Below are positions 1 through 64,000 of a stretch of DNA of 64,000 bases, piece by piece (the stretch's first letter is position 1; the number at the start of each line of letters is the position of its first letter). A program made the translations under genes and the position numbers. The notes under the pieces were generated by a model. The model was not told the DNA's origin. It worked only from the letters and a program-made list of their open reading frames with translations, and searched no databases. The stretch is from an uncultured Chlamydiae bacterium (lineage in GTDB: Bacteria > Chlamydiota > Chlamydiia > Chlamydiales > Parachlamydiaceae), in assembly GCA_963754655.1 (NCBI GenBank), contig CAVWGN010000001.1, positions 2,880,001 to 2,944,000 of the forward strand. Direction: 5' to 3'.

Positions 1-309
1 ATAAGTAGCGAAAGATCCAAAAGGAATGGTTGCTACAACTTGCAATACCTGTTGGGTAAATGCAGGTATTACAGTCCAATCAAAGGGAAGTGAGACGGAA
101 GAGTTTTTCTTTTGATAATACGCTTCTAACCATTCGGTGATAAGAGTTTCAAGATGTTGATTGGGCTGTTTGGAAGTAAAACTCCATTGCAACCTTTGTT
201 GACTAGGCTGAAGTAAAACAGACCGAATTCCATGTTGACCATATTCAATCTGAAGATGAAAATAAAGTTCTTGAGTGGCGTTTTTCAAATATTTAGAGGA
301 TGTTGACAT
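1..309 (-). CDS. ogt: Methylated-DNA--protein-cysteine methyltransferase, N-terminal part (runs off the window start)
   Basis: Manual translation from ATG at 309: MSTSSKYL...LPFDWTVIPAFTQQVLQVVATIPFGSFATY, the typical Ogt 'F..V...IP.G...TY' segment. Not in the ORF track. Confidence 0.8.
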   Translation of the reverse strand, partial: MSTSSKYLKNATQELYFHLQIEYGQHGIRSVLLQPSQQRLQWSFTSKQPNQHLETLITEWLEAYYQKKNSSVSLPFDWTVIPAFTQQVLQVVATIPFGSFATY

Positions 310-475
310 TAGACGACCGACATATCCTGACTTGGTAGATCTATTTTCCTATCGGCTACTTAGTTTATTTTATTACTCCAAATTAAGCAAATTAGAATGG
401 ATGAGAATAGATAATTTATTTAATTTAAAGTGAGTATTTCAGATTTATCCATCAAAAAAAATTTTGGGGAAAATA

Positions 476-1735
476 ATGACGCCAATCATGTTTGATGAAA
501 AAACTTGTTTATTACTCAAAAGCGAACAAAGTAAAAAATGTTGTTCGTGGAAGGGATTGGGGACTAAAACACAAATGCAAGCTCTCAAAATTACGGCGTT
601 TGTGCTCACTGCAGGATTAATAGGAATCACGGCTTATTCGGTTTATGACATCGTCGACACTTTGTATCATTATCCTTTATCAGATTATCATTCCATTATG
701 GCAATAACGAAATTAACATTATCCGCTTTATTGACAACGGGAATAATTTATTGCTTAATAACTAGGAAATGCCGTTATCAATGGATTAAAAGCCAGATTC
801 CTCATCATAAATTTTATCAAGGCGATACATTCACGCCTTTAAATTATTATTTTCAACAATCGGAAGATTTGGCAAACATTGCACAATGGAAACCTCACGT
901 CCGCCGCTTTTTAACTTACTTTGAAAAGAGTGATTTTTTGCTGCAGTGGCTGGCTTATAAGAAGTTTAATACTATTGAATCTGCCATTGAGCCTCTATGT
1001 CGCGAGCTACAAAAAGGACTCTGTTATGGTTATTCAATTGCACTTTTAACCTGTATGCCAAAATATGCCAATGAGAGCTGTTCAGCCTTACTTCAGCATA
1101 TTCAATTAGAAAATGTCGTAGATTTTCAGCTTTTAGATGAGTTTATCATTGATTGCATGAATAATGAGGGCGCCTATTCGGCTTTATGTAGAGCCTCTAT
1201 CGCTTTCAAATTTCGGAATCAATCTGTAGAATGGAGTGAGAGCCTTAAAGAAAGTGTCAAACCTGAATATGACTCCGAGGATTTTCTCTTTTTAAACATG
1301 CTGGGTTTTGATTTTAAAAAGCATGCAATGTGGTATCATGAAGATTATCTTAACGTCAATTCTATCAATTTTCAGCATATCCAGGAAACAATTGAACAGG
1401 GAGTGATGGAAATCAAAGAAGCACAAAAAAATGTCCGATCCTTAACAATTGCTGGAATAATTGATTTAAAAGAAAGCAAAGCAAAAGAAGAAAAAGAGGG
1501 AGAACATGCAGGCCATGCGCTGTTTTTTCAACTTTCTGACGGCCATCATCGATTCCATGATTCTGGTTCAGAATTAGCAGGATTTTTTGAATTTCCCAAC
1601 GAGAAACTTTTTTTTGAGAATTTGCTCGAACATGTCAAAATCTGGCCTGAATTTAAAGATGGATGCATCCGTTTCACAATCATCGGATTTTCTGGAGATC
1701 AGCTATCAAATCTCGATAGCATTTTTATTTCATAA
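476..1735 (+). CDS. Membrane-anchored hypothetical protein with a YopT/C58-like cysteine protease motif set (putative effector)
   Basis: Two N-terminal hydrophobic segments, then GLCYGYS...GHA...FHDSG...GFFEF. ATG at 476 preferred over TTG at 464. Confidence 0.55.
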   Translation: MTPIMFDEKTCLLLKSEQSKKCCSWKGLGTKTQMQALKITAFVLTAGLIGITAYSVYDIVDTLYHYPLSDYHSIMAITKLTLSALLTTGIIYCLITRKCRYQWIKSQIPHHKFYQGDTFTPLNYYFQQSEDLANIAQWKPHVRRFLTYFEKSDFLLQWLAYKKFNTIESAIEPLCRELQKGLCYGYSIALLTCMPKYANESCSALLQHIQLENVVDFQLLDEFIIDCMNNEGAYSALCRASIAFKFRNQSVEWSESLKESVKPEYDSEDFLFLNMLGFDFKKHAMWYHEDYLNVNSINFQHIQETIEQGVMEIKEAQKNVRSLTIAGIIDLKESKAKEEKEGEHAGHALFFQLSDGHHRFHDSGSELAGFFEFPNEKLFFENLLEHVKIWPEFKDGCIRFTIIGFSGDQLSNLDSIFIS

Positions 1736-1825
1736 AAACGAGCTATGCGCTATCAAAAAGCATGATAAAGTGAGTCTCACTCAACACTTAAAATTCATAT
1801 TGAAGGATCGAAAGCATAAAACCTT

Positions 1826-2404
1826 ATGATAATGTTTAAGCATTTTCAGGACTATTATTGGAAAGAAGGAAAACCTTATGGCAGCCAAGAAGTGGAACCA
1901 ATCGAAGCTCCCATTTCCTATAAAATTGCTGTAGATCCCTATTACAAACGCTTTTCAATTGAAAAATATCAATACACTGGTTTCGACAAAGTCATCTATG
2001 ATTCTTGTTTGCTTGATTTCCGCCATCTGACACTTAAAGATCAAATGGCTTGGCAACGGGAAATTCTCAAAGAAGAAAAAGATTTATCCATTTGTCTTTT
2101 ACGCAATCAAGACGACCGAGCCATTCTCATTGAAACATTGTCTTTTGAAAACAATCAATGCCGAACATGCCAGACAAATTCAGTGCATGGCATTCCTCTC
2201 TCTATCCATCGCATGTACTATCAATGCTTACAGGATTCTTTTGATGGAGTTATCCTCTATGATATTGAGAAACGTCCCGTGATGATAAAAGTTTATGAGA
2301 CTGATCGAGTGACAGGTGAATTCACGAATTTGTTAATGGAAGATTGGAATATGCAAATTCCTCCTGCTTTATACATAAATGAACTCACAAATTGCAATTT
2401 TTGA
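1826..2404 (+). CDS. Hypothetical protein
   Basis: 192-aa ORF with no recognisable motif. Confidence 0.7.
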   Translation: MIMFKHFQDYYWKEGKPYGSQEVEPIEAPISYKIAVDPYYKRFSIEKYQYTGFDKVIYDSCLLDFRHLTLKDQMAWQREILKEEKDLSICLLRNQDDRAILIETLSFENNQCRTCQTNSVHGIPLSIHRMYYQCLQDSFDGVILYDIEKRPVMIKVYETDRVTGEFTNLLMEDWNMQIPPALYINELTNCNF

Positions 2405-2427
2405 GCTCTCTTGTGTATATTTCAAAT

Positions 2428-2703
2428 ATGCCTAACTTAACTTTTTGTAAACAAAATCACTCCGTGCGTTTAAAAGAAGGAACAGAACTCTTGCGAGTGC
2501 CCTATCTTGACTCAAGTACTCCGCTGAGATTTGGCTGTTGCAAGGGGCTATGTGGAACTTGTGCCATTAAGATAGCAGCAGGCAAAGAAAATCTCTCTCC
2601 TCAAACCAAGCAAGAACAAGAGACTCTTTGCCGTTTGCAATTAGATTCACACCGCCTAGCTTGTCAATGCGCTTTAACAGGCGATGTCGTCATTGATGCT
2701 TAA
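2428..2703 (+). CDS. 2Fe-2S ferredoxin
   Basis: GCCKGLCGTC...RLACQC cluster motif; ATG at 2428. Confidence 0.9.
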   Translation: MPNLTFCKQNHSVRLKEGTELLRVPYLDSSTPLRFGCCKGLCGTCAIKIAAGKENLSPQTKQEQETLCRLQLDSHRLACQCALTGDVVIDA

Positions 2704-2870
2704 TGTTGAATGTTAGAATGAATAGACGGAAACATTAAGCTCTTTTATTGCTGAGTGATGGTTTTAAATTTAATTAAAAAAATTTTAATTTATATCGCTT
2801 GAGATCATAATTAATTAATAAATTTTAATTTAACTCATAATGTTTTTAAGTTTCGCTCTCTTCTGCCGTT

Positions 2871-3830
2871 CTATTGATTATTCAACATATCAAATGTGGA
2901 TTTATTGGATACGGGACGATTGCGAAAGTACCAATCCATTTGAGTAGTGTTACCCACATAGCTATAAGCAGGACCATGCTTTTGGCCTTGTATCCATGTG
3001 ATTTCTTGTGCAACACTCTGTCCATCATCGCGGTAGCGACGTTCAATGCCATGCCTGCGCCCATTGACATAAGGCACTTCAGTCCGTTTTTCACCTTGCT
3101 CAAACACACACGTAGTTCCATGTTGCATATTATCCTTCCACATTTCTATCGTTGCTGGTTCGCCCCCCGATGAATAGGTGCGACGCTCCCCTTCTATGAC
3201 TCCATTGACATAAGGACTAACTGTGGCAGGTACGCCATTGGGATGATAGGTTGACTTGAGCACCATTTGGCCATTTTGAATCGTATCAACAGATTGCAAT
3301 TGCCCTTGACCATCACGACACGTCCTCAAGCCATTGCCTTGTTCAATGCGCGATTCGATTTGTTGACCTATGCTATAATATTCTCCATGCATCAAATTTC
3401 CGTTTTCAATCTGTTCACGGGAATAAGGAGCCCCGCTTTCATACCATGTAATGACATATTGAGAATGAGGAGGCTGATACATCACTTGGCTTTGAGGAAA
3501 TCCATTAGGATAATGAGACACCTCCTGCTTTAAATTTCCCTGCTCATACACTTCTTTTTTTTGAATGACATCGCGATGTGGAAAAGTATAAGAACATTCT
3601 CCATGTAAAACACCTGCTTCATAATTACGCGTGACAGCAACACCATCTTTGCGCATAGAAGTCACCTGGCCATATTGGCCGCGCTCCGACCAATCTTGTG
3701 GCTCTAAAGGAACTCCATATCGATGCACGGTTTCACATACCACTTCATCGCAACAATCGTAATGAGATTGGCATGAGGTGATCGATGATCCTACAAGGAT
3801 GAAGAAACAGAAGAAACGAGGCAATTTCAT
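2871..3830 (-). CDS. MORN-variant/YwqK-like repeat lipoprotein
   Basis: Signal peptide with ITSC lipobox; repeated 'Y.NG...G....Y' units; directly downstream of pheT. Confidence 0.8.
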   Translation of the reverse strand: MKLPRFFCFFILVGSSITSCQSHYDCCDEVVCETVHRYGVPLEPQDWSERGQYGQVTSMRKDGVAVTRNYEAGVLHGECSYTFPHRDVIQKKEVYEQGNLKQEVSHYPNGFPQSQVMYQPPHSQYVITWYESGAPYSREQIENGNLMHGEYYSIGQQIESRIEQGNGLRTCRDGQGQLQSVDTIQNGQMVLKSTYHPNGVPATVSPYVNGVIEGERRTYSSGGEPATIEMWKDNMQHGTTCVFEQGEKRTEVPYVNGRRHGIERRYRDDGQSVAQEITWIQGQKHGPAYSYVGNTTQMDWYFRNRPVSNKSTFDMLNNQ

Positions 3831-3849
3831 AACATACTCCAAATTGAAC

Positions 3850-6249
3850 TCAAATTTTAACTGCGTCACTTAATTGGTCTATAACAGCTTTCGTCAAGCG
3901 TTGGTGTTCGGCTTCTACCCTTTCTTGTTCAATGGTTTTAGAAGGATCGCGATAGACGAAATGCAAAGTCATATTTTGATAATCTGCACCGATCTTCTCA
4001 CTGCGATAGATATCCTTTAAGGACACTTCTTCTAAAATGGCAGAGCTTTGTTTTTGAATAATCTCTAAAATTTTTGCAAAACCAACTGAATTTTTAACAG
4101 TAAATGTCCAATCGCGCTCTGAACTAGGATAAATCGCTAAAGGCTTGACTTGTTCAAGCGGCTTGGCAATTTGCAATAAATCCTGCAAATTAAATTCGCC
4201 AAATAAAATGCGTTGAGGCACATCTAGAAGGCGCTGAATTGTAGGATGAATCTCTCCTATCGAGCCAATTTCCAACGAATCAATGAAAATAGAGGCTTGC
4301 CTTCCAGAGTGAAAAGTCTCAAGACCAATATTTTTAAAGACATAGTTTTCAATTCCAAACGCATTTAATAAATTTTCGATAATCCCTTTCAGATCAAAAA
4401 AATCAAAATCGCGAGGTTTTTGATCCCAATGAGGAGGATGCGCCTGCCCCATCATCATAATCCCCACAACAGGCTGTTCCTTATACTGCTCTCCTTCACG
4501 GAAGTGAATTCGCCCCACTTCGAATCCTGCTACATTGCGAATTTGATGGTCAAAATTGTATTTGGCCACCTGCAATAGCCCTGGAAGCAACGAGGTGCGT
4601 AAAATAGATTGTTCAATAGAGGTTGGGTTTAAAACCTTGATAATGGACTCAGCCGGCATGGATTGATCCTGCACAATCTGCGTGAGAGTAGGACCAATGA
4701 GATCGCATGTTAAAAATTCTTGCAATCCTTCTCCTATCAGCCTGGAGCGGATTTCTTTTTCAAAAAGATAAATGGGTATAGAAGGCAAAGCAGAAGCCTG
4801 GTAACGTCCTCGAGTGCGTGGAAGATGATCATATCCATATAAACGCGCAATTTCTTCAATTAAATCGATTTCAGCTTTGATATCGCCGCGATAAGTGGGA
4901 ATGCGAACTATGAATTGATCCTGCCCGTCCCATTGATAGGGAAATTGCAGCCTCTTAAACACATCCTCCACCTCTCCACGGCTGAAAACTCTGCCAAGAA
5001 TCTGGTTGACGCGGCTGAGACGACAATTGACAATGGTTTCTGGAAACTCTTTTGACTGAATATCCAAAACGCCAGAAAGAATCTCTCCACCTGTCACTTT
5101 TTGGATGAGCATGGCAGTACGATTTAAGACCATCAAGATTTGATTGGGATCTGTTCCCCTCTCAAACCGCTTAGAGGCATCTGTTTGCAATCCTAATTGC
5201 TTGCTTGTCCGTCGAATACTCATTGGATCAAAATAAGCGGACTCTAAAACGAATGTGTGAGTCTGGTTTTGAATCTCACTATTTAACCCACCCATCACGC
5301 CTGCAATTGCGATAGGTCTTAAACTATCGCCAATCACTAGCATCGTTTCTTTGAGAGCTCTTTCCTTGCTATCCAGCGTTTTAATGATTTCGTTTTCCTT
5401 AGCTTTTCTTACCACAATTTCTTGTCCTTCCAAGAGATCATAGTCAAAAGCATGTAAAGGATGTCCCATCTCTAATAAGACATAATTCGTGACATCGACG
5501 ACATTATTGACGCTGCGCAACCCACATTTCTCCAAGCGCATTTTAAGCCAATTAGGTGATGGACCCACTTTCCCATTTCGAATGACTCGGCAAGCATAGC
5601 GTGGACATTTCTCTTTATCAATTATGCGAACATGTAGAAAATCCTCAATAACCTCTTCTACTTCTTGCATCTCGATTTGAGGCAGATGCAAAGGTTGCTG
5701 AGTTAAGGCAGCCAATTCACGCGCTACTCCCATCACACTAGAACAATGACTTAAATTAGGCGTCAACGAAATATCAAAATAGGTATCGGCATAAAGATCA
5801 TATAAGGAAGATCCTTCGGTTAAATCAATGGGCAAATCGAGAATGCCTTCATGCTGCTCTGACAATCCCAATTCATACTCGGAACACAACATGCCCTCGG
5901 ATTCAATTCCTCGGATCTTTGTTTTTTTAATTGTCACAACCTGATCGACCAGTTTAAGGGCTGTTCCAACACGGGCCAAAGCAGTCTTCATTCCAGCACG
6001 GCAATTAGGTGCTCCGCAAACGATTTGATAAGTCTTTTGGCCATCTGTTACAATAGCAAGGGTTAATTTATCGGCATTGGGATGTTTGTTGGCTTCAATC
6101 ACGCGCGCAACTACAACATCTTTTAAGTTCTCTCCAATCGTTTCATAGTGGTCGACCTCTAAACCCGCCATTGTCAATATTTGAGCAATTTCATCAGGCG
6201 TCTGGGAAAGAGAAATATATTCTTGCAGCCAAGATAAAGGAATACGCAT
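3850..6249 (-). CDS. pheT: Phenylalanine--tRNA ligase beta subunit
   Basis: 799 aa; MRIPLSWL start, HPNADKL, VCGAPN, SKRFERG, DLIEEIARLYGY. Confidence 0.97.
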   Translation of the reverse strand: MRIPLSWLQEYISLSQTPDEIAQILTMAGLEVDHYETIGENLKDVVVARVIEANKHPNADKLTLAIVTDGQKTYQIVCGAPNCRAGMKTALARVGTALKLVDQVVTIKKTKIRGIESEGMLCSEYELGLSEQHEGILDLPIDLTEGSSLYDLYADTYFDISLTPNLSHCSSVMGVARELAALTQQPLHLPQIEMQEVEEVIEDFLHVRIIDKEKCPRYACRVIRNGKVGPSPNWLKMRLEKCGLRSVNNVVDVTNYVLLEMGHPLHAFDYDLLEGQEIVVRKAKENEIIKTLDSKERALKETMLVIGDSLRPIAIAGVMGGLNSEIQNQTHTFVLESAYFDPMSIRRTSKQLGLQTDASKRFERGTDPNQILMVLNRTAMLIQKVTGGEILSGVLDIQSKEFPETIVNCRLSRVNQILGRVFSRGEVEDVFKRLQFPYQWDGQDQFIVRIPTYRGDIKAEIDLIEEIARLYGYDHLPRTRGRYQASALPSIPIYLFEKEIRSRLIGEGLQEFLTCDLIGPTLTQIVQDQSMPAESIIKVLNPTSIEQSILRTSLLPGLLQVAKYNFDHQIRNVAGFEVGRIHFREGEQYKEQPVVGIMMMGQAHPPHWDQKPRDFDFFDLKGIIENLLNAFGIENYVFKNIGLETFHSGRQASIFIDSLEIGSIGEIHPTIQRLLDVPQRILFGEFNLQDLLQIAKPLEQVKPLAIYPSSERDWTFTVKNSVGFAKILEIIQKQSSAILEEVSLKDIYRSEKIGADYQNMTLHFVYRDPSKTIEQERVEAEHQRLTKAVIDQLSDAVKI

Positions 6250-6508
6250 AACACCTAAAGGTTAAAAACTTCGGAAAAACTCTTCCTCATTTAGAATGAG
6301 GAATTTTTAAATTTTTAATTATTTTTACTCGCGCTACTTTTTAGAAAGACTTTTTATAGCATATTCTGGCGTATTGCTAAAAGGAAAAAGCTTTTATGAA
6401 TTCTAAAGTCATTTAATTTTATGCATTTTTTTTGTTCATTTATGCTATCGTCATTGGCAATTTGCATTTAACATTAATTCTTTCATGATTTTAAGGAGAA
6501 TAAAAACT

Positions 6509-6940
6509 ATGGCTGTAGAGCATACTTTATCTATTATTAAACCTGATGCCGTGGGCAACAATCACATTGGAGAAATCATTACTCGTTTTGAGAAATCAGG
6601 CTTACGTGTGATTGCAGCAAAGATGAAGCATTTGACTCAGCGAGATGCAGAAGGTTTCTACGCTGTGCATAAGGAGCGCCCTTTCTTCAAAGATTTAGTT
6701 TCATTTATGATAACCGGGCCTGTCCTCATGATGGTGTTGGAAGGAGAAAATGCCATTGCCAAAAATAGAGACCTTATGGGAGCGACCGATCCTAAAAAAG
6801 CAGCTCCTGGAACGATTCGGGCAGATTTTGCAAAAACAATCGATGAGAATGCTGTCCACGGTTCTGATAGCCAAGAGACAGCGCGTATAGAAATTGGTTA
6901 TTTCTTTAAACCCGAAGAAATTTGTACAAGGACGCGTTAA
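6509..6940 (+). CDS. ndk: Nucleoside diphosphate kinase
   Basis: [10 protein letters not shown]...[11 protein letters not shown] at 6509 after AGGAG. Confidence 0.97.
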
Positions 6941-6946
6941 GGACAT

Positions 6947-7525
6947 TTGTTACTTTTCATCGATAATTTTGATTCTTTTACCTATAATCTCGTGCAATAT
7001 TTCCAAATATTAGGTATTGAAACGCATGTCGTAAGAGGTCAATCGAAAACTGTTCAAGAATGCCTGGCTCTAAGTCCAAGTTACATTGTGATTGGACCAG
7101 GTCCAGGCACTCCTTCTCAGGCCCTTCTTTCAAAAGAACTGATGTTGAAATACCCTAAAAACATTCCTCTTTTAGGAATATGCTTAGGACATCAAGCTTT
7201 AGCTGAAATCTATGGCGGAGTGATCAAGCGAGCCCACATGCCTATGCATGGCAAAACAAGTCCTATTTTTCATTTGAATAGAGGAATATTTTGCGGACTT
7301 CCCCAAGGCTTTATAGCAACACGCTACCACTCTCTTATTGTAGAGGAAGCCACTCTTCCCTCCTGTTTAGAAATTACAGCAAGAGCAGATACCCAAGAAA
7401 TCATGGGACTGCGCCATCGGTTTTTAGCACAGCAAAGCGTGCAATTTCATCCTGAATCCATCTTGACAGAACAGGGTTTTTCTCTTTTGAGGAATTTCCT
7501 TGACAAGCTCGCTTTGTCCCGCTAA
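6947..7525 (+). CDS. pabA: Aminodeoxychorismate/anthranilate synthase component II (glutamine amidotransferase)
   Basis: IDNFDSFTYN, GPGPG, GICLGHQ, RYHSL, QFHPES. Confidence 0.9.
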   Translation: MLLFIDNFDSFTYNLVQYFQILGIETHVVRGQSKTVQECLALSPSYIVIGPGPGTPSQALLSKELMLKYPKNIPLLGICLGHQALAEIYGGVIKRAHMPMHGKTSPIFHLNRGIFCGLPQGFIATRYHSLIVEEATLPSCLEITARADTQEIMGLRHRFLAQQSVQFHPESILTEQGFSLLRNFLDKLALSR

Positions 7526-7576
7526 TTTTTGTTTATAGGTTTATTCCAAATTTCAACTAACCCTTAGGGATTTATT

Positions 7577-8275
7577 ATGAAGTATTTTTCTTTTTTGGCC
7601 CTCTTGACTTCGCTTGTCTTGCAAGCAGGGCTTATGGCTCAGCCCTATCAAAATAATCAACCTGCACCTCAAATAGAAGTGCAAGTCCAAAAGCTTCCTT
7701 CTAATCATGAAGAAGGGAGTTATTTTCCAAAAGGTACTTATACTGGTCAAACACAAGCGGGTAACAAAGACGAAAATCGCCTTTCCAATTCTGGATATGC
7801 AAATGATGCTTATGCTCCTCCTCAATCTGATGAATTGCGCCCCAATCAAAAAATTGAACGCACTCTCTCTATTTTGAAACCTGATGCTTTAAAAAATAGA
7901 CATGTTGGCGATATCATTTCTCGCTTTGAAGATGCAGGCTTACGTGTGGCTGCGATTAAAATGATCAGATTGAGCTCGGAGCAAGCCAGTCAATTTTATA
8001 GCATGCATCGCGAACGCCTCTTCTTCCCTGATCTTGTCAAATATATGTCATCTGGCCCCATCATTGTGATAGTCCTAGAGGGCAATCAAGCAATCAGCAA
8101 GAATCGACAATTGATGGGCAGCACTGACCCCAAAAAAGCAGAAAAAGGAACCATTCGTGCTGATTTTGCACAATCTATTACTGAAAATGCCGTTCATGGA
8201 TCAGATAGTCCTGAAGCAGCTCGACAAGAAATTGCCTTTTTCTTCCAACCTAATGAAATCTATACGGGATATTAA
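7577..8275 (+). CDS. Second nucleoside diphosphate kinase with signal peptide and ~70-aa linker
   Basis: Hydrophobic N-terminus ending LMA-Q; C-terminal TLSILKPDA...NAVHGSDS domain. Confidence 0.9.
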
Positions 8276-8494
8276 TTTCTAACTTTCATTTACTTGGCAA
8301 TAAAGTCGGCATCAACGAATGAAAATCTTATAAAGGACGAGCCACGTCATTAACTCACAATCTGTTGATGTCGTGGCGTTAGTTACAGGCTGTCGAACTA
8401 AGAAAATGAAGTTTAGGCTAAATCGCTTCAAATGAGAGAATTTGCATTGGTTGGGTTGGTTTTGCAGGAAATCCAAGCGCCAAAAGGTTGACTG

Positions 8495-8540
8495 TATTCC
8501 ATTACATTAGTTTTTGCCTATTGGGACAGTTTTAAATCCC
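8495..8540. repeat. Degenerate left end of family-D MITE-like palindrome
   Basis: GTATTCCATTACATTAGTTTTTGCCTATTGGGAC matches the ends at 14865, 27968 and 40926. Confidence 0.8.
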
Positions 8541-8830
8541 TATGCGTTAAGGTTAAGAGATGAACGTAGGCTACGCGACGCATTCAGTCGCCCGCCGCTT
8601 CGCTCTGGGCTCTAGGTGAGGGGTTGAGGACCCACCGTTCGGTCGCCCTCTGGGCTCGGTCACGGTGGGCTATTACCAGTCGTCCTCCGGACTCTAGCGG
8701 CAATGTAGAAGTCATTGAATGTTAGGTAAGGTCTTTGTTAATGCTGTTAGAATGCTAGTCAAGGCGTCTTGATCCTGCCGCTAGAGTCCGGAGGACGACT
8801 GGTAATAGCCCACCGTGACCGAGCCCGAAG

Positions 8831-10154
8831 AGTTGTGTCAAGTATTATGTGCAAATTGGTAAGAGATCTCATTAGGTTAAGCTATTTTTTCAACGCTCAG
8901 TTGTTCTTGTTTCTTTTGCTCTTTTAATAGATCCATATTTAAATATCTTTTATCTACCCATCCCTCATGAACCTCAACTGCAATTGCTAATATCAATCTT
9001 AAGCAACTCTCTTCATTTGGAAAAATTCTAATAACGTGTGTTCTTCTCTTAATTTCTTCATTTACTCTCTCGAGTAAGTTCGAACTTTTTAAATGCTTAT
9101 GATGTTGTTTTGGAAACTGGTAAAACGTTAATGTCTCAAAAATATTTTCCTCCACCCATGTACATAACTTTGGATACTTCATCATCCACTTCTCTAGCCA
9201 CATATTCAAATCTGTTTTGGCTTCTTTAATATCCTTTCTATCATAGATCCATCGCAATTCTTGTAAGCAATCGTCGTTTGCTTTTCTTGGTAAATAATCA
9301 ATTGCATTTCTTAAGAAATGAACATAACATCTTTGCCAAGGGATTTGATAAAATACTTCCATTATCGCTTTCCTAAGCCCTGCATGCTCATCACTAATAA
9401 TCAACTCAACTCCTATTAATCCTCTTTCTTTCAATCTCAATAGAAAATCTTTCCAACTATTGTGAGATTCTCGATTTGCAATTTCCACTGCTAATACTTG
9501 CCTGTAACCTTCTCCATTCACACCTACTGCAATTAATATAGCCTGCGATTTTACTATCCCATTTTCTCTAACTTTCTCATAACGAGCATCTACAATTAGA
9601 TAAGGATAAACTTCTGTCAATTTTCTATTTGCAAACTGCTTTAAGTCCTCGTCCAAGCTCTTATTGATGTTGCTTATTGTCGTCGCTGAAAATTCATGTC
9701 CGCAAAGTTCTTCTGTGATTGCCTTCACTTTCCTGGTTGATACTCCTTGGACATACATTTCTGCTAGAGCTGATACTAATGCTTTTTCCGATCTTTCATA
9801 TCGTTCAAAAAGCTCGGTAGAAAACATTCCCTCTCTGTCTCTTGGTACTTTTAGCTCTATATTGCCTATTCGCGTCACTAAGTGCCTTGTATAATAACCT
9901 GCTCTATAGCCTTTTCTTTCTTTGGATCTTTCACTCTTATTTGCTTCCAAAGTCTCGATCATTTCGGCTTCTAAAAAATTTTCGAGAGCAGTTTTCATAA
10001 GAGACTTCATTAAATCAACATCTTGTTCAATAACTTCTTTAGATAATTTGTTTTTCTCAATAGAATACTTTTTGGTCATGGTATACCTCTTTTTGTAGTT
10101 AATAAGAGATCATCTTACCATGACCTTTTTTTGCACATAATTTTTTACACAATC
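8831..10154 (-). mobile_element. IS256-family insertion sequence (1324 bp)
   Basis: Imperfect TIRs AGTTGTGTCAAGTATTATGTGCAA / TTGCACATAATTTTTTACACAATC; 8-bp TSD GCCCGAAG at 8823-8830 and 10155-10162. Confidence 0.95.
8877..10079 (-). CDS. IS256-family (Mutator) transposase
   Basis: VPRDR, GVSTRKV, VDARYEKVR, ISDEHAGL, QRCYVHFLRN, LERVNEEIKRR. Confidence 0.96.
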   Translation of the reverse strand: MTKKYSIEKNKLSKEVIEQDVDLMKSLMKTALENFLEAEMIETLEANKSERSKERKGYRAGYYTRHLVTRIGNIELKVPRDREGMFSTELFERYERSEKALVSALAEMYVQGVSTRKVKAITEELCGHEFSATTISNINKSLDEDLKQFANRKLTEVYPYLIVDARYEKVRENGIVKSQAILIAVGVNGEGYRQVLAVEIANRESHNSWKDFLLRLKERGLIGVELIISDEHAGLRKAIMEVFYQIPWQRCYVHFLRNAIDYLPRKANDDCLQELRWIYDRKDIKEAKTDLNMWLEKWMMKYPKLCTWVEENIFETLTFYQFPKQHHKHLKSSNLLERVNEEIKRRTHVIRIFPNEESCLRLILAIAVEVHEGWVDKRYLNMDLLKEQKKQEQLSVEKIA

Positions 10155-10229
10155 GCCCGAAGGGCGACCGAACGGTGGGTCCGGCACCCCCAAATAGAGC
10201 CCAGAGCGAAGCGGCGGGCGACTGAATGC

Positions 10230-10720
10230 CGTAATATAGCTAAAGAACAACTGTCTATTCTAACTTCTCTTGCATCAGGCACTGACGATCAAAAATTAGC
10301 GGTTATTAAAAACGATTCTATTGCAAAACTGTACCATAGGATTCACAGTCGCATGTGGCACATGACAAAAAGTGCGGTCATTTCCATACTTAAAAAATCT
10401 CTCAATTTTAATGATAAAAAAAATTTTGTTCAAACTGCTCGCTGTTTTGGAGGTATAGTATTTAAGGATATCCATGAAAGCTTTAAAAAAGATCGAGAGA
10501 TTGTCTTGGCTGCCGTTCAACAACATGGCATGGCTGTTCTATATGCAGATCAAAGCCTTCGAGAAGATCAAGAGATTTCCTGTGCTTCTAATAACCAGCT
10601 CTCTTCGATAAGCACATGAAAGTCTTCAAAAAGATCCAGCATTTGCCTTGGCTATCGTTCAGCAAAATGGCTAGGTTACTCAATTTGTAAATCTCAATTT
10701 CAAATCCGACGTGATGAAAC
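10230..10720 (+). pseudogene. Decayed DUF4116-type repeat protein
   Basis: FKKDREIVLAAVQQHGMAVLYADQSLREDQEI, continuing in another frame as ...SLQKDPAFALAIVQQNG*; no proper start after the palindrome. Confidence 0.65.
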
Positions 10721-10758
10721 GTCTGGCGTGCATCGGCTATGAATTTTTCAGACTTACT

Positions 10759-13700
10759 CTACTCATTTAAAGTGATAGTAAAGGTTCTTTGAGTAGAACT
10801 TCCGCAACTGGTAGTTACCCGAATAGTAAACGTATAAGTTCCCGGTGAACCACTTGGTTCATTTTCTCCACTAGCTGTAATAGTCCCAGCAAATAACCCA
10901 GGAAAATTAGTTGGAGACAGAATAAGTCCCGTAGGTAAACTTCCTGAGACTATAGCAAATCTAAAGGGAGCAGATGCAGTTGTGGATATTTCAACAAACT
11001 GATAATAACCGCCACCCACTGTGGCATCGGGTAATGTCTCTGTCCTGAAGCTAACGGCTGAACAGGTTACTGTTAATGTTGTAGAACCCGAGACTCCTGC
11101 TTGTGTCGCTGTAATGGTTGTACTGCCTGCATTGTTGCCCGTAGCTGCTCCTTTATCAGCTGCAGCATTAGAAATATCTGCAACTCCTGTATTGGAAGAA
11201 CTCCAAGTCGCTTGAGTTGTGAGATCTTCTGTTGTCCCATCACTGAAAGATCCTGTTGCTGTGAATTGAATCGTCTCTCCACCCAGAATGCTTGGAGTAG
11301 CTGGCGTCACTGTAATGGATTCTAAAGTAGCTGGTGTGACAGTTAAGGTTGTCGATCCTTTCACAGCTCCTAAAGAGGCTTCAATTGTTGTGGTGCCTTC
11401 ATGCAATGTTTGAGCGAGTCCTTGACTGCCAGAAGCATTAGAAATCTTTGCAACGTTTTGATCGGAAGAATTCCAAGTCACTTGAGTTGTAAGATCTTTT
11501 GCGGTCCCATCACTAAAAGATCCGGTTGCTGTGAATTGAATAGTATATCCAAGAGCAATACTTGGATTAACGGGTGTCACTGTAATTGTATCTAAGACAG
11601 CAGGTGTCACAGTTAAGGTTGTCGATCCTGTCACATTTCCTGAAGAAGCCTTAATTATTGTGGTGCCTACATCCAATGTTTGAGCGAGTCCTTGACTACC
11701 AGAAACATTATAAATCACTGCAACGTCTGAATTGGAAGACTCCCAAGTCACTTGGGCTGTAAGATCTTGTGTTGTCCCATCACTGAAAGATCCGGTTGCT
11801 GTGAATTGAATCGTACGTCCAAAAGCAATACTTGGATTAGCTGGTGTCACTGTAATTGATTCTAAGACAGCTGATGTCACAGTTAAGGTTGTCGATCCTG
11901 TCACATTTCCTGAAGAAGCCTTAATTATTGTGGGGCCTACATCCAATGTTTGAGCGAGTCCTTGACTACCAGAAACATTATAAATCTCTGCCACCTCTGG
12001 ATTGGAAGACCCCCAAGTCACTTGAGTTGTGAGATCTTCTGTTGTCCCATCACTAAAAGATCCGGTTGCTGTGAATTGAATCATACGTCCAACAGCAAGG
12101 CTTGGATTAAAGGGGGTTACTGTAATTGATTCTAAGACAGCTGATGTCACAGTTAAGGTTGTTGATCCTGTTACATTCTCTGAAGTGGCACTAATTGTTA
12201 TGGTATCTACATCCAATGTTTGAGCGAGTCCTTGACTGCCTGCAGCATTAGAAATGACAGCAACTTTTGAATTAGAAGAATTCCAAGTCACTTGAGTTGT
12301 AAGATTTGCCGTTGTCCCATCACTGAAAACTCCTGTCGCTGTAAATTGAACAGTACGTCCGACAGCAACGATTGGATTAAAGGGCGTCACTGTAATTGAT
12401 TCTAAGACAGCAGAAGTGACAGTTAAGGTTGTCGATCCTGTTACATTCTCTGAAGTGGCACTAATTGTTGTAGTTCCTACAGCTACTCCTGTAGCCTCTC
12501 CTTGACCGCCTGCAGCATTAGAAATATCTGCAACTGCTGAATTGGAGGAACTCCAAGTCACTTGAGCTGTAAGATTTTGCGTGGTTCCATTACTGAAAAC
12601 TCCTGTCGCTGTAAATTGAACAGTACGTCCAACAGTAACGCTTGGATTAAAGGGTGTCACTGTAATTGATTCTAAGACAGCTGATGTCACATTTAAGGTC
12701 GCCAATCCTGTCACATTCCCTAAAGCTGCAGTAATGGTTGTGCTTCCTACAGTTATTGCTATAGCCAGCCCTTGACTGTCAATGACAGCCACTCCTGGAT
12801 TAGAAGAACTCCAAGTGACTTGGGTTGTGATATTTTCTGTTGTACCGTCGCTGAAAATCGCTGTTGCTATAAATTGAAGAGTATACCCGGCAGCAATGCT
12901 TGGATCAATAGGTGTGATATTAATGGAGGTCAGCACAGCATTTGTCACTGTCAATTGTGTCGAGCCCGATATTCCATTTAATATTGCTTTAATCGTTGTC
13001 GTGCCAGGACTTAAGCCTGTAGCCAGTCCCTTAGAAATCACAGCAACAGCTGGATTAGAGGATTCCCAATTGACGCTATTGGTAAGATTTTCTGTTGTTC
13101 CATCGCTAAATATCCCAGTGGCTGTAAAGGCAAGTTGATATCCGGCAGCAAGTGTCGAAAACTCAGGATCTATTTCAATGGAGACCAGCTGAGCAGTTGT
13201 CACTGTCAATGTGGTCGACCCTGATATCCTATGTCGCTCTCCAGATGAGCGATGTGTTTCAGAGGTATGACTCCTATCCGAGGAGCTGCTACTATATCTT
13301 CCAGATATTCCACCTACTGTAGCTTCAATTACAGTGGTACCTGGACTTAGGCCAGTGGCTAACCCCTTACTTCCCGGCTCATCAGAAATCGTTGCGACTG
13401 TTGGATTCGAAGAAGACCACTGAACCTTATTTGTCAAATCGACTTTTGAATTATCGCTAAATATGCCTGTTGCCGTAAATTGAATGGTAAAATTAACTGC
13501 AACCACTGGATCAATTGGTGTCACTTCAATTTTAGTTAAAACAGGATGGAACACGCGCACCTTAGCTCCGATAAACCTAATGATAGCGGCAGCGGATTGA
13601 TTGCCCGCTTCATCTACGCTTACAATATAATAAGTATAAATTTGATGTTTCTTGCGATTGTGATCTCGAAATCTTAATTTTTGATCGGCTGAAATGGTGG

Positions 13701-13983
13701 CTGCCAGCTCTGTTAAGTTTGAATTGCGATAAATTTTATAGGCAACAGGGGGTGTTCCTTCAGAAGGAGATCGCCAAAAGATTTCATTGATCAGATCGGC
13801 TTGAGAAGCAAATCGATTTGCAATCTGTGCGCCTCTTAAATCAGTTGGAGGTAAAAGCAAAGAAGGAGTTGTTTGTGCATATAAGGAGCCAAAGGAATGG
13901 AAGGCGGACAAACCATGTAAAACAATCAAACATAGAGTCAACAAAAGGAATCGACTCGATCTATAATTAGATTGTCTATACAT
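10759..13983 (-). CDS. Secreted adhesin-like protein: FN3-like N-domain, 9 Big_2 (Lig/intimin-like) repeats, C-terminal putative Ig domain
   Basis: Signal peptide; nine 'L.SI.VTP...QFTATG.FSDGT..DLT.QVTW.SS' units, the later ones with a 270-bp DNA period; C-terminal LP.ATVG..Y...GSLPTGL. Confidence 0.9.
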   Translation of the reverse strand: MYRQSNYRSSRFLLLTLCLIVLHGLSAFHSFGSLYAQTTPSLLLPPTDLRGAQIANRFASQADLINEIFWRSPSEGTPPVAYKIYRNSNLTELAATISADQKLRFRDHNRKKHQIYTYYIVSVDEAGNQSAAAIIRFIGAKVRVFHPVLTKIEVTPIDPVVAVNFTIQFTATGIFSDNSKVDLTNKVQWSSSNPTVATISDEPGSKGLATGLSPGTTVIEATVGGISGRYSSSSSDRSHTSETHRSSGERHRISGSTTLTVTTAQLVSIEIDPEFSTLAAGYQLAFTATGIFSDGTTENLTNSVNWESSNPAVAVISKGLATGLSPGTTTIKAILNGISGSTQLTVTNAVLTSINITPIDPSIAAGYTLQFIATAIFSDGTTENITTQVTWSSSNPGVAVIDSQGLAIAITVGSTTITAALGNVTGLATLNVTSAVLESITVTPFNPSVTVGRTVQFTATGVFSNGTTQNLTAQVTWSSSNSAVADISNAAGGQGEATGVAVGTTTISATSENVTGSTTLTVTSAVLESITVTPFNPIVAVGRTVQFTATGVFSDGTTANLTTQVTWNSSNSKVAVISNAAGSQGLAQTLDVDTITISATSENVTGSTTLTVTSAVLESITVTPFNPSLAVGRMIQFTATGSFSDGTTEDLTTQVTWGSSNPEVAEIYNVSGSQGLAQTLDVGPTIIKASSGNVTGSTTLTVTSAVLESITVTPANPSIAFGRTIQFTATGSFSDGTTQDLTAQVTWESSNSDVAVIYNVSGSQGLAQTLDVGTTIIKASSGNVTGSTTLTVTPAVLDTITVTPVNPSIALGYTIQFTATGSFSDGTAKDLTTQVTWNSSDQNVAKISNASGSQGLAQTLHEGTTTIEASLGAVKGSTTLTVTPATLESITVTPATPSILGGETIQFTATGSFSDGTTEDLTTQATWSSSNTGVADISNAAADKGAATGNNAGSTTITATQAGVSGSTTLTVTCSAVSFRTETLPDATVGGGYYQFVEISTTASAPFRFAIVSGSLPTGLILSPTNFPGLFAGTITASGENEPSGSPGTYTFTIRVTTSCGSSTQRTFTITLNE

Positions 13984-14092
13984 AAACTTTCTCCTTAAGT
14001 TGTCAAATGCACATTTTACGTTTAATATTCCTATGCATATATTTTTTTTTAAATTTTTACTAGTGAAAAGAGACGTCGAGTTGCAACATCAA

Positions 14093-14821
14093 TTACATTT
14101 TAAAATCTGTTCCTAAATAGGAGCACTTTGCGCTTTCATTATTTAAGAGCTCATTGACATTTCCCTCAAAAGCGACTTTTCCTTCCTGTATCAAATAGCT
14201 TTTATCAACAACGGAAAAAATTTCGCGTGCATTATGATCGGTAATCAGGATGCTAATTTGTTTTTGAGCCAAAAGTTGAATCAGATGTTTGACATCTTGA
14301 ATAGACAAGGGATCAATATTGGCAAAGGGCTCGTCAAGCATGAGAAAAGAAGGCTTAGTCACTAGGGCTCGCGTAATTTCGACACGTCGCCGTTCCCCAC
14401 CAGATAAAGCAGCAGCTTTTTTTTTGGCTAAATGCTCAAGGTGTAATTCTCCTAACAGTTCTTCCAAACGTTGCTTGCGTTCTTGCTTAGATAATGGCAA
14501 GCTTTCTAGAATACAAAGAATATTTTCTTCTACTGTCAATTGGCGAAAAACAGAAGATTCCTGAGCTAAGTATCCCATTCCCATGCGCGCTCGTTTATGC
14601 ATAGGAATATAGGTAACATCTTGATCGCAAAAAATGACTTGCCCTTGATCAGGACGAATAAGGCCTACAGTGATATAAAAGGCTGTCGTTTTACCTGCTC
14701 CATTAGGTCCAAGAAGGCCAACGATTTCCCCTTCTTGTACTTTAAAAGACAAGCCATTCACTACTGGCCGGCCTCCATAACTCTTAACCAAATTTTGAAC
14801 TTCTAAACAAACAGGACCCAT
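14093..14821 (-). CDS. lptB: LPS export ABC transporter ATP-binding protein
   Basis: GPNGAGKT, LSGGERRRVEI, LDEPF, ITDHN. ATG at 14821 preferred because the longer start lies in a repeat. Confidence 0.95.
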   Translation of the reverse strand: MGPVCLEVQNLVKSYGGRPVVNGLSFKVQEGEIVGLLGPNGAGKTTAFYITVGLIRPDQGQVIFCDQDVTYIPMHKRARMGMGYLAQESSVFRQLTVEENILCILESLPLSKQERKQRLEELLGELHLEHLAKKKAAALSGGERRRVEITRALVTKPSFLMLDEPFANIDPLSIQDVKHLIQLLAQKQISILITDHNAREIFSVVDKSYLIQEGKVAFEGNVNELLNNESAKCSYLGTDFKM

Positions 14822-14864
14822 TCTTTTTTGATTTTGCACCTTTTCGCCTCCTTCTGGATGATTG

Positions 14865-15467
14865 CTAGTACTCAACCACATTAGTTTTTGCCTATTGGGA
14901 TTGCTTCACAGGCCCGGTTGGGGATGCGATGATTCTCTTGTAGTCCTTCAGACTACATGACGGGGGCTAATCTAGCCCAGGGCATCGCCCCATACGCATC
15001 AAGCTAAGAGAAGAGCGTAGGCTACGCGACGCCTTCAGTCGCCGCGCCGCTTCGCTCTGGGCTCTAGGTGAGGGTTTTGAGGACCCACCGTTCGGTCGCC
15101 CTCCGGGCTCGGTCACGGTGGGCTATTACCAGTCGTCCTACGGACTCTAGCGGCAATGTAAAAGCCATTGAATGCTATTTAAGGCGTTCTGATAATGCCG
15201 CTAGAGTCCGTAGGACGACTGGTAATAGCCCACCGTGACCGAGCCCGGAGGGCGACCGAACGGTGGGTCCTCAAAACCCTCACCTAGAGCCCAGAGCGAA
15301 GCGGCGCGGCGACTGAAGGCGTCGCGTAGCCTACGCTCTTCTCTTAGCTTGATGCGTATGGGGCATCGCCATGGGTTAGATTAGCCCTCTTCATGTAGTC
15401 TGAAGGACTACAAGAGAATCATCTCATCCCAACCGCGGGGCCTGTGAAGCAATCCTAATAGGCAAAA
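14865..15467. repeat. Composite ~600-bp palindrome: family-D element with a family-A element at its centre
   Basis: Outer arms ~14886-14980 and ~15371-15467 are imperfect inverted repeats enclosing the inner element. Confidence 0.93.
14991..15360. mobile_element. Family-A MITE (370 bp) with IS231/IS4-like ends carrying an inverted REP-like doublet
   Basis: 165-bp arms (14991-15155 and 15196-15360) appear perfectly inverted around a 40-bp spacer; ends CATACGCATCAAGCTAAG; flanked by GGGCATCGCCC and GGGCATCGCCA. Confidence 0.85.
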
Positions 15468-15501
15468 GTTGGCATGGTTCAAAAATTCATGTCACTGATG
15501 A

Positions 15502-17028
15502 CTAAGGAAAATGCTGCTTTAATTGTTCAAGCTCTTTCTCAATGAATGTAAAACGGACGTCACCTAATCCTTGAATAATCTCTTTCTTAGTTGTGGTATC
15601 ATGTATCACCTTTAAAGAGGGAGCGCTCATCTGAACATTATTCACTTTATCAAAAAAGAGCACGCGATTGCCATTTGAACCCTTTAAGACCATTTCTTGC
15701 TGTTTAGGAAAATATTCTACAACATCTGCTAACGCATAATGAAGAACAGATCCAGTTTCTTCAACATGTCCATCAAAGCGATTCATAAGACGAACATGTC
15801 CCTCTAATATCGTTCTTGCTGGAACAAGTTGTCGTTCCTCCCAAGTATAGTGAATACGAACACGATCTGCATACATTTCCCCTAACACATCCTCAATATA
15901 AACTTGCAGCTCTTCGTTATTTTTTCCTGATATGTCTTTTAGACCTTGAAAAACCATTTCTTGACGCTCATGATCAATGCTAAAAAACCCCGGACAATGG
16001 ATCCTATGGGTATTTCCTTTTTGAGTATCGGTATAATCAATGTATGTATTTTCAGGAGATTGAAGGAATTTCAATACTCTTTTATCATTCACTATGGCTT
16101 GTGAGATTAAGAGCTCATGATCTGTATGGATATGCAAACTACCATTTTGGGTAATATTCACATCTCCTGTTAATTGTAAGGTGTGCTGTTGCTCATCCCA
16201 GGCAAGTTCATTAGCTGAAAATTCCAACGTTTGTACAGGGCGCCCTTCTCGACGCATATAAAGCATTCCTTTCGGCTGGGTCAGCCACAGCTTGCGTTCC
16301 CTTGTATTCACTTGAATCATTTGAGCAGACAAGTGATCTCCATTGACATTTGTCATTTTGCAAACAGGTAGATCTCCTCTTACGGTCAGAGTTAAAATCC
16401 CTGCTAAACTCCCCTTGTTCACTTCAGCCGGCAGGCGTTGATAAACAGCATGATCTGCTAAAAGTAAATGATCCTGATTATAGCGAACACGTACATTATG
16501 ATTAGCCTCAATTTGTCTGACGAGAATTTTAGCAGCTGGTGAATCAGTTGCTGACTCTCGCAGAAGATCAAGCGTCATTTGACTGCTTTTGAGCTCAACA
16601 GGGGGTCTTGTCTTTTCTCCACTTTCCCCTTCCTCTCCCTTATTAAAATAAGTCACATCCGGCCAGGCAGCATTTCCTAAAAAAATCCCCTGCATATTGG
16701 CATAATCAACTTCAGCCTGTTGGCAATAAAGCCTCCCACCTTCTTTAAGTTCGATCTGCACATCATCATTGATTTTTAGAAAACCTAACTTGTTTTTTTT
16801 ATCTATATTGGAAGAAGACTGTACTGATAGACGACGAGCAGAAATTTGCCCCAAGCTATGTTGGACGATCACTTGTCCAACTAAAATAATTTGTTTACCA
16901 TCATATTGAGCTTCTCCAGAATTGACAACCATTGAATCCTCTTTTTGCAAAAGAGCATTCTCTGCATGTAAAAGGGAAAATAAAAATGCGATTTTGAAAT
17001 ACCACAAGCGGAAGAGTCTTTTTATCAT
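15502..17028 (-). CDS. OstA/LptA-like beta-jellyroll LPS transport protein
   Basis: Signal peptide, repeated 'L.G.V.I/V' strands, position between kdsA and lptB. Confidence 0.65.
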   Translation of the reverse strand: MIKRLFRLWYFKIAFLFSLLHAENALLQKEDSMVVNSGEAQYDGKQIILVGQVIVQHSLGQISARRLSVQSSSNIDKKNKLGFLKINDDVQIELKEGGRLYCQQAEVDYANMQGIFLGNAAWPDVTYFNKGEEGESGEKTRPPVELKSSQMTLDLLRESATDSPAAKILVRQIEANHNVRVRYNQDHLLLADHAVYQRLPAEVNKGSLAGILTLTVRGDLPVCKMTNVNGDHLSAQMIQVNTRERKLWLTQPKGMLYMRREGRPVQTLEFSANELAWDEQQHTLQLTGDVNITQNGSLHIHTDHELLISQAIVNDKRVLKFLQSPENTYIDYTDTQKGNTHRIHCPGFFSIDHERQEMVFQGLKDISGKNNEELQVYIEDVLGEMYADRVRIHYTWEERQLVPARTILEGHVRLMNRFDGHVEETGSVLHYALADVVEYFPKQQEMVLKGSNGNRVLFFDKVNNVQMSAPSLKVIHDTTTKKEIIQGLGDVRFTFIEKELEQLKQHFP

Positions 17029-17669
17029 TCTTCCCCCCAGCTATGAAAAATCGCTTGGAATCCTTGTGCTTTCACATGAGCTTCTTCGAACAGCGAAAGT
17101 TGAATCGTATGTGCTCGCCCTTGAAGAAGAGGATGAAAAGAATCAAATGAATTTAGCCAAAGATGTCCAGGCAAAAGATAATGAGCAATTTCCACTTCTT
17201 TGGCTTCTAACTGATTACTTTTATAAGAGTAAACCGCTTCTTTGGCTTTTAATTGGCGAATCATTTGTTGGGGTTGTTCAGCAATTGGAAAAGGGAAAAG
17301 TTCATCTTCTTTATGATTTGGAGCATCAATCAGTTTTTCTTGCATAGCACATGTCAATCCCTCAAAGCACTCGACAAACTCCCTTTCTTGTTTTGAATAA
17401 ATTAATTTTGAAGACTCACTGATAAGGCGAGATTGTAGACGATGCACGTCTTTTTTATATAAAATTTGCTTACTCACCTGATAACGTATTTGTTGAGTCG
17501 TATGAGAGTCTTCTTGCCGGCGCTTTTTTCTAGCTCGCTCATTATCTCCCATCAAAGCTTGATAGTCTTGTGTAGCGTCTGAAGAAATCGAGAGGAACCA
17601 AAAACAGCCCAGAACAATGAAAATCCACAAGACAATCAAGCCAGTTAAGTATTTTTTAAACATTGCCAA
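17025..17669 (-). CDS. LptC-like membrane-anchored protein
   Basis: Single N-terminal TM segment; directly after kdsA in the lpt operon. Confidence 0.55.
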   Translation of the reverse strand: MAMFKKYLTGLIVLWIFIVLGCFWFLSISSDATQDYQALMGDNERARKKRRQEDSHTTQQIRYQVSKQILYKKDVHRLQSRLISESSKLIYSKQEREFVECFEGLTCAMQEKLIDAPNHKEDELFPFPIAEQPQQMIRQLKAKEAVYSYKSNQLEAKEVEIAHYLLPGHLWLNSFDSFHPLLQGRAHTIQLSLFEEAHVKAQGFQAIFHSWGEE

Positions 17670-18495
17670 AAGACTGCTGCTGAATTAAATGATAAAGCTG
17701 TCTGAATTGGGGCAAAAGAATATCTAAATCTTTAAAATCCATCACAGAAGCTGCATCGCTTTTAGCTTGGGCTGGATCGGGATGCGATTCAATGAACAGA
17801 CAATTTGCCCCTGCTGCTAAAGCAGCTTTGGTTAGCACAGGAATAAATTCTCTATCCCCTCCTGATTGCGAACCCAGCCCCCCTGGTTTTTGCACAGCAT
17901 GCGTCGCATCATAGCAAACCGGATAGTTCAAGCGCTGCATGATCGGGATGCTACGCATATCACTGACTAAGTTGTTATAACCAAATGTTGTCCCGCGATC
18001 GATAAGAATGATTTTATGATTATGAACTGAAACAATTTTTTGTACGATGTTTTCCATATCCCAAGGAGCCAAAAATTGTCCTTTTTTTACGTTAATCACT
18101 GCCCCTGTTTCTGCTGCAGCTAAAACAAGATCTGTTTGGCGGCATAAGAAAGCGGGAATTTGCAAAATCTCACATACTTGCCCCGCAATACGAGCCTCTT
18201 CCGGAGAATGAACATCGGTGACAACAGGCAAATCTAATTCTTTTTGAACACGCTGTAAAATGCGCAATCCTTCTTGCAAACCAGGGCCACGGAAAGAATG
18301 ACAGGAAGAGCGATTCGCTTTATCATAGCTTGATTTGAAAATCAGGCGTACATCATGTTTGCAAAACATTTTTTTCAGTGCCTCAGCTGCTTTCAAGCAA
18401 TGATCTTCACTTTCAATCACGCAAGGACCCGACATAACGACCAATGATTCTCTAGGTCCAATAAAAAAATTTTTAACAGGAACTCGACGTATCAT
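17656..18495 (-). CDS. kdsA: KDO-8-phosphate synthase
   Basis: GPCVIES, KSSYDKANRSS, QIPAFLCRQTD, KKGQF, DATHAVQ. Confidence 0.97.
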   Translation of the reverse strand: MIRRVPVKNFFIGPRESLVVMSGPCVIESEDHCLKAAEALKKMFCKHDVRLIFKSSYDKANRSSCHSFRGPGLQEGLRILQRVQKELDLPVVTDVHSPEEARIAGQVCEILQIPAFLCRQTDLVLAAAETGAVINVKKGQFLAPWDMENIVQKIVSVHNHKIILIDRGTTFGYNNLVSDMRSIPIMQRLNYPVCYDATHAVQKPGGLGSQSGGDREFIPVLTKAALAAGANCLFIESHPDPAQAKSDAASVMDFKDLDILLPQFRQLYHLIQQQSFGNV

Positions 18496-18548
18496 ACTGA
18501 CCTTTTCTCTTAGATGGGATAGGATATTAGGATATAAAGATCATTATG

Positions 18549-19076
18549 TTACTGAAGATCAGGATTTTTCTCTAGCAAGTAAAGCATTTGAGAAGATTGA
18601 GTTAAAAGAGATTGGATCAAATCTTGTAGAAGATAACACGTCATCCCTGTTTTTTCTTGAAGGGTGATTTCTTTAGTCAAATTTGAGAGTGGAATTAAAA
18701 CAAAAAGACGCTCTTTCCAACGTGGGTGAGGAATTTGCAGCTCTTTGTCATAATAAATTTGATTGCCATAAAACAAAAAGTCAATGTCAATAGGACGCCT
18801 AGCATTTTTAGGCTTTGGAATTTTTCCTAACTCATTTTCAATAGATTGGGTGATTTTAAAAATTTCCGTTGGAGTTAAAAATGTTTGAAAAGAGCAAACG
18901 CCATTGACAAACCAAACCGGACTCTTCACATGAAGAGGAGCGGTATGATAGAAATGAGAATGTTTTAAATTCACAATGCCTGTCTGATGAGATAATAAGG
19001 CTAAAGCTTGGTGCAGGCGAGGAAGGACTTGTCCGATATCTCCTCCCAAACTTAAATAGACATCGATGCTATTCAT
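18549..19076 (-). CDS. folK: 2-amino-4-hydroxy-6-hydroxymethyldihydropteridine diphosphokinase
   Basis: VYLSLGG, RPIDIDFL, IPHPR, ERLFVLIPL. Confidence 0.92.
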   Translation of the reverse strand: MNSIDVYLSLGGDIGQVLPRLHQALALLSHQTGIVNLKHSHFYHTAPLHVKSPVWFVNGVCSFQTFLTPTEIFKITQSIENELGKIPKPKNARRPIDIDFLFYGNQIYYDKELQIPHPRWKERLFVLIPLSNLTKEITLQEKTGMTCYLLQDLIQSLLTQSSQMLYLLEKNPDLQ

Positions 19077-19165
19077 TTCATAAATCTATTATTTCCTAAT
19101 GCGAGAATATTTACTAGAGGTTGATTTTATTCAGCTAAATAAATTATAATCCAGCTTTCTTTTTT

Positions 19166-19585
19166 ATGGGAATAACTTTTATGAACGTCACAGCTCCCTC
19201 TTTACCTTCTTTGGCAAACCTTCCTTTTTCTGTCGCTGTTGATGGTTTAGCAGGTTATCTCTGGGGTAAATTAGGTCAAAAAAATTCTGAATTGATAGCA
19301 ACTATTTTTGTCATTCGCGCCTTAGCGCATACTCTATTTTATCACATAGCCAATTACGTTTTGAAAGGAAAAGATTTACAATCTCAAAGAATTTTTCTTG
19401 TGACTTCAACAGTTGTCAACATGACTTTTCTTATCGTTTTAAGAGAGTTGAATCTCATAGATCGATTATTTTCTTGTTTACTAGGAGCGGCGATCCTTGG
19501 ACATGTCATCTATCGCGTAAGTTATATTCAAGATCAAGAAAGACAGCAAATTTTTGAAGGGATAGAATTAATAGAAAACACATAA
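19166..19585 (+). CDS. Small hypothetical membrane protein
   Basis: 139 aa with 3-4 hydrophobic segments. Confidence 0.6.
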   Translation: MGITFMNVTAPSLPSLANLPFSVAVDGLAGYLWGKLGQKNSELIATIFVIRALAHTLFYHIANYVLKGKDLQSQRIFLVTSTVVNMTFLIVLRELNLIDRLFSCLLGAAILGHVIYRVSYIQDQERQQIFEGIELIENT

Positions 19586-19649
19586 AGAACTTGAAAATAA
19601 GAGCTTTTATCGCTAATATCTTTCTTTTCCTTACCTGATTAATCTCTAA

Positions 19650-19722
19650 GGACTGATAGCTCAGTGGATAGAGCACCCGCCTTCTAAGCGGGTGGTCGTA
19701 GGTTCGAATCCTACTCAGTCCG
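19650..19722 (+). tRNA. tRNA-Arg(TCT)
   Basis: Acceptor GGACTGA/TCAGTCC; anticodon arm CCCGC-CTTCTAA-GCGGG; T-arm GGTTCGAATCC. Confidence 0.96.
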
Positions 19723-19748
19723 ATGACTTCCAAAGTTGGTTTTATCCT

Positions 19749-22406
19749 ATGGTCAAGAAAATGAAAAGCGAATCTTCATCCGCCTCAAAATTCTCACCAG
19801 AAGACCCGCCTCACCTAAGCGCACAGTGTTATTCGCCTGAAATATTTCCCACTATTGAAGAGGTCATGAAGGGATTTCGCGAACGCTGTTTTTTCAATTT
19901 AACTTTACGCAAACGTTTTAGGCAAATCAACCACACCCTTTATCAACTGATCCATCAGGCTCCTTCTCCAGCTTTTCTCCTTAGCGCTATTCTTGATTTC
20001 TTTGATCGCATCAATCAAGAAAAAGTCCTTAAAGAGCCTCTTGACCTGGCTGCCTTTGAATTCTGGCTTAATCATTTTTCTGATCTTTCCGAACAAGAAA
20101 ATTATGAGATAAGAGCCAAAATTGTAGGAAAATATCTTCCACGCGACGAATATCAAGCTTTTTTTCCTATTGGAATGGGAAAAGTCTATTTTGGAACACA
20201 TTTTATTACTGCTCATCTGTCGCCAGATATTGATACCATGATGGCTTCTTTTTGGGGTTGGATGGATGCCTTTGGAGCACGTGTTGGATCGGGTTTGCAT
20301 GTATGGTGCTTGCCGGGAGGGCCACCAGATTCTCCCGTTACCTCTGTTTTTCGCAATCTGTTTGGATTCAACATTTTTTCTTATCTTGCGCGCCTCGCTC
20401 CAACGCTAACCCTTACTGCCATGGATTTAGTCACTCAAAAGCTTTTTAAGAAAGAATGGGGCGATACACTGATTACGGCAATTGATCATGAATCAAATGA
20501 AAAAGCCACTATTCTCGTCAATGAACAGGGACACTATTTAGGCGATTGGCGCAGTTCAGATGTAGAGTTAGTCCGTCAAATCATTATCTTAGTTAAGGCG
20601 TGCCTTCATTGGTTTGAAAACAATCTGCATACCCACTTAATCTCGCTTTTTGCAAAAGAAGATCTTTCCATTCAAGATTTATCCGCTTTTAATTTTTCTA
20701 TTTTTGATATTCGAATTAAAGATTGCGAATTTGTTCAAGATGTTAACGAAAAGCAGCAAAGTTATTTAAATGATTTCTTTTATCAAGTATTGGGTATTAA
20801 AGACGGATTTGAAGGAACATTCCGCGATCTCAACGAAGCCCTCAATCGGCTTTCAGTCCAAGGGATGCTGAACTTTCAAAAAGAAGTAGAGAAACTCCCT
20901 TCCCACAACATTTTTGACGAGAAGGGTTGTTTAAAAGAAAATCGTCCACAAATTTTTAATTGCCTCAAAGAACTGATTAAACATCTTGATGAAGCGATTT
21001 TTGAAGTACGCAATTATGTTGAGCGCTTGGATATTGTTCTCAGTATCAAATATAAAGTCTTAGGCATGCCTTATACTTACATTACCCTACGTAGCGATGT
21101 CGATGAAATGCGGCAGAAAATGCAAAATCATGACTTTTTAACAGTTGTCATTTATGAACAAGATGGCTCCTTATTTCCCGTGGGCATTGTCCGTGCACGT
21201 GATTTGCGCGAACAAGGATTGGGAACAGTCACCTTACGCGATTTTTGTAATTTAGAAGAAGTCCGGATGTCATCTTATTTAGAAGTGATCAGCGTCGTCG
21301 ATCATCATAAAAGCTCCTTAAAAACACTGGCGGTCCCAACAGCCTTAATTGGAGATGCGCAATCTTGCAATGTCTTGATTGCCGAACAAATGTTTATGTT
21401 GAATGATAAATACAGCTTAGGAGGAATGAATGTAGAACAGATTGAAGCGCAGATTCAGGAGGTCTCTTCTCGTTTAACAAATTTCAGTCAAATGCGCCTT
21501 TTACAACGTCTTTTTCAGCGGCGCCTCATTGCTCACAAAAGTCAACCTTACTTTATTCATCCTAGAAGAGAGTTTACTGAGTACCTATGCTTTCTCTATG
21601 CCATTTTAGATGATACCGACTTACTTACCAAAGTTTCTCATCGCGACCTTGAGTGCATGGCGCAATTATTAAATCGCTTGAAATCGCTTTCGCTCAGGCG
21701 TGAAGTAGAAATTGTTCATTTTGACGATATTCCAAGAGATAAAAATTTTGTTAAAGCCGCTGCACAACGAATCTTGCAGCAATCTGACATGTATTCTTTA
21801 TATCAGCAAATTTATCATTTAAGAGAATTGGAAATAGAATCGAACTTGGGCTTTTGCATTCAAAACCGATCATCTAACATCTTTTTAGACACAAAAGAAC
21901 AAAATGGTTGTGCTCGAGTAGGGCAAACGAAAATGTTTTCTTCCAATTTTCCCTTTTTCATTGAGCATGCTCAAGAGATTCGACAAATTTGGCTGAATCA
22001 ATCCTACGAAGTTTTTAAAGAAAAGCCAGAAATTGATTTGCATATCCACATGATCAGCACCATTGCGAGTGCTGAAGAGGTCTATAAGAATCAAATAGGT
22101 CCGTATATGCATCAAGATGAGCTTTGGTTTTGGACTCCTCCTACTCAATTGGGCTATCGCCATCTCAATAGCTTTTTGGCGGGCTTTCAATATGCAGTAA
22201 AAGAGTTTAAAAAAACCATGTCTTTAGAGTTTTTAGGCTCTCTGCCTGAAGAATTCATGAATATTTTTACTCTTCATTTTCCAGAGGTTTCCAAAAATAA
22301 AACCCCTTCCCACAGTACCTTTCCTATTGCCATTTTCCGCTTTAAAGCAGGGGCTTTAAATTCACGTAAATCCATGATTACCCCTTATTTGCCCCGCTTG
22401 GTCTAA
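19749..22406 (+). CDS. Large DHH-superfamily protein resembling CBS-domain family II pyrophosphatase
   Basis: TAHLSPDIDT, VVDHH, AILDDTDLL, CBS-like segments. ATG at 19749; the track start overlaps the tRNA. Confidence 0.6.
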   Translation: MVKKMKSESSSASKFSPEDPPHLSAQCYSPEIFPTIEEVMKGFRERCFFNLTLRKRFRQINHTLYQLIHQAPSPAFLLSAILDFFDRINQEKVLKEPLDLAAFEFWLNHFSDLSEQENYEIRAKIVGKYLPRDEYQAFFPIGMGKVYFGTHFITAHLSPDIDTMMASFWGWMDAFGARVGSGLHVWCLPGGPPDSPVTSVFRNLFGFNIFSYLARLAPTLTLTAMDLVTQKLFKKEWGDTLITAIDHESNEKATILVNEQGHYLGDWRSSDVELVRQIIILVKACLHWFENNLHTHLISLFAKEDLSIQDLSAFNFSIFDIRIKDCEFVQDVNEKQQSYLNDFFYQVLGIKDGFEGTFRDLNEALNRLSVQGMLNFQKEVEKLPSHNIFDEKGCLKENRPQIFNCLKELIKHLDEAIFEVRNYVERLDIVLSIKYKVLGMPYTYITLRSDVDEMRQKMQNHDFLTVVIYEQDGSLFPVGIVRARDLREQGLGTVTLRDFCNLEEVRMSSYLEVISVVDHHKSSLKTLAVPTALIGDAQSCNVLIAEQMFMLNDKYSLGGMNVEQIEAQIQEVSSRLTNFSQMRLLQRLFQRRLIAHKSQPYFIHPRREFTEYLCFLYAILDDTDLLTKVSHRDLECMAQLLNRLKSLSLRREVEIVHFDDIPRDKNFVKAAAQRILQQSDMYSLYQQIYHLRELEIESNLGFCIQNRSSNIFLDTKEQNGCARVGQTKMFSSNFPFFIEHAQEIRQIWLNQSYEVFKEKPEIDLHIHMISTIASAEEVYKNQIGPYMHQDELWFWTPPTQLGYRHLNSFLAGFQYAVKEFKKTMSLEFLGSLPEEFMNIFTLHFPEVSKNKTPSHSTFPIAIFRFKAGALNSRKSMITPYLPRLV

Positions 22407-22592
22407 GAGTGGTTTTGGCTAGACCTGTCAATTTTTTATGCCGGTCTTTTAAAACCGTGAAGGTAATTGATCAAAGGTTACCTCTAATCAATTACCTGTT
22501 CTCTTTAACAACAAGCAACCAGCCAGACAACTGAATGAGTTATCTCATTCTGTTGTCTCTGGAACTCATAATTATTGATTTCTTGACTGCAC

Positions 22593-22841
22593 TTATTCTG
22601 GTCGAGAATTTTCTTCAAGAATTTCGAGATTCACTCTAATTCCATTACGACTTGCAACCGACATCAAAAGTGTGCGGATTGCATTAATCGTCTTTCCTTT
22701 TTTGCCAATGATTTTGCCAATGTCGGATTTCTCAACCGAGAGCTCTATAATAAGTGTTTGCGTTCCTCCAATTTCGTTGATCTTCACCTTGTCTGGATGA
22801 TCAACCAAATTTTTGACGATATAAGCTACAAATTCTTTCAT
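22593..22841 (-). CDS. khpA: KH-domain RNA-binding protein (UPF0109)
   Basis: MKEFVAYIVKNLVDHP...DIGKIIGKKGKTINAIRTLL. Confidence 0.93.
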   Translation of the reverse strand: MKEFVAYIVKNLVDHPDKVKINEIGGTQTLIIELSVEKSDIGKIIGKKGKTINAIRTLLMSVASRNGIRVNLEILEENSRPE

Positions 22842-22945
22842 AATTCGATCCTTTGCAAATTGACACGTTTGATACTTCGGTATAACCTGACAATACGAAT
22901 TATTCAATTAATTTTCTAGAAAAACATGAAAAACAATGTTTGAGT

Positions 22946-23398
22946 TCATTTTAGCCCATTGTCGGGTTCAATAAGGAGAGTCACTGGTCCATCATTAATT
23001 AGAGCGATTTGCATTTCTGCTCCGAAAAGACCTGTTCGAATAGAGTCTATTTTCTGACTTAATTGTTCAATAAATTGATGGTAAAGAGGTTCAGCCATTG
23101 CAGGTGGAGCTGCCTGAATAAAATCAGGACGTCGTCCATTAAGGCAATTGGCATATAAAGTGAATTGGCTAACCACTAAAATTTGACCACCCATTTCCTT
23201 GACGCTATGATTCATTTTTCCTTCTTCATCGCTGAAAATACGCAAATGAACGAGCTTATTCACTAGCCATTGAATCTGGCTGGCATCATCTTCTTTATGA
23301 ATACCCAGGAAAACTAATAGACCAGGTCCAATCTCACTATAGAGTTGTTTTTGAATAAAAAGCCGCGCCTCTTGAACCCGTTGAATGAGCAATCGCAT
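22946..23398 (-). CDS. dtd: D-aminoacyl-tRNA deacylase
   Basis: LIQRV, VSQFTL, GRRPDF, NDGPVT. Confidence 0.96.
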   Translation of the reverse strand: MRLLIQRVQEARLFIQKQLYSEIGPGLLVFLGIHKEDDASQIQWLVNKLVHLRIFSDEEGKMNHSVKEMGGQILVVSQFTLYANCLNGRRPDFIQAAPPAMAEPLYHQFIEQLSQKIDSIRTGLFGAEMQIALINDGPVTLLIEPDNGLK

Positions 23399-23434
23399 AA
23401 GTGAAATTCATTAGAATAATGGTAGCGCTTTAAA

Positions 23435-24421
23435 CTAACGCTCATCATCTTTTTCTGTCAAGCTTTTCAAAGTGGCTTCTGGAAGGATTTTACGCATTAA
23501 ACGCACCATATCTACTGGCGGAGGAGCTGTCAATTCTAGTTCACAACCTGTGAACGGATGCTGAAATTTGACTTTGGCAGCATGTAAAAGTTGTCGCTGA
23601 ACTCCATAGTAATGATTCAAAGAAGAATTTCCATAGAGCTCGTCTCCCAAAACAGGGGTTCCCTTATACTTAAGATGAACGCGAATTTGATGTGTACGCC
23701 CTGTCGCAATGAGGATTTGGACAAAACTCAATTTATCATTCCAACCCAGCGTTTTTAAAAAACTGATCGCTTGTTTACCTGTAGGAACGATAGCCATTTG
23801 CTTGCGATGAATCGGGTGGCGTCCAATAGGAGCAGAGATTTCGCCATCAGCTGGACGACCCAAGCAAATAGCCCAATACTCTTTATAGACTTGGCGAGAG
23901 GCAAATAGAGCGGTCAATTTCTGCTGCATTTCTAATGTTTTAGCAGCCACTAAGACTCCTGACGTTTCTTTGTCCAAACGATGAACAATACCAGGCCGCA
24001 AGGAATTTTCCTGCCCTATCAATTGACCACAGTGATAAAGAAGACCATTGACAAATGTTCCTGACCAATTTCCCGGGGCTGGATGAACAACCATGCCAGC
24101 GGGCTTATTAATTGCTAGCAAATTCTCATCTTCAAAAAGAATGGTTAAGGGAATAGGTTCAGGAGTAAGCTGAATCTCGGGTGTAGCAGCAAATTGGACT
24201 TCAATTTCATCGCCTAGTTGAGGTTTAATCCTTTTTTTAACTGGAACCCCATTGAGCAAAACGAGATGCTCATCGATTAAATATTGAAAATAGGTACGCG
24301 AATAAACTTCTTTAAATCGCTTAGCTAAAACTTTATCTAAACGCTCTCCCGTCTCTTCTTCCGTCACAACCAAAAGATCAATTTCATCTGCTTCCATCTT
24401 TAAGATCCTGTTATAAGGCAA
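23435..24421 (-). CDS. rluD: RluA/RluD-family 23S rRNA pseudouridine synthase
   Basis: S4 domain, NKPAGMVVHP, HRLDKETSG, TGRTHQIRVH. True start may be ATG 24397. Confidence 0.93.
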   Translation of the reverse strand: MPYNRILKMEADEIDLLVVTEEETGERLDKVLAKRFKEVYSRTYFQYLIDEHLVLLNGVPVKKRIKPQLGDEIEVQFAATPEIQLTPEPIPLTILFEDENLLAINKPAGMVVHPAPGNWSGTFVNGLLYHCGQLIGQENSLRPGIVHRLDKETSGVLVAAKTLEMQQKLTALFASRQVYKEYWAICLGRPADGEISAPIGRHPIHRKQMAIVPTGKQAISFLKTLGWNDKLSFVQILIATGRTHQIRVHLKYKGTPVLGDELYGNSSLNHYYGVQRQLLHAAKVKFQHPFTGCELELTAPPPVDMVRLMRKILPEATLKSLTEKDDER

Positions 24422-24719
24422 ACTGAGCGGCTGCCGGTATCGCCAAAAGCAAAAGAGGATGCTGTTCGTAAGGAAAATGAGGAACCAATTTTTTAAGCAG
24501 GCTATAAATATGCGAGTGTATAGACTCTAGCGTCGCTAACTCAATCGAAGTACCCAAAGATTTACCTAAGTACACAATCCCCTCATTTTCAATTCGCTGT
24601 AAATAAGAAGACACTTGATTTTGAATAAATAATTCTTGCTCGACAGCAGGAAGCAGTTGAAGCTCTTGTTGATAAGCATCTGACATGGGAAAGCCAAGAA
24701 AAAGGATGGAATCAAACAT
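24411..24719 (-). CDS. Hypothetical protein
   Basis: 102-aa ORF in operon orientation ahead of rluD. Confidence 0.6.
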   Translation of the reverse strand: MFDSILFLGFPMSDAYQQELQLLPAVEQELFIQNQVSSYLQRIENEGIVYLGKSLGTSIELATLESIHSHIYSLLKKLVPHFPYEQHPLLLLAIPAAAQFAL

Positions 24720-24763
24720 AACAACAGTATACGACTCTCACTCTTTTTGGCCAAAAAGATTTA

Positions 24764-25015
24764 TTATCTTTGACTTTCGCGAAGAATCTTTTTGATATTT
24801 TCCTGCCCTTTTCTCATTTTATTAGTGATTTCCATCGCCATCGCCTTTAACATTTCTTCAAACATTTCAGGGTGTTCTTTTTTGAATTTATCTAAACCAC
24901 CTATCCCACCTACATATTCTTTAGAAGGATCTGCTGGCTTCTGAGACCCTGTTGTTTGATCAGTTGACTGAGTCTCATTTGTAGGAGATGACCCACTTGT
25001 ACTTTCTATTGACAT
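24764..25015 (-). CDS. Small hypothetical protein with S/T-rich N-terminus and coiled C-terminus
   Basis: GGAGAGAGG RBS; MSIESTSGSSPT start. Confidence 0.7.
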   Translation of the reverse strand: MSIESTSGSSPTNETQSTDQTTGSQKPADPSKEYVGGIGGLDKFKKEHPEMFEEMLKAMAMEITNKMRKGQENIKKILRESQR

Positions 25016-25367
25016 AAAAACCCTCTCTCCTGAAATTTAAATCTTTCAATTTATACTCTTATATTAACATAAAAATATATAAATTACAATTCATTAAATT
25101 AATCTGCTAAATTTAAATTAATTTTTGAATTACTTAATGCAGTCAAAACCTAAACATTATATTTAGATAAAACGATAAATAGTTAAATTTTAATTTATTT
25201 TTAATTTTTTTGTTGTTATTATATTAAAAAATTTATTATTTTAATTATAAAAAGGACTTAAACAACATGTCTAATAATACTCCAGTTAATTTGACTGCTA
25301 ATCATTATTACGCGGGTGAAACTTATTGGAAGTTTAGGATGATAGAAGTAGATCAGAGTGAAGAATT

Positions 25368-25991
25368 CTATTCTTCTAGCTCTTCTATATGCAATTGGCT
25401 TAATGCGATTTTAACTTGCTCAAATGAATAGCCTTTGCGCACTAAAGCAGCGACGACCTTTTGCCGGCTTTTATATTGAGTGAGATCTTTTGTACGATAA
25501 CGCGTTTTAAGCAAATGCTGAATCGCTTGAATTTCTTCTTCTGGATTTTGCCATTCTTTTGCTAAGCGCTGAATCGTCTCTGAAGACAAACCTTTTGCAT
25601 AAAGCTTGTTGAGAATAAAGCGCAGGCCATAGCGTCTTTGTTGAATGCGCATAAAACTCTGCAGCCACAACTCGTCGTCTAAAAAACCTATCTCTCGATA
25701 GTCTTGCAAAACGCGCTCAATGGTCTTGTTTTGCACTAAGCGGTCGCGCAAGAGCTTGGCCAACTGCTCAGAATGATAACTTTGAGAGGACAGGCGCCAC
25801 AAGACGTAGCCTTTGACGCGCCGATATTCAAAGGCATCAAAAACAGTTTGTAATTCTTCTTCGGAAGGAAGAGGAGGAAAAGTAGGCTGACGTCCAAAAA
25901 TAGCGCGATGCACTTCACGCCATTTTTCGCCATTAAGCAAAATTTCCCAGCGATCTCGATTTCCTTCTTTGGGTTGAAATATCACTTGCAA
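25368..25991 (-). CDS. recX: Regulatory protein RecX
   Basis: GFLDDE, three-helix repeats, ALVRKGYS. Confidence 0.85.
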   Translation of the reverse strand: MQVIFQPKEGNRDRWEILLNGEKWREVHRAIFGRQPTFPPLPSEEELQTVFDAFEYRRVKGYVLWRLSSQSYHSEQLAKLLRDRLVQNKTIERVLQDYREIGFLDDELWLQSFMRIQQRRYGLRFILNKLYAKGLSSETIQRLAKEWQNPEEEIQAIQHLLKTRYRTKDLTQYKSRQKVVAALVRKGYSFEQVKIALSQLHIEELEE

Positions 25992-26027
25992 GGCCTTCCT
26001 CCTGATGAGATCTTTTTCAAAGAGGTT

Positions 26028-27929
26028 TTATTTAACTTGAATCATTTTTTTCACTTCCCGTGGCGTCATTCTGACGCCTTTGGCAGTGACGCCTTTGATC
26101 GCTACACTTTCAAGCTTAAATTGCACTTTGGCAATCGTTTGCCTAGCCTTTGGAACAAGTTGCAACTCCAGGGTGTTATGAGGGGCAGTGGAAATATAAT
26201 CAAGCACCATCCCCTCCTCTACATAGCGATAGGGTTTATCCAAAATGAACTTTTCCACGATAAAACGCTTGGCATAAGCATAATGTGTTTTAGGATCGCG
26301 GTAAGCAACACTAATGATAGCTTTTTTATCTGCCACTCCCAAGTAGACGACTTTATTGCCTTGATGATGCATATATTGCTTTTCTGGAATATTGATCACA
26401 TGATAAGAGCCATCCTTAAACATGACGAGCAGCTTATCAAAGTTAGTACATTCCAACAGATGCTTGCTTTCCACCTTTGTTCCAATAAAACCTGAAGCTG
26501 GATCAAATCCTACGGTTACTTGCCTTGTCTCCATTGCGCGAGTGTCGACTTGCTGGATAGCTTGAATTTCTGTTCGCCTTTCATAGTCTTTGACATATTT
26601 TTTAAGTAAGCCTTGTAAGTAGCGGATAGTGACCCTTTTAATATTTTTAAGCTCTTTTTCCACTTTTGCCAACTGCTCTTGACAGGAAACAATTTCTTCT
26701 TGGCTTTTTGCTAAGTCAAAGCGTGAAATGCGGCGGATAGGAATATTGAGCAAGCGTTCGCGATCTTCCTGTGTAGGCTCACGCAAAAGTTGCATGTGAT
26801 AAGGTTTTAAGCTTGTGGCAATGGTTTGATGAATCTGTTCATACGATTCGATATTTTCAATATGCTTATATAAGCGATTTTCAATGAAAATTTGTTCAAG
26901 AGATTTTTCAAAAATTTTTTCCTTCAAGCGTGCCTGCTCAATTTCCAATTCGCGACGCAAGTATTCTTGCAGTTTATCGGCATGATATCTCAAGATTTCT
27001 TCGACATCTGCTTCCCAAGGCAAGTTATCTTTAATGACGACGATTTGCGAGTGAAGCGACACTTCGCATTCCGTATAGGCATACAAGGCATCGAGCAAAT
27101 CTTGCGCATAATGTCCTCGAGGCATCTTAATCTCAATTTCGACATTTTCTGCTGTATAGTCTTGAATAGCCTCAATTTTAATTTTGCCTTTTTTCGCCGC
27201 TTCATCAATAGAGCGAATCAAAGATTCAGTTGTCGTCCCATAGCAAATTTCTTTAATCACTAGTGTTTTGGGATCACGGACCTCAATCTTGGCTCGCAAC
27301 TTAACTTTTCCTCGACCTTTATCATACTGAGAGGCATCCATAATGCCGCCAGTTGGAAAGTCAGGTAAAATGTTAAAGGATTTTCCCTCTAAAATAGCAA
27401 TCTCAGCTTCGAGTAGCTCGGCAAAATTGTGCGGAAAAATATGAGTAGACATTCCCACAGCAATCCCATCTGCCCCTTGCAAAAGCACAACAGGAATCTT
27501 AGCGGGCAAGTAAACAGGTTCTTGATGGCGTCCATCATACGAAGAGCTGAGACTGGTAATATCTGCGTTGAAAAGCGTCTCTTTGGCCAAAGGACTTAAA
27601 CGGGTTTCGATGTAACGAGACGCTGCGGCTGGGTCTCCAGTAAACAAATTACCAAAGTTTCCTTGTTTATCAAGCAAGTAACCCTTATTTGCCATATTAA
27701 CGAGGGCTTCTGTAATGGGAGCATCACCATGTGGATGAAGAGCCATCGTTTGACCCGCCACATTAGCTACTTTATGCAATTTGCCATCATGCATGATCCA
27801 AAGCATATAGAGAATGCGGCGTTGAACAGGTTTGAGACCATCTACGACATTAGGAATGGCACGATCCAAAATGACATAAGAGGCATACTTGATATAATGA
27901 TGCTGCATGAGCTGCTTAATATCTTCCAT
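26028..27929 (-). CDS. parC: DNA topoisomerase IV subunit A (chlamydial gyrA_2 type)
   Basis: RAIPNVVDGLKPVQRR, HPHGD, AASRYIE, LPDFPTGG. Confidence 0.95.
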   Translation of the reverse strand: MEDIKQLMQHHYIKYASYVILDRAIPNVVDGLKPVQRRILYMLWIMHDGKLHKVANVAGQTMALHPHGDAPITEALVNMANKGYLLDKQGNFGNLFTGDPAAASRYIETRLSPLAKETLFNADITSLSSSYDGRHQEPVYLPAKIPVVLLQGADGIAVGMSTHIFPHNFAELLEAEIAILEGKSFNILPDFPTGGIMDASQYDKGRGKVKLRAKIEVRDPKTLVIKEICYGTTTESLIRSIDEAAKKGKIKIEAIQDYTAENVEIEIKMPRGHYAQDLLDALYAYTECEVSLHSQIVVIKDNLPWEADVEEILRYHADKLQEYLRRELEIEQARLKEKIFEKSLEQIFIENRLYKHIENIESYEQIHQTIATSLKPYHMQLLREPTQEDRERLLNIPIRRISRFDLAKSQEEIVSCQEQLAKVEKELKNIKRVTIRYLQGLLKKYVKDYERRTEIQAIQQVDTRAMETRQVTVGFDPASGFIGTKVESKHLLECTNFDKLLVMFKDGSYHVINIPEKQYMHHQGNKVVYLGVADKKAIISVAYRDPKTHYAYAKRFIVEKFILDKPYRYVEEGMVLDYISTAPHNTLELQLVPKARQTIAKVQFKLESVAIKGVTAKGVRMTPREVKKMIQVK

Positions 27930-27967
27930 AGCACTTCCTAAAAATGACGGCTAATGATTAATTTATT

Positions 27968-28130
27968 CTAGTACTCCACCACACTAGTTTTGTGTATTTA
28001 GATTGCTTCAAAGCCCCGCGGTTGAATTGGCGTAAGTGGTCAATATTAGCAATATGGACCCACTTACGCCAATTCAACCGCGGGCTTTGAAGCAGTCCCA
28101 ATAGGCAAAACTCATGTAATGGAATACTAG
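27968..28130. repeat. Family-D MITE-like palindrome (163 bp) between parE and parC
   Basis: CTAGTACTCC...GGAATACTAG termini; arms inverted to CAATTGGCGTAAGTGG-like / CCACTTACGCCAATT core. Confidence 0.9.
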
Positions 28131-28138
28131 TACTATTT

Positions 28139-29963
28139 TTAAGACACGCCCACAGCCAATTCTTCTTCGTTAATCAAATTTTGCATAATGAACTGCTTGC
28201 GCTCTGGCGTATTTTTACCCATGTAAAATGCAGGGTAGGTTTAATATCAGAAAAAGAGCGAATTGTCACAGGAATTAATCGAATATCTTTTCCAATAAAT
28301 TGCTTGAATTCGTGAGGAGAAATTTCTCCTAATCCTTTAAAACGAGTCACTTCAACTCCTTTTTTTAACTTGGCAATGGCACGGTCGCGCTCCTCTTCTG
28401 AGTAGCAATAGAGCGTATTTTCTTTATTGCGCACTTTAAACAAAGGCGTTTCTAGAATATATAAATGACCATTGAGGACTAGTCCTTCAAAATAGGTCAA
28501 AAAGAAGGTAATGAGTAAATTGCGAATATGCATACCATCGACATCAGCATCAGTTGCCAAAATGACTTTGTTATAACGCAATTGCGCAATGTCATCTTCA
28601 ATATTCAACGCATTCATCAAGTTGAACATTTCTTCATTTTTATAAAGCTGATCAATCTTCATACCAAACACATTTAATGGCTTTCCCCTCAAAGAGAAAA
28701 CTGCTTGAGTCAACGGATCGCGTGAAGCAACAATCGAAGCACTTGCTGAATCCCCTTCAGTCAAGAAAATCATGGTTTTATCGCTATAGTCCGATTGATC
28801 TTGATAATGGTATTTGCAATCGCGCAACTTAGGAATTTTAAACGAAATCTTCTTTTGTTTTTCTTTGGCTTCTTTTTTGACAGCAGCCAATTCACGGCGT
28901 AGCTTTTCATTAAAAGCAATGCGTTCAATAATGCGATTGGCTATGTCAGGATGCTTATGCAAAAGGTTGACAACTGCTTCTTTAACTTCTTGAACAACAG
29001 GTCCGCGCAACTCGGTATTTCCTAACTTATTTTTGGTTTGCGATTCAAAAATTGGATCTTTGACTCGAACCAAAATGGTCCCCACAATTCCTTCTCGAAC
29101 ATCCACTCCTTGAAAGTTTTTCTTAGAAAATTCATTCACTCCTTTTAAAATTCCTTCTCGAAAAGCCGAAAGATGGGTTCCGCCATCTGCTGTATATTGG
29201 CCATTGACAAACGAAAAATAACTTTCGCCATAGCTACGAGTATGTAAAAAGGCAAACTCTAAATGCTTACCGCGATAATGCAAAGGCTCATAAAGCTTAT
29301 CTTCAGTTACTTCTGCATTCAAGAGATCCAGTAATCCATAGTCCGATTGAATCTTTTCTCCATTAAATTCTAGTATAGACCAGTATTCAAATAGGCATAG
29401 TGCCAAATGCGCTTAAGAATAAATTCCTTTTGAAAAGAGAATTTTTTAAAGATTTCGTGATCGGGAATAAATTCAACATAAGTTCCATTCGGTTCTTGGG
29501 TTTTCCCCTTTTTCTGATCTTTTAACCTTCCTTGGCTAAAACGCGCCTCAACAAATTCGCCATCGCGATAACTGCGCACAAAAAAATAACTCGAGAGAGC
29601 ATTAACAGCTTTCGTTCCAACGCCATTCAATCCTACAGAAAATTGAAAGACATCATCATTATATTTTGCCCCTGTATTAATCTGACTGACGCATTCAATC
29701 ACTTTACCTAAGGGAATGCCTCGACCAAAATCGCGAACAGCTACGCAACCGGTGGCCTCATCCACTTTGACAATAATTTTTTTGCCATGCTTCATAATGA
29801 ATTCATCAACACTATTATCGATGACTTCTTTAAGCATGATGTAAATTCCATCATCTGGATTAGACCCATCGCCTAATCGGCCAATGTACATTCCCGAACG
29901 CAAACGAATATGCGCTAAGGCATCTAATGTCTTAACTGTACTCTCATCATAATGCTTTGCCAT
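28139..29963 (-). CDS. parE: DNA topoisomerase IV subunit B, reading frame broken by two -1 frameshifts (~29373 and ~28227)
   Basis: GHKL motifs in 29370-29963; TOPRIM EGDSA/DADVDG in 28174-29406; conserved tail YMGKNTPERKQFI in a third segment ending TAA at 28139. Confidence 0.9.
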
Positions 29964-30237
29964 AAATCACAATTACTTATATTGTTAAACTATAAAAAAT
30001 ATACTTATTTTTGAATTGAAAATCCAGTCTTTTTAGCAATTAAATCCAAAAATTGCCAAATTATTCATCAATCCCCTTTTATCAATTTACTGCGAAAGAT
30101 TTCCCCCTTCAACTATTTAAATTAAAATTTAAAAAAAATATAAATTTCAATCTTTACTTGAAAGAAAAACTTTAGAAGGTCATTTTGATGTTAGTACGTA
30201 ATAGTTGAATTTGATAAGAATTTAAATTGGAATCTTT

Positions 30238-31278
30238 ATGTCTCATGCTTCTCCTTTTGCCAATCAAACACTTCTCATTACCGGTGGAACAGGGAGCTTT
30301 GGACGTGCACTTGCCAAGCACGTCTTGCAGGAAAATGCTTGTCGCAAGGTCATTATTTTCAGCCGCGATGAGTGGAAACAATGGGAAATGCGCCGCAATG
30401 ATCCCCTTTTTGACCATCCTAAGATTCGCTATTTTTTAGGCGATGTGCGCGATGCGGATCGCCTTACAAGGGCGTTTCATGAAGTCGATCTCATTGTTCA
30501 TGCAGCAGCCCTTAAGCAGGTGCCCGCTGCTGAATATAATCCATCCGAATTTATTAAGACCAACATCAATGGTGCCATGAACATCATTGATGCAGCGATT
30601 AATTGCGGAGTCAAAAAAGTTATTGCCCTATCGACAGATAAAGCAGTGAATCCTGTCAATTTATATGGCGCAACGAAGCTGTGCTCTGACAAGCTCTTTG
30701 TTGCGGGCAATGCATATGTGGGAGCAAGGGGTTACCCCAAATTTGCCGTTGTGCGCTATGGAAATGTGGCGGGCAGCCGGGGCAGCATTATTCCTTTCTG
30801 GCAAAAACTTATTGATCAAAGCATTAAAGCTTTGCCTATTACGGATGAACGGATGACCCGCTTTTGGATTACCCTTGACCAAGCTGTTCATCTTGTCCGT
30901 TCGTGCTTTTTAAACATGGAAGGGGGAGAAATTTTTGTTCCCAAAATTCCCAGTGTTAAGATCATGGATTTAGCCGAGGCTATGGCTCCTCAGCTTCCAA
31001 AAGAAATTTGTGGAATTCGCCCAGGAGAAAAGCTTAATGAATTAATGATCAGCGCAGATGATAGCCGACACACCGTTGAATTTGACAGGTACTATGTCAT
31101 TTTACCCGAATTAGCGCGTGAAGATCCTATTTATGAGAAACGCCCTATTTGCCGTGTAAGAGGCGAGGCTGTCCCTATTGATTTTGTTTATGCATCGCAC
31201 ACCAATCCTGAATGGCTAAGCGTAGAAGACATCCGTCAATTTCTTAAAGGGCAAAATTTTCATGAGCACATCCTTTAA
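30238..31278 (+). CDS. pseB: UDP-N-acetylglucosamine 4,6-dehydratase (inverting)
   Basis: TGGTGSFG, SRDEWKQ, AAALKQVPAAEYNP, YGATK, RYGNV, MTRFWIT, GIRPGEK. Confidence 0.93.
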   Translation: MSHASPFANQTLLITGGTGSFGRALAKHVLQENACRKVIIFSRDEWKQWEMRRNDPLFDHPKIRYFLGDVRDADRLTRAFHEVDLIVHAAALKQVPAAEYNPSEFIKTNINGAMNIIDAAINCGVKKVIALSTDKAVNPVNLYGATKLCSDKLFVAGNAYVGARGYPKFAVVRYGNVAGSRGSIIPFWQKLIDQSIKALPITDERMTRFWITLDQAVHLVRSCFLNMEGGEIFVPKIPSVKIMDLAEAMAPQLPKEICGIRPGEKLNELMISADDSRHTVEFDRYYVILPELAREDPIYEKRPICRVRGEAVPIDFVYASHTNPEWLSVEDIRQFLKGQNFHEHIL

Positions 31279-31429
31279 ACCTATTAAACCTATGATAGGA
31301 AAAGAAATTTTAAAACTTACTAAAAAAGGAGTTTTATTATTTACCCGGCTTAAAATTTTAATTTGGCAAGAATTGCGAAATTTTTTATAACAAGTCAAGA
31401 ACAAATTTTGGGTTAAGGAAGGAGCGCAC

Positions 31430-32452
31430 ATGCGAATAGGAATTCTTGGCATCAATCACAAATTAGCAGACTTAAAATTGCGCGAGCAGTTAGCAAAAGC
31501 CTGTCAGAAATGGTTTGGCGCTTTGCAAGCAGTGCATGACCATCACTATTTTGTTTTACTCTCTACTTGCAACCGGACAGAGATTTATTTTAGTTCTCAA
31601 GATTTAACAGCCACACATACTTATCTTTTGAGCATTTTACGCAATGAAGTGGAAGAGGAATTTGACCACAAGTTGTATTCCTACTTTGGAACAGATTGTT
31701 TTTGTCATTTGACACGCGTGACCTTAGGATTAGATAGTGCGATCATTGCAGAAACTGAAATTCAGGGGCAGGTCAAATTGGCATATGAAAACACCTCTGA
31801 TTATCATTCCTTGCCAGAAGATTTGCATTTTCTATTTCAAAAAGCTCTAGGAACCGCCAAGAAATTAAGATCAGAGCTTCAGCTAGGACGTGGAATGCCA
31901 AACTTAGAACATGCCATTTTACAAACAGGAAAATATGTTTTTACAATTCCTGAGCAGACTCGCTTACTATTTGTAGGAGCCTCAGATATTAATCAAAAAA
32001 TTTTGATGTTTTTAAAAAACAAGAATTTTCAAAATATGAGCCTCTGCAATCGATCGGATGAACAAGCAAAGGCATTAGCCCAGCAACACGGTGTACAGCA
32101 TCTCCCCTGGTCCCAGCTCAATCATTGGCCTGAGTATGACTGGATCATTTTTGGAACAAAATCTCCTGATTATCTCATCACATACAAAGAAATCCATCAG
32201 CGTCCTATTAGCCAAAAGTTAATTATGGATTTATGTGTTCCACGTAATGTAGAACCTAAACTAGGCCAAGACTCTCGCGTGACTTTGCTAAATATTGATC
32301 AAATCAATCGACTGTTAAAAATTCGCTCTCGTCGCATGATGCACATGTTAAAAGAAGCTGAACAGCGCGTGGCTCAGGCAACGCATGAACATACAACTCG
32401 CTACCTAACAAAAGCAAAATCTAAAATTGCTTTATTAGCAGTAACCGCATAG
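31430..32452 (+). CDS. hemA: Glutamyl-tRNA reductase (short chlamydial form)
   Basis: [12 protein letters not shown]...[16 protein letters not shown]. Confidence 0.93.
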
Positions 32453-32518
32453 AACGTGTTCGAAAACACCAGCATCTGGCCCTTAGTAATTACGTAAGCA
32501 TCTCGGATAGAAATTTAA

Positions 32519-33922
32519 TTAAAATTCAGCTTTTCCAGGATAGCGTGGAAAAGGAATCACATCGCGAATATTTTCCATGCCCGTTGCAAATTGAATTAAG
32601 CGTTCAAAACCTGCTCCAAACCCAGCATGGGGCACAGTTCCATATTTTCTCAATTCAAGATACCACCAATAGTTTTCGACTGGAAGACCCACTTCTTTCA
32701 TTCTAGCTTCTAAAACATTGAGACGCTCTTCACGCTGACTCCCACCCACAATTTCTCCTACTCTGGGCAAAAGCACATCCATAGCAGCAACTGTTTTATT
32801 ATCATCATTAGCGCGCATATAGAAGGCTTTAATTTGCTTAGGATAATCAGTAATCATAACAGGCTTTGCAAAAAACTCTTCCGCAAGATAGCGCTCATGT
32901 TCAGATTGCAAATCCAATCCCCACTTTACTGGAAATTCAAATTTTTTATCTGCCTTTTCTAAAATGCGAATGGCGTAAGTATACGTCGCTCTTTCAAAAG
33001 GGGTGTTAATGACATGCTCAAGGCGCTGAATAAGACCCTGTGAAATCAGCTTATCAAAAAACTGCATATCTTCTTGGCAATTTGTCAGAATATACTTGAA
33101 AACATATTTTAAGTACGCTTCTGCACAATCCATATCATCGTTGAGATCGGCAAAAGCCATTTCGGGCTCTATCATCCAAAATTCCGCCAAATGGCGCGAA
33201 GTATTAGAATTTTCAGCGCGAAAGGTGGGACCGAAAGTATAGATATCTGACAAAGAACAAGCAAAAATTTCGCCATCTAATTGTCCAGACACAGTTAAAT
33301 AAGTTGGCCTGGAAAAAAAGTCTTGAACAAAGTCAGCCTTGCCCTGAGGTGTTTTAGGAGGATTAGCCAGGTCTAAAGTCGTGACTTGAAACATTTGACC
33401 CGCACCTTCACAGTCAGAACCCGTGATAATAGGAGTATGAACATATAAAAAGCCTCGAGTTTGAAAAAATTGATGGGTGGCAAAAGCTAAGGCATTGCGT
33501 ATACGAGCCACGGCGCCAAAAGTATTGGTACGAGGGCGCAAATGGGCAATTGTACGCAAAAATTCGAAAGTGTGTTTTTTCTTTTGCATCGGGTACGTTT
33601 CAGGATCGCACTTTCCTATCAATGTAACAGCCGACGCCTGCATTTCTAGTGCCTGTCCTTTTGCTGGGCTTTCTACAATGACTCCATTGGCAGAAATAGA
33701 ACAACCTGTTGCTAGCTGTGTCAAGAGTTTCTCATAGCCAGGCACGTTTGGCGTCATAATCAGTTGAAAGTTAGATAAAGTTGATCCATCATTAACTTCG
33801 ACAAACGTAAATGTTTTTTGATTGCGAACAGTGCGAACCCATCCCTTGATTGTCACTTCGTGTCCGACCAAAGAAGGGGCATCTGCGCGTGGATGTTTTA
33901 AATCTTTAATTTTGATGCGCAT
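32519..33922 (-). CDS. asnS: Asparagine--tRNA ligase
   Basis: [37 protein letters not shown]. Confidence 0.97.
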
Positions 33923-33948
33923 GAGGCATTCTCCCTAACGTTGAATAT

Positions 33949-34803
33949 TTAAGCTAATTCTTTAAGTTGCTGAATTTCTCTTTTCCATAGCTCTACTCGT
34001 CCTGGTGTTTCCAGATATTTGGGTAAATGCCGCGTTCTGGAATCTCTCATCAAGAAGCGAAAACAATCCCATCCAATTTGACCCTCTCCTAGTGGTTGAT
34101 GACGATCCACCCGTGAGCCCAACTCTTTCAAAGAATCATTGAGATGAAAAGCATAAAGAAAAGAAAGACCTACAATGCGATCAAATTCAGATAATGTCTT
34201 TTCCCAAGCCTCGGGCGTCCGTACATCATATCCAGCAACAAATAAATGACAGGTATCCATGCAAACACCAATGGGAAGATGTTCTTTGACTTGCTCAACA
34301 ATATAGGCCAGATGTTCAAAGCGATAGCCAACAGTCGACCCTTGTCCTGCCGTAGTTTCTAATAGGAGCCGCGTAGTCCCTTTATGTAAAATAGGGCGAA
34401 CGAGCAACAAGCTTTCAACAATGCGCTCTAGGCATTTTTGAATATCTTCATTTAAAGCTGCTCCTGGATGAAGATTCAAATAAGGGATGCCAAGCTTTAC
34501 GCAGCGATCCACTTCTTCATAAAAGGCCTTTCGACTCTTTTCTAAAACATCAAGCCTTGGTCCACCTAAGTTAATCAAATAGCTATCATGACTCATAATG
34601 TGACAGAGTCCTGTCTCTTGCAAAGTTTGTTGCCAACTCTCAATGATTTCAGGTGTCAAAGAACGCCCTTGCCATTGCTTTTGATTACTCGTGAATAATT
34701 GGATAGTTGTTGCTCCAATCTCCTTGCCCTCTAAAAGGGCGCGATGAATTCCACCCACTGTAGAAGTGTGGGCTCCTATCAGGAGATTTGTCGCATTTAA
34801 CAT
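33949..34803 (-). CDS. nfo: Endonuclease IV
   Basis: GAHTS, HDSYLIN, HPG, ETTAGQG, DTCH, HLNDS, DRH, ETP. Confidence 0.96.
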   Translation of the reverse strand: MLNATNLLIGAHTSTVGGIHRALLEGKEIGATTIQLFTSNQKQWQGRSLTPEIIESWQQTLQETGLCHIMSHDSYLINLGGPRLDVLEKSRKAFYEEVDRCVKLGIPYLNLHPGAALNEDIQKCLERIVESLLLVRPILHKGTTRLLLETTAGQGSTVGYRFEHLAYIVEQVKEHLPIGVCMDTCHLFVAGYDVRTPEAWEKTLSEFDRIVGLSFLYAFHLNDSLKELGSRVDRHQPLGEGQIGWDCFRFLMRDSRTRHLPKYLETPGRVELWKREIQQLKELA

Positions 34804-34951
34804 GGCTGGCCTTTTATTCTTACCTTATGGAGCTGCGATTCTAGCAAGGCTCTGGGTTATTGACAAGCGCTTCTCCTTGCTTAATAAAAAAACAACGTGT
34901 TATGTTGGGCACTCGCTAAAATCTTCTTGATTCCGCAAATTTTCACAATCC

Positions 34952-36568
34952 ATGAAAGACACCATTCACACCATTCGTCGCTCTTCGCGTCGTTTTTTCT
35001 CAGGAACTTTACTTAGCCGTTTAACAGGTATGTTTCGTGACATATCCATGGCTTATGTGTTTGGTACTCAGCCATCTATTGCAGCCTTCATGGTCGCTTT
35101 TCGTTTTGCGCATTTGCTTAGAAGATTATTTGGAGAAGGAGCATTGCAATCGGCTTTTATCCCTGAATTTGAAGCTCTTCGACATCAACAAGAACAGCGA
35201 GCCTTTCTCTTTTTTCGCGATTTGACTTTGGTTTTAACTTTATTTCTCATTCTTCTGATTGGCGTATGTGGTGCAGGATTAGCAGGTTTTCTTTGGTGGG
35301 GAGATTTGCATCCCGATAATCAAGAAATTGTGTCCCTTACACTCTTGATGCTGCCAAGCCTTCTATTTATTTGCTTATTTGGACTTAATGCTTCCCTTCT
35401 CCAGTGTGAAAAGAGCTATTTTATCCCTAGTGTAGCCCCCGTGGCCTTTAACGGCATTTGGATAGCAATCGTTTTCAGTTTAAGGAATATGCCTGCGGAG
35501 CAAGCAATGCCTTGGCTTTCCTTTGGTGTTGTCATTGCCTGCCTCTGTCAATGGTTGTTAACTGTTCCACATACGTTGAAGAGCTTAAAAAATATTCGTT
35601 CCTCTGCAATTTGGTCCACTTTTCATCGCATATCCCCAGATCTTTATCAATTAGGCAAACCTCTTGCTTTGGGAATTTTAGGTGTGGCAGCCTCCCAAAT
35701 TAACAATGCCATTGATAGTTTATTTGCTCGATATGCAGAACCAGAAGGTCCTGCTTTTCTTTGGTATGCCATTCGCGTCCAACAACTGCCTCTAGCTTTA
35801 TTCGGGATTGCTGTCGCCGGGGCTGTTCTTCCTCCTCTTTCTCGTGCTCTAAAGGCGCATCAATGGGAAGATTATTATCATTTTTTGCATGATGCCCTTT
35901 ATCGCACTTGGATCTTTATGCTGCCTCTCACTGGAGCTTTATTCGTCATGGGCGATACGAGTATTCAACTTCTTTATGGAAGAGGCGATTTTAGTCCACA
36001 AGCAGTTGTTCAAACAACCTACTGCCTTTGGGCATACGGAATTGGTTTGATCCCTTCCGCCCTAGTCTTGGTTTTAGCTCCCGCTAGTTATGCTCAAAGC
36101 AATTATGTCCTTCCTGCAATAGCTTCTTTTATTACCATGTTATTAAACTTATTGCTCAATACCTTATTTATTATGGAATTTCAATGGGGAGCAGTCAGCG
36201 TTGCCCTTGCCACCAGCATCAGCGCTTGGATCAACTTAGGTGTACTAGGATGGAAATTATTTCGAACAGATTCTTCTTTATTTTCTCTGACCCTTTTGCA
36301 ACAAACAATACCTATGACCTTAGCCTCAATTGCAGCATGTTGGGGAACCTATAAAATTCGCCTTTTGTTTCAATACCTCCCTTTTTTTTCCGATACCCTC
36401 CTTCTTTCTTCTTCACTCTCTACTGAATTTGCCCTTCTTGCTTACCAAACATTGACGTTTGGAAGCCTTTTATTTTTGTGTTACTTCATCTTTTGCCTTA
36501 TTCAACGCTGCTTCTTTTCTATTTTTTTTTCAAAAACACAAATCAATCATCGTAATCATTTAAATTAA
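34952..36568 (+). CDS. murJ: Lipid II flippase
   Basis: SRLTGMFRD, RRLFGEGAL, QLPLALFG, LYGRGDF; many TM segments. Confidence 0.95.
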   Translation: MKDTIHTIRRSSRRFFSGTLLSRLTGMFRDISMAYVFGTQPSIAAFMVAFRFAHLLRRLFGEGALQSAFIPEFEALRHQQEQRAFLFFRDLTLVLTLFLILLIGVCGAGLAGFLWWGDLHPDNQEIVSLTLLMLPSLLFICLFGLNASLLQCEKSYFIPSVAPVAFNGIWIAIVFSLRNMPAEQAMPWLSFGVVIACLCQWLLTVPHTLKSLKNIRSSAIWSTFHRISPDLYQLGKPLALGILGVAASQINNAIDSLFARYAEPEGPAFLWYAIRVQQLPLALFGIAVAGAVLPPLSRALKAHQWEDYYHFLHDALYRTWIFMLPLTGALFVMGDTSIQLLYGRGDFSPQAVVQTTYCLWAYGIGLIPSALVLVLAPASYAQSNYVLPAIASFITMLLNLLLNTLFIMEFQWGAVSVALATSISAWINLGVLGWKLFRTDSSLFSLTLLQQTIPMTLASIAACWGTYKIRLLFQYLPFFSDTLLLSSSLSTEFALLAYQTLTFGSLLFLCYFIFCLIQRCFFSIFFSKTQINHRNHLN

Positions 36569-36737
36569 ATGTTTTTAATTAATTAACATCAGTAAAATCC
36601 CAAAATAAATTAATTAATTTAAAATAAAATTAAAAACAACCTTTTATTTGTATATTGTTTTTTTTGATTAATAATTCTTGACAGTAATTTCTATAATCTT
36701 TAATATATCAATTTCTTATTTAAGGAGTTTTTCGTTT

Positions 36738-37856
36738 ATGCATGTAAATAAGTTAGGTGTATGCTTATCTCCTTTTCAGAAAGCAACCTCTTCGAATGGA
36801 AAGGAGTTTAATTTTGGAGATTTAAATCAAGATGAGAAAGATTTATATACAAATATTGTCAATAAATTATTAAATTATTTTTCAGAACGAATCGAGCATC
36901 CTGTATTAGGAAAGACCCCTGATTCTAGAAATTATAGTTTAATTTTTCGGCAATCGAAATCTTGGCGTAACGTTGAAGCCATGTTTAACGAGCTTTTGCT
37001 ATTAAAAACAAGCTTTAAAACCAAGAAATGGGCAGAGAACTGGTTAAAAGATATTAATCTAATGAGAAATGACCAGAAGTCAATTAAAGATTGCATCTTC
37101 CAACTGCAAACCTGCAAAAACGAACTCAAAAAATTGAAGGGTGTTATTGATAATAAGCCTCTTATTCATAAAGAGCGTGATATTAAAATAATGATCTATC
37201 AAATTAGAAAGCGAATTATCGAGAAATTAAATGAAAAAGAAAAGCAGCTTTCTTCACCTGACTGGTTTTTAGAAAAGAATCCTTCCTGTCAAAAAATTAT
37301 CCAATTTTTAAAGAAAAATTGGGATTGTTTGAAACTTTTTCAAGAGTGGGCGGAAGTTGGATTAGATGATGAAAAGATATTTGTTCATCCTGAAAAAAAT
37401 AATTTAACATTAGATGAAAAACAAGAGGTAAATAAATCTGTTAAAGCCATTTTTATTATTGGAGAGGCTGGTCTTCCGAAGGAAATTCCCTTAGAGTATG
37501 AGGGAGAAGAACCTGGAAAAATTATTCGCCCTACAAAAATTAATATCAAAGATTTTCATTTAGCTTCTGCATCGCCTGGTCTTAAAAGAAAATCTTCATC
37601 TATTCAGTTAACTGATGAATTAATCTTTGACTTTCCTCTGGCAGAAGGTGAATATCATCAGGTCACAGAAGACATCAAAACAGTCAGCGAGACAGCTCTT
37701 AAACTTGAAAGCATTGTTCAACTTGCAATTAAGGAAGTTAATCAAAAAATATCGGGAAATATGGATGCATCCGATGAGAATCAAATTAAACGTTATTTAC
37801 TTTCTTTCTTTTCTTTAAATTCATTATTTCATACTGATAAACCAGAATTTAAATAA
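36738..37856 (+). CDS. Hypothetical low-GC coiled-coil protein (possible effector)
   Basis: Long K/E-rich ORF after an AT-rich intergenic region; ATG at 36738 after AAGGAG. Confidence 0.65.
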   Translation: MHVNKLGVCLSPFQKATSSNGKEFNFGDLNQDEKDLYTNIVNKLLNYFSERIEHPVLGKTPDSRNYSLIFRQSKSWRNVEAMFNELLLLKTSFKTKKWAENWLKDINLMRNDQKSIKDCIFQLQTCKNELKKLKGVIDNKPLIHKERDIKIMIYQIRKRIIEKLNEKEKQLSSPDWFLEKNPSCQKIIQFLKKNWDCLKLFQEWAEVGLDDEKIFVHPEKNNLTLDEKQEVNKSVKAIFIIGEAGLPKEIPLEYEGEEPGKIIRPTKINIKDFHLASASPGLKRKSSSIQLTDELIFDFPLAEGEYHQVTEDIKTVSETALKLESIVQLAIKEVNQKISGNMDASDENQIKRYLLSFFSLNSLFHTDKPEFK

Positions 37857-38640
37857 CGCGAAATACATCTCGCAATAGAGTAAGAGTGACTTCCATGATG
37901 ATCAAACCTATGATCGTCCATTCCAAACGGCTAGAATGTTGATGATTGAGTTCATTACCAAGCATCTCAAATAATTCGTGAATAACATCTAAACGTTGAT
38001 TCAGAACTTCCACGCGTGTTTCGAGGTCCAGGTAATTAGCTGTCATGGCATAAAGCGGCTCTAATTCTGTATATTCCCAAAAAAATTCTGGAGTATCTAA
38101 AACGTCCACATGTAAGTTAATAGAGCTACGCTCAATAAATAGCTCCCCCATCTTACGTCTAATTTCTCTACGAGATAAAGAAATGCGACCATGCTTAGCT
38201 AGATCTTCAGGAATATGTTTGGTATGGTTAAATGTTTTTCGAAGCGCACTTTCAAACGTACCTAATTTAACTGATTGAGCTAACCCATGTGAAATGGCCA
38301 AGCGGCTCAAAACATCTAGATTAGGCAATATAATTTCATCCTCTGCTATCTTCGGCATTTCCCCTACAATAAAGGTAAATTCATCCATTTCAATTTCTTC
38401 AATAGGCTGTTCTTCGAATTCTTTGATTTGTTCAAGATAAGCGCAGCAGCGCTCTAGACTTAGCCCCCAAAAGACTGTTGCCCCATAGGGAAAATAAAAA
38501 ATATCTCCAATGACTTCACCGGGCACAACAAAATGAATGACATCGCGATATAAAGTGACATTCGCTCCAACCTGCTTAAAGCGCTCATAAAGTGCCTTAA
38601 TATGATAGGCAGAAGCAGTACAATAGGCTCGGCAATCCAT
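37849..38640 (-). CDS. RMD1/DUF155 family protein
   Basis: SHGLAQSVKL, LDTPEFFWE, RLEWTIIGLI. Confidence 0.9.
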   Translation of the reverse strand: MDCRAYCTASAYHIKALYERFKQVGANVTLYRDVIHFVVPGEVIGDIFYFPYGATVFWGLSLERCCAYLEQIKEFEEQPIEEIEMDEFTFIVGEMPKIAEDEIILPNLDVLSRLAISHGLAQSVKLGTFESALRKTFNHTKHIPEDLAKHGRISLSRREIRRKMGELFIERSSINLHVDVLDTPEFFWEYTELEPLYAMTANYLDLETRVEVLNQRLDVIHELFEMLGNELNHQHSSRLEWTIIGLIIMEVTLTLLRDVFRVI

Positions 38641-38697
38641 AAAGGGGGGCCTTTAATATTGGATGGAAGAGGCGGTTGAAGAGTTAGATAGAATGGA

Positions 38698-38781
38698 TGC
38701 GAAAGAGGGGACTTGAACCCCTACGAGGAAACCCTCACTACCACCTCAAAGTAGCGCGTATACCAATTCCGCCACTTTCGC
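38698..38781 (-). tRNA. tRNA-Leu(GAG)
   Basis: Reverse complement GCGAAAG...CTTTCGCA, anticodon loop TTGAGGT, long variable arm, GGTTCAAGTCC. Confidence 0.95.
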
Positions 38782-38911
38782 ACAACTTGAAAAAGGTATA
38801 ATAGCACTTTTCTCTGTATCCAAGCAATCAGATTTTGCAAAGAAAATGATTCAGGATTAAAAACAGATTTAAAATGAAGCGTTACACTTTATCGCATGCT
38901 CCCTTTAAAAA

Positions 38912-39949
38912 TCAGAAGAATTTGATAATCTTGAGATCTTTAGGCAAATTATTTTTTATTCCTTCCTGCGTCACTTGAAAGCACGAAGTAATATTAAGCG
39001 TTTGAAGATTTTTTGGCACATTCTTCAATTCTTCATCTGTTAACCACTCACCACAACCGCTTAAACTAAGATTTTTAAGATCCTTAGGCAAATGTTTCAG
39101 GGTGACATCTTTTAAAACACATCCAGTTAATTCAAGCGTCTCAAGCTTTTCGGGCAAATTCTTCAATCCTTCTTCTGTTAAAATCCAATGAGATAGGCTA
39201 AGAAACCGAAGATCTGGAGGTAAATTTTTTATCCCTTCTTCTGTTAAGAATGACTCTTCTGCTTCTATGACGTCTAATATCAGCACTTCAAGTTTTTTGG
39301 GCAAATTTTTTAACCCTTCATTTGTGAGGAGCAGGCAATTGGTTAAATTAAGCTCTTTAATATTTGGACAAGCTTGTAAGATTTCTTGTAGTTGCAGGTC
39401 TGTAATAAGAGTATCTTCTAAATTAAGCTTTGTTAAAAACTCTCCCACTTGTTTGGCCATTTCTAGCTTGCTTTCCAGTGAAATAAAAGCTTTTTTTGGT
39501 TCCTGATATTTTGTTTTTTCGCTCTCTAATATCGAAGCGGATAACAAGGGCTTTTGCAACTTCTGAAAATCTTGAGATGTCTTTCCAAATTTGTTTTGCT
39601 CATTTTGATCCAATCTTTTCAAAAAATAAAGAAGAACATCTTCTGGTAAATCTTCTATTGTTTTTCCAGTCACTAATGTTTGGCAAATTTCATTTATTTT
39701 TTGAACCACTGGATCATTGGGATCCACTTGGTCTTGGATAAGCTTGGATTTGATCGTGAGAAGATAAGATTGAGCATCTTGTTGACTAATGTACTTAATC
39801 CCTCGCTGCAATACTTCTAAAATTTCAGGAAGGTGTTTTTGGGGATTGCTTTCGATCAATTGATCCAGCCTTTCATGGAATTGAGTATTTGAAAAAATTT
39901 CATTAGGATCATTGACTGACCTTGTTCCTATATTCATACTAACCTCCAC
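38912..39949 (-). CDS. F-box plus leucine-rich repeat protein (eukaryote-like effector)
   Basis: IEDLPEDVLLYFLKRL F-box-like segment, then 'LT.EGLKNLP..L..L.L..C' repeats. Confidence 0.85.
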   Translation of the reverse strand: MEVSMNIGTRSVNDPNEIFSNTQFHERLDQLIESNPQKHLPEILEVLQRGIKYISQQDAQSYLLTIKSKLIQDQVDPNDPVVQKINEICQTLVTGKTIEDLPEDVLLYFLKRLDQNEQNKFGKTSQDFQKLQKPLLSASILESEKTKYQEPKKAFISLESKLEMAKQVGEFLTKLNLEDTLITDLQLQEILQACPNIKELNLTNCLLLTNEGLKNLPKKLEVLILDVIEAEESFLTEEGIKNLPPDLRFLSLSHWILTEEGLKNLPEKLETLELTGCVLKDVTLKHLPKDLKNLSLSGCGEWLTDEELKNVPKNLQTLNITSCFQVTQEGIKNNLPKDLKIIKFF

Positions 39950-40227
39950 TATTAAATAAATTCATAGTTTAGTAATCAGTGACACTAGTTTTTGCCTAAG
40001 ATTCTATTTTTTAATAAAAATATATTTTAATAAAATAATAAATAAAACTAATTATTTAAATGTATTATATAACAAAATTAATTTAAATTAAAATAAGATA
40101 TTATTAATAAATGCTATTTATTTTTAATCAAAACTAAATAGTAAGCACTTAATATTAATAAAAAGCTAAGGAATTTCTTTAAATAAGAAAAATTAAATTG
40201 ATGGGGGTATCTTTCGCAGTTGCGACT

Positions 40228-40920
40228 TTATGCTTTTACACAAGCATCAAAGAAAGCCATCATTTTGTTCTGTAAGCCAAGGGAGATCTCATTTGAGCAA
40301 ATTTCCCGATAGCTTTGACAAGTCGCTAGCCGATAAAGCAGCTGTAATTCCGCCTGTTCCCAAATCAAGCTTCCAACCGGTTGATGATTTGGACACCAGC
40401 TCTCTGAATCTCGAGTAAAAGCCAAGCCTTGCAACGATTGCCAACATTCGCAGCATCGAAAAGGAAAAGCTATTAAACCATCATGTTTAAGTAATTTAAG
40501 GCGAAAACTCGTTGCTAGAATCCAAGGATTCACGGTATGAGGGATTTTTACAAGATAAAAACAGAGAAGGGCATAAAGTTGAGTAGCAGATTTGCCTAAA
40601 AATTGCGAAGCAAGCAAAGCTTGTACTAAATCACAGGCGACTTCTAAATCTAGTAATTTTTTGCGCAAAAAAGAGAATGAATCAAGCAAGGTCATTTCGT
40701 GGCAACTAAAAATTTCTCCTCTTTTTTCACGATAGATGACCTCTACTTTGGTCAAAGGAATAGTCATCCCTTGCCCACGCTGGCGCTTGCCGCGGCTGCC
40801 TTTATAAAGAACTTTAATAAGTCCGGCATCGGCAGTAAAGATCGAAAGGATTTGATCGTAATCCCTAAAAGGAATGACGCGCAAAATCACCCCTTCTGTA
40901 GAATGAAAAACTTGAGTCAT
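40228..40920 (-). CDS. recO: DNA repair protein RecO
   Basis: TEGVILR...D.ILSIFT...G OB fold; C-terminal CCEC...WC zinc site. Confidence 0.9.
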   Translation of the reverse strand: MTQVFHSTEGVILRVIPFRDYDQILSIFTADAGLIKVLYKGSRGKRQRGQGMTIPLTKVEVIYREKRGEIFSCHEMTLLDSFSFLRKKLLDLEVACDLVQALLASQFLGKSATQLYALLCFYLVKIPHTVNPWILATSFRLKLLKHDGLIAFPFRCCECWQSLQGLAFTRDSESWCPNHQPVGSLIWEQAELQLLYRLATCQSYREICSNEISLGLQNKMMAFFDACVKA

Positions 40921-40925
40921 ATTGC

Positions 40926-41044
40926 CTAGTACTCCATTACATTAGTTTTAGCCTATTGGGACTGCTTCAAAGCCCCGGAATTGGGATGAGATGATTCTCT
41001 TGTAGTCTTCAGACTACATGACGATGGGCAATCTAACCCAGGGC
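40926..41044. repeat. Left arm of family-D element (same subtype as 14865-14980)
   Basis: CTAGTACTCCATTACATTAGTTTTAGCCTATTGGGAC...GATTCTCTTGTAGTC.TCAGACTACATGAC...CCCAGGGC. Confidence 0.9.
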
Positions 41045-41441
41045 TAGGGTGTTCATTTTGTGCAAAAAATGAGCTTTATTTTTCACAATAATTGGCATAG
41101 TTAAATTGAAGGTCGCATGTTTATGCCGTCCTTTCAGGACTCGATGTCTTTTTGATAGAACCCAGGCCTCCGCTTCGCTGCGACCTGGGCTGTAACATGA
41201 CAGCCCTTCAGGCCTTAACAAAAAGATGATTTAGGGACTATAGAAGAGGGACTTAAACATCTCTTGTTAAGGCCTGAAGGGCCGTCATGTTACAGCCCAG
41301 GTCGCAGCGAAGCGGAGGCCTGGGTTCTATCAAAAAGACATCGAGTCCTGAAAGGACGGCATAAACATGCGACCTTCAATTCAACTATGCCAATTATAGT
41401 GAAAAATAAAGCTCATTTTTTTGCACAAAATGAACACCCTA
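41045..41441. mobile_element. Family-B MITE-like palindrome (397 bp) carrying an inverted REP-like doublet
   Basis: Arms 41045-41221 and 41264-41441 are near-perfect inverted repeats; ends TAGGGTGTTCATTTTGTGC; second copy at 48532-50638. Confidence 0.9.
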
Positions 41442-41684
41442 GCTAGTATTCCATTACAGGAGTATTAAGGCGCTAGCATTTTGTAAACACGTCCAAGGCA
41501 GAGCAGGCATAAGGTTGCAATCTAACATCTCATCCTAAAGTAAGGATTTAGCAATTTGAAAATCTCTCTTCATTTATACACTAGAGAAACCAAAATTTGC
41601 AATTTCTTATTATAATTCTAGACTTATAATCTCTTGCCTTATATATTGATTTCCTAGTTATTAAAATGCATTTAACGATATTAT

Positions 41685-41757
41685 GCACCGATAGCTCAAT
41701 GGATAGAGTACCCGGCTTCGAACCGGGTGGTTAGAGGTTCGAGCCCTCTTCGGTGCA
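41685..41757 (+). tRNA. tRNA-Arg(TCG)
   Basis: Acceptor GCACCGA/TCGGTGC; anticodon arm CCCGG-CTTCGAA-CCGGG; T-arm GGTTCGAGCCC. Confidence 0.95.
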
Positions 41758-41769
41758 CTTTTTATTTTT

Positions 41770-42828
41770 GTGGAAAATTCACCCTCTTTCTCTATTTTTT
41801 CTTATTCTTCTTTAGAATTTGCCTCTTTAATTCGCAATTGCTTGGGAAAAGGCTACCAGCATGCTCTGTTGATTTATCAAGAGTGGTTTCGCAGTGGGAA
41901 AATCACTGGAAATCATCCCGCCTTTTCAAATGCCCAAGCACTTTTACAACAAATGCGTCAAGTCATCGATTGCACTACTCTTGCCTTAGTTGCAGAGCGG
42001 CAAGATGGCAATACTGGTAAATTTCTTCTTAAAACACATGATCAATTAGAAATTGAATCAGTTTTAATTCCCATGCAAGCAGGAGGAACTCTGTGTGTTT
42101 CTTCTCAAGTTGGTTGCCGCATGGGATGTGCGTTTTGTGAAACGGGAAGAATGGGCTTGCTACGCAATTTAACCACAGCAGAAATTGTCAACCAACTCTT
42201 TATTGCTCGCTTTATTTTAGGCTTTCAGGTGCGAAATTTGGTCTTTATGGGGATGGGAGAGCCCTTTGACAATTATGAAAATGTCATGCAGGCCATACGC
42301 ATTTTTACTGATTCTTATGGATTTGGATTAGGTCTTCATCACTTGACTCTTTCAACAAGTGGACGAGTGGAAGAAATCTATCGTTTCATGCAAGAAAAGG
42401 GTCCCATTCCCCATCTTGCAGTTTCTTTAAATGCCCCAACAGATGAGCTGCGCAACCGTTTGATGCCCATTAATCGCACCTATTCTTTAAAAGATCTCTA
42501 TCAAGCGATGCAGGCCTTTAATTGCAAAAGAGGCAAATCGATTTTAGTGGCCTATGTACTGATGAAAGGACTAAATGATACATTGGAGCATGCAGATCAA
42601 TTAGCTCATTACCTACAAGGCTTGCAAGTCAAAATTAATTTGATTCCTTATAATCCTCAAAGCCACGATCGCTATCAAACTCCCGAGCAAGAGGTGTTGG
42701 AAGCTTTTACAACGCGTTTACGAGAAAAAGGCTATTATACCCTTTTACGCCAGACAAAAGGGCAAAACATTATGGCAGCTTGCGGGCAATTGGGCAATCT
42801 TGAGTTGCGACGACGCAAATTGCAATAA
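41770..42828 (+). CDS. rlmN: 23S rRNA/tRNA m2A methyltransferase (radical SAM)
   Basis: CVSSQVGCRMGCAFC, FMGMGEP, AVSLNA, NLIPYN, AACGQL. Confidence 0.93.
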   Translation: MENSPSFSIFSYSSLEFASLIRNCLGKGYQHALLIYQEWFRSGKITGNHPAFSNAQALLQQMRQVIDCTTLALVAERQDGNTGKFLLKTHDQLEIESVLIPMQAGGTLCVSSQVGCRMGCAFCETGRMGLLRNLTTAEIVNQLFIARFILGFQVRNLVFMGMGEPFDNYENVMQAIRIFTDSYGFGLGLHHLTLSTSGRVEEIYRFMQEKGPIPHLAVSLNAPTDELRNRLMPINRTYSLKDLYQAMQAFNCKRGKSILVAYVLMKGLNDTLEHADQLAHYLQGLQVKINLIPYNPQSHDRYQTPEQEVLEAFTTRLREKGYYTLLRQTKGQNIMAACGQLGNLELRRRKLQ

Positions 42829-42838
42829 CTCTTTCCGA

Positions 42839-44218
42839 TTATTTTTTAGAAGAAAGCCGAATGGTCAAAGCCCTGCTTTCCTGCCCAAAAGCATTGACAG
42901 CTTTCAATTGATAAAGTCTTGGTTTTTTCTTTCTTCCATGAATTTCTAAATAGAAAGTATCATCGGCTGCAATTGTTGCAAGACATATTTCTTCGCAGTA
43001 AAGGCGATAAGAAACAACCGAGGGATCTGAGCTTGCTTCCCATGTAAATTGATGAATATAATCGAAAATATGATGATTAATCATTTTTTTGATGACCTTT
43101 CCCTGGAAATAGTTAGGAGGATGAGGCTCAAAACAAGTCAATTTTAAGCTAATTTCATTCGTCTGCAAAGAGTTAATTTGCACTCCTTGTTCTAGAGGAT
43201 GAAAACCCGGAGCTTGTATGATCAATTGATAATGTCCATGTCCTTTTAGCTTGAAATAGCCATTGGCATCAGTAGAAGTCGTAAGAAAAAGCTGTCCATT
43301 CTGCCATATCCCTACAGAAGCCCCTTCTATGGGCTGATTTGTAAAAAAGTGAACCACTTGTCCGGCTAGAGTTCCACATGGCTCTAGAGCAAAGTTAATC
43401 AGTGTTGTAGCATAAGAGACAATGTTTACAAGTTGGGTAGAGGATTTAAAATCAGCTAGAGTAATTCTTACTTCATATGTGTTAGGAGCAAGACTCAGAG
43501 TATAAAAGCCTTCTTCATTGGATTGAACAGAATCAATAATAAAATCATCTTTTAAAATTTCAATCGTTGCATCTGCAATAGATTGACCAGTAAAAAAATG
43601 CACGATCTGTCCTGTGATTTTGCCAGGAGGAAATTCAAGGGCAAGATTAAAGAGAGTGGTTTGGCCAGCTATTGGAATGATGATTTGCCCATTGGATTGA
43701 TAAGAAGGCGCTTTCACTTTTAGGATATGAGGCTTAGGAGCTAAGCCAGATACATAATAGTACCCTTGTTCATCAGTGACTGTGGAAGCAACAACCCTGC
43801 TTCCTCGCTTAATATCGACATTTGCATGAGGAATAGGAAGGTTGGTGTAGCTATCTTTAATCACTCCTTCAATCCTTCCAGGAAGGCTTAAAGAAAAATT
43901 CGCTTTTGCATCGAGATTTTCTAAGGAAACTACTACCGGATTTGCACTCACCTCCATATATCCAGCCGGGATTTCCATATAGACTGTATATTTACCTGAA
44001 GGAATATTTACAAACTGATAAAAACCTTCAGCATCTGTCATTGCCTCTTGGCATGGAATATTAACCAAAGTGATTTTAATTCCTTCAACAGTAGCAGATG
44101 AGGCAGCATCTGTCACATGACCGTAAATATTTGCCTTCCCATAAAGCGATAAAAAGGGAAACATCAAAAAGATTAGGAAATACCCCATAAATAAGAAGCC
44201 TTTTTCAGTTTTGTTCAT
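42839..44218 (-). CDS. Secreted protein with four carboxypeptidase-regulatory-like repeats and a C-terminal FN3-like domain
   Basis: Repeats 'G.I.G.V....T..PI..A.V....TD..G.Y'; signal peptide. Start uncertain (44218 or 44188). Confidence 0.8.
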   Translation of the reverse strand: MNKTEKGFLFMGYFLIFLMFPFLSLYGKANIYGHVTDAASSATVEGIKITLVNIPCQEAMTDAEGFYQFVNIPSGKYTVYMEIPAGYMEVSANPVVVSLENLDAKANFSLSLPGRIEGVIKDSYTNLPIPHANVDIKRGSRVVASTVTDEQGYYYVSGLAPKPHILKVKAPSYQSNGQIIIPIAGQTTLFNLALEFPPGKITGQIVHFFTGQSIADATIEILKDDFIIDSVQSNEEGFYTLSLAPNTYEVRITLADFKSSTQLVNIVSYATTLINFALEPCGTLAGQVVHFFTNQPIEGASVGIWQNGQLFLTTSTDANGYFKLKGHGHYQLIIQAPGFHPLEQGVQINSLQTNEISLKLTCFEPHPPNYFQGKVIKKMINHHIFDYIHQFTWEASSDPSVVSYRLYCEEICLATIAADDTFYLEIHGRKKKPRLYQLKAVNAFGQESRALTIRLSSKK

Positions 44219-44394
44219 ATTTTTCCTTTGAAGATAAGACAGGGCAATCTTCTTATAAAAAATGATTACATTCCATAAGCGTGGCAACGAATCATATGAT
44301 AATTGCAGGAGGATAGCTCCTTTTTTCGCGCTAGAGTGTATACTAAAACAAGCAAATAGAAATAGAAAAATTTAAAAGAGTTAGAATATTCCCC

Positions 44395-44423
44395 TTGGCA
44401 TAGGGAACTTACAGTGATATAAT
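44395..44423 (+). promoter_or_regulatory. Sigma66/70-type promoter with extended -10
   Basis: TTGGCA (44395-44400), 17-nt spacer, TGA-TATAAT (hexamer 44418-44423). Confidence 0.6.
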
Positions 44424-44653
44424 GAAAATGCAAGGATTATCTGGATCCTAGATAAATCAATAACTTGGCTTTAGGTTTATTTTTCTTCGTATTAACAGTT
44501 ATCTTTAAGGCTAATTCCAATATGTTGACTCTAAGGAAATATTTATGATGATTTTCAAAGAATCAAAGGCATTGAATACGAGAAGAATAATCCAAAATCC
44601 ATGTAATAGAATTCAAAAAACTATTACTTAACGTTAACTCATTGAGGTACATT

Positions 44654-45283
44654 ATGAATCGCAAAGCTAAAGCCTTAGAATTTATAGACGCAGCTTATAA
44701 CATTCAAATTACAGGTCGTCACATAGAAATCACAGATTCGATGAAAGATTATGCCATGGATAAAATTTCTAAGATTGAGCGATTCATGAATCGCATTATT
44801 GATGTCAATGTGATCATGGACATCCAGAAACTGGAACATCGCGTAGAAATTATTCTTAAAGCAGGCAACGTCAAAATTACAAGTAAAGCTTCTACTACTG
44901 ATATGTATGTCTCTATCGATCAGGCAGTGAATAAATTAGAAACACAAATTTTGCGTTATAAATCAAAATTGCAAGATCATCACGCCAAAGGTCATGCTAT
45001 CTTAGATATGACAGTTAACGTGTTAAGTCCTCAAGAGATAGAAGAAGATCTTGGTATTGATGAGACACCCATTCAAGATCAAGGTTTTAATCGTTTCAAG
45101 CCCCATCGCGTTGTCAAACAAGAAACTCTACCCCTTAAAACGTTGACTTATGAGGAAGCCATTATGAAAATGGAGCTTTCTGGTGATCAGTTTATGATTT
45201 TCAAAAATGAAGAAGATCAAAAATTAAAAGTCATTTACCGCCGCAATGATGAAAATTATGGCATTATTGAGCCCGCTTGTTAA
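44654..45283 (+). CDS. hpf: Ribosome hibernation promoting factor (long form)
   Basis: IQITGRHIEIT, DMYVSID, C-terminal EEAIMKMEL...VIYRR..YGIIE. Confidence 0.93.
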   Translation: MNRKAKALEFIDAAYNIQITGRHIEITDSMKDYAMDKISKIERFMNRIIDVNVIMDIQKLEHRVEIILKAGNVKITSKASTTDMYVSIDQAVNKLETQILRYKSKLQDHHAKGHAILDMTVNVLSPQEIEEDLGIDETPIQDQGFNRFKPHRVVKQETLPLKTLTYEEAIMKMELSGDQFMIFKNEEDQKLKVIYRRNDENYGIIEPAC

Positions 45284-45326
45284 GTCTTGAAAGTGTCTCT
45301 AAATTTTAAATTTAAAGAAGCTTTTC

Positions 45327-45791
45327 ATGTCTCATGTCCTTTTTTGTCCTCTTCGAAAAATATGGGTGGCTGCTCTGCCTGAAGAAAGAATCAGGCAGGG
45401 CCTTATCCAAGAAATGACTCAAAAATTAGGCTATCCATTGGGAAGTCTTGCCTTGGAAAAAAATCTTAATCAACTTCCCCATCTTAAAACCCAAGTGTCT
45501 TTGCCCAAACGGCGTGCAGATCTCATTGTTTTTGCTAAAAACCTTCATCCTCAACATGTTTTTTATCCACTCTTACTTATTGAATGCAAAGCCGTTTCTT
45601 TAACAAATAAAGTCTTACGACAAATCATTGGATATAATCAATTTGTTGGAGCGCATTTTATTGCAGCTGTTAATCAACATCATTCCTATCTTGGATGGTA
45701 TCATGATGATTATAAAGACTTTAGATTTCAAGAAGGTCTTCTTTCCTATGAAATTTTATTGAAACAAGTGCGTCTTAAGGCTCTTCTCTAA
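45327..45791 (+). CDS. HsdR N-terminal-like (HSDR_N_2) PD-(D/E)XK domain protein
   Basis: PEERIRQ, LGYP, RRADLIV, LIECKA, QIIGYN. Confidence 0.85.
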   Translation: MSHVLFCPLRKIWVAALPEERIRQGLIQEMTQKLGYPLGSLALEKNLNQLPHLKTQVSLPKRRADLIVFAKNLHPQHVFYPLLLIECKAVSLTNKVLRQIIGYNQFVGAHFIAAVNQHHSYLGWYHDDYKDFRFQEGLLSYEILLKQVRLKALL

Positions 45792-45849
45792 CTTTAAAGA
45801 GACAGCAAGAGATTTTTTGATTAAGTATCTTTAAAGTGATAAAATAAAT

Positions 45850-46320
45850 ATGGATAGCAACATTAACATGAGATACTTTATGGAAAAAAAACCAGACTCA
45901 TTAGAAGATTTATTGGTGCAAATTAGAAAAACCATGGAAATTCTGCAAAATCATGAGGGATCCATTCAGATTACTCCTGATTTATTAACCGATATAGAGA
46001 AATTGGAAGCAGCCACTACAGATTTTAAAGAAACTAGCCAAGAATTGTTTGATTTATTGGATATAGACAGTGAGGGCTATAAGAAAGAAGTTTTAGAATC
46101 TACTACTACACGATCTAGTGATAAACAGCTTATTAGGCGTGCAGAAGATATTGCACAGGAAGCACGTGTGATGAAATTAGCCTTATCGAAGGCAATAGAA
46201 CGTGGAAGAGGAACCAGACGAGAAAAACTCCCTTCTCAAAAGGGGGATAAACAACAGATAAAGGAACGACGTAAGCTATTTAAATCGCTTGGTGGTGATA
46301 AAAATTGGCTCCCTCTTTAG
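45850..46320 (+). CDS. Hypothetical protein
   Basis: 156-aa charged helical ORF. Confidence 0.7.
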   Translation: MDSNINMRYFMEKKPDSLEDLLVQIRKTMEILQNHEGSIQITPDLLTDIEKLEAATTDFKETSQELFDLLDIDSEGYKKEVLESTTTRSSDKQLIRRAEDIAQEARVMKLALSKAIERGRGTRREKLPSQKGDKQQIKERRKLFKSLGGDKNWLPL

Positions 46321-46373
46321 AGGATGACTATGAAAGAAAGAAGACAGATTCCTCTGCTTGCAATTGGTAGAAT

Positions 46374-48272
46374 ATGAAAAATCGACAAATTTTTTTTAAG
46401 AAGAATTTTCAGCTGTTGCAGAAAACGCATCCTCTCTTGGCTCATCAATTGGATTTAATAGATCCTAAAGATCTTGAAATTTGCTGGACTCAACAAGAGG
46501 AACTTAATCTTAAACGTTTTTATGAAAATCAATCTTATTATTATCATTCCCCTGTCTCTGCTTTAGAAGAAGCGATAGAATGGTTTCAATCGCTTGACTT
46601 GCATGCGGCAACAGTCCTTTTTGTTTATGGCATTGGCTTAGGCTATTATTATGAGGCTGCCAAAGCGTGGCTTAAGCAGCATCCTGATCATACCCTTGTC
46701 TTTTTAGAAGAAGACTTAAATGTCCTTTATCGTTTATGCGAAACTGAGCTAGGCGGACGCTTATTAAAAGATTCTCAAGTACAATTGATCTTTTTACAAG
46801 ACGCTCATTCCAATAAACCCATTTTTAATGAACTTTCTTGGACTTATTTTAATGATTCTTATCTTATTTCAAGCTTAAAACTCTACCAAGAAGTGAATGC
46901 TGAAGGATTTTTGCAACTGCAGCATGAGCTCTCTTTTCATTTTGAAAGAAAGAGGGCTGCTGTTGATGAATACATGCACTTTGGTGTTAGTTTTTTTCGC
47001 AACTTTTATCCCAATTTACTCGAACTTCCCCACGCTTATTGGGGCAACGGTCTTTTCAATTGCTTTTCGCAAATCCCCGCTATTATCTGCGGCGCTGGAC
47101 CTTCTCTCAACAAAAATATTGCCCTGCTTCCTGAACTGAAAAATCGCGCCTTGATCATCGCAGGGGGCTCTGCTCTTAATGCTCTAATCCCAAAGGGAAT
47201 CATTCCTCATTTTGGCGTCGCCCTTGATCCCAATCTTGATCAATACTCTCGAGTTGCAGTCACCCAACCTTACCAAGTCCCTTTTTTTTATCGTGGACGG
47301 CTATTTCATGAAGCACTTACCGCAGTGACGGGTCCACGTCTTTACTTAGCAACAGGAAGAGGATCTTCTTATCTCACTCCTCATTGGTTTGAGGAGAAAT
47401 TAAATATCGAAGGGCAAGAATTAGATGAGGGGCATAATGTTGTCAATTTTAGCTTGCAAATTGCACAGGCTTTAGGCTGCAATCCCATTATCATTATTGG
47501 AACCGACCTAGCTTTTACCAATCAAAACTATTATGCCGATGGTATTGCCGCTAACTTAAATTTAACCCAAGAAGACCTCAAAATTGACAATCAACCAGGC
47601 TCGCCTCTTGTATTAAGAGAAGATATTCATGGACAACCTATTTATACGTTATGGAAATGGATCACAGAATCCGAGTGGATTTCCGACTTTGCTGAATCGC
47701 ATCCAGAAATCACGATCATCAATGCAACGGAAGGAGGCTTGGGATTTAAGGGTGTCCCAAACTTGTCATTGCAAGAAGCTGCCACTCAATATTTACAAAA
47801 ACCGCAAGATGGAATCACAAAAATTGATCAGGAAATTCAAAAACATTCTCTTAAGCATATTCACCTAAAACAGCTCTTAGAATTACTTCAAGAAATGAAG
47901 GAAAGCTTGGATCGCTGCACTCATCTCTTTTCAAAGCAGCTAGAGGAAATTGATCAATTCATCGAACACATTCAGCAAGGCGCTTCTTTTCCACCTAGCC
48001 TACAAACCCCTTCTATGATGCTTTTAGAAAGTGATATCGAAGAAGAGATCGGCTTTTCCTTTTTATTGAGCATTTTTAATCAGATCTTTCTTCACTTACA
48101 TCATCGCACGTTTCAAAACCTTCAAATGTCTAAAAGGCATAAGCCAGAAAAAAAACGCATCCTAAACAAGTTAGAACTAGATAAACAGCGCATCATCTTT
48201 TTATGTGATGTTGCGCGCTTTAATCGAGATCTCATTCAGCGAACAATTGAAGGCAAGAAAAAGCTTAATTAG
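46374..48272 (+). CDS. Motility-associated factor (Maf/PseE-like, MAF_flag10) glycosyltransferase
   Basis: YGIGLGY, AIICGAGPSL, LGCNPIIIIGTDLAF, INATEGG. Confidence 0.85.
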   Translation: MKNRQIFFKKNFQLLQKTHPLLAHQLDLIDPKDLEICWTQQEELNLKRFYENQSYYYHSPVSALEEAIEWFQSLDLHAATVLFVYGIGLGYYYEAAKAWLKQHPDHTLVFLEEDLNVLYRLCETELGGRLLKDSQVQLIFLQDAHSNKPIFNELSWTYFNDSYLISSLKLYQEVNAEGFLQLQHELSFHFERKRAAVDEYMHFGVSFFRNFYPNLLELPHAYWGNGLFNCFSQIPAIICGAGPSLNKNIALLPELKNRALIIAGGSALNALIPKGIIPHFGVALDPNLDQYSRVAVTQPYQVPFFYRGRLFHEALTAVTGPRLYLATGRGSSYLTPHWFEEKLNIEGQELDEGHNVVNFSLQIAQALGCNPIIIIGTDLAFTNQNYYADGIAANLNLTQEDLKIDNQPGSPLVLREDIHGQPIYTLWKWITESEWISDFAESHPEITIINATEGGLGFKGVPNLSLQEAATQYLQKPQDGITKIDQEIQKHSLKHIHLKQLLELLQEMKESLDRCTHLFSKQLEEIDQFIEHIQQGASFPPSLQTPSMMLLESDIEEEIGFSFLLSIFNQIFLHLHHRTFQNLQMSKRHKPEKKRILNKLELDKQRIIFLCDVARFNRDLIQRTIEGKKKLN

Positions 48273-48377
48273 TCACCTTATGCAAGTGAGGTCAAAGAAT
48301 CAGTGATACCCCTTAAATAACCCAATAGCTTGATTTGTTTAATCGCCTGAAAGGCTTTAAATAAAATAGCCCAGGGA

Positions 48378-48522
48378 CGGGACTTAACAAAGAACTGTTT
48401 TGGGCTTGATGTTTTTCGCGTCATTTTCGAGAAATATGCCTCTAAAGCCTTTTACAGGCGTGGTGCTGTTAAATTGACGCGATGAATATCAAGCCCAAAA
48501 AACAGTTCTTTGTTAAGTCCCG
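48378..48522. mobile_element. 145-bp MITE with 9-bp TSD
   Basis: TIRs CGGGACTTAACAAAGAACTGTTTT / AAAACAGTTCTTTGTTAAGTCCCG; GCCCAGGGA at 48369-48377 and 48523-48531. Confidence 0.9.
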
Positions 48523-48622
48523 GCCCAGGGATAGGGTGTTCATTTTGTGCAAAAATGAGCTTTATTTTTCACAATAATTGGCATAGTTGAATTGAAGGTC
48601 GCATGTTTATGCCGTCCTTTCA

Positions 48623-50084
48623 GGGACAATTGCAGAATAAACAATAAATTATTTTAATTTACCACTTTCAAAAAAAGGCTCCTTAATATAGTCTAGATGT
48701 AGAAAAACCGTCTTAAACTATACAAGGAACCGAAAAATGTTCAGAGAAAAATTATCGCAAATGTGGAATAACGTACAGTCTACTCTTTTTCCTGATTTAA
48801 TCAAACGAACTCATGAACTCTGCCCTGAGTATAAAAAATTAGTATCAATTCTGGAACTTGTTCGTATTGAAAGTCATATTCCGCGATCCTTCAAATTAGG
48901 AAGGCCACCAAAAGATCGCATCGCAATGGCTAGAAGTTTTATCGCAAAAGTAGTCCTAAAACAACCTTACACTAAACAAATTATTCGCCTGCTAAACCAG
49001 GATGAACAATTGAGGATTATTTGTGGTTGGGAGGCAAATCATAAAATTCCTTCTGAATCTAAATTTTCTAGAGCTTTCAAAGAATTTAGCCAAATAACCC
49101 TTCCGGATAGGGTTCACCAAGCATTGGTTAAAGAATTTTACAAGGGAGAGATCATAGGACATGTGATAACAGATTCTACACCCTTAGAAGCACGTGAAAA
49201 ATCATTAAAAAAACCATGTGCAAAAACACGTCGAAAAGAAAAAGACAAAGAAAGAAGAAGAATGAAAAGTGCTGGAGAACCAAATCTACGTCAACAGCAG
49301 TTGAATGAACCAGATCTTCGAAAAATGGTAGAACATCTTCCTATAGCATGTGACAAAGGCATGAAAAGAAATCCTCAGGGATTTCACATTTTTTGGAAAG
49401 GCTATAAGTTGCATACTAATGTTGATGATAATGGAGTCCCTTTGGCTGCAATTGTCACATCTGCATCGTGTAATGACTGTGAAGTTGCAATTCCTTTATC
49501 TCTAAAAACAAGCAAGGTAGTAACTAATTTGTACGATTTAATGGATGCAGCTTACGATTATCCAGAAATCAAGGAATTTAGCCGATCCCTTAATCATATA
49601 CCAATTATCGATCAGTGTTCGCGAAGTGCAGCTCAAAAAAAGGCAAAAATGGAAGAGAAAAAAAGAAAAACTCTTTTAAATTTTAAAACAGCTGAAGAAA
49701 AGAGGTACGCAGAGCGATTTCCCAAAGAATCCTTTAATGCATTCTTTAAGGACTATTGTGGAGGACATAGGATATATTACAGAGGATATCAGAAAGTCTC
49801 TTGCCATGCATTATTTGGAGTATTAACAGCGGCCGCTATGATGTTATTGAAATTCACTTCCTAAAGATCGATTAAATTTCAAAGATTGACAGTATCTTCT
49901 TACGTTACCCCCTGCCAAAATTAGATCAATTTTTAAAAAAATTCAAAAAATTCGAATGTTTTGCATAAAAGTGTTTTTTTTTCATTAAAACTTAGTCGTC
50001 TAGAATCGATTCTTTTCGATCTCAGGTACAATTGACAGAAAAAAAATCGCAGTATAACACGCTAAATAATTCTGCAATTGTCCC
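48623..50084 (+). mobile_element. DDE insertion sequence (~1462 bp; IS5/IS1182/ISNCY-like)
   Basis: 16-bp TIR GGGACAATTGCAGAAT / ATTCTGCAATTGTCCC; TSD TTTCA at 48618-48622 and 50085-50089 (or a 17-bp TIR with TTC). Confidence 0.92.
48737..49864 (+). CDS. DDE transposase (DDE_Tnp_1-like)
   Basis: IPSESKFSRAF, DSTP, GYKLH, TSAS..D, LMDAAYD; enclosed by TIRs. Confidence 0.9.
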   Translation: MFREKLSQMWNNVQSTLFPDLIKRTHELCPEYKKLVSILELVRIESHIPRSFKLGRPPKDRIAMARSFIAKVVLKQPYTKQIIRLLNQDEQLRIICGWEANHKIPSESKFSRAFKEFSQITLPDRVHQALVKEFYKGEIIGHVITDSTPLEAREKSLKKPCAKTRRKEKDKERRRMKSAGEPNLRQQQLNEPDLRKMVEHLPIACDKGMKRNPQGFHIFWKGYKLHTNVDDNGVPLAAIVTSASCNDCEVAIPLSLKTSKVVTNLYDLMDAAYDYPEIKEFSRSLNHIPIIDQCSRSAAQKKAKMEEKKRKTLLNFKTAEEKRYAERFPKESFNAFFKDYCGGHRIYYRGYQKVSCHALFGVLTAAAMMLLKFTS

Positions 50085-50154
50085 TTTCAGGACTCGATGT
50101 CTTTTTGATAGAACCCAGGCCTCCGCTTCGCTGCGACCTGGGCTGTAACATGAC

Positions 50155-50482
50155 GGCCCTTCAGGCCTTAACAAAAAGATGATTTAGGGACTATAGAAGA
50201 GGGACTTAAACATCTCTTGTTAAGGCCTGAAGGGCGGGCCCTTTAAGCCTTAACAAAAGGACTATTTATGGACTATAGAAGAGGGACTTAAATCTCTCTT
50301 GTTAAGGCCTGAAGGGCCGGCCCTTTAAGCCTTAACAAAAGGACTATTTATGGACTATAGAAGAGGGACTTAAATCTCTCTTGTTAAGGCCTGAAGGGCC
50401 GGCCCTTTAAGCCTTAACAAAAGGACTATTTATGGACTATAGAAGAGGGACTTAAATCTCTCTTGTTAAGGCCTGAAGGGCC
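50155..50482. repeat. Four tandem 82-bp units, each an inverted hairpin pair with a fixed spacer
   Basis: Units start at 50155, 50237, 50319 and 50401: GGCCCTTYARGCCTTAACAA...TTGTTAAGGCCTGAAGGGC(C/G). Confidence 0.95.
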
Positions 50483-50686
50483 GTCATGTTACAGCCCAGG
50501 TCGCAGCGAAGCGGAGGCCTGGGTTCTATCAAAAAGACATCGAGTCCTGAAAGGACGGCATAAACATGCGACCTTCAATTCAACTATGCCAATTATTGTG
50601 AAAAATAAAGCTCATTTTTGCACAAAATGAACACCCTAGTCCAGGGATCATTGCTATCCCTTAAATAACCAAATAGCTGGATTTGT

Positions 50687-51388
50687 TTAATCTATCACAA
50701 GCTGTTTTGCAACTTTTCCTGATGCTAAGTCATATTCAGCACCGACGATATTTATCTCTTTATCTGCTACAGCTTTTGCAACAATGGGCGATAGAGAAAC
50801 GAGTTGATTTGCGATGTAGGAAATATTAGCTGCAATTGAGAGTTGAAAAGCATCGGGAGCATAGATATCAAAACCTGCTGCTAAAATAGCCTTTTCAATT
50901 GGAATGAGAACAGCATTTAGTTGTCCGTTCTGAGTATCGATCACTCCATGATTTTCTCTTAATCGATTAAGAGCTCCTTTCACCGCTCCGCATTCGGTAT
51001 GGCCCATAACAAGGATTAAAGAGACGTCAAAATGAGTAACAGCAAATTCGATGGTATCAAGCACGACATCATCTATGACTTGACCTGCAACGCGTACCAC
51101 AAACAATTTCCCCAGGCCTTGGGAAAAAACAATTTCTGGCGGCACTCTTGAATCTGAACAACTTAATACTATGACACGCGGATTTTGCCCTTTTACCAAA
51201 GGTTTCCTTTGTTTAGAATATTTGCGACTTCTCACAAATTTTCTATTCCCTGCTTGTAAAGTATGCCATTCATTATTTTCGCCTTCCCAACGAGATTGAT
51301 CACCATGGGCACAGGGATTTAAGCCCATCACTTCTAAATTTATCAAAATAAGAAAAAGGGGAAATATTAACTTAAGAATTTTGTTCAT
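50687..51388 (-). CDS. Beta-class carbonic anhydrase with signal peptide
   Basis: CSDSRV, RVAG, GHTECGAV; hydrophobic N-terminus. Confidence 0.93.
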   Translation of the reverse strand: MNKILKLIFPLFLILINLEVMGLNPCAHGDQSRWEGENNEWHTLQAGNRKFVRSRKYSKQRKPLVKGQNPRVIVLSCSDSRVPPEIVFSQGLGKLFVVRVAGQVIDDVVLDTIEFAVTHFDVSLILVMGHTECGAVKGALNRLRENHGVIDTQNGQLNAVLIPIEKAILAAGFDIYAPDAFQLSIAANISYIANQLVSLSPIVAKAVADKEINIVGAEYDLASGKVAKQLVID

Positions 51389-51449
51389 TACATGAATTCC
51401 TTCTATTAAAGGATTGAAAATTACTGCTCTGTCGCATTAACTTATGCGT

Positions 51450-51526
51450 TAGCTTAATGCGTATAAGGCATTATTCTGTGTTGGCTACACCCTCCTACCA
51501 CGCCGTCTGAAGGATGACAAGAGATT
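51450..51526. repeat. Decayed right half of the A-in-D composite element
   Basis: TAGCTTAATGCGTATA AGGCAT...CCCTC...GTCTGAAGGATGACAAGAGATT aligns with 15345-15420. Confidence 0.7.
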
Positions 51527-51529
51527 AGA

Positions 51530-52714
51530 CTAAAAATTGAGACAACTACGCGCAATCATCCATTCTTCACGTGTATGGAGAATCAATACTCGGATAGGCG
51601 AGGAAAAGCTTGTAATCTCAGCGTCTGGTTGACATCTCCGATTTTTTTCAAGATCAATAGCGATATTCAAGCAGGCCAATCCTCGGCAAGTCTCTTCGCG
51701 AATGAATGCTGCGTTTTCTCCAATTCCTCCTGTAAAGCTCAAGACATTAAAACCACCTAAAGAAACTACCAAAGCTCCAATAGCTGTCTTTAAGCGATGA
51801 ACAAACATTTGAACTGCTAAGTGAGCACGCTCTTCCTGTTTACTGAGCAGATCACGCATATCGGAACTTCCTCCGATACCCTTAAGGCCTGAAGCAAAGT
51901 TTAAAGCCTTATCAACAGTTTGTAAGGACATTCGCTGTTCTCGCATCAAATAAAGTAAAATACCTGGATCAATGGAGCCGCAACGAGTCCCCATCATCAA
52001 TCCTTCTAAGGGAGTTAATCCCATTGTCGTCTCATAGCTTTTCCCATTTTGAATGGCACAAAGCGAACAGCCATTCCCCAAATGACAATTGATGATCTTT
52101 AAAGATTGAGCATCTTGCTTTAAAAAACTTGCTGCCCGCTCTGCACAGTATTGATGGCTAATGCCATGGAAACCATAACGTTGAATTCCTTTATCTTTCC
52201 ACTCCCAAGGGACTGGATAAGTCTTCACAATTTCTGGCATTGTCACATGAAACGACGTATCGAAGATGGCAATTTGGAGAATAGAAGGAAAAATTTTTTC
52301 CATCAATTCAATTCCTTGGAGATTAGCTGGATTATGCAACGGAGCTAATGGAATCAGTTGTCGAATGCGCTCTTTCACTTTGGCATCAATGCGAGTCGCC
52401 TGCTCAAACTCTTTTCCTCCGTGCACGACCCGATGTCCAATTCTTTGAATTGCAGTGAGGCCCTCAATGACTTGAGTATCCCCTTGCCATAAACTATCAA
52501 GCAGCGTTTTGATTCCTGTTTCAATGTTGTGGTGATCCAAATTTTGCTCTATTTGAACACCTTTGAAGGTCCTCACGGATAGAAAAAGAACTTGATTTTC
52601 TCTCCCCCAATCTAAAAATCCTTCCCACAAAGGGTCAATAAGCTTTTCATTTTGCAGATCGTATAAGGATAGCTTATGTGAACTTGAGCCCGCGTTCACA
52701 ACTAAGATTTTCAT
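51530..52714 (-). CDS. ackA: Acetate kinase
   Basis: VNAGSSS, GHRVVHGG, APLHNP, RYGFHG, CHLGNG, FTGGIGEN; ATG overlaps the xfp stop. Confidence 0.96.
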   Translation of the reverse strand: MKILVVNAGSSSHKLSLYDLQNEKLIDPLWEGFLDWGRENQVLFLSVRTFKGVQIEQNLDHHNIETGIKTLLDSLWQGDTQVIEGLTAIQRIGHRVVHGGKEFEQATRIDAKVKERIRQLIPLAPLHNPANLQGIELMEKIFPSILQIAIFDTSFHVTMPEIVKTYPVPWEWKDKGIQRYGFHGISHQYCAERAASFLKQDAQSLKIINCHLGNGCSLCAIQNGKSYETTMGLTPLEGLMMGTRCGSIDPGILLYLMREQRMSLQTVDKALNFASGLKGIGGSSDMRDLLSKQEERAHLAVQMFVHRLKTAIGALVVSLGGFNVLSFTGGIGENAAFIREETCRGLACLNIAIDLEKNRRCQPDAEITSFSSPIRVLILHTREEWMIARSCLNF

Positions 52715-55137
52715 GATTGAGCTCTTTTCCACGTCCAATTTTTAATATTATCTGGATCATCCCCCTTCTCTACAATATAGCGCCGATGGTCTTTCAACAT
52801 ATAATCAAACATGGAAATTTTCTCCATAGCACAAGCCGCGACTTCTGGATTCTTCTCGCTAGCCAAGCGAATGGCTTGATTAGCTAAATGAAAGCGACTG
52901 GCTCTATTCCGTACTAGCATGTCAAAGGGGGTGGTCGTTGTTCCCTCTTCCCGATAGCCATTGATATGAAAACGTTGAGTGTCTCCACGATGGAATAGTA
53001 ATTGCTTCAAAGCAGAGGGATAACCATGAAAATTAAAAATCACAGGACAATGATTAGTAAAAAGGGCGTCAAACATGTTTTGATCCAAACCATGAGGGTG
53101 AAGCGATCCAGATTCAATGACTAATAAATCCGTCACATTGACGACACGTAAACGCAAAGCAGGGACCTCTTCTCTTAAAAGCTGAGCTGCCGCTAAAACT
53201 TCAACCGTCAGAATATCACTAAGTCCCACCATGACAACATCTGGGTCAATACCATCCTCTACACTCGCCCATTTCCAAATAGAGACGCCTGCACGACAGT
53301 GGCTAATCGCTTCATCCATGGTTAGCCATTGAGGCATCTCCAATTTATTGGAAACGACAAGATTGATATAATTTTTACTTTTCAAACAATGGTCAATTGT
53401 GCTGATCAAACAGTTGCCATCTGGGGGTAAATAGATGCGAACCATCTCTCCTTTTTTATTGAGTAGTGTATTGAGAAAGCCTGGATTTTGATGGGAAAAT
53501 CCATTATGTTCCTGACGCCAAAGCGTAGAAGTGGCGATATAATTTAAAGAAGGAACAGGCAATCGCCAAGGAAAGTCGTGAGACATTTTAATGAACTTAG
53601 CATATTGATCAACCATTGTTGCCACAATACCTAAAAAGGCTTCATAGGAAGGGAAAAGCCCATAGCGTCCAGTCAAAGCATAACCTTGCATCCAACCTTG
53701 GCAAGTATGTTCGCTCAAAATTTCAAGAACGCGGCCATTATCCGGACCAATATAAGTATCCCAAGGATGTAGAGGCCATTGATAATCGCGATGCGTCGCT
53801 TTAAAGACGTTCAGCTTATTCGACTCAAGTTCATCCGGTGAAAAAATGCGAAAATGAGACGGATTATTGCGAATGATATCTTCAAGCAAGGAAACAATGG
53901 ATGTCACATTGCTGATTCTTTTTTGACCTCGCGCGATCTCTGCCCCTTGTCTATCTAGCTGGATTTCATAATGATAAATATCTTCCCGTTTTAATGGCTG
54001 GCAGACTTTGCCCCCAAAAGTATGCGGATTAGAGCCCATACGTCGTTGCCCTTTAGGACACATGCGAAGAACATTCTCATAAGGATGTCCTTCAGTGTCA
54101 AAGAGTTCATGCGGACGGTAAGAATGCAGCCAATCGTCTAGTAACTGTAATGTTTTGGGATTTTGTTTCACATCTGGCGCAGGAACTTGATGAGCTCGAT
54201 AAGTGCCTTCAATGCGCACTCCATCGATTTCTTTAATGCCTCCCATTCCTTTTAGTGAGCGTAAAAGGATCACAGGCCACCGTGGCTGCGCAATGGGTGT
54301 TCCAGAACGAGCAATTTCTTGAATGGAGCGGATGAGATGATAAGCCCAATCCAGGGCAGCAAAAAGCGAAGCATCTAAATCATCGCCAGATACAATACAG
54401 GGATGGTAGCCATAGCCGCGAAAGAGATCTTGCAGCTCTTGATCGCTCATTGTGCCGTAAATCGTTGGACTTGAAATCTTATAGCCATTGATGTGGACAA
54501 TGGGCAACACGGCTCCAGATTCGGCAGGATCAATGAATTTTGGACTATGCCAAGCTGTGGCTGTCGGACCAGTTTCTGCTTCTCCATCCCCCACAATGCA
54601 GGCAACAATTAAGTCGGGATTATCCATGGCTGCACCGAAAGCTGTTGCCAACGCATAACCTAGTTCGCCGCCTTCATGGATCGTTCCAGGTAGACCAGCA
54701 TATAAATGGCTAGGAAAGCCATTCGGCCAAGAAAAATCATGTACAAATTGTTGCATTCCAGCTAAATCTTGCGTCAGATGAGGATAATAAGTGCTTAGAG
54801 AGCTCTCTAAATAAAGATTAGCCAAGACAGCCGGTGCTCCATGGCCAGGCCCTGTCACCAAAAACATGTCGATATTGTATTGGATAATGAGGCGATTTAA
54901 GTGTGCATAAATTAAGTTAATGCCGGGACAGGTTCCCCAATGCCCCAAAAGGCGCGGCTTGATATCATCGGCTTTAAGCGGTTCACGCAATAAGACATTG
55001 TCTTGTAAATAAATTTGGGCAGCAGCCAAATAATTAGTGGCTCGTTGATAGAGTTTGAGAAGATTGAGTTCTTCTCGATGCTCGGCATTCATTTCTTCTG
55101 CCGATCTTAAGTGATTTTTCTCCAGTAAAACTGTCAT
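52711..55137 (-). CDS. xfp: Xylulose-5-P/fructose-6-P phosphoketolase
   Basis: LGHWGT, GPGHG, HEGGELGY, GDGEAETGP, SYEAF, HNGFSHQ, EEGTTTTPFDM. Confidence 0.96.
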   Translation of the reverse strand: MTVLLEKNHLRSAEEMNAEHREELNLLKLYQRATNYLAAAQIYLQDNVLLREPLKADDIKPRLLGHWGTCPGINLIYAHLNRLIIQYNIDMFLVTGPGHGAPAVLANLYLESSLSTYYPHLTQDLAGMQQFVHDFSWPNGFPSHLYAGLPGTIHEGGELGYALATAFGAAMDNPDLIVACIVGDGEAETGPTATAWHSPKFIDPAESGAVLPIVHINGYKISSPTIYGTMSDQELQDLFRGYGYHPCIVSGDDLDASLFAALDWAYHLIRSIQEIARSGTPIAQPRWPVILLRSLKGMGGIKEIDGVRIEGTYRAHQVPAPDVKQNPKTLQLLDDWLHSYRPHELFDTEGHPYENVLRMCPKGQRRMGSNPHTFGGKVCQPLKREDIYHYEIQLDRQGAEIARGQKRISNVTSIVSLLEDIIRNNPSHFRIFSPDELESNKLNVFKATHRDYQWPLHPWDTYIGPDNGRVLEILSEHTCQGWMQGYALTGRYGLFPSYEAFLGIVATMVDQYAKFIKMSHDFPWRLPVPSLNYIATSTLWRQEHNGFSHQNPGFLNTLLNKKGEMVRIYLPPDGNCLISTIDHCLKSKNYINLVVSNKLEMPQWLTMDEAISHCRAGVSIWKWASVEDGIDPDVVMVGLSDILTVEVLAAAQLLREEVPALRLRVVNVTDLLVIESGSLHPHGLDQNMFDALFTNHCPVIFNFHGYPSALKQLLFHRGDTQRFHINGYREEGTTTTPFDMLVRNRASRFHLANQAIRLASEKNPEVAACAMEKISMFDYMLKDHRRYIVEKGDDPDNIKNWTWKRAQS

Positions 55138-55281
55138 GTTCCTTCCAAAAATGATCTTTCTTTCTTTAAGAAATCATATTTTTGGGTTTATCACCATCAA
55201 TTTTTTCTTTGGAGAAGATTCTATCTAATTATTACAAGTGATTGAAAATTTAATATTTATCATTTTAAACCAAGGCCTAAT

Positions 55282-55319
55282 TAGTACTTTGTCACATGAG
55301 TTTCATGTGACGAAGGACT
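55282..55319. repeat. Mini hairpin related to the family-D terminus
   Basis: TAGTACTTTGTCACATGAGTTTCATGTGACGAAGGACT; may double as the atoC terminator. Confidence 0.5.
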
Positions 55320-55329
55320 TTTGGCCAAG

Positions 55330-56658
55330 TTAAATCAGATTGTATTCTTGTAGTTTATCACGCAATGTCTTTACGCTGATTCCCAACGTTTCAGCAGCTT
55401 TTGTCCGATTTTCATGCATTTGCAGTGTTTCAACGATGAGCTGTTTTTCAAGCTCTTGAAGGGTCTTACCTGCTATTGCATTGGCTGCAGGCCCATCCAA
55501 ATGCAAGTGATGATCTTGAATGACTTTGCCACGATCCATGACAATGGAGCGCTCGATGACATTTGCCAGCTCACGCACATTCCCTGGCCAACGATAAGAC
55601 AACAGTTTCTTTTTAGCCTCTGGGCTCAGTGTTTTCCTTTCTAGATGATTGCCTTGGCAGGTCCGCTCAATAAAATCATTAGCTAAGGGAAGAATATCTT
55701 CCTGGCGCTCGCGCAAAGGAGGCAAAATGATAGGGACAACATTCAATCGATAGTATAAATCTTCGCGTAGAACTTTATTGGCAATTGCTTCATGCATATC
55801 ACGATTAGACGTTGAGATCAAACGCACATTTACTTTAATGGATTTAGATCCCCCTACTCGCTCAAATTCCTGCTCCTGTGTCACACGGAGAAGCTTGGCT
55901 TGCAAAGCTAAGGGAATTTCAGTGATTTCATCCAAAAGCAAAGATCCTTTATCAGCCAACTCGAAGCGGCCAAGGCGTTTGCTTGCAGCACCTGTAAAAG
56001 CTCCTTTTTCATGTCCAAAGAACTCTGATTCAACCAATGCTTCTGGAACTGCTGCACAGTTGACTTTGATGAAAGGTTGGTTAGCTCGAGGTGAGCTATA
56101 GTGAACTAAATAAGCAATGACTTCCTTACCTGTTCCTGTTTCTCCATTGATAAAAACATTGGCATTGCTTTTGGCAATTTGTTGCACATCTTGCAAAATT
56201 TTCTTCATAGCGGGGCTTTCCGCAATAATGGGGCGTCCATAAGGATGACAAACAATTTGTTCACGTAAGTAGTGATTTTCCTCTACCAAAACCACATGCT
56301 GATTGGCTTTCTCAATATTCGCCATTAAACTTTCAAGTGAAAAAGGTTTAATAAGATAATGAAAAGCGCCGCTTTGCATCGCTTCTACAGCATTTTCAAT
56401 GGTGCCAAAGGCTGTAACAACGATGACAAGCGTGCGAGGTGAAATTTCTTTGACAGCTTTCAGCACATCCATGCCCGTGATGCCCGGCATTTTCATATCG
56501 GTGATGACTAAGTCGAATGATTGTTCTTTGAGAAGATTCAAAGCCTTGGTACCATTCTCAGCCGCTATAGCTTCAACTCCTTTGCGCTTAAGAGCCTCTA
56601 CTAAAAAATTGCGCATGAGAACTTCATCGTCGACAACTAAAATTTTTTCTATAGACAT
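55330..56658 (-). CDS. atoC: Sigma54-dependent response regulator (CtcC/AtoC)
   Basis: Receiver domain, GETGTGKE, GAFTGA, WPGNVREL, Fis-type HTH. Confidence 0.93.
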   Translation of the reverse strand: MSIEKILVVDDEVLMRNFLVEALKRKGVEAIAAENGTKALNLLKEQSFDLVITDMKMPGITGMDVLKAVKEISPRTLVIVVTAFGTIENAVEAMQSGAFHYLIKPFSLESLMANIEKANQHVVLVEENHYLREQIVCHPYGRPIIAESPAMKKILQDVQQIAKSNANVFINGETGTGKEVIAYLVHYSSPRANQPFIKVNCAAVPEALVESEFFGHEKGAFTGAASKRLGRFELADKGSLLLDEITEIPLALQAKLLRVTQEQEFERVGGSKSIKVNVRLISTSNRDMHEAIANKVLREDLYYRLNVVPIILPPLRERQEDILPLANDFIERTCQGNHLERKTLSPEAKKKLLSYRWPGNVRELANVIERSIVMDRGKVIQDHHLHLDGPAANAIAGKTLQELEKQLIVETLQMHENRTKAAETLGISVKTLRDKLQEYNLI

Positions 56659-56665
56659 TCTGTTT

Positions 56666-57943
56666 CTATTCTCCTAACTTTAGCGGAATTTTAATTGTAA
56701 ATACTGAACCTTTGCTAACTTGCGACTGCACTTCAATCCATCCCTGATGAGCTTGAATGACTTTATGAACTTCTGCCAATCCTAAGCCATTGCCTGTTTC
56801 TTTAGTGGTAAAAAAGGGTGAAAAAATCTTAGATAAATTTTCTGTTGGAATTCCCATTCCCGTATCTTCAATATGCAGAGTCACCCAGGAGGAATCGGGT
56901 TCTATTCTAACCAAAAGACGGCCTCCCGCGGGCATGGCTTGAGCAGCATTGACAAACACATTCAACAGAGCAGACTTAAATAGCTGCGGATCAAGTGGAA
57001 CAATGAGAGAAGAAACAGGAGTTTGAATAATAAAATCAATTTGAGTATTCCAATTGAGATCTATTTGCATAAGCTGCTTGATTTCTTCAATTAAGTGAAT
57101 CAAATCCACATTTTCGATATGCAGATGAAAAGGACGTGCATATTGTAGCACCTGCGAGACAAATTGATTGAGATCATCTGATCCTTGTACAATATAAGCA
57201 GCCATTTGCTGCAGATCAGGACGCTCTTTCAACTCTTGCTGCAATAAAGTGGCAAATCCCTTGATTCCTCCTAAAGGGTTGCGAATTTCATGAGCCAGGT
57301 GAGCGGCGAGCTCTCCTAAATCTTTCAAGCGATCGTAGCGGTTAGCCACTTGCTGCAAGCGGCGAAATTGGGTAATATCGCGCAATAAGACCAGCAGCCC
57401 CTGAATAGGGGTTGAGGAAGTTTGGCGATGGGCCAAAGAATATGTTTGCTGACTCATAGCCACAAAGGTCCCCTCGATTTCCAATTCCATGACTTGCCCT
57501 TGTCGGCTCCAAGATAAAAATGTCATTTTGGGACATTGTTTTGTATCAAAAGCCTCTTGCAAAGAAAAACCTAAGAATTTGTCGTCAAAACGATCACTAA
57601 AAGGATGAAAAAGCAGATCTTTTTCTGGAATTTGCAGAATTTGCTGAGCAGCAGCATTGTAAGTGGTGACAATCCCCTTTAGGTCAATAAAAAGAATTCC
57701 TTGGGAAATATGATGCAAAATGGTTTCCAAATAACGTGAAACAAAGTCTAATTCACTCAACTTTCCCGCAACGCGCGTATGAGATTCCTGCAAAGCCATT
57801 TGAACAGAGTTAAATCGATCTTGCAGATTGCGGTAGGTCATTTCCAGCCGCTCTGTTTCTAAAAAAAATTGTTTAAACGCTTGTTCTAAATTAAAAGAAT
57901 TGCTTGACAATGCAGGCGAAGAAAAAGATTGAGGTGTTGACAT
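56666..57943 (-). CDS. atoS: PAS-domain sensor histidine kinase (CtcB/AtoS)
   Basis: AHEIRNPLG, NAAQAM, DTGMGI, PFFTTK, GNGLGL. Confidence 0.92.
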   Translation of the reverse strand: MSTPQSFSSPALSSNSFNLEQAFKQFFLETERLEMTYRNLQDRFNSVQMALQESHTRVAGKLSELDFVSRYLETILHHISQGILFIDLKGIVTTYNAAAQQILQIPEKDLLFHPFSDRFDDKFLGFSLQEAFDTKQCPKMTFLSWSRQGQVMELEIEGTFVAMSQQTYSLAHRQTSSTPIQGLLVLLRDITQFRRLQQVANRYDRLKDLGELAAHLAHEIRNPLGGIKGFATLLQQELKERPDLQQMAAYIVQGSDDLNQFVSQVLQYARPFHLHIENVDLIHLIEEIKQLMQIDLNWNTQIDFIIQTPVSSLIVPLDPQLFKSALLNVFVNAAQAMPAGGRLLVRIEPDSSWVTLHIEDTGMGIPTENLSKIFSPFFTTKETGNGLGLAEVHKVIQAHQGWIEVQSQVSKGSVFTIKIPLKLGE

Positions 57944-58131
57944 ATAAAAGCTAATTAAAGTATATATTGTTCCTTTTATTTTACTCTAAATCAGAGAATA
58001 AAACAAATCCCTATGGAAAAAAAGGGGCAAAAATTTTCAATTGTCATTGCAGAAAATCCTCTTTTTTGTCATAATTCGCACTTGCAATCTAAACAATTAG
58101 AGATTGCACAGACAAATCGTTAGGAGATCAA

Positions 58132-58752
58132 ATGGTTCGTTATACAGGTAATAAAAATCGCATTGCCCGACGTTTTGGCGTCAACATCTTTGGGCGTACC
58201 CGCAATCCTCTACTGCATAAGCCCAATCCGCCAGGAGTGCATGGTGCTCGTCGGCGCAAAAAATCTGACTATGGCCTTCAGTTAGAAGAAAAGCAAAAGT
58301 TAAAAGCAATTTATGGAATGCTAACTGAAAAACAATTGGTTGGCTATTACAAGAAAGCTGTGGCGCTAGAAGGCAATACTGCGCAGCATTTTACTGAAAT
58401 GCTCGAGTGCCGTCTCGATAATATCGTGTATCGTTTGAAATTAGCCCCTACTATTTTTGCAGCCCAGCAGCTCGTTTCTCACGGGCATGTTCAAGTGGAT
58501 GGCAAGAAAGTCGATCGCCGCTCATTCCAAGTCAAACCTGGCATGGTGGTTTCGATTAAAGAAAAATCTCGTTCGATGAAGATCATCAATCAAGCCATGG
58601 ATAGTCCACATCGCGCTATTCCTGACTATCTTTCATTTGATAAAGCTCATCATTCTGGACAACTCTTGTCGAGCCCATTGGCTGAACAAATGCCATGGCC
58701 AATTGAGATTAGCCTTCCTGTGATTTGTGACTTTTTAGCTCATACGACCTAA
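58132..58752 (+). CDS. rpsD: 30S ribosomal protein S4
   Basis: [29 protein letters not shown]. Confidence 0.97.
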
Positions 58753-58844
58753 GGCCAAGCGCTTACTTTTTTCTTTGTTTCAAGACGATTGTGGTTGTTT
58801 ACACAGCTTCTATCGTCTTTCCTTTTAAAGAGGCCTTGGATTTG

Positions 58845-59057
58845 ATGTTAACAAAATTTTTAATTATTATCATTCGTCTCTATCAAGTGGCAATTAGCCC
58901 TTTTTTGGGGTTATGCTGCCGTTTTTATCCGACTTGTTCTGCTTATATGATCGAGGCTCTCAAGAGCCATGGCTTTTTCAAGGGAGGCTGGCTAGGTCTT
59001 AAGCGCTTATGTAAATGCCACCCGTGGCATCCTGGCGGTCATGATCCTGTTCCTTAA
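58845..59057 (+). CDS. yidD: Membrane protein insertion efficiency factor
   Basis: [27 protein letters not shown]. Confidence 0.95.
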
Positions 59058-59078
59058 AACTCATGTAATGGAGTACTA
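59056..59078. repeat. Solo family-D right terminus
   Basis: AAAACTCATGTAATGGAGTACTA, nearly identical to 28107-28129. Confidence 0.75.
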
Positions 59079-59094
59079 TTACTATAGACACCAT

Positions 59095-59976
59095 GGTCAA
59101 GTTGACCGCTTTTAAAACAATGTTCGGACATGAAATAAATATTTATACGTAAATTAAAATATGATAAAAATTTTAATTTCTTGCTATATCGCGGAGCGAT
59201 AAAAGTGGGAAGCCCCGCATGCAGCGTAAGGCCGGTAGGCCTGAAGCGGAATGTGGGGCTGCCAAACCAAATTCTTAAGTCGCGGAAGCGACGACAGAGG
59301 GAGATATGACTCATTCCTATCGGCTGCATTATTTCCATCTTATTTGGTCAACCAGACAGCGACTCCCTCATATCGCTCCTGATGTTCAATCCCGTCTTTA
59401 TCCCTATTTGGGAGCTATTACACGGAATCATTCAGGAAAACTGTTAGAGATCGGAGGAATGTCAGATCATGTTCATTTATTAATAGAGCTTTCTTTACTC
59501 GATAAATTTTCTCATTTTATCAGAGATCTAAAAGCATCTTCCTCTCAATGGATTCATAAAAATTTTCCCAATCTCCATGATTTTGCCTGGCAAGAAGGCT
59601 ATGGATCTTTTTCCGTAAGTTATTCAGCTCTACAAGATGTACAGAAGTACATACAAAATCAAGAACAACATCATGCAACTATGTCATTTAAGGATGAATA
59701 TCTTAAATTCTTGAAACATCATCATGTAAAATATGATGAAAGATTTGTATTGGGATGATCACATTCACTATCCTTACGCTGCTCCCGCAGCTTAATGATC
59801 TTTTGGATACACCCCCACATTCCGCTTCAGGCCTACCGGCCTTACGCTACATGCGGGCTTCCCACTTTTATCGCTCCGCGATATAGCAAGAAATTAAAGT
59901 TTTTATCCTGTTTTAATTGACGTATAAATATTTATTTTATGTCCGAACATTGTTTTAAAAAGCGGTCAAGTTGACC
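59095..59976. mobile_element. Y1/HUH nuclease locus enclosed by ~164-bp inverted arms (family C)
   Basis: 59095-59258 is inverted relative to 59813-59976 with few mismatches; both outer ends carry GGTCAAGTTGACC. Confidence 0.9.
59306..59758 (+). CDS. tnpA: IS200-type Y1 (HUH) transposase-like protein, no tnpB
   Basis: HLIWSTR, DHVHLL (HUH), LKASSS, FAWQEGYG, KYIQNQ (catalytic Tyr); GAGGGAG RBS. Confidence 0.95.
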   Translation: MTHSYRLHYFHLIWSTRQRLPHIAPDVQSRLYPYLGAITRNHSGKLLEIGGMSDHVHLLIELSLLDKFSHFIRDLKASSSQWIHKNFPNLHDFAWQEGYGSFSVSYSALQDVQKYIQNQEQHHATMSFKDEYLKFLKHHHVKYDERFVLG

Positions 59977-60002
59977 CACTTATATCATGGTGAGAAACTT
60001 CT

Positions 60003-61151
60003 ATGGCTATAAACTCTTTCCCTCTTGTCAGTGTCATTATTCCTACCTATAACCAAGCGCGCTATCTGCCAGAAGCATTAGATAGCGTTCTTCAACAAAC
60101 TTATCCTTCAATCGAATTGATCGTCATTGACGATGGATCAACCGATGAGACAGTCCTGATTGGAAAACGCTATGAACAAGATTCTAGAGTTCATTGGATA
60201 AAGCAAACGAATCAAGGGCCTGCCCATGCACGCAATCACGGCATTTCACAAGCTCAAGGAGAGTATATTTGCTTATTGGACAGCGATGATATCATGCATT
60301 CTGAACGCGTTGCAAAGCAATATGAAGTCTTTCAAAAAAATCCCTCTATCGACATTGTTTATACAGCTTTAGAATTAATCGATTCTCAAGGCCACTCCTT
60401 AGGAATCATGCAAGGTCAACAAATTCCATCAATTGATTTTCTAGCCTTCATGCTCTTCCGCAATCTCATTCCCACCTCAAGCGTCATCATGTCCAAAAGC
60501 CACTGTTTAAAAGAGCACCCCTATCATACTGCTTACAGACATGCGGAGGATTATGAGCTTATGCTGCGTTTAGCCCACCTCTTTCACTTTCATTATCTCG
60601 ATGTTCCTTTAACGCGCTACCGCCGCCACAAGACCAACCTTTCTAATGATCTAGAAGCTCATCGGACCACCGAATGCAAAGTATTGCAAAAATATCCCCG
60701 CTCCCAGATTGATCAAATTGTGAATCAAACGACCCTTCCACCTGAGGAAAAGGAGCTTCTCAAAGGACGTATTCTGTTTAACCAAGAACACTTTGAAGAT
60801 GCTTTAACTCTCTTTAAGCAGCTTCACTTAAGTTTAGCTCTCTTTTATCAAGGCAACTGCCTTCTGCGGCTCCATCATCCTCTGCAAGCCTTGCAAGCCT
60901 ATCAACAAGCACTCGCGCAAGATCAAACTAACCCTGCCTGCTATAACAATTTAGGAGTCGCCTACGCCCTTGAAGGAAAATTAGATCAAGCCAAAGAATG
61001 CTTTCGACAAGCCTTAGCTCTTAACAAAAGCTACCTCGATGCTCAATTTAATCTTCATCATTCGCTGGATCAATGGCGCGTGACCTGGCGTGAGCTGCGC
61101 CCCACTCTACTTCCCTACCATTCATTAAAAAGATCATCCCATGAACAGTAA
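60003..61151 (+). CDS. GT2 glycosyltransferase with C-terminal TPR repeats
   Basis: VSVIIPTYN, DDGSTD, LDSDD, EDY; TPR motif YNNLGVAY. Confidence 0.92.
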   Translation: MAINSFPLVSVIIPTYNQARYLPEALDSVLQQTYPSIELIVIDDGSTDETVLIGKRYEQDSRVHWIKQTNQGPAHARNHGISQAQGEYICLLDSDDIMHSERVAKQYEVFQKNPSIDIVYTALELIDSQGHSLGIMQGQQIPSIDFLAFMLFRNLIPTSSVIMSKSHCLKEHPYHTAYRHAEDYELMLRLAHLFHFHYLDVPLTRYRRHKTNLSNDLEAHRTTECKVLQKYPRSQIDQIVNQTTLPPEEKELLKGRILFNQEHFEDALTLFKQLHLSLALFYQGNCLLRLHHPLQALQAYQQALAQDQTNPACYNNLGVAYALEGKLDQAKECFRQALALNKSYLDAQFNLHHSLDQWRVTWRELRPTLLPYHSLKRSSHEQ

Positions 61152-61218
61152 ACGCCTCTATTTCGAAACAAGATGGAATCGCTATTAGAATCGAAGCCTA
61201 TTCTATTGTTTACGCTTC

Positions 61219-61482
61219 TTAAACAAAATTCATATAAACAAAATTGGATCCTGCTTCAGGATATACTCCCCATGCACGTAATTGATGTCTAAAAGGCGGA
61301 GTTACCTGATTTCCTGGTAATAGAAAATCCATCCAGTCAGCCCATGTTTTTACGCTTCCTGTTATAAAACTAAAGGGCCAAGGAAAGTGTCTCAAAAATT
61401 CTTGAAAAGTTAAATCCACCTTTGAACCTGTCCCATGTTGAATGGACAAAATAAGCGTGGATACGACAACACATCTCTTCAT
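61219..61482 (-). CDS. Short hypothetical ORF, possibly a gene fragment
   Basis: 87 aa; the frame stays open about 14 codons upstream of the ATG; no motif recognised. Confidence 0.3.
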   Translation of the reverse strand: MKRCVVVSTLILSIQHGTGSKVDLTFQEFLRHFPWPFSFITGSVKTWADWMDFLLPGNQVTPPFRHQLRAWGVYPEAGSNFVYMNFV

Positions 61483-61545
61483 GGCTTCTCGAAATTGAGT
61501 AATCTCACCATCACCAAAAAAAGTTTAAATTGATAGTTACCGTCT

Positions 61546-62967
61546 TCATTTTCCTTCAGAAGGCTTGGGAATCTTAAGCGCCATGCCGGCTTTAAGAGTA
61601 TCGGATTTGAGGCTATTAAGCTTTTTGATTTCATCTACTTTGATGCCAAAACGCTGCGCAATTTTCCATAAGGAATCTCCTTCTTTCACAACATAGATCA
61701 CTGCTTTGGCTTGGATGAGCGATGCCTCTTTCTTAGCTAATGGTTTCTTTGTCGCTTTAAAAACTAGCTTTGGGGACGCCGCTTGAGCAACAAGGGGCAT
61801 TGACTTAGATGACGCACTGGGTTTAATAGGTGTAGCCCTACCTGCCTTAGCGCGCACAAGCGGAAGCGATGGAGGAATAGGAGCTAAAACAACAGGCGGC
61901 TTTGAGACAAGCTCTATAGAAGCCTTCTCTGGAACAAAACGCACTAAAGCAGCGTAATGGGTCCAATCTGTTGGTAGCTGTTCGCCTGCTTGGAGGTAAA
62001 GCCATTGAGAGGCTTGTCGCCACACCTGAGTGCTGCGCGGACTCACCAACATTTCTTTAGCGAAGATCATTCCCTCTGGCAAACTGAGCGGCATTAATTG
62101 CAAAATGGCCAACACTTGTTGATCATCTAATTTTTTGACAGCAAAATCCCAATCTGTCTTTAGCAATAAAACAGCAGCCGATGGCGAACCTGCTTTCACA
62201 TAATCTAACAGAAATTTCTGGCGGCGTGCATCAGAGGAATCATGCACTTGCCTTTGCTGATCGACAAACTGCTTGAGAACCATCCAATTGCCTTCTAAAA
62301 GCACCGTCAAAATCTCTTGTTTATCCATCCTTTGTCCTGCACGATTAAACAAAAGCTCCACTGTCCAAAATTCAGGAGTCAGTACAAACGTTTCGATGAG
62401 AGGATGATCAAAAGAATTGTTCTCTTTCTGATTTTTTAATAATAAAAAAAGCCCTTCGGCTGTTAAAGGCCAGCGCTCTGTTTTGGCAAATTGAATGAGA
62501 GCATCAAATTGCGGCTGTGTCAGATCGGGATAGACAATCAAGGGAATAGCAAGTTCTTGCCGCTTTGGCTTCCATGCCAGAAAACGCTTTTGTTGAGGTT
62601 GAGCATTTTTAGGAAGAGCACGTTGAATATCAAAATAGTGAAAAGCTGTTAAACAAGCCAAAGCCAAGTCTCTTTCGGCATAGCCATTTTCAATCAGTTG
62701 AGCATGGGATAAACGGCTCACAAGCTGAGAAAAGGAAAGCTGCGACAATTGAGCAAGCATCTCTGCGCATCCCCTCTGATCAGCTAAGGGAATTTGCTGT
62801 TGCTCGGAGCTTGCGGGCTTCAACTCGCAATAAGAGGTAGGCAGACGCTCGCTCAGTACCCAATAAAGCAATAGAGATAATACTCCAATGTTGAGCGCTC
62901 CACTCACAATCAGAGCTAAGCTCAAATGGCGAATTCTCTTAGTAAATAGCGTGGGATCGGATGTCAT
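61546..62967 (-). CDS. Membrane-anchored LysM-domain protein
   Basis: N-terminal TM, P/K/A-rich linker, C-terminal [13 protein letters not shown]...LKIP. Confidence 0.9.
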
Positions 62968-64000
62968 AAGAGAGCGCTTGTAATCTTTGTTTTAAATGAT
63001 TCACTTCTGTTTTCAATTCAGATGGCAAATGCTGGCCAAACAAAGTAAAATATTGATGAATTTCCTCTACTTCCTGCAGCCATTCCGCACGATCAACTGC
63101 AAAGAGTTGCTCCATTGCCTCCGGCGATAGGTGTAATCCTTGGGTGTCAATTGCTCCTTCTTCTGGAAGAAAGCCAATGGGAGTTTTCACAGCATGTGGA
63201 CTTCCCGATGTCCGTTCGAAAATCCATTTTAACACACGACTATTTTCGCCAAATCCTGGCCAAAGATAATCGTTATTTTTTCCTTTTTTAAACCAATTGA
63301 CAGAATAAATCCTAGGCAATTGAGAGGTGGCATGCTTTTTTCCTAAATTTATCCAATGTCTAAAATAATCACCCATGTGATAGCCGCAAAAAGGGAGCAT
63401 GGCAAAGGGATCGTGTCGAAGCTGTCCTACTTTCCCAACCGCTGCTGCTGTCGTTTCAGAAGAAATTGTCGCTCCCAAAAAAGTTCCATGCTGCCAATTA
63501 AAGGCTTCGCACACAAGAGGAACTGTCGAAGCTCGCCTGCCACCAAACAAAATAGCCGAAATAGGAACTCCTGCTGGATCTTCCCAAGCGGGATCCATAA
63601 CTGGACATTGCGAGGCAGGAATGGTGAAACGTGAATTGGGATGCGCTGCTTTTTCTCCAGACTGAGGGCTCCAATCATGTCCTAACCAGTTAATGGCATG
63701 CGCAGGAGGAGTTTTTGTCATTTCTTCCCACCACACATCTTCTTCATCAGTCAAGGCAACATTTGTAAAAATCCCATTGTGAGTGAGAGTGCGCATCGCA
63801 TTAGGATTTGAATGCATTGAAGTTCCAGGAGCAACTCCAAAAAAGCCGGCTTCGGGATTAATGGCATACAATTTGCCATCTTCTCCGAACCTCATCCAAG
63901 CAATATCATCTCCCACGGTTTCAACTTTCCAACCTGGCAAGGTTGGAGTCAACATAGCAAGATTGGTCTTGCCGCAGGAACTTGGAAAGGCCGCAGCAAA
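62939..64000 (-). CDS. pckA: Phosphoenolpyruvate carboxykinase (GTP), C-terminal part
   Basis: FPSSCGKTN at the window edge, [35 protein letters not shown]. Confidence 0.96.

Follow-up and report, generated by a model that had tools for sequence, protein, structure and literature searches.

A probable non-autonomous IS4/IS231-type element enclosing REP-like hairpin repeats in a Parachlamydiaceae genome

Introduction

The target consensus of the insertion sequence IS231A is GGG-N5-CCC. Ends of the IS231 subgroup have the consensus CAT-------AA--TAA (CAT-7-AA-2-TAA; Table 1 of PMC2266710), and the sections of PMC2266710 and PMC6199540 consulted describe 10-12-bp duplications for IS231 and MIC231 and the movement in trans of elements that lack a transposase. 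A target of the form GGGG-N6/7-CCCC is given for IS186 in the consulted part of PMC5009759. Repeats of the REP class are defined, in the consulted part of PMC6006769, by a GTAG/GTGG tetranucleotide 0-2 nt 5' of a hairpin; the same source reports that subclass 1.2 generally lacks typical IS200 end structures. Insertion of REP dimers in longer palindromes is described in PMC3733652, and MITEs and REPs are treated as separate classes in the pages of PMC3184786 consulted.

Here we examine a locus at which these classes meet. The window is the whole 64,000-nt stretch of DNA that was analysed (contig CAVWGN010000001.1, positions 2,880,001 to 2,944,000, forward strand), from an uncultured member of the Parachlamydiaceae whose assembly (GCA_963754655.1) comprises 3.16 Mb in two contigs and is rated 96.7% complete. 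Positions are those of the window unless a contig is named.

Results

A multicopy palindrome with IS231-type ends

At the centre of a stack of nested repeats between two LPS-export genes (Table 1) lies a gene-less, non-autonomous element at 14991-15360. A sequence-only reading of this DNA had proposed a 370-bp element with inverted arms here, and we confirm it, the arms measuring 164 bp each with no differences between them and a 42-bp spacer separating them. Both ends are CATACGCATCAAGCTAAG (18 bp), and the flanks, GGGCATCGCCC and GGGCATCGCCA, form an 11-bp direct repeat with one mismatch. The element holds no ORF of 80 aa or more, and it is short, non-coding, multicopy and bounded by terminal inverted repeats, as MITEs are. 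Across this genome 103 loci match it, including 11 two-ended copies with intact ends, so it is no chance structure. The whole element was not found in 40 relatives, three of which have partial matches to its cargo.

Table 1. Features of the nested locus and of a second copy of its cargo (window coordinates)
Feature	Position	Strand	Remarks
Second cargo doublet, decayed IS231-type ends, inside outer-shell family	8493..10229		split by IS256 element
lptB, downstream neighbour	14093..14815	-	TIGR04406, 347 bits, cut-off 240
Outer shell, left end	14865..14920	+	starts at CTAG; high-copy end of another non-autonomous family
Host: left half of type-A REP-like repeat (other than the cargo)	14921..14990	+	
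Left copy of 11-bp target duplication	14980..14990	+	GGG-N5-CCC hairpin half
Non-autonomous IS4/IS231-type element (MITE)	14991..15360		370 bp, one long palindrome
Left 18-bp terminal inverted repeat	14991..15008	+	14/18 identical to IS231B end, 12/18 to IS186A end
Cargo, three-hairpin REP-like repeat, left copy	15026..15154	-	homologue without these ends in a congener
Asymmetric 42-bp spacer	15155..15196		conserved among copies, in either orientation
Cargo, three-hairpin REP-like repeat, right copy	15197..15325	+	
Right 18-bp terminal inverted repeat	15343..15360	-	
Right copy of target duplication	15361..15371	+	1 mismatch
Host: second type-A half, facing the first	15361..15430	-	
Outer shell, right end, decayed	15431..15504	-	reaches stop codon of upstream gene; boundary inferred
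LptA/LptC-like gene, upstream neighbour	15502..17028	-	TIGR03002/TIGR04409 weak, below cut-off

A larger palindrome surrounds the element (arms 14921-15155 and 15196-15430, 97% complementary), and the segment 14880-15475 has a folding energy of -362.5 kcal/mol (z -48.7). Excision had been said to restore the centre of a host palindrome. The larger palindrome is real, but the search for an empty site flanked left and right by the same host half found none, BLAST giving no match across the reconstructed junction in this genome. What had been taken for a host palindrome consists of two halves of one repeat type that face each other, and no pre-existing palindrome of that form is matched in the genome.

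The window end agrees with the IS231-subgroup consensus at every position (as tabulated in PMC2266710). We surveyed the end by exact match in public genome, metagenome and viral collections and obtained at least 247 loci and at least 77 distinct two-ended elements, of which at least 23 are 1.3 kb or longer, at least four intermediate and at least 50 shorter than 700 bp; viral contigs yielded one single end. Among the matches listed, all 23 full-length elements bounded by this end contain IS4 transposase matches, and end-bearing loci occur in Chloroflexota, Planctomycetota, Acidobacteriota, Methylococcales, Desulfobacterales, Cyanobacteria and Parachlamydiaceae. Two cognate transposases that were tested passed the IS4 model NF033592 (191-239 bits, cut-off 115), and the nearest annotated plasmid proteins of one from locus L068 include IS231B and ISBce2, at about 31%. 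Cognate transposases are mostly 24-49% identical to one another, yet the end is common to all. The fit to the consensus, the resemblance to the IS231B end and the IS4 transposase genes bounded by the same end elsewhere together bear out the earlier assignment of the ends to the IS231 type. The YREK tyrosine is present in nine chlamydial-family elements, IS231B, IS186 and six public elements, absent from 17 public elements and unreadable in two.

Within the family to which the window belongs, the end occurs with at most one mismatch in 20 of 60 other genomes (reversed-pattern control, none), and a cognate transposase was matched in seven of the 60. The search of this genome for an IS4/IS231 transposase with the same terminal repeat, proposed by the sequence-only reading, came back empty: no cognate transposase was detected by family scans, by tblastn with the sequences of 11 cognate proteins (best E 0.15) or by an HMM built from seven (best E 0.52). 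The element family looks orphaned in this genome. The view that a DDE transposase is moving it in trans is therefore to be read in the past tense: cognate DDE enzymes exist elsewhere, but none was found here.

Target hairpins, duplications and arm homogenization

The element at 14991-15360 lies within the loop of a REP-like hairpin. Counting ends within two mismatches, 26 of 37 adjoin one half of this hairpin, CCAGGGC-NNN-GCCCTGG (background 0.14%), and 20 of 37 match GGG-N5-CCC at five or more of six positions (background 0.17%), in agreement with the target that had been read from the window alone. Intact empty copies of the hairpin number 85 in this genome, in other flank combinations. The GGGC..GCCC flanks were also considered as ISAs1-like ends and rejected, given these 85 empty hairpins and the three unrelated elements that adjoin them at different offsets. 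Host repeat type A matches the 3' flank of the Y1 genes C1:2542121 and C1:2544251, and type-A doublets retain the last codons of a Y1 gene.

The IS4-family elements resident in this genome, one IS50-like and one broken, have ends unlike that of the MITE. The IS50-like element is present as two intact copies (C1:2679884-2681357 and 1896595-1898084) and fragments, with a 9-bp repeat in the same hairpin loop; its transposase frame is open (NF033590, 279 bits). The broken IS4 (C1:144681-146153) is likewise inserted in this loop, with a 10-bp repeat.

An 11-bp direct repeat is kept in three of the 11 two-ended copies, namely that of the window and those at C1:1149099 and C1:2324898, the latter two having one and no mismatches, respectively, and non-inverted flanks. 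The other eight have no direct repeat and show inverted or mixed flanks: six carry one and the same host half left and right (a D/D pattern) and may descend from one insertion, and in the remaining two the halves differ and the loop is inverted or shifted. That most other copies lack the 10-12-bp duplications partly goes against the sequence-only reading by its own refuting condition, although the behaviour of the arms can explain it. In eight copies the two arms differ at 3.1 positions within a copy and at 16.9 between copies, both counts being inflated by one gappy region, and 66 non-consensus columns are common to both arms as against 25 that differ. The low divergence within copies indicates that arms are being homogenized, a process that can extend into the flanks; the inverted and mixed flanks of eight copies are in line with strong arm-to-arm homogenization. 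Loss of repeats by recombination and adjacent deletion is documented in the consulted part of PMC11708052.

Among the public two-ended elements listed that have usable flanks, 36 of 71 have direct repeats, compared with 25 of 4970 mismatched flank pairs, and 35 have none. The 36 repeats are bimodal in length, with 24 of 10-11 bp, one of 9 bp, none intermediate and 11 of 19-21 bp (L009, L032, L040, L041, L052, L168, L192, L198, L199, L202 and L255). All 11 long duplications begin with GG and finish with CC, often covering a whole hairpin, and one short family has both lengths, 11 bp (L234) and 21 bp (L192 and L198). The full-length elements with 20-21-bp repeats all lack the YREK tyrosine (five of five), whereas those with 9-10-bp repeats have it; because the five lie in one part of the tree (FastTree, 24 elements), they amount to one observation rather than five.

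The cargo repeat and its relation to Y1 genes

Each arm carries a repeat with three small hairpins, although a single cargo arm folds no better than its shuffles (z -1.0 and -0.2). Of 87 cargo arms in this genome, 74 lie inside IS231-type ends (22 intact and 52 decayed; background 3.9%), which favours the proposal that such ends spread the cargo; the 13 arms without ends look truncated. Homologues of the cargo lie free of these ends in a congener and two family members, and within the same ends in the congener G001 (L311).

As a multicopy, extragenic inverted doublet with a spacer, the cargo resembles REPs and REPINs, whereas by inspection it has no GTAG/GTGG tetranucleotide at the hairpin foot, as the definition consulted in PMC6006769 has it; 'REP-like' is a fair description and strict 'REP' is not. 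The REP-like doublet of the sequence-only reading accordingly stands as an inverted hairpin doublet but not as a canonical GTAG-REP with a RAYT gene, the genes here scoring as IS200-like and of subclass 1.2. The genome has nine Y1_Tnp matches and six genes of the subclass 1.2 type, four of which are followed immediately at their 3' end by a repeat family. The Y1 genes carry the subclass 1.2 motif Y---Q--HH (as described in the consulted part of PMC6006769), and those tested passed the IS200 model and fell below the cut-off of the RAYT model. After the stop codons of the Y1 genes at C1:395846, 2542121, 2544251, 2802252 and 2429452 lie different three-hairpin repeat families.

A match to the inner 17 bp of the cargo lies in the 3' flank of Y1 gene C1:2429452, which is thin evidence, and in the relative G064 the repeat that the same ends enclose there matches the flank of that genome's Y1 gene (82% over 72 bp); no match between cargo and Y1 flanks was found in G071 (two of nine Y1 loci examined) or G001 (two of two). 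From its position the cargo may be an HUH substrate. No Rfam family scored above cut-off across 14000-16500, where only sub-threshold miRNA hairpin models appeared. A sibling three-hairpin repeat of this genome matches Acido-Lenti-1 (RF01687) at 148 places, 11 of them above the gathering score. Elsewhere in the window, a subclass 1.2 Y1 gene (59306-59758) lies between inverted hairpin repeats (59214-59261/59810-59857), with an additional 106-bp inverted repeat pair flanking it, the whole locus spanning 59110-59960.

The same ends around other hairpin repeats

The short public elements (at least 50) fall, among the matches listed, into 36 families, none of which joins that of the window; 32 of 50 interiors fold at z < -3 (12-25 shuffles each), and no similarity was found between interiors of short and full-length elements. 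In the relatives G064 and G071, the same ends enclose different repeats, among them the class targeted in this genome. In G045, another member of the Parachlamydiaceae, a palindromic doublet was found free (three loci examined), inside elements of about 370 bp with these ends (three loci), and also in 11 IS4 elements of 1,863 bp, nearly identical to one another and with an open frame of 466 aa, where the doublet occupies the 3' end. At the level of sequence, this is direct evidence that a DDE element can carry hairpin cargo of this kind.

The G045 IS4 elements (C11, L268-L278) insert in GC-rich hexamer tandem repeats. Direct repeats of 10 bp flank seven of their nine measurable copies, a count to be read with the hexamer-repeat target in mind, which favours such matches. 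We rejected the idea that this long IS gave rise to the MITE: its last codons include the decayed left end of a MITE, so the IS more likely absorbed one. At L081:2501-3692, a true RAYT gene (NF047646, 203 bits) has an IS231-type left end on one side and a 176-bp MITE on the other; it was rejected as a RAYT gene carried between the ends, as the inner end closes the 176-bp element on its own.

Nesting in an outer shell

The window copy itself sits within a CTAG-flanked outer shell. In three of three congeners, the whole stack is missing from the corresponding gene gap, and the aligned ends of lptB and the LptA/C-like gene are only 36-60 bp apart. The start of lptB called by the ORF finder (14881) falls within the outer shell (14865-14881) and is probably spurious. 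A palindrome of about 600 bp between two genes of an LPS-export operon could plausibly affect expression of lptB.

Across the genome, 15 matches to the cargo have decayed ends directly inside CTAG-flanked outer ends, and six of these are closed at about 495-500 bp. The second doublet in the window (Table 1) is split at about 8830-10154 by an intact IS256 element (400 aa; NF033543, 381.5 bits). A 375-aa DDE transposase (L257, C1:8077-10128), present in about 10 copies, lies inside repeat doublets and a CTAG shell; its best models, IS1182 and IS5, all score below cut-off. Additional palindromes in the window, long or nested and belonging to other repeat families, occur at 41064-41421, 48367-50646 and 27968-28130, and positions 10759-13983 encode a protein of 1074 aa that has about nine tandem repeats of Ig-like appearance and no NCBIfam match.

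Discussion

We are fairly confident that the window element is a non-autonomous IS231-subgroup MITE that was copied in trans by a DDE enzyme since lost, and that its copies were later homogenized and re-amplified within an outer shell. A three-hairpin doublet associated with a Y1 gene would initially have come to lie between two IS231-type ends, by an entry route of which neither the comparison of short with full-length elements nor that in G045 gave a sight. A transposase of the IS231 type, whose full-length source would by now have gone from the genome, probably then copied the unit to new sites; the ends, junctions and duplications argue for this step, and we infer the copying by a lost enzyme from them. 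This enzyme would have preferred GG(G)...(C)CC targets, found here mostly in the stem-loop of a second abundant REP-like repeat, and its insertions would have left duplications of 9-11 bp. The long palindrome would thereafter have evened its arms, template switching or conversion being the likely means of the homogenization observed, while deletion within a host doublet, from one of its hairpins to the other, would have produced facing host halves; arm homogenization and host deletions together would account for most duplications having been erased or inverted. Finally, as their sequences show, older copies decayed at the ends and were re-amplified inside the outer CTAG-flanked shell.

The strongest competing explanation, which we regard as unlikely but which deserves weight, is that most copies carry their IS231-type ends as fossils and that IS4-type insertions were few, the window copy and the six D/D copies having moved as larger palindromes by means of the outer shell or recombination. 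The 15 decayed-end matches within the CTAG shell, with six closed at a similar length, speak for this, as do the enclosure of the window copy in such a shell, the absence of the stack from all three congeners and the flank pattern common to the six D/D copies. Against it, intact ends abut at least six host halves (A, B, C, D, E and F), for which several independent insertions are needed, and the window ends match the widespread end perfectly. This explanation is compatible with an IS231-subgroup MITE copied in trans.

Rather less probable is that the 11-bp repeat in the window is no true duplication, and consists of halves of different hairpins joined by deletion. Both flanks are of type A and the genome has no empty A/A site; moreover, hairpins of this class almost always have the same loop triplet or the complement of it, and as the host loop is essentially two-state a direct match could come from two different hairpins. 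The left junction tells against such a joining, since it has the base preceding the stem and the loop triplet of the right-hand hairpin as that hairpin reads in its native orientation, two features that depart from the usual type-A reading in the way a true duplication predicts.

Spread in the manner of REPINs, with the cargo hairpins as substrates of a Y1 HUH enzyme and IS4-like ends as passengers, is very unlikely. The nine Y1_Tnp matches, the six subclass 1.2 genes, four with a 3' repeat family, and the 17 bp of cargo common to one Y1 flank would suit it; junctions exactly at the CAT end, repeats of 9-11 bp and a fixed target are a DDE signature, the cargo lacks GTAG/GTGG at the hairpin foot, and only a few cargo arms (13 of 87) lack the ends, these arms appearing truncated. 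We give least credence of all to a resident IS4-family driver, either the IS50-like element with its open frame or the C1:145 kb IS4 before it was broken, since both do insert in the same hairpin but have ends unrelated to that of the MITE, duplications of 9 and 10 bp and proteins that resemble none of the cognates.

Beyond the copied MITE itself, we tentatively suggest, as a reading that is possible rather than probable, that the IS231-type clade acts as a DDE shuttle of HUH-associated hairpin repeats and contains a sub-clade with a structure-guided stagger of 19-21 bp. If so, an 18-bp end would have stayed nearly invariant while the clade targeted hairpin repeats and its miniature elements repeatedly captured them, and a share of the spread usually credited to Y1 enzymes would be DDE-driven. 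The sub-clade without the YREK tyrosine would cut two helical turns apart and duplicate a whole hairpin, and structure-guided target capture of this kind would be undescribed for IS4.

REP-like repeats and MITEs, treated as separate classes with separate enzymes, are here linked by one end sequence. That one end targets hairpin repeats, carries them and nests in shells helps to explain the layered palindromes of repeat-rich genomes. With a single 18-bp end, intact cognate transposases and defined targets, the system is testable, both for how much REP spread is HUH-driven and for whether an IS4 transposase sets a 10- or 20-bp stagger by target shape.

Comparison with known systems

Each ingredient of this locus is already known, from MIC231, from insertion sequences that target REPs and from REP dimers in longer palindromes. 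The literature searched, to which ISfinder and subscription journals did not belong, contained neither the end sequence nor REP-filled IS4 MITEs or 19-21-bp IS4 duplications; these ends may already be catalogued in ISfinder, in subscription journals or in the supplement to PMC2266710.

The closest described system is IS231/MIC231, which, in the parts of PMC2266710 and PMC6199540 consulted, shares with our element the end consensus and the presence of extra DNA between ends. As described there, MIC231 elements are 0.7-3 kb long, have coding passengers and come nearly all from Bacillus, whereas the element here is 370 bp, non-coding and filled with a palindromic repeat doublet, and its end is common to many phyla. 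The coding passenger of MIC231 and the conserved CA region by its left end are absent here, and the sequence following the end is unlike that of IS231B. IS186 of E. coli has a related end (Table 1), a target of a G-run and a C-run and, at IS186A measured from the CAT end, a 10-bp duplication; it is autonomous, and the consulted part of PMC5009759 describes neither repeat-hairpin targets nor REP-filled derivatives. ISRm22, another IS4-family element (PMC1525189, in the sections consulted), likewise inserts at the symmetry axis of a repeated palindrome and, as here, has some copies that have lost their matched repeats by recombination, but it is autonomous, belongs to the IS4Sa subgroup, makes 6-bp repeats and has no REP cargo.

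REPINs and REP doublets, as presented in the consulted parts of PMC3733652 and PMC6006769, resemble the cargo in being inverted hairpin doublets with a conserved spacer whose related repeats flank Y1 HUH genes. Unlike the REPIN/RAYT system, our locus has no GTAG foot, its genome has IS200-like genes of subclass 1.2, and the doublet is bounded by DDE ends and duplications. Acido-Lenti-1 (RF01687) matches the sibling three-hairpin repeat and matches neither the cargo nor the window locus above cut-off.

What the first reader, a model, noticed from the sequence alone, without database searches (positions are those of the whole stretch)
59095..59976. Stand-alone IS200-type HUH nuclease inside 164-bp inverted arms: candidate driver of a REPIN-like palindrome system in Chlamydiae
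Seen: an intact 150-aa Y1 protein (HVH, YIQNQ), no tnpB, flanked by long inverted arms made of an AT-rich outer part and a GC-rich hairpin unit. The innermost hairpins differ in sequence but both pair (GTCGC-GGAA-GCGAC left; GCTGC-GGGA-GCAGC on the right minus strand), indicating selection on structure. Established: IS200/IS605 elements have non-equivalent ends without TIRs, while RAYTs are flanked by inverted REPs but typically carry YxxxNP rather than YxxxQ. Inference: an IS200-like enzyme behaving like a RAYT and maintaining the gene-less palindromes found elsewhere in this window.
Basis: partly seen in the sequence, partly recalled or inferred. Interest (0 to 1): 0.85.

Follow-up and report, generated by a model that had tools for sequence, protein, structure and literature searches.

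The report
IS200-like nuclease between three-hairpin arms
A small DNA-cutting enzyme gene sits between two mirror-image, three-hairpin DNA arms; relatives across many bacteria carry the same arms and gene-less copies of them, which suggests an overlooked second kind of repeat-spreading system and a DNA role for an orphan 'RNA' family.

Summary
Observation confirmed. The 150-aa protein belongs to TnpA-Y1 subclass 1.2 (Quentin 2018; listed there with no REPs). It is neither a canonical IS200 TnpA nor a RAYT. The arm's functional core is about 105 bp: hairpin, NNAG tag, hairpin, hairpin. Inverted arms frame 64 of 77 homologues from many phyla (sham 0 of 138). Arms and gene co-occur in 12 of 140 Chlamydiota genomes, with one genome holding only the gene and one only arms. 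Many such arms match Rfam's orphan Acido-Lenti-1; this copy does not.

It is a lineage-specific insertion with decayed sister copies and no gene-less doublet of its own. Window family B matches another paralogue (91%). The nearest abundant family (C, 65-73%) has terminal repeats and 9-bp target duplications (20 of 25), a DDE signature. Nuclease activity is untested.

The scan reported this system before in other genomes. New here are the phylum-wide co-occurrence and the capture by DDE shells.

The parts
59306..59758 (+). tnpA, 150-aa HUH/Y1 endonuclease of TnpA-Y1 subclass 1.2 (DHVH, WQ, Y-x3-Q-x2-HH, two-helix C-terminal tail)
   Evidence: NF033573 66.3 bits (cut-off 55); NF047646 RAYT 25.3 (cut-off 80); PF01797. 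Signature matches Table 1 of PMC6006769. Tree. dN/dS 0.05-0.09 against 5 homologues.
59187..59298 (+). left core arm, read towards the gene: hp1 - spacer ending GAAG - hp2 - spacer - hp3 - GACAG
   Evidence: Model R1, built without this locus: 33.1 bits, E 1.6e-5. Fold z -5.3.
59188..59200 (+). hp1 of the left arm (ATCGC-GGA-GCGAT)
   Evidence: sequence; fold
59209..59212 (+). NNAG tag (GAAG) at the foot of hp2; candidate guide, equivalent in position to the GTAG of REPs
   Evidence: AG followed by C at this position in 88 of 96 parsed arms. The guide role is inferred from PMC8266576.
59213..59258 (+). hp2 of the left arm: long CCCC..GGGG stem with an inner GGCC-GGTA-GGCC hairpin
59279..59292 (+). 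hp3 of the left arm (GTCGC-GGAA-GCGAC)
59773..59883 (-). right core arm, read towards the gene on the minus strand (hp1 59870-59882, GAAG 59858-59861, hp2 59813-59857, hp3 59778-59791)
   Evidence: R1 17.9 bits, E 0.021, weak. Fold z -4.9.
59095..59186 (+). left AT-rich outer extension, starting in a small GGTCAA-G-TTGACC hairpin; lineage-specific
   Evidence: 24% GC. Not shared by relatives L215, L219, L220. Shared with relic copies in this genome.
59884..59976 (-). right AT-rich outer extension; ends in a fragment of the inner part of the CTAG-flanked 'D9' shell
59056..59078 (-). 23-bp remnant of a D9 shell end, directly after the yidD stop codon
   Evidence: sequence; family D9/D10
41064..41421 (.). 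family B gene-less outward doublet (arms 41122-41219 and 41266-41363) inside a terminal-repeat shell; same grammar, cognate to paralogue pD rather than to this gene
   Evidence: R1 36.7 and 41.2 bits; 91% to the pD right arm, 61% to the query arms
50074..50562 (.). family B arms separated by 82-bp tandem units
14921..15430 (.). family A gene-less outward doublet (arms 15052-15150 and 15201-15299), nested in pA-type arm pieces and a D9 shell; no cognate tnpA found
   Evidence: R1 18.2 bits each, weak; 48-61% to the six paralogue arms tested

Best explanation
This is a REPtron-like cassette built on TnpA-Y1 subclass 1.2: tnpA between two inverted ~105-bp ends, each made of hp1, an NNAG tag, hp2 and hp3.

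Shown: the protein class; the conserved three-hairpin geometry; co-occurrence of gene and arms; purifying selection on the protein; arrival of this copy at a new site; and gene-less doublets that keep one left-type and one right-type inner hairpin.

Inferred: the enzyme binds the folded single strand that reads towards the gene, which is one arm per strand. It uses the NNAG tag as a guide to nick near the arm, probably at C|T by the REP rule. It rejoins ends by tyrosine-linked strand transfer, which deletes the gene to give doublets and occasionally moves the whole cassette.

In this genome most later multiplication of doublets was done by DDE-type terminal-repeat shells that captured them. 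This particular copy is a recent, low-output member whose own sister copies have decayed.
For: Protein: subclass 1.2 signature. In the tree, 41 such rows form one side (SH-aLRT 80), apart from 10 canonical IS200/IS605 rows (87) and 9 RAYT rows (100). WQ is present in 41 of 41 at the column of E. coli RayT W94/Q95, against W[S/A/T] in 10 of 10 canonical rows. TnpB-like ORF at 0 of 105 subclass-1.2 loci and 6 of 28 control loci.

Arms: inverted match in 64 of 77 loci; sham windows 0 of 138; cross-locus pairs 7 of 300. hp1-centre-to-hp2 distance is 18-19 nt in 78 of 96 parsed arms, with AG+C at the foot in 88 of 96. 17 of 18 pairs show double-sided changes. The held-out model hits 20 of 23 chlamydial 1.2 loci, 0 of 11 canonical IS loci and 0 of 10 RAYT-type loci.

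Co-occurrence: gene in 13 and arm in 13 of 140 genomes, both in 12. Shell-free gene-less doublets were seen in G101, G173 and G175. G011 has doublets of its own tnpA arms.

Mobility of the cassette: absent beside yidD in 8 of 8 relatives. Closest homologues (87%, 78%, 76%) lie in other genera or families, while same-genus genomes give at most 46%. Five tnpA-bearing relics at 90-96%. A related cassette lies inside the 5' part of a terminal-repeat IS whose relatives lack it.

DDE capture: family C duplication >=8 of 9 bp in 20 of 25 elements, 0 of 2000 controls. The same shell carries other cargo in G006. Arms near an inward-facing shell end: C 69 of 69, pC-like 68 of 74, B 207 of 284, A 49 of 84; random positions 75 of 1000.
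Against: No biochemical data. No empty site close enough to define the cassette's ends or to show insertion without target duplication; the empty IS is too diverged. So Y1-catalysed movement is not shown for any copy. In this genome the clear transposition signatures belong to DDE shells, not to the HUH enzyme. The query has no gene-less doublet of its own. The covariation count is partly circular, because arms were picked by a hairpin parser. Co-occurrence partly counts the gene's own arms, only 30 candidates per genome were scored, and kin are not independent. Support for the 1.2 group as one side of the tree is only 80, and in the careful tree, which held a wrong E. coli row, the group was not resolved as one side. 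The query's tag is GAAG, seen in only 1 of the 88 AG-footed arms. R1 detected only 1 of 6 family C arms under default filters.
Confidence: 0.62

Rival explanations
1. One reading: this copy is a domesticated, RAYT-like resident gene that maintains the window's gene-less palindromes (families A, B) in trans.
For: Single intact copy. Strong purifying selection. Families A and B share the arm grammar. Almost no homologues on plasmids (2 of 72,556 records, both >600 kb) or phages (0 of 50,697).
Against: Family B matches paralogue pD (91% against 61%), and the query's own arm is nearly absent as free copies. The site is empty in relatives. Relic copies carry tnpA pieces. The abundant families sit in DDE shells.
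Confidence: 0.13
2. An ordinary low-copy insertion sequence of the IS200 type: the arms are only its ends, and gene-less doublets are inert deletion products spread by other elements.
For: Passes the NCBIfam IS200/IS605 cut-off. Best structural E-values are to ISDra2 and IS608 TnpA. Patchy distribution and relic copies. Near-identical tandem paralogues pA/pB. DDE signatures on the gene-less families.
Against: The ends are inverted equivalents with three hairpins, unlike the 11 canonical loci tested. No near-identical full copy of this element exists. Full-length paralogues are 37-44% identical. Shell-free doublets are abundant elsewhere (at least 121 arms in G175).
Confidence: 0.15
3. The arms are structured RNAs or generic hairpin repeats (the Acido-Lenti-1 reading) that collect beside tnpA for another reason, such as control of tnpA expression; they are not DNA substrates.
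For: Rfam lists the motif as an sRNA. The arms lie 5-95 nt from the gene. G-T pairs make one strand fold better, which fits RNA as well as ssDNA.
Against: Fixed inverted placement on both sides of the gene. Tag in the REP position, and WQ shared with RayT. The Rfam model lies on the strand opposite to the tag-bearing strand. No sigma-70-like promoter found in 59050-60010.
Confidence: 0.1

Closest known systems
TnpA-Y1 subclass 1.2 (Quentin, Siguier, Chandler, Fichant 2018, PMC6006769; I read the abstract, sections 6 and 12, part 1 of 2 of section 15 with Table 1, and passages)
   Same: DH[IV]H, WQ, Y---Q--HH, ~30-aa tail, ~148 aa, low copy number, paralogues about 36% identical, no tnpB.
   Different: [quoted passage not shown] Here most members have inverted three-hairpin arms, and the group is common in PVC and Acidobacteriota.
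REPtron: RAYT/TnpA-REP with REP/REPIN/BIME (Bertels 2017, 10.1101/119735, parts 2-4 of 5 read; Corneloup 2021, PMC8266576, passages)
   Same: HUH/Y1 gene between inverted tag-footed palindromes; gene-less doublets elsewhere; several divergent paralogues, each with its own repeat family; rare on plasmids; WQ motif.
   Different: Protein is class 1 (Y---Q) and below the NF047646 cut-off. The unit is ~95-110 bp with three hairpins rather than one 20-40-bp hairpin. The tag is NNAG rather than GT[AG]G. The locus is not syntenic across relatives.
'RAYT-like' IS200 Group 3 of Bertels 2017
   Same: IS200-side proteins with no duplicates, none on plasmids, and abundant flanking 16-mers.
   Different: Its sequences were not seen (preprint supplements closed), so identity with subclass 1.2 is unverified; Quentin 2018 says 1.2 was not described by Bertels. 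The flanking repeats were not characterised in the parts read.
IS200/IS605 family (IS608, ISDra2)
   Same: Core fold and catalytic HUH/Y; guide tetranucleotide 5' of a hairpin; mobility of the gene-bearing unit.
   Different: Inverted equivalent ends, so only one inward-reading end per strand; no tnpB; extra C-terminal helices; separate branch in the tree.
Acido-Lenti-1 RNA motif (Rfam RF01687; Weinberg 2010, PMC2864571, table rows and supplement passages seen)
   Same: Matches the reverse complement of hp1+tag+hp2 of many arms: above cut-off at 8 of 20 non-chlamydial loci and 2 of 20 chlamydial loci, and just under cut-off beside paralogue pD.
   Different: Catalogued as an sRNA of unknown function (still so in a passage of 10.64898/2026.10.21.760802). 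The query's own arms give no Rfam match because hp2 is longer.
TIRYT/TIRtrons (Di Nocera 2013, PMC3733652, passages; figures and Additional file 5 not seen)
   Same: Y1 genes flanked by longer inverted repeats, some self-complementary, some forming repeat families.
   Different: Quentin 2018 assigns all 26 examples to subclasses 2.1, 2.2 and 2.5, none to 1.2.
MITEs of DDE insertion sequences
   Same: Families B, C and pC-like have terminal repeats, and C has 9-bp duplications.
   Different: Their interiors are doublets of the Y1 arms. No autonomous element with the family C ends was found in this genome.

Membership tests
TnpA-Y1 subclass 1.2 | DH[IV]H, WQ and Y---Q--HH motifs | tested here: met
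   DHVH, W95-Q96, Y115-x3-Q119-x2-H122-H123
TnpA-Y1 subclass 1.2 | short core plus ~30-aa conserved C-terminal tail, ~148 aa | tested here: met
   150 aa; PF01797 covers residues 7-119; tail helices 128-138 and 145-148
TnpA-Y1 subclass 1.2 | low copy number, divergent intragenomic paralogues | tested here: met
   5 further full-length paralogues at 37-44%
TnpA-Y1 subclass 1.2 | no REP-like flanks (as published) | tested here: not met
   inverted arms at this locus and at 64 of 77 homologous loci; this contradicts the published description, not the protein's membership
TnpA-Y1 subclass 1.2 | score against the authors' own subclass profiles | not testable with these tools
   profiles not held; assignment rests on motifs and my tree
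RAYT / TnpA-REP (class 2) | Y---NP motif and NF047646 cut-off | tested here: not met
   Y---Q; 25.3 bits against cut-off 80; outside the RAYT side of the tree
RAYT / TnpA-REP (class 2) | flanked by inverted palindromes with a tetranucleotide at the foot | tested here: met
   GAAG here; NNAG in 88 of 96 arms, GTAG in 22
RAYT / TnpA-REP (class 2) | cognate gene-less copies abundant in the genome | tested here: inconclusive
   not for this copy (4 arm copies, no doublet); yes for paralogue pD (275) and loosely for pC (71 arms at ~80%)
RAYT / TnpA-REP (class 2) | vertical inheritance at a fixed locus | tested here: not met
   absent beside yidD in 8 of 8 relatives; closest homologues at other loci
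RAYT / TnpA-REP (class 2) | strand-specific ssDNA cleavage at C|T near the REP | not testable with these tools
   needs an in vitro assay
IS200/IS605 (subclass 1.1) | NF033573 cut-off | tested here: met
   66.3 bits against 55
IS200/IS605 (subclass 1.1) | W[TS] motif and placement with IS200/IS605 TnpA | tested here: not met
   WQ; separate side from 10 canonical rows
IS200/IS605 (subclass 1.1) | non-equivalent single-hairpin ends without long inverted repeats | tested here: not met
   164-bp inverted arms
IS200/IS605 (subclass 1.1) | near-identical full copies in the genome | tested here: not met
   no second full copy; only fragments at 90-96%
IS200/IS605 (subclass 1.1) | insertion 3' of a fixed tetra- or pentanucleotide without target duplication | tested here: inconclusive
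   no close empty site
Acido-Lenti-1 (RF01687) | gathering score 37 bits | tested here: not met
   no match in 58900-60200 at E <= 5; met by arms of homologues
DDE-type MITE (family C, not the query) | terminal inverted repeats and target duplication | tested here: met
   25 elements with both ends; >=8 of 9 bp duplicated in 20; 0 of 2000 controls
DDE-type MITE (family C, not the query) | autonomous partner with the same ends | tested here: inconclusive
   none found in this genome or at 3 single-end loci in relatives

The most novel reading that the evidence does not exclude
Subclass 1.2 is a second, independent REP-type system that arose on the IS200 side and is still mobile as a whole: a living intermediate between IS200/IS605 and domesticated RAYTs. 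Its enzyme reads a three-hairpin ssDNA end at fixed spacing, uses an NNAG guide, and both moves the gene-bearing cassette and spawns and spreads gene-less doublets. The abundant orphan 'Acido-Lenti-1 RNA' is the opposite strand of that DNA end. In this chlamydial genome, DDE shells have captured its doublets and amplified them to hundreds of copies.
Probability: 0.45. Interest if true: 0.78.

Novelty: new variant of a known kind. Interest (0 to 1): 0.6.

Why it matters
How REP/REPIN repeats spread, and how RAYTs arose from IS200-like ancestors, are open questions. Bertels 2017 states there is no evidence that RAYTs move themselves. A widespread IS200-side enzyme with symmetric REP-like ends, a defined tag and signs of whole-cassette movement gives a direct bench system for both questions. 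It would correct the published description of subclass 1.2 as repeat-free. It would reassign an abundant Rfam 'sRNA of unknown function' to a DNA recognition end. It also warns that high copy number of gene-less doublets does not show Y1 activity: in this genome DDE shells explain most of it.

Tried and rejected
Rfam on the whole window gave only tRNAs; on the element at E <= 5 it gave only two chance matches.

A true RAYT in this genome as driver of the repeats: none over the cut-off.

An autonomous IS with family C ends: all 25 end pairs span about 300 bp. Three single-end loci in relatives were not IS ends with a transposase.

Arm homogenisation for this copy: left versus right arm 7 differences, versus the 2432k relic 9-10. 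Too small a gap to claim.

Precise ends from empty sites: yidD sites and the empty IS are too diverged. The DDE-like ORF in L220 has no Pfam match, so its family label is my inference from its terminal repeat and context.

Foldseek gave a lower rmsd to RAYT 4ER8 (2.8 A, rank 30) than to IS200 TnpAs (4.6-12.7 A). I do not use this, because a single-chain model would be expected to pack the tyrosine helix onto its own core.

Sequencing runs: no RNA holder listed, and all shares were small. Four contig sets covered pieces of related elements and gave no usable joint.

The first tree held a wrong E. coli row (YafL instead of RayT) and was rebuilt. No homodimer prediction was obtained, so monomer versus dimer stays open.

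Literature searches that found no paper linking subclass 1.2 to such arms or to Acido-Lenti-1. The library lacks most subscription papers. Supplements not seen could bear on this: Bertels' group sequences, Di Nocera's file 5 and figures, Quentin's additional files, and any Weinberg motif commentary not held as text.

Full report
1. Observation. The ORF at 59306-59758 encodes 150 aa with DHVH and YIQNQEQHH. It lies between yidD and a GT2-TPR glycosyltransferase. The arms 59095-59258 and 59813-59976 differ at 7 of 163 columns, and the two inner hairpins are as described. The strands reading towards the gene fold far better than shuffles (z -5.3 and -4.9) and better than their complements.

2. 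Protein. It passes the IS200/IS605 model (66.3 against 55 bits) and fails the RAYT model (25.3 against 80). Its motifs match Table 1 of Quentin et al. 2018 for subclass 1.2, which that paper calls IS200-related but without IS properties and lists with no REPs. I built a 60-row tree (one search held a wrong E. coli row). RAYT (9 rows, support 100), canonical IS200/IS605 (10 rows, 87) and the query's group (41 rows, 80) each form one side of a branch. All 41 have WQ in the column of E. coli RayT W94/Q95, residues that Quentin et al. link to GTAG contact; canonical rows have W[S/A/T]. The model (pLDDT 88.7) matches ISDra2 and IS608 TnpA best and RAYT 4ER8 at rank 30. dN/dS against five homologues is 0.05-0.09. 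A TnpB profile built from six control ORFs hit 0 of 105 subclass-1.2 loci.

3. The arms are a family trait. A genome scan returned the best 80 of at least 602 matches, mostly Planctomycetota, Acidobacteriota and Verrucomicrobiota, plus Bacteroidota and others; two plasmid loci were added. Of these 82, 77 had both flanks. An inverted match was found in 64 of 77, in 0 of 138 shifted sham windows and in 7 of 300 cross-locus pairs. Direct matches occurred in 28 of 77, probably because flanks often hold doublets. At least one inverted hit (L126) is a terminator-like hairpin and not an arm.

A hairpin parser scored 120 of up to 164 flanks, and my spacing filter kept 96, from 63 loci. These show hp1, a spacer ending in AG before hp2 (88 of 96; ATAG 26, GTAG 22, TTAG 14, AAAG 8), a fixed 18-19 nt from hp1 centre to hp2 (78 of 96), then hp3. 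I aligned 67 of the 75 arms with a short hp2, dropping 8 with irregular spacers. 17 of 18 pairs show double-sided changes, though the selection makes pairing partly circular.

The model R1 contains no sequence from this genome. It finds both query arms (33.1 and 17.9 bits) and the window's families A and B. It hits 20 of 23 chlamydial 1.2 loci, 0 of 11 canonical IS loci and 0 of 10 RAYT-type loci. Among metagenome loci it hits 13 of 16 1.2-type and 0 of 17 canonical-type. The query keeps the geometry but has a long hp2 and the rare tag GAAG. Its AT-rich outer 92 bp is lineage-specific.

4. Acido-Lenti-1. An earlier scan note gave this lead, and I tested it. RF01687 is above cut-off at 8 of 20 non-chlamydial loci given and brackets tnpA in L015 and L017. 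It lies on the strand opposite to the tag. In this genome it gave 148 matches among 150 scored of 1077 candidates, 11 above cut-off, with one just under cut-off beside paralogue pD. The query's arms do not match. A preprint of October 2026 still calls the family 'of unknown function' (one passage seen).

5. Gene-less copies. Across 140 Chlamydiota genomes, the gene was found in 13 and an arm in 13, both in 12. G027 had only the gene at this threshold and G101 only arms. Only 30 candidates per genome were scored, kin are not independent, and a gene's own arms count, but most listed hits lie away from tnpA. Inward doublets without long outer repeats were seen in G101, G173 and G175 (at least 121 arms among 150 scored in G175). 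G011 carries doublets with one left-type and one right-type inner hairpin of its own cassette, as expected from loss of the gene between the arms.

6. This copy and this genome. The genome has six full-length subclass-1.2 genes, one canonical-type TnpA and no RAYT. Family B (275-285 arms) is 91% identical to the pD arm and 61% to the query. Family A (84 arms) is 48-61% to the paralogue arms tested. Family C (69 arms, 33 inward pairs; not in this window) is the query's nearest, at 65-73%. The query's own arm has 4 copies, 2 of them its own, and no doublet.

Family C ends in a terminal repeat and duplicates 8-9 of 9 target bases in 20 of 25 elements (0 of 2000 controls). That IS200/IS605-type HUH transposition makes no duplication is recalled knowledge; on that basis this is a DDE signature. 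The same shell carries unrelated palindromic cargo in G006, with 9-bp duplications at 2 of 3 full copies seen. Most arms of the abundant families lie just inside such shell ends. So copy number here mostly reflects capture by shells.

7. The cassette itself has moved. No tnpA lies beside yidD in 8 of 8 relatives, and in G011 and G013 yidD and the glycosyltransferase are adjacent. The closest homologues are in other genera or families at other loci. Five fragments with tnpA sequence at 90-96% identity and four arm-only fragments are scattered in this genome; three relics are joined to the inner half of the D9 shell. A related cassette sits in the 5' part of a terminal-repeat IS that is empty in G088 and G228. 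Whether the Y1 enzyme or a carrier did the moving is not resolved. Homologues are almost absent from plasmids (2 of 72,556) and phages (0 of 50,697).

8. Mechanism. By analogy with Corneloup et al. 2021 (passages), where A3-G4 of the tag select C|T, the near-invariant AG should guide nicking at C|T on the folded strand. Each strand offers one inward-reading arm, so the classical one-strand left-end/right-end excision of IS608 cannot apply unchanged. Nicking and strand transfer between arms would give doublets. Whole-cassette movement would need a two-strand or replicative route, or a carrier. All of this is inference.

9. Verdict. A real REPtron-like cassette of a known protein subclass with an arm system that my six paper searches did not find described. 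The scan noted the same system in several other genomes; those notes are not independent evidence. Class: new variant of a known kind. Interest 0.6.

Noticed in passing
G000:C1 whole chromosome: About 15% of the chromosome (464 kb in 981 segments) is covered by 18-mers present five or more times; this includes repetitive protein-coding arrays as well as mobile elements.
   Followed up: partly
G000:C1:452539-452854, 602638-602929, 1249902-1250213: Family C elements inserted at or near the same site in the first codons of dead pA-type tnpA copies, with the target duplication visible at 452539.
   Followed up: partly
G000:C1:2542103-2548500: Two near-identical pA/pB paralogues in tandem plus a truncated third. 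About 16 pA-type left arms elsewhere are mostly followed by decayed tnpA starts, so that cassette once had many gene-bearing copies.
   Followed up: partly
L052-L054 (G016): Outward-facing doublets whose palindromy extends about 10-25 nt into flanks that differ between copies, as if local flank had been mirrored.
   Followed up: no
L223 versus L219/L224; L229 versus L215: A left-type arm is joined to the flank that elsewhere lies beside the right arm, suggesting inversion of tnpA between its arms or copying of one flank to the other side.
   Followed up: partly
L214:1-1958: Contig with two left-type arms in inverted orientation enclosing tnpA plus an IS630-like transposase (label from motifs, recalled); a possible composite unit or an assembly artefact.
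   Followed up: no
L220:1046-1669; L269; L256: A widespread chlamydial terminal-repeat IS whose transposase N-terminal part has no Pfam match at E <= 0.1.
   Followed up: partly
window 11149-13523: Seven or more 270-bp tandem repeats, probably a repeat-domain protein gene.
   Followed up: no
window 8078-10128 and 48533-50637: A 390-aa ORF-bearing element nested inside family B and D9 shells; probably the IS described in earlier scan notes.
   Followed up: no
L144-L152: True RAYT-type (Y---NP) genes occur over the cut-off in 7 of 150 Chlamydiota genomes; their flanks lack the three-hairpin arm.
   Followed up: partly
G000:C1:1646400-1648000: The one canonical IS200/IS605-type tnpA in the genome has DHVN in place of HUH, and no ORF of 250 aa or more lies in the tnpB position beside it.
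   Followed up: no
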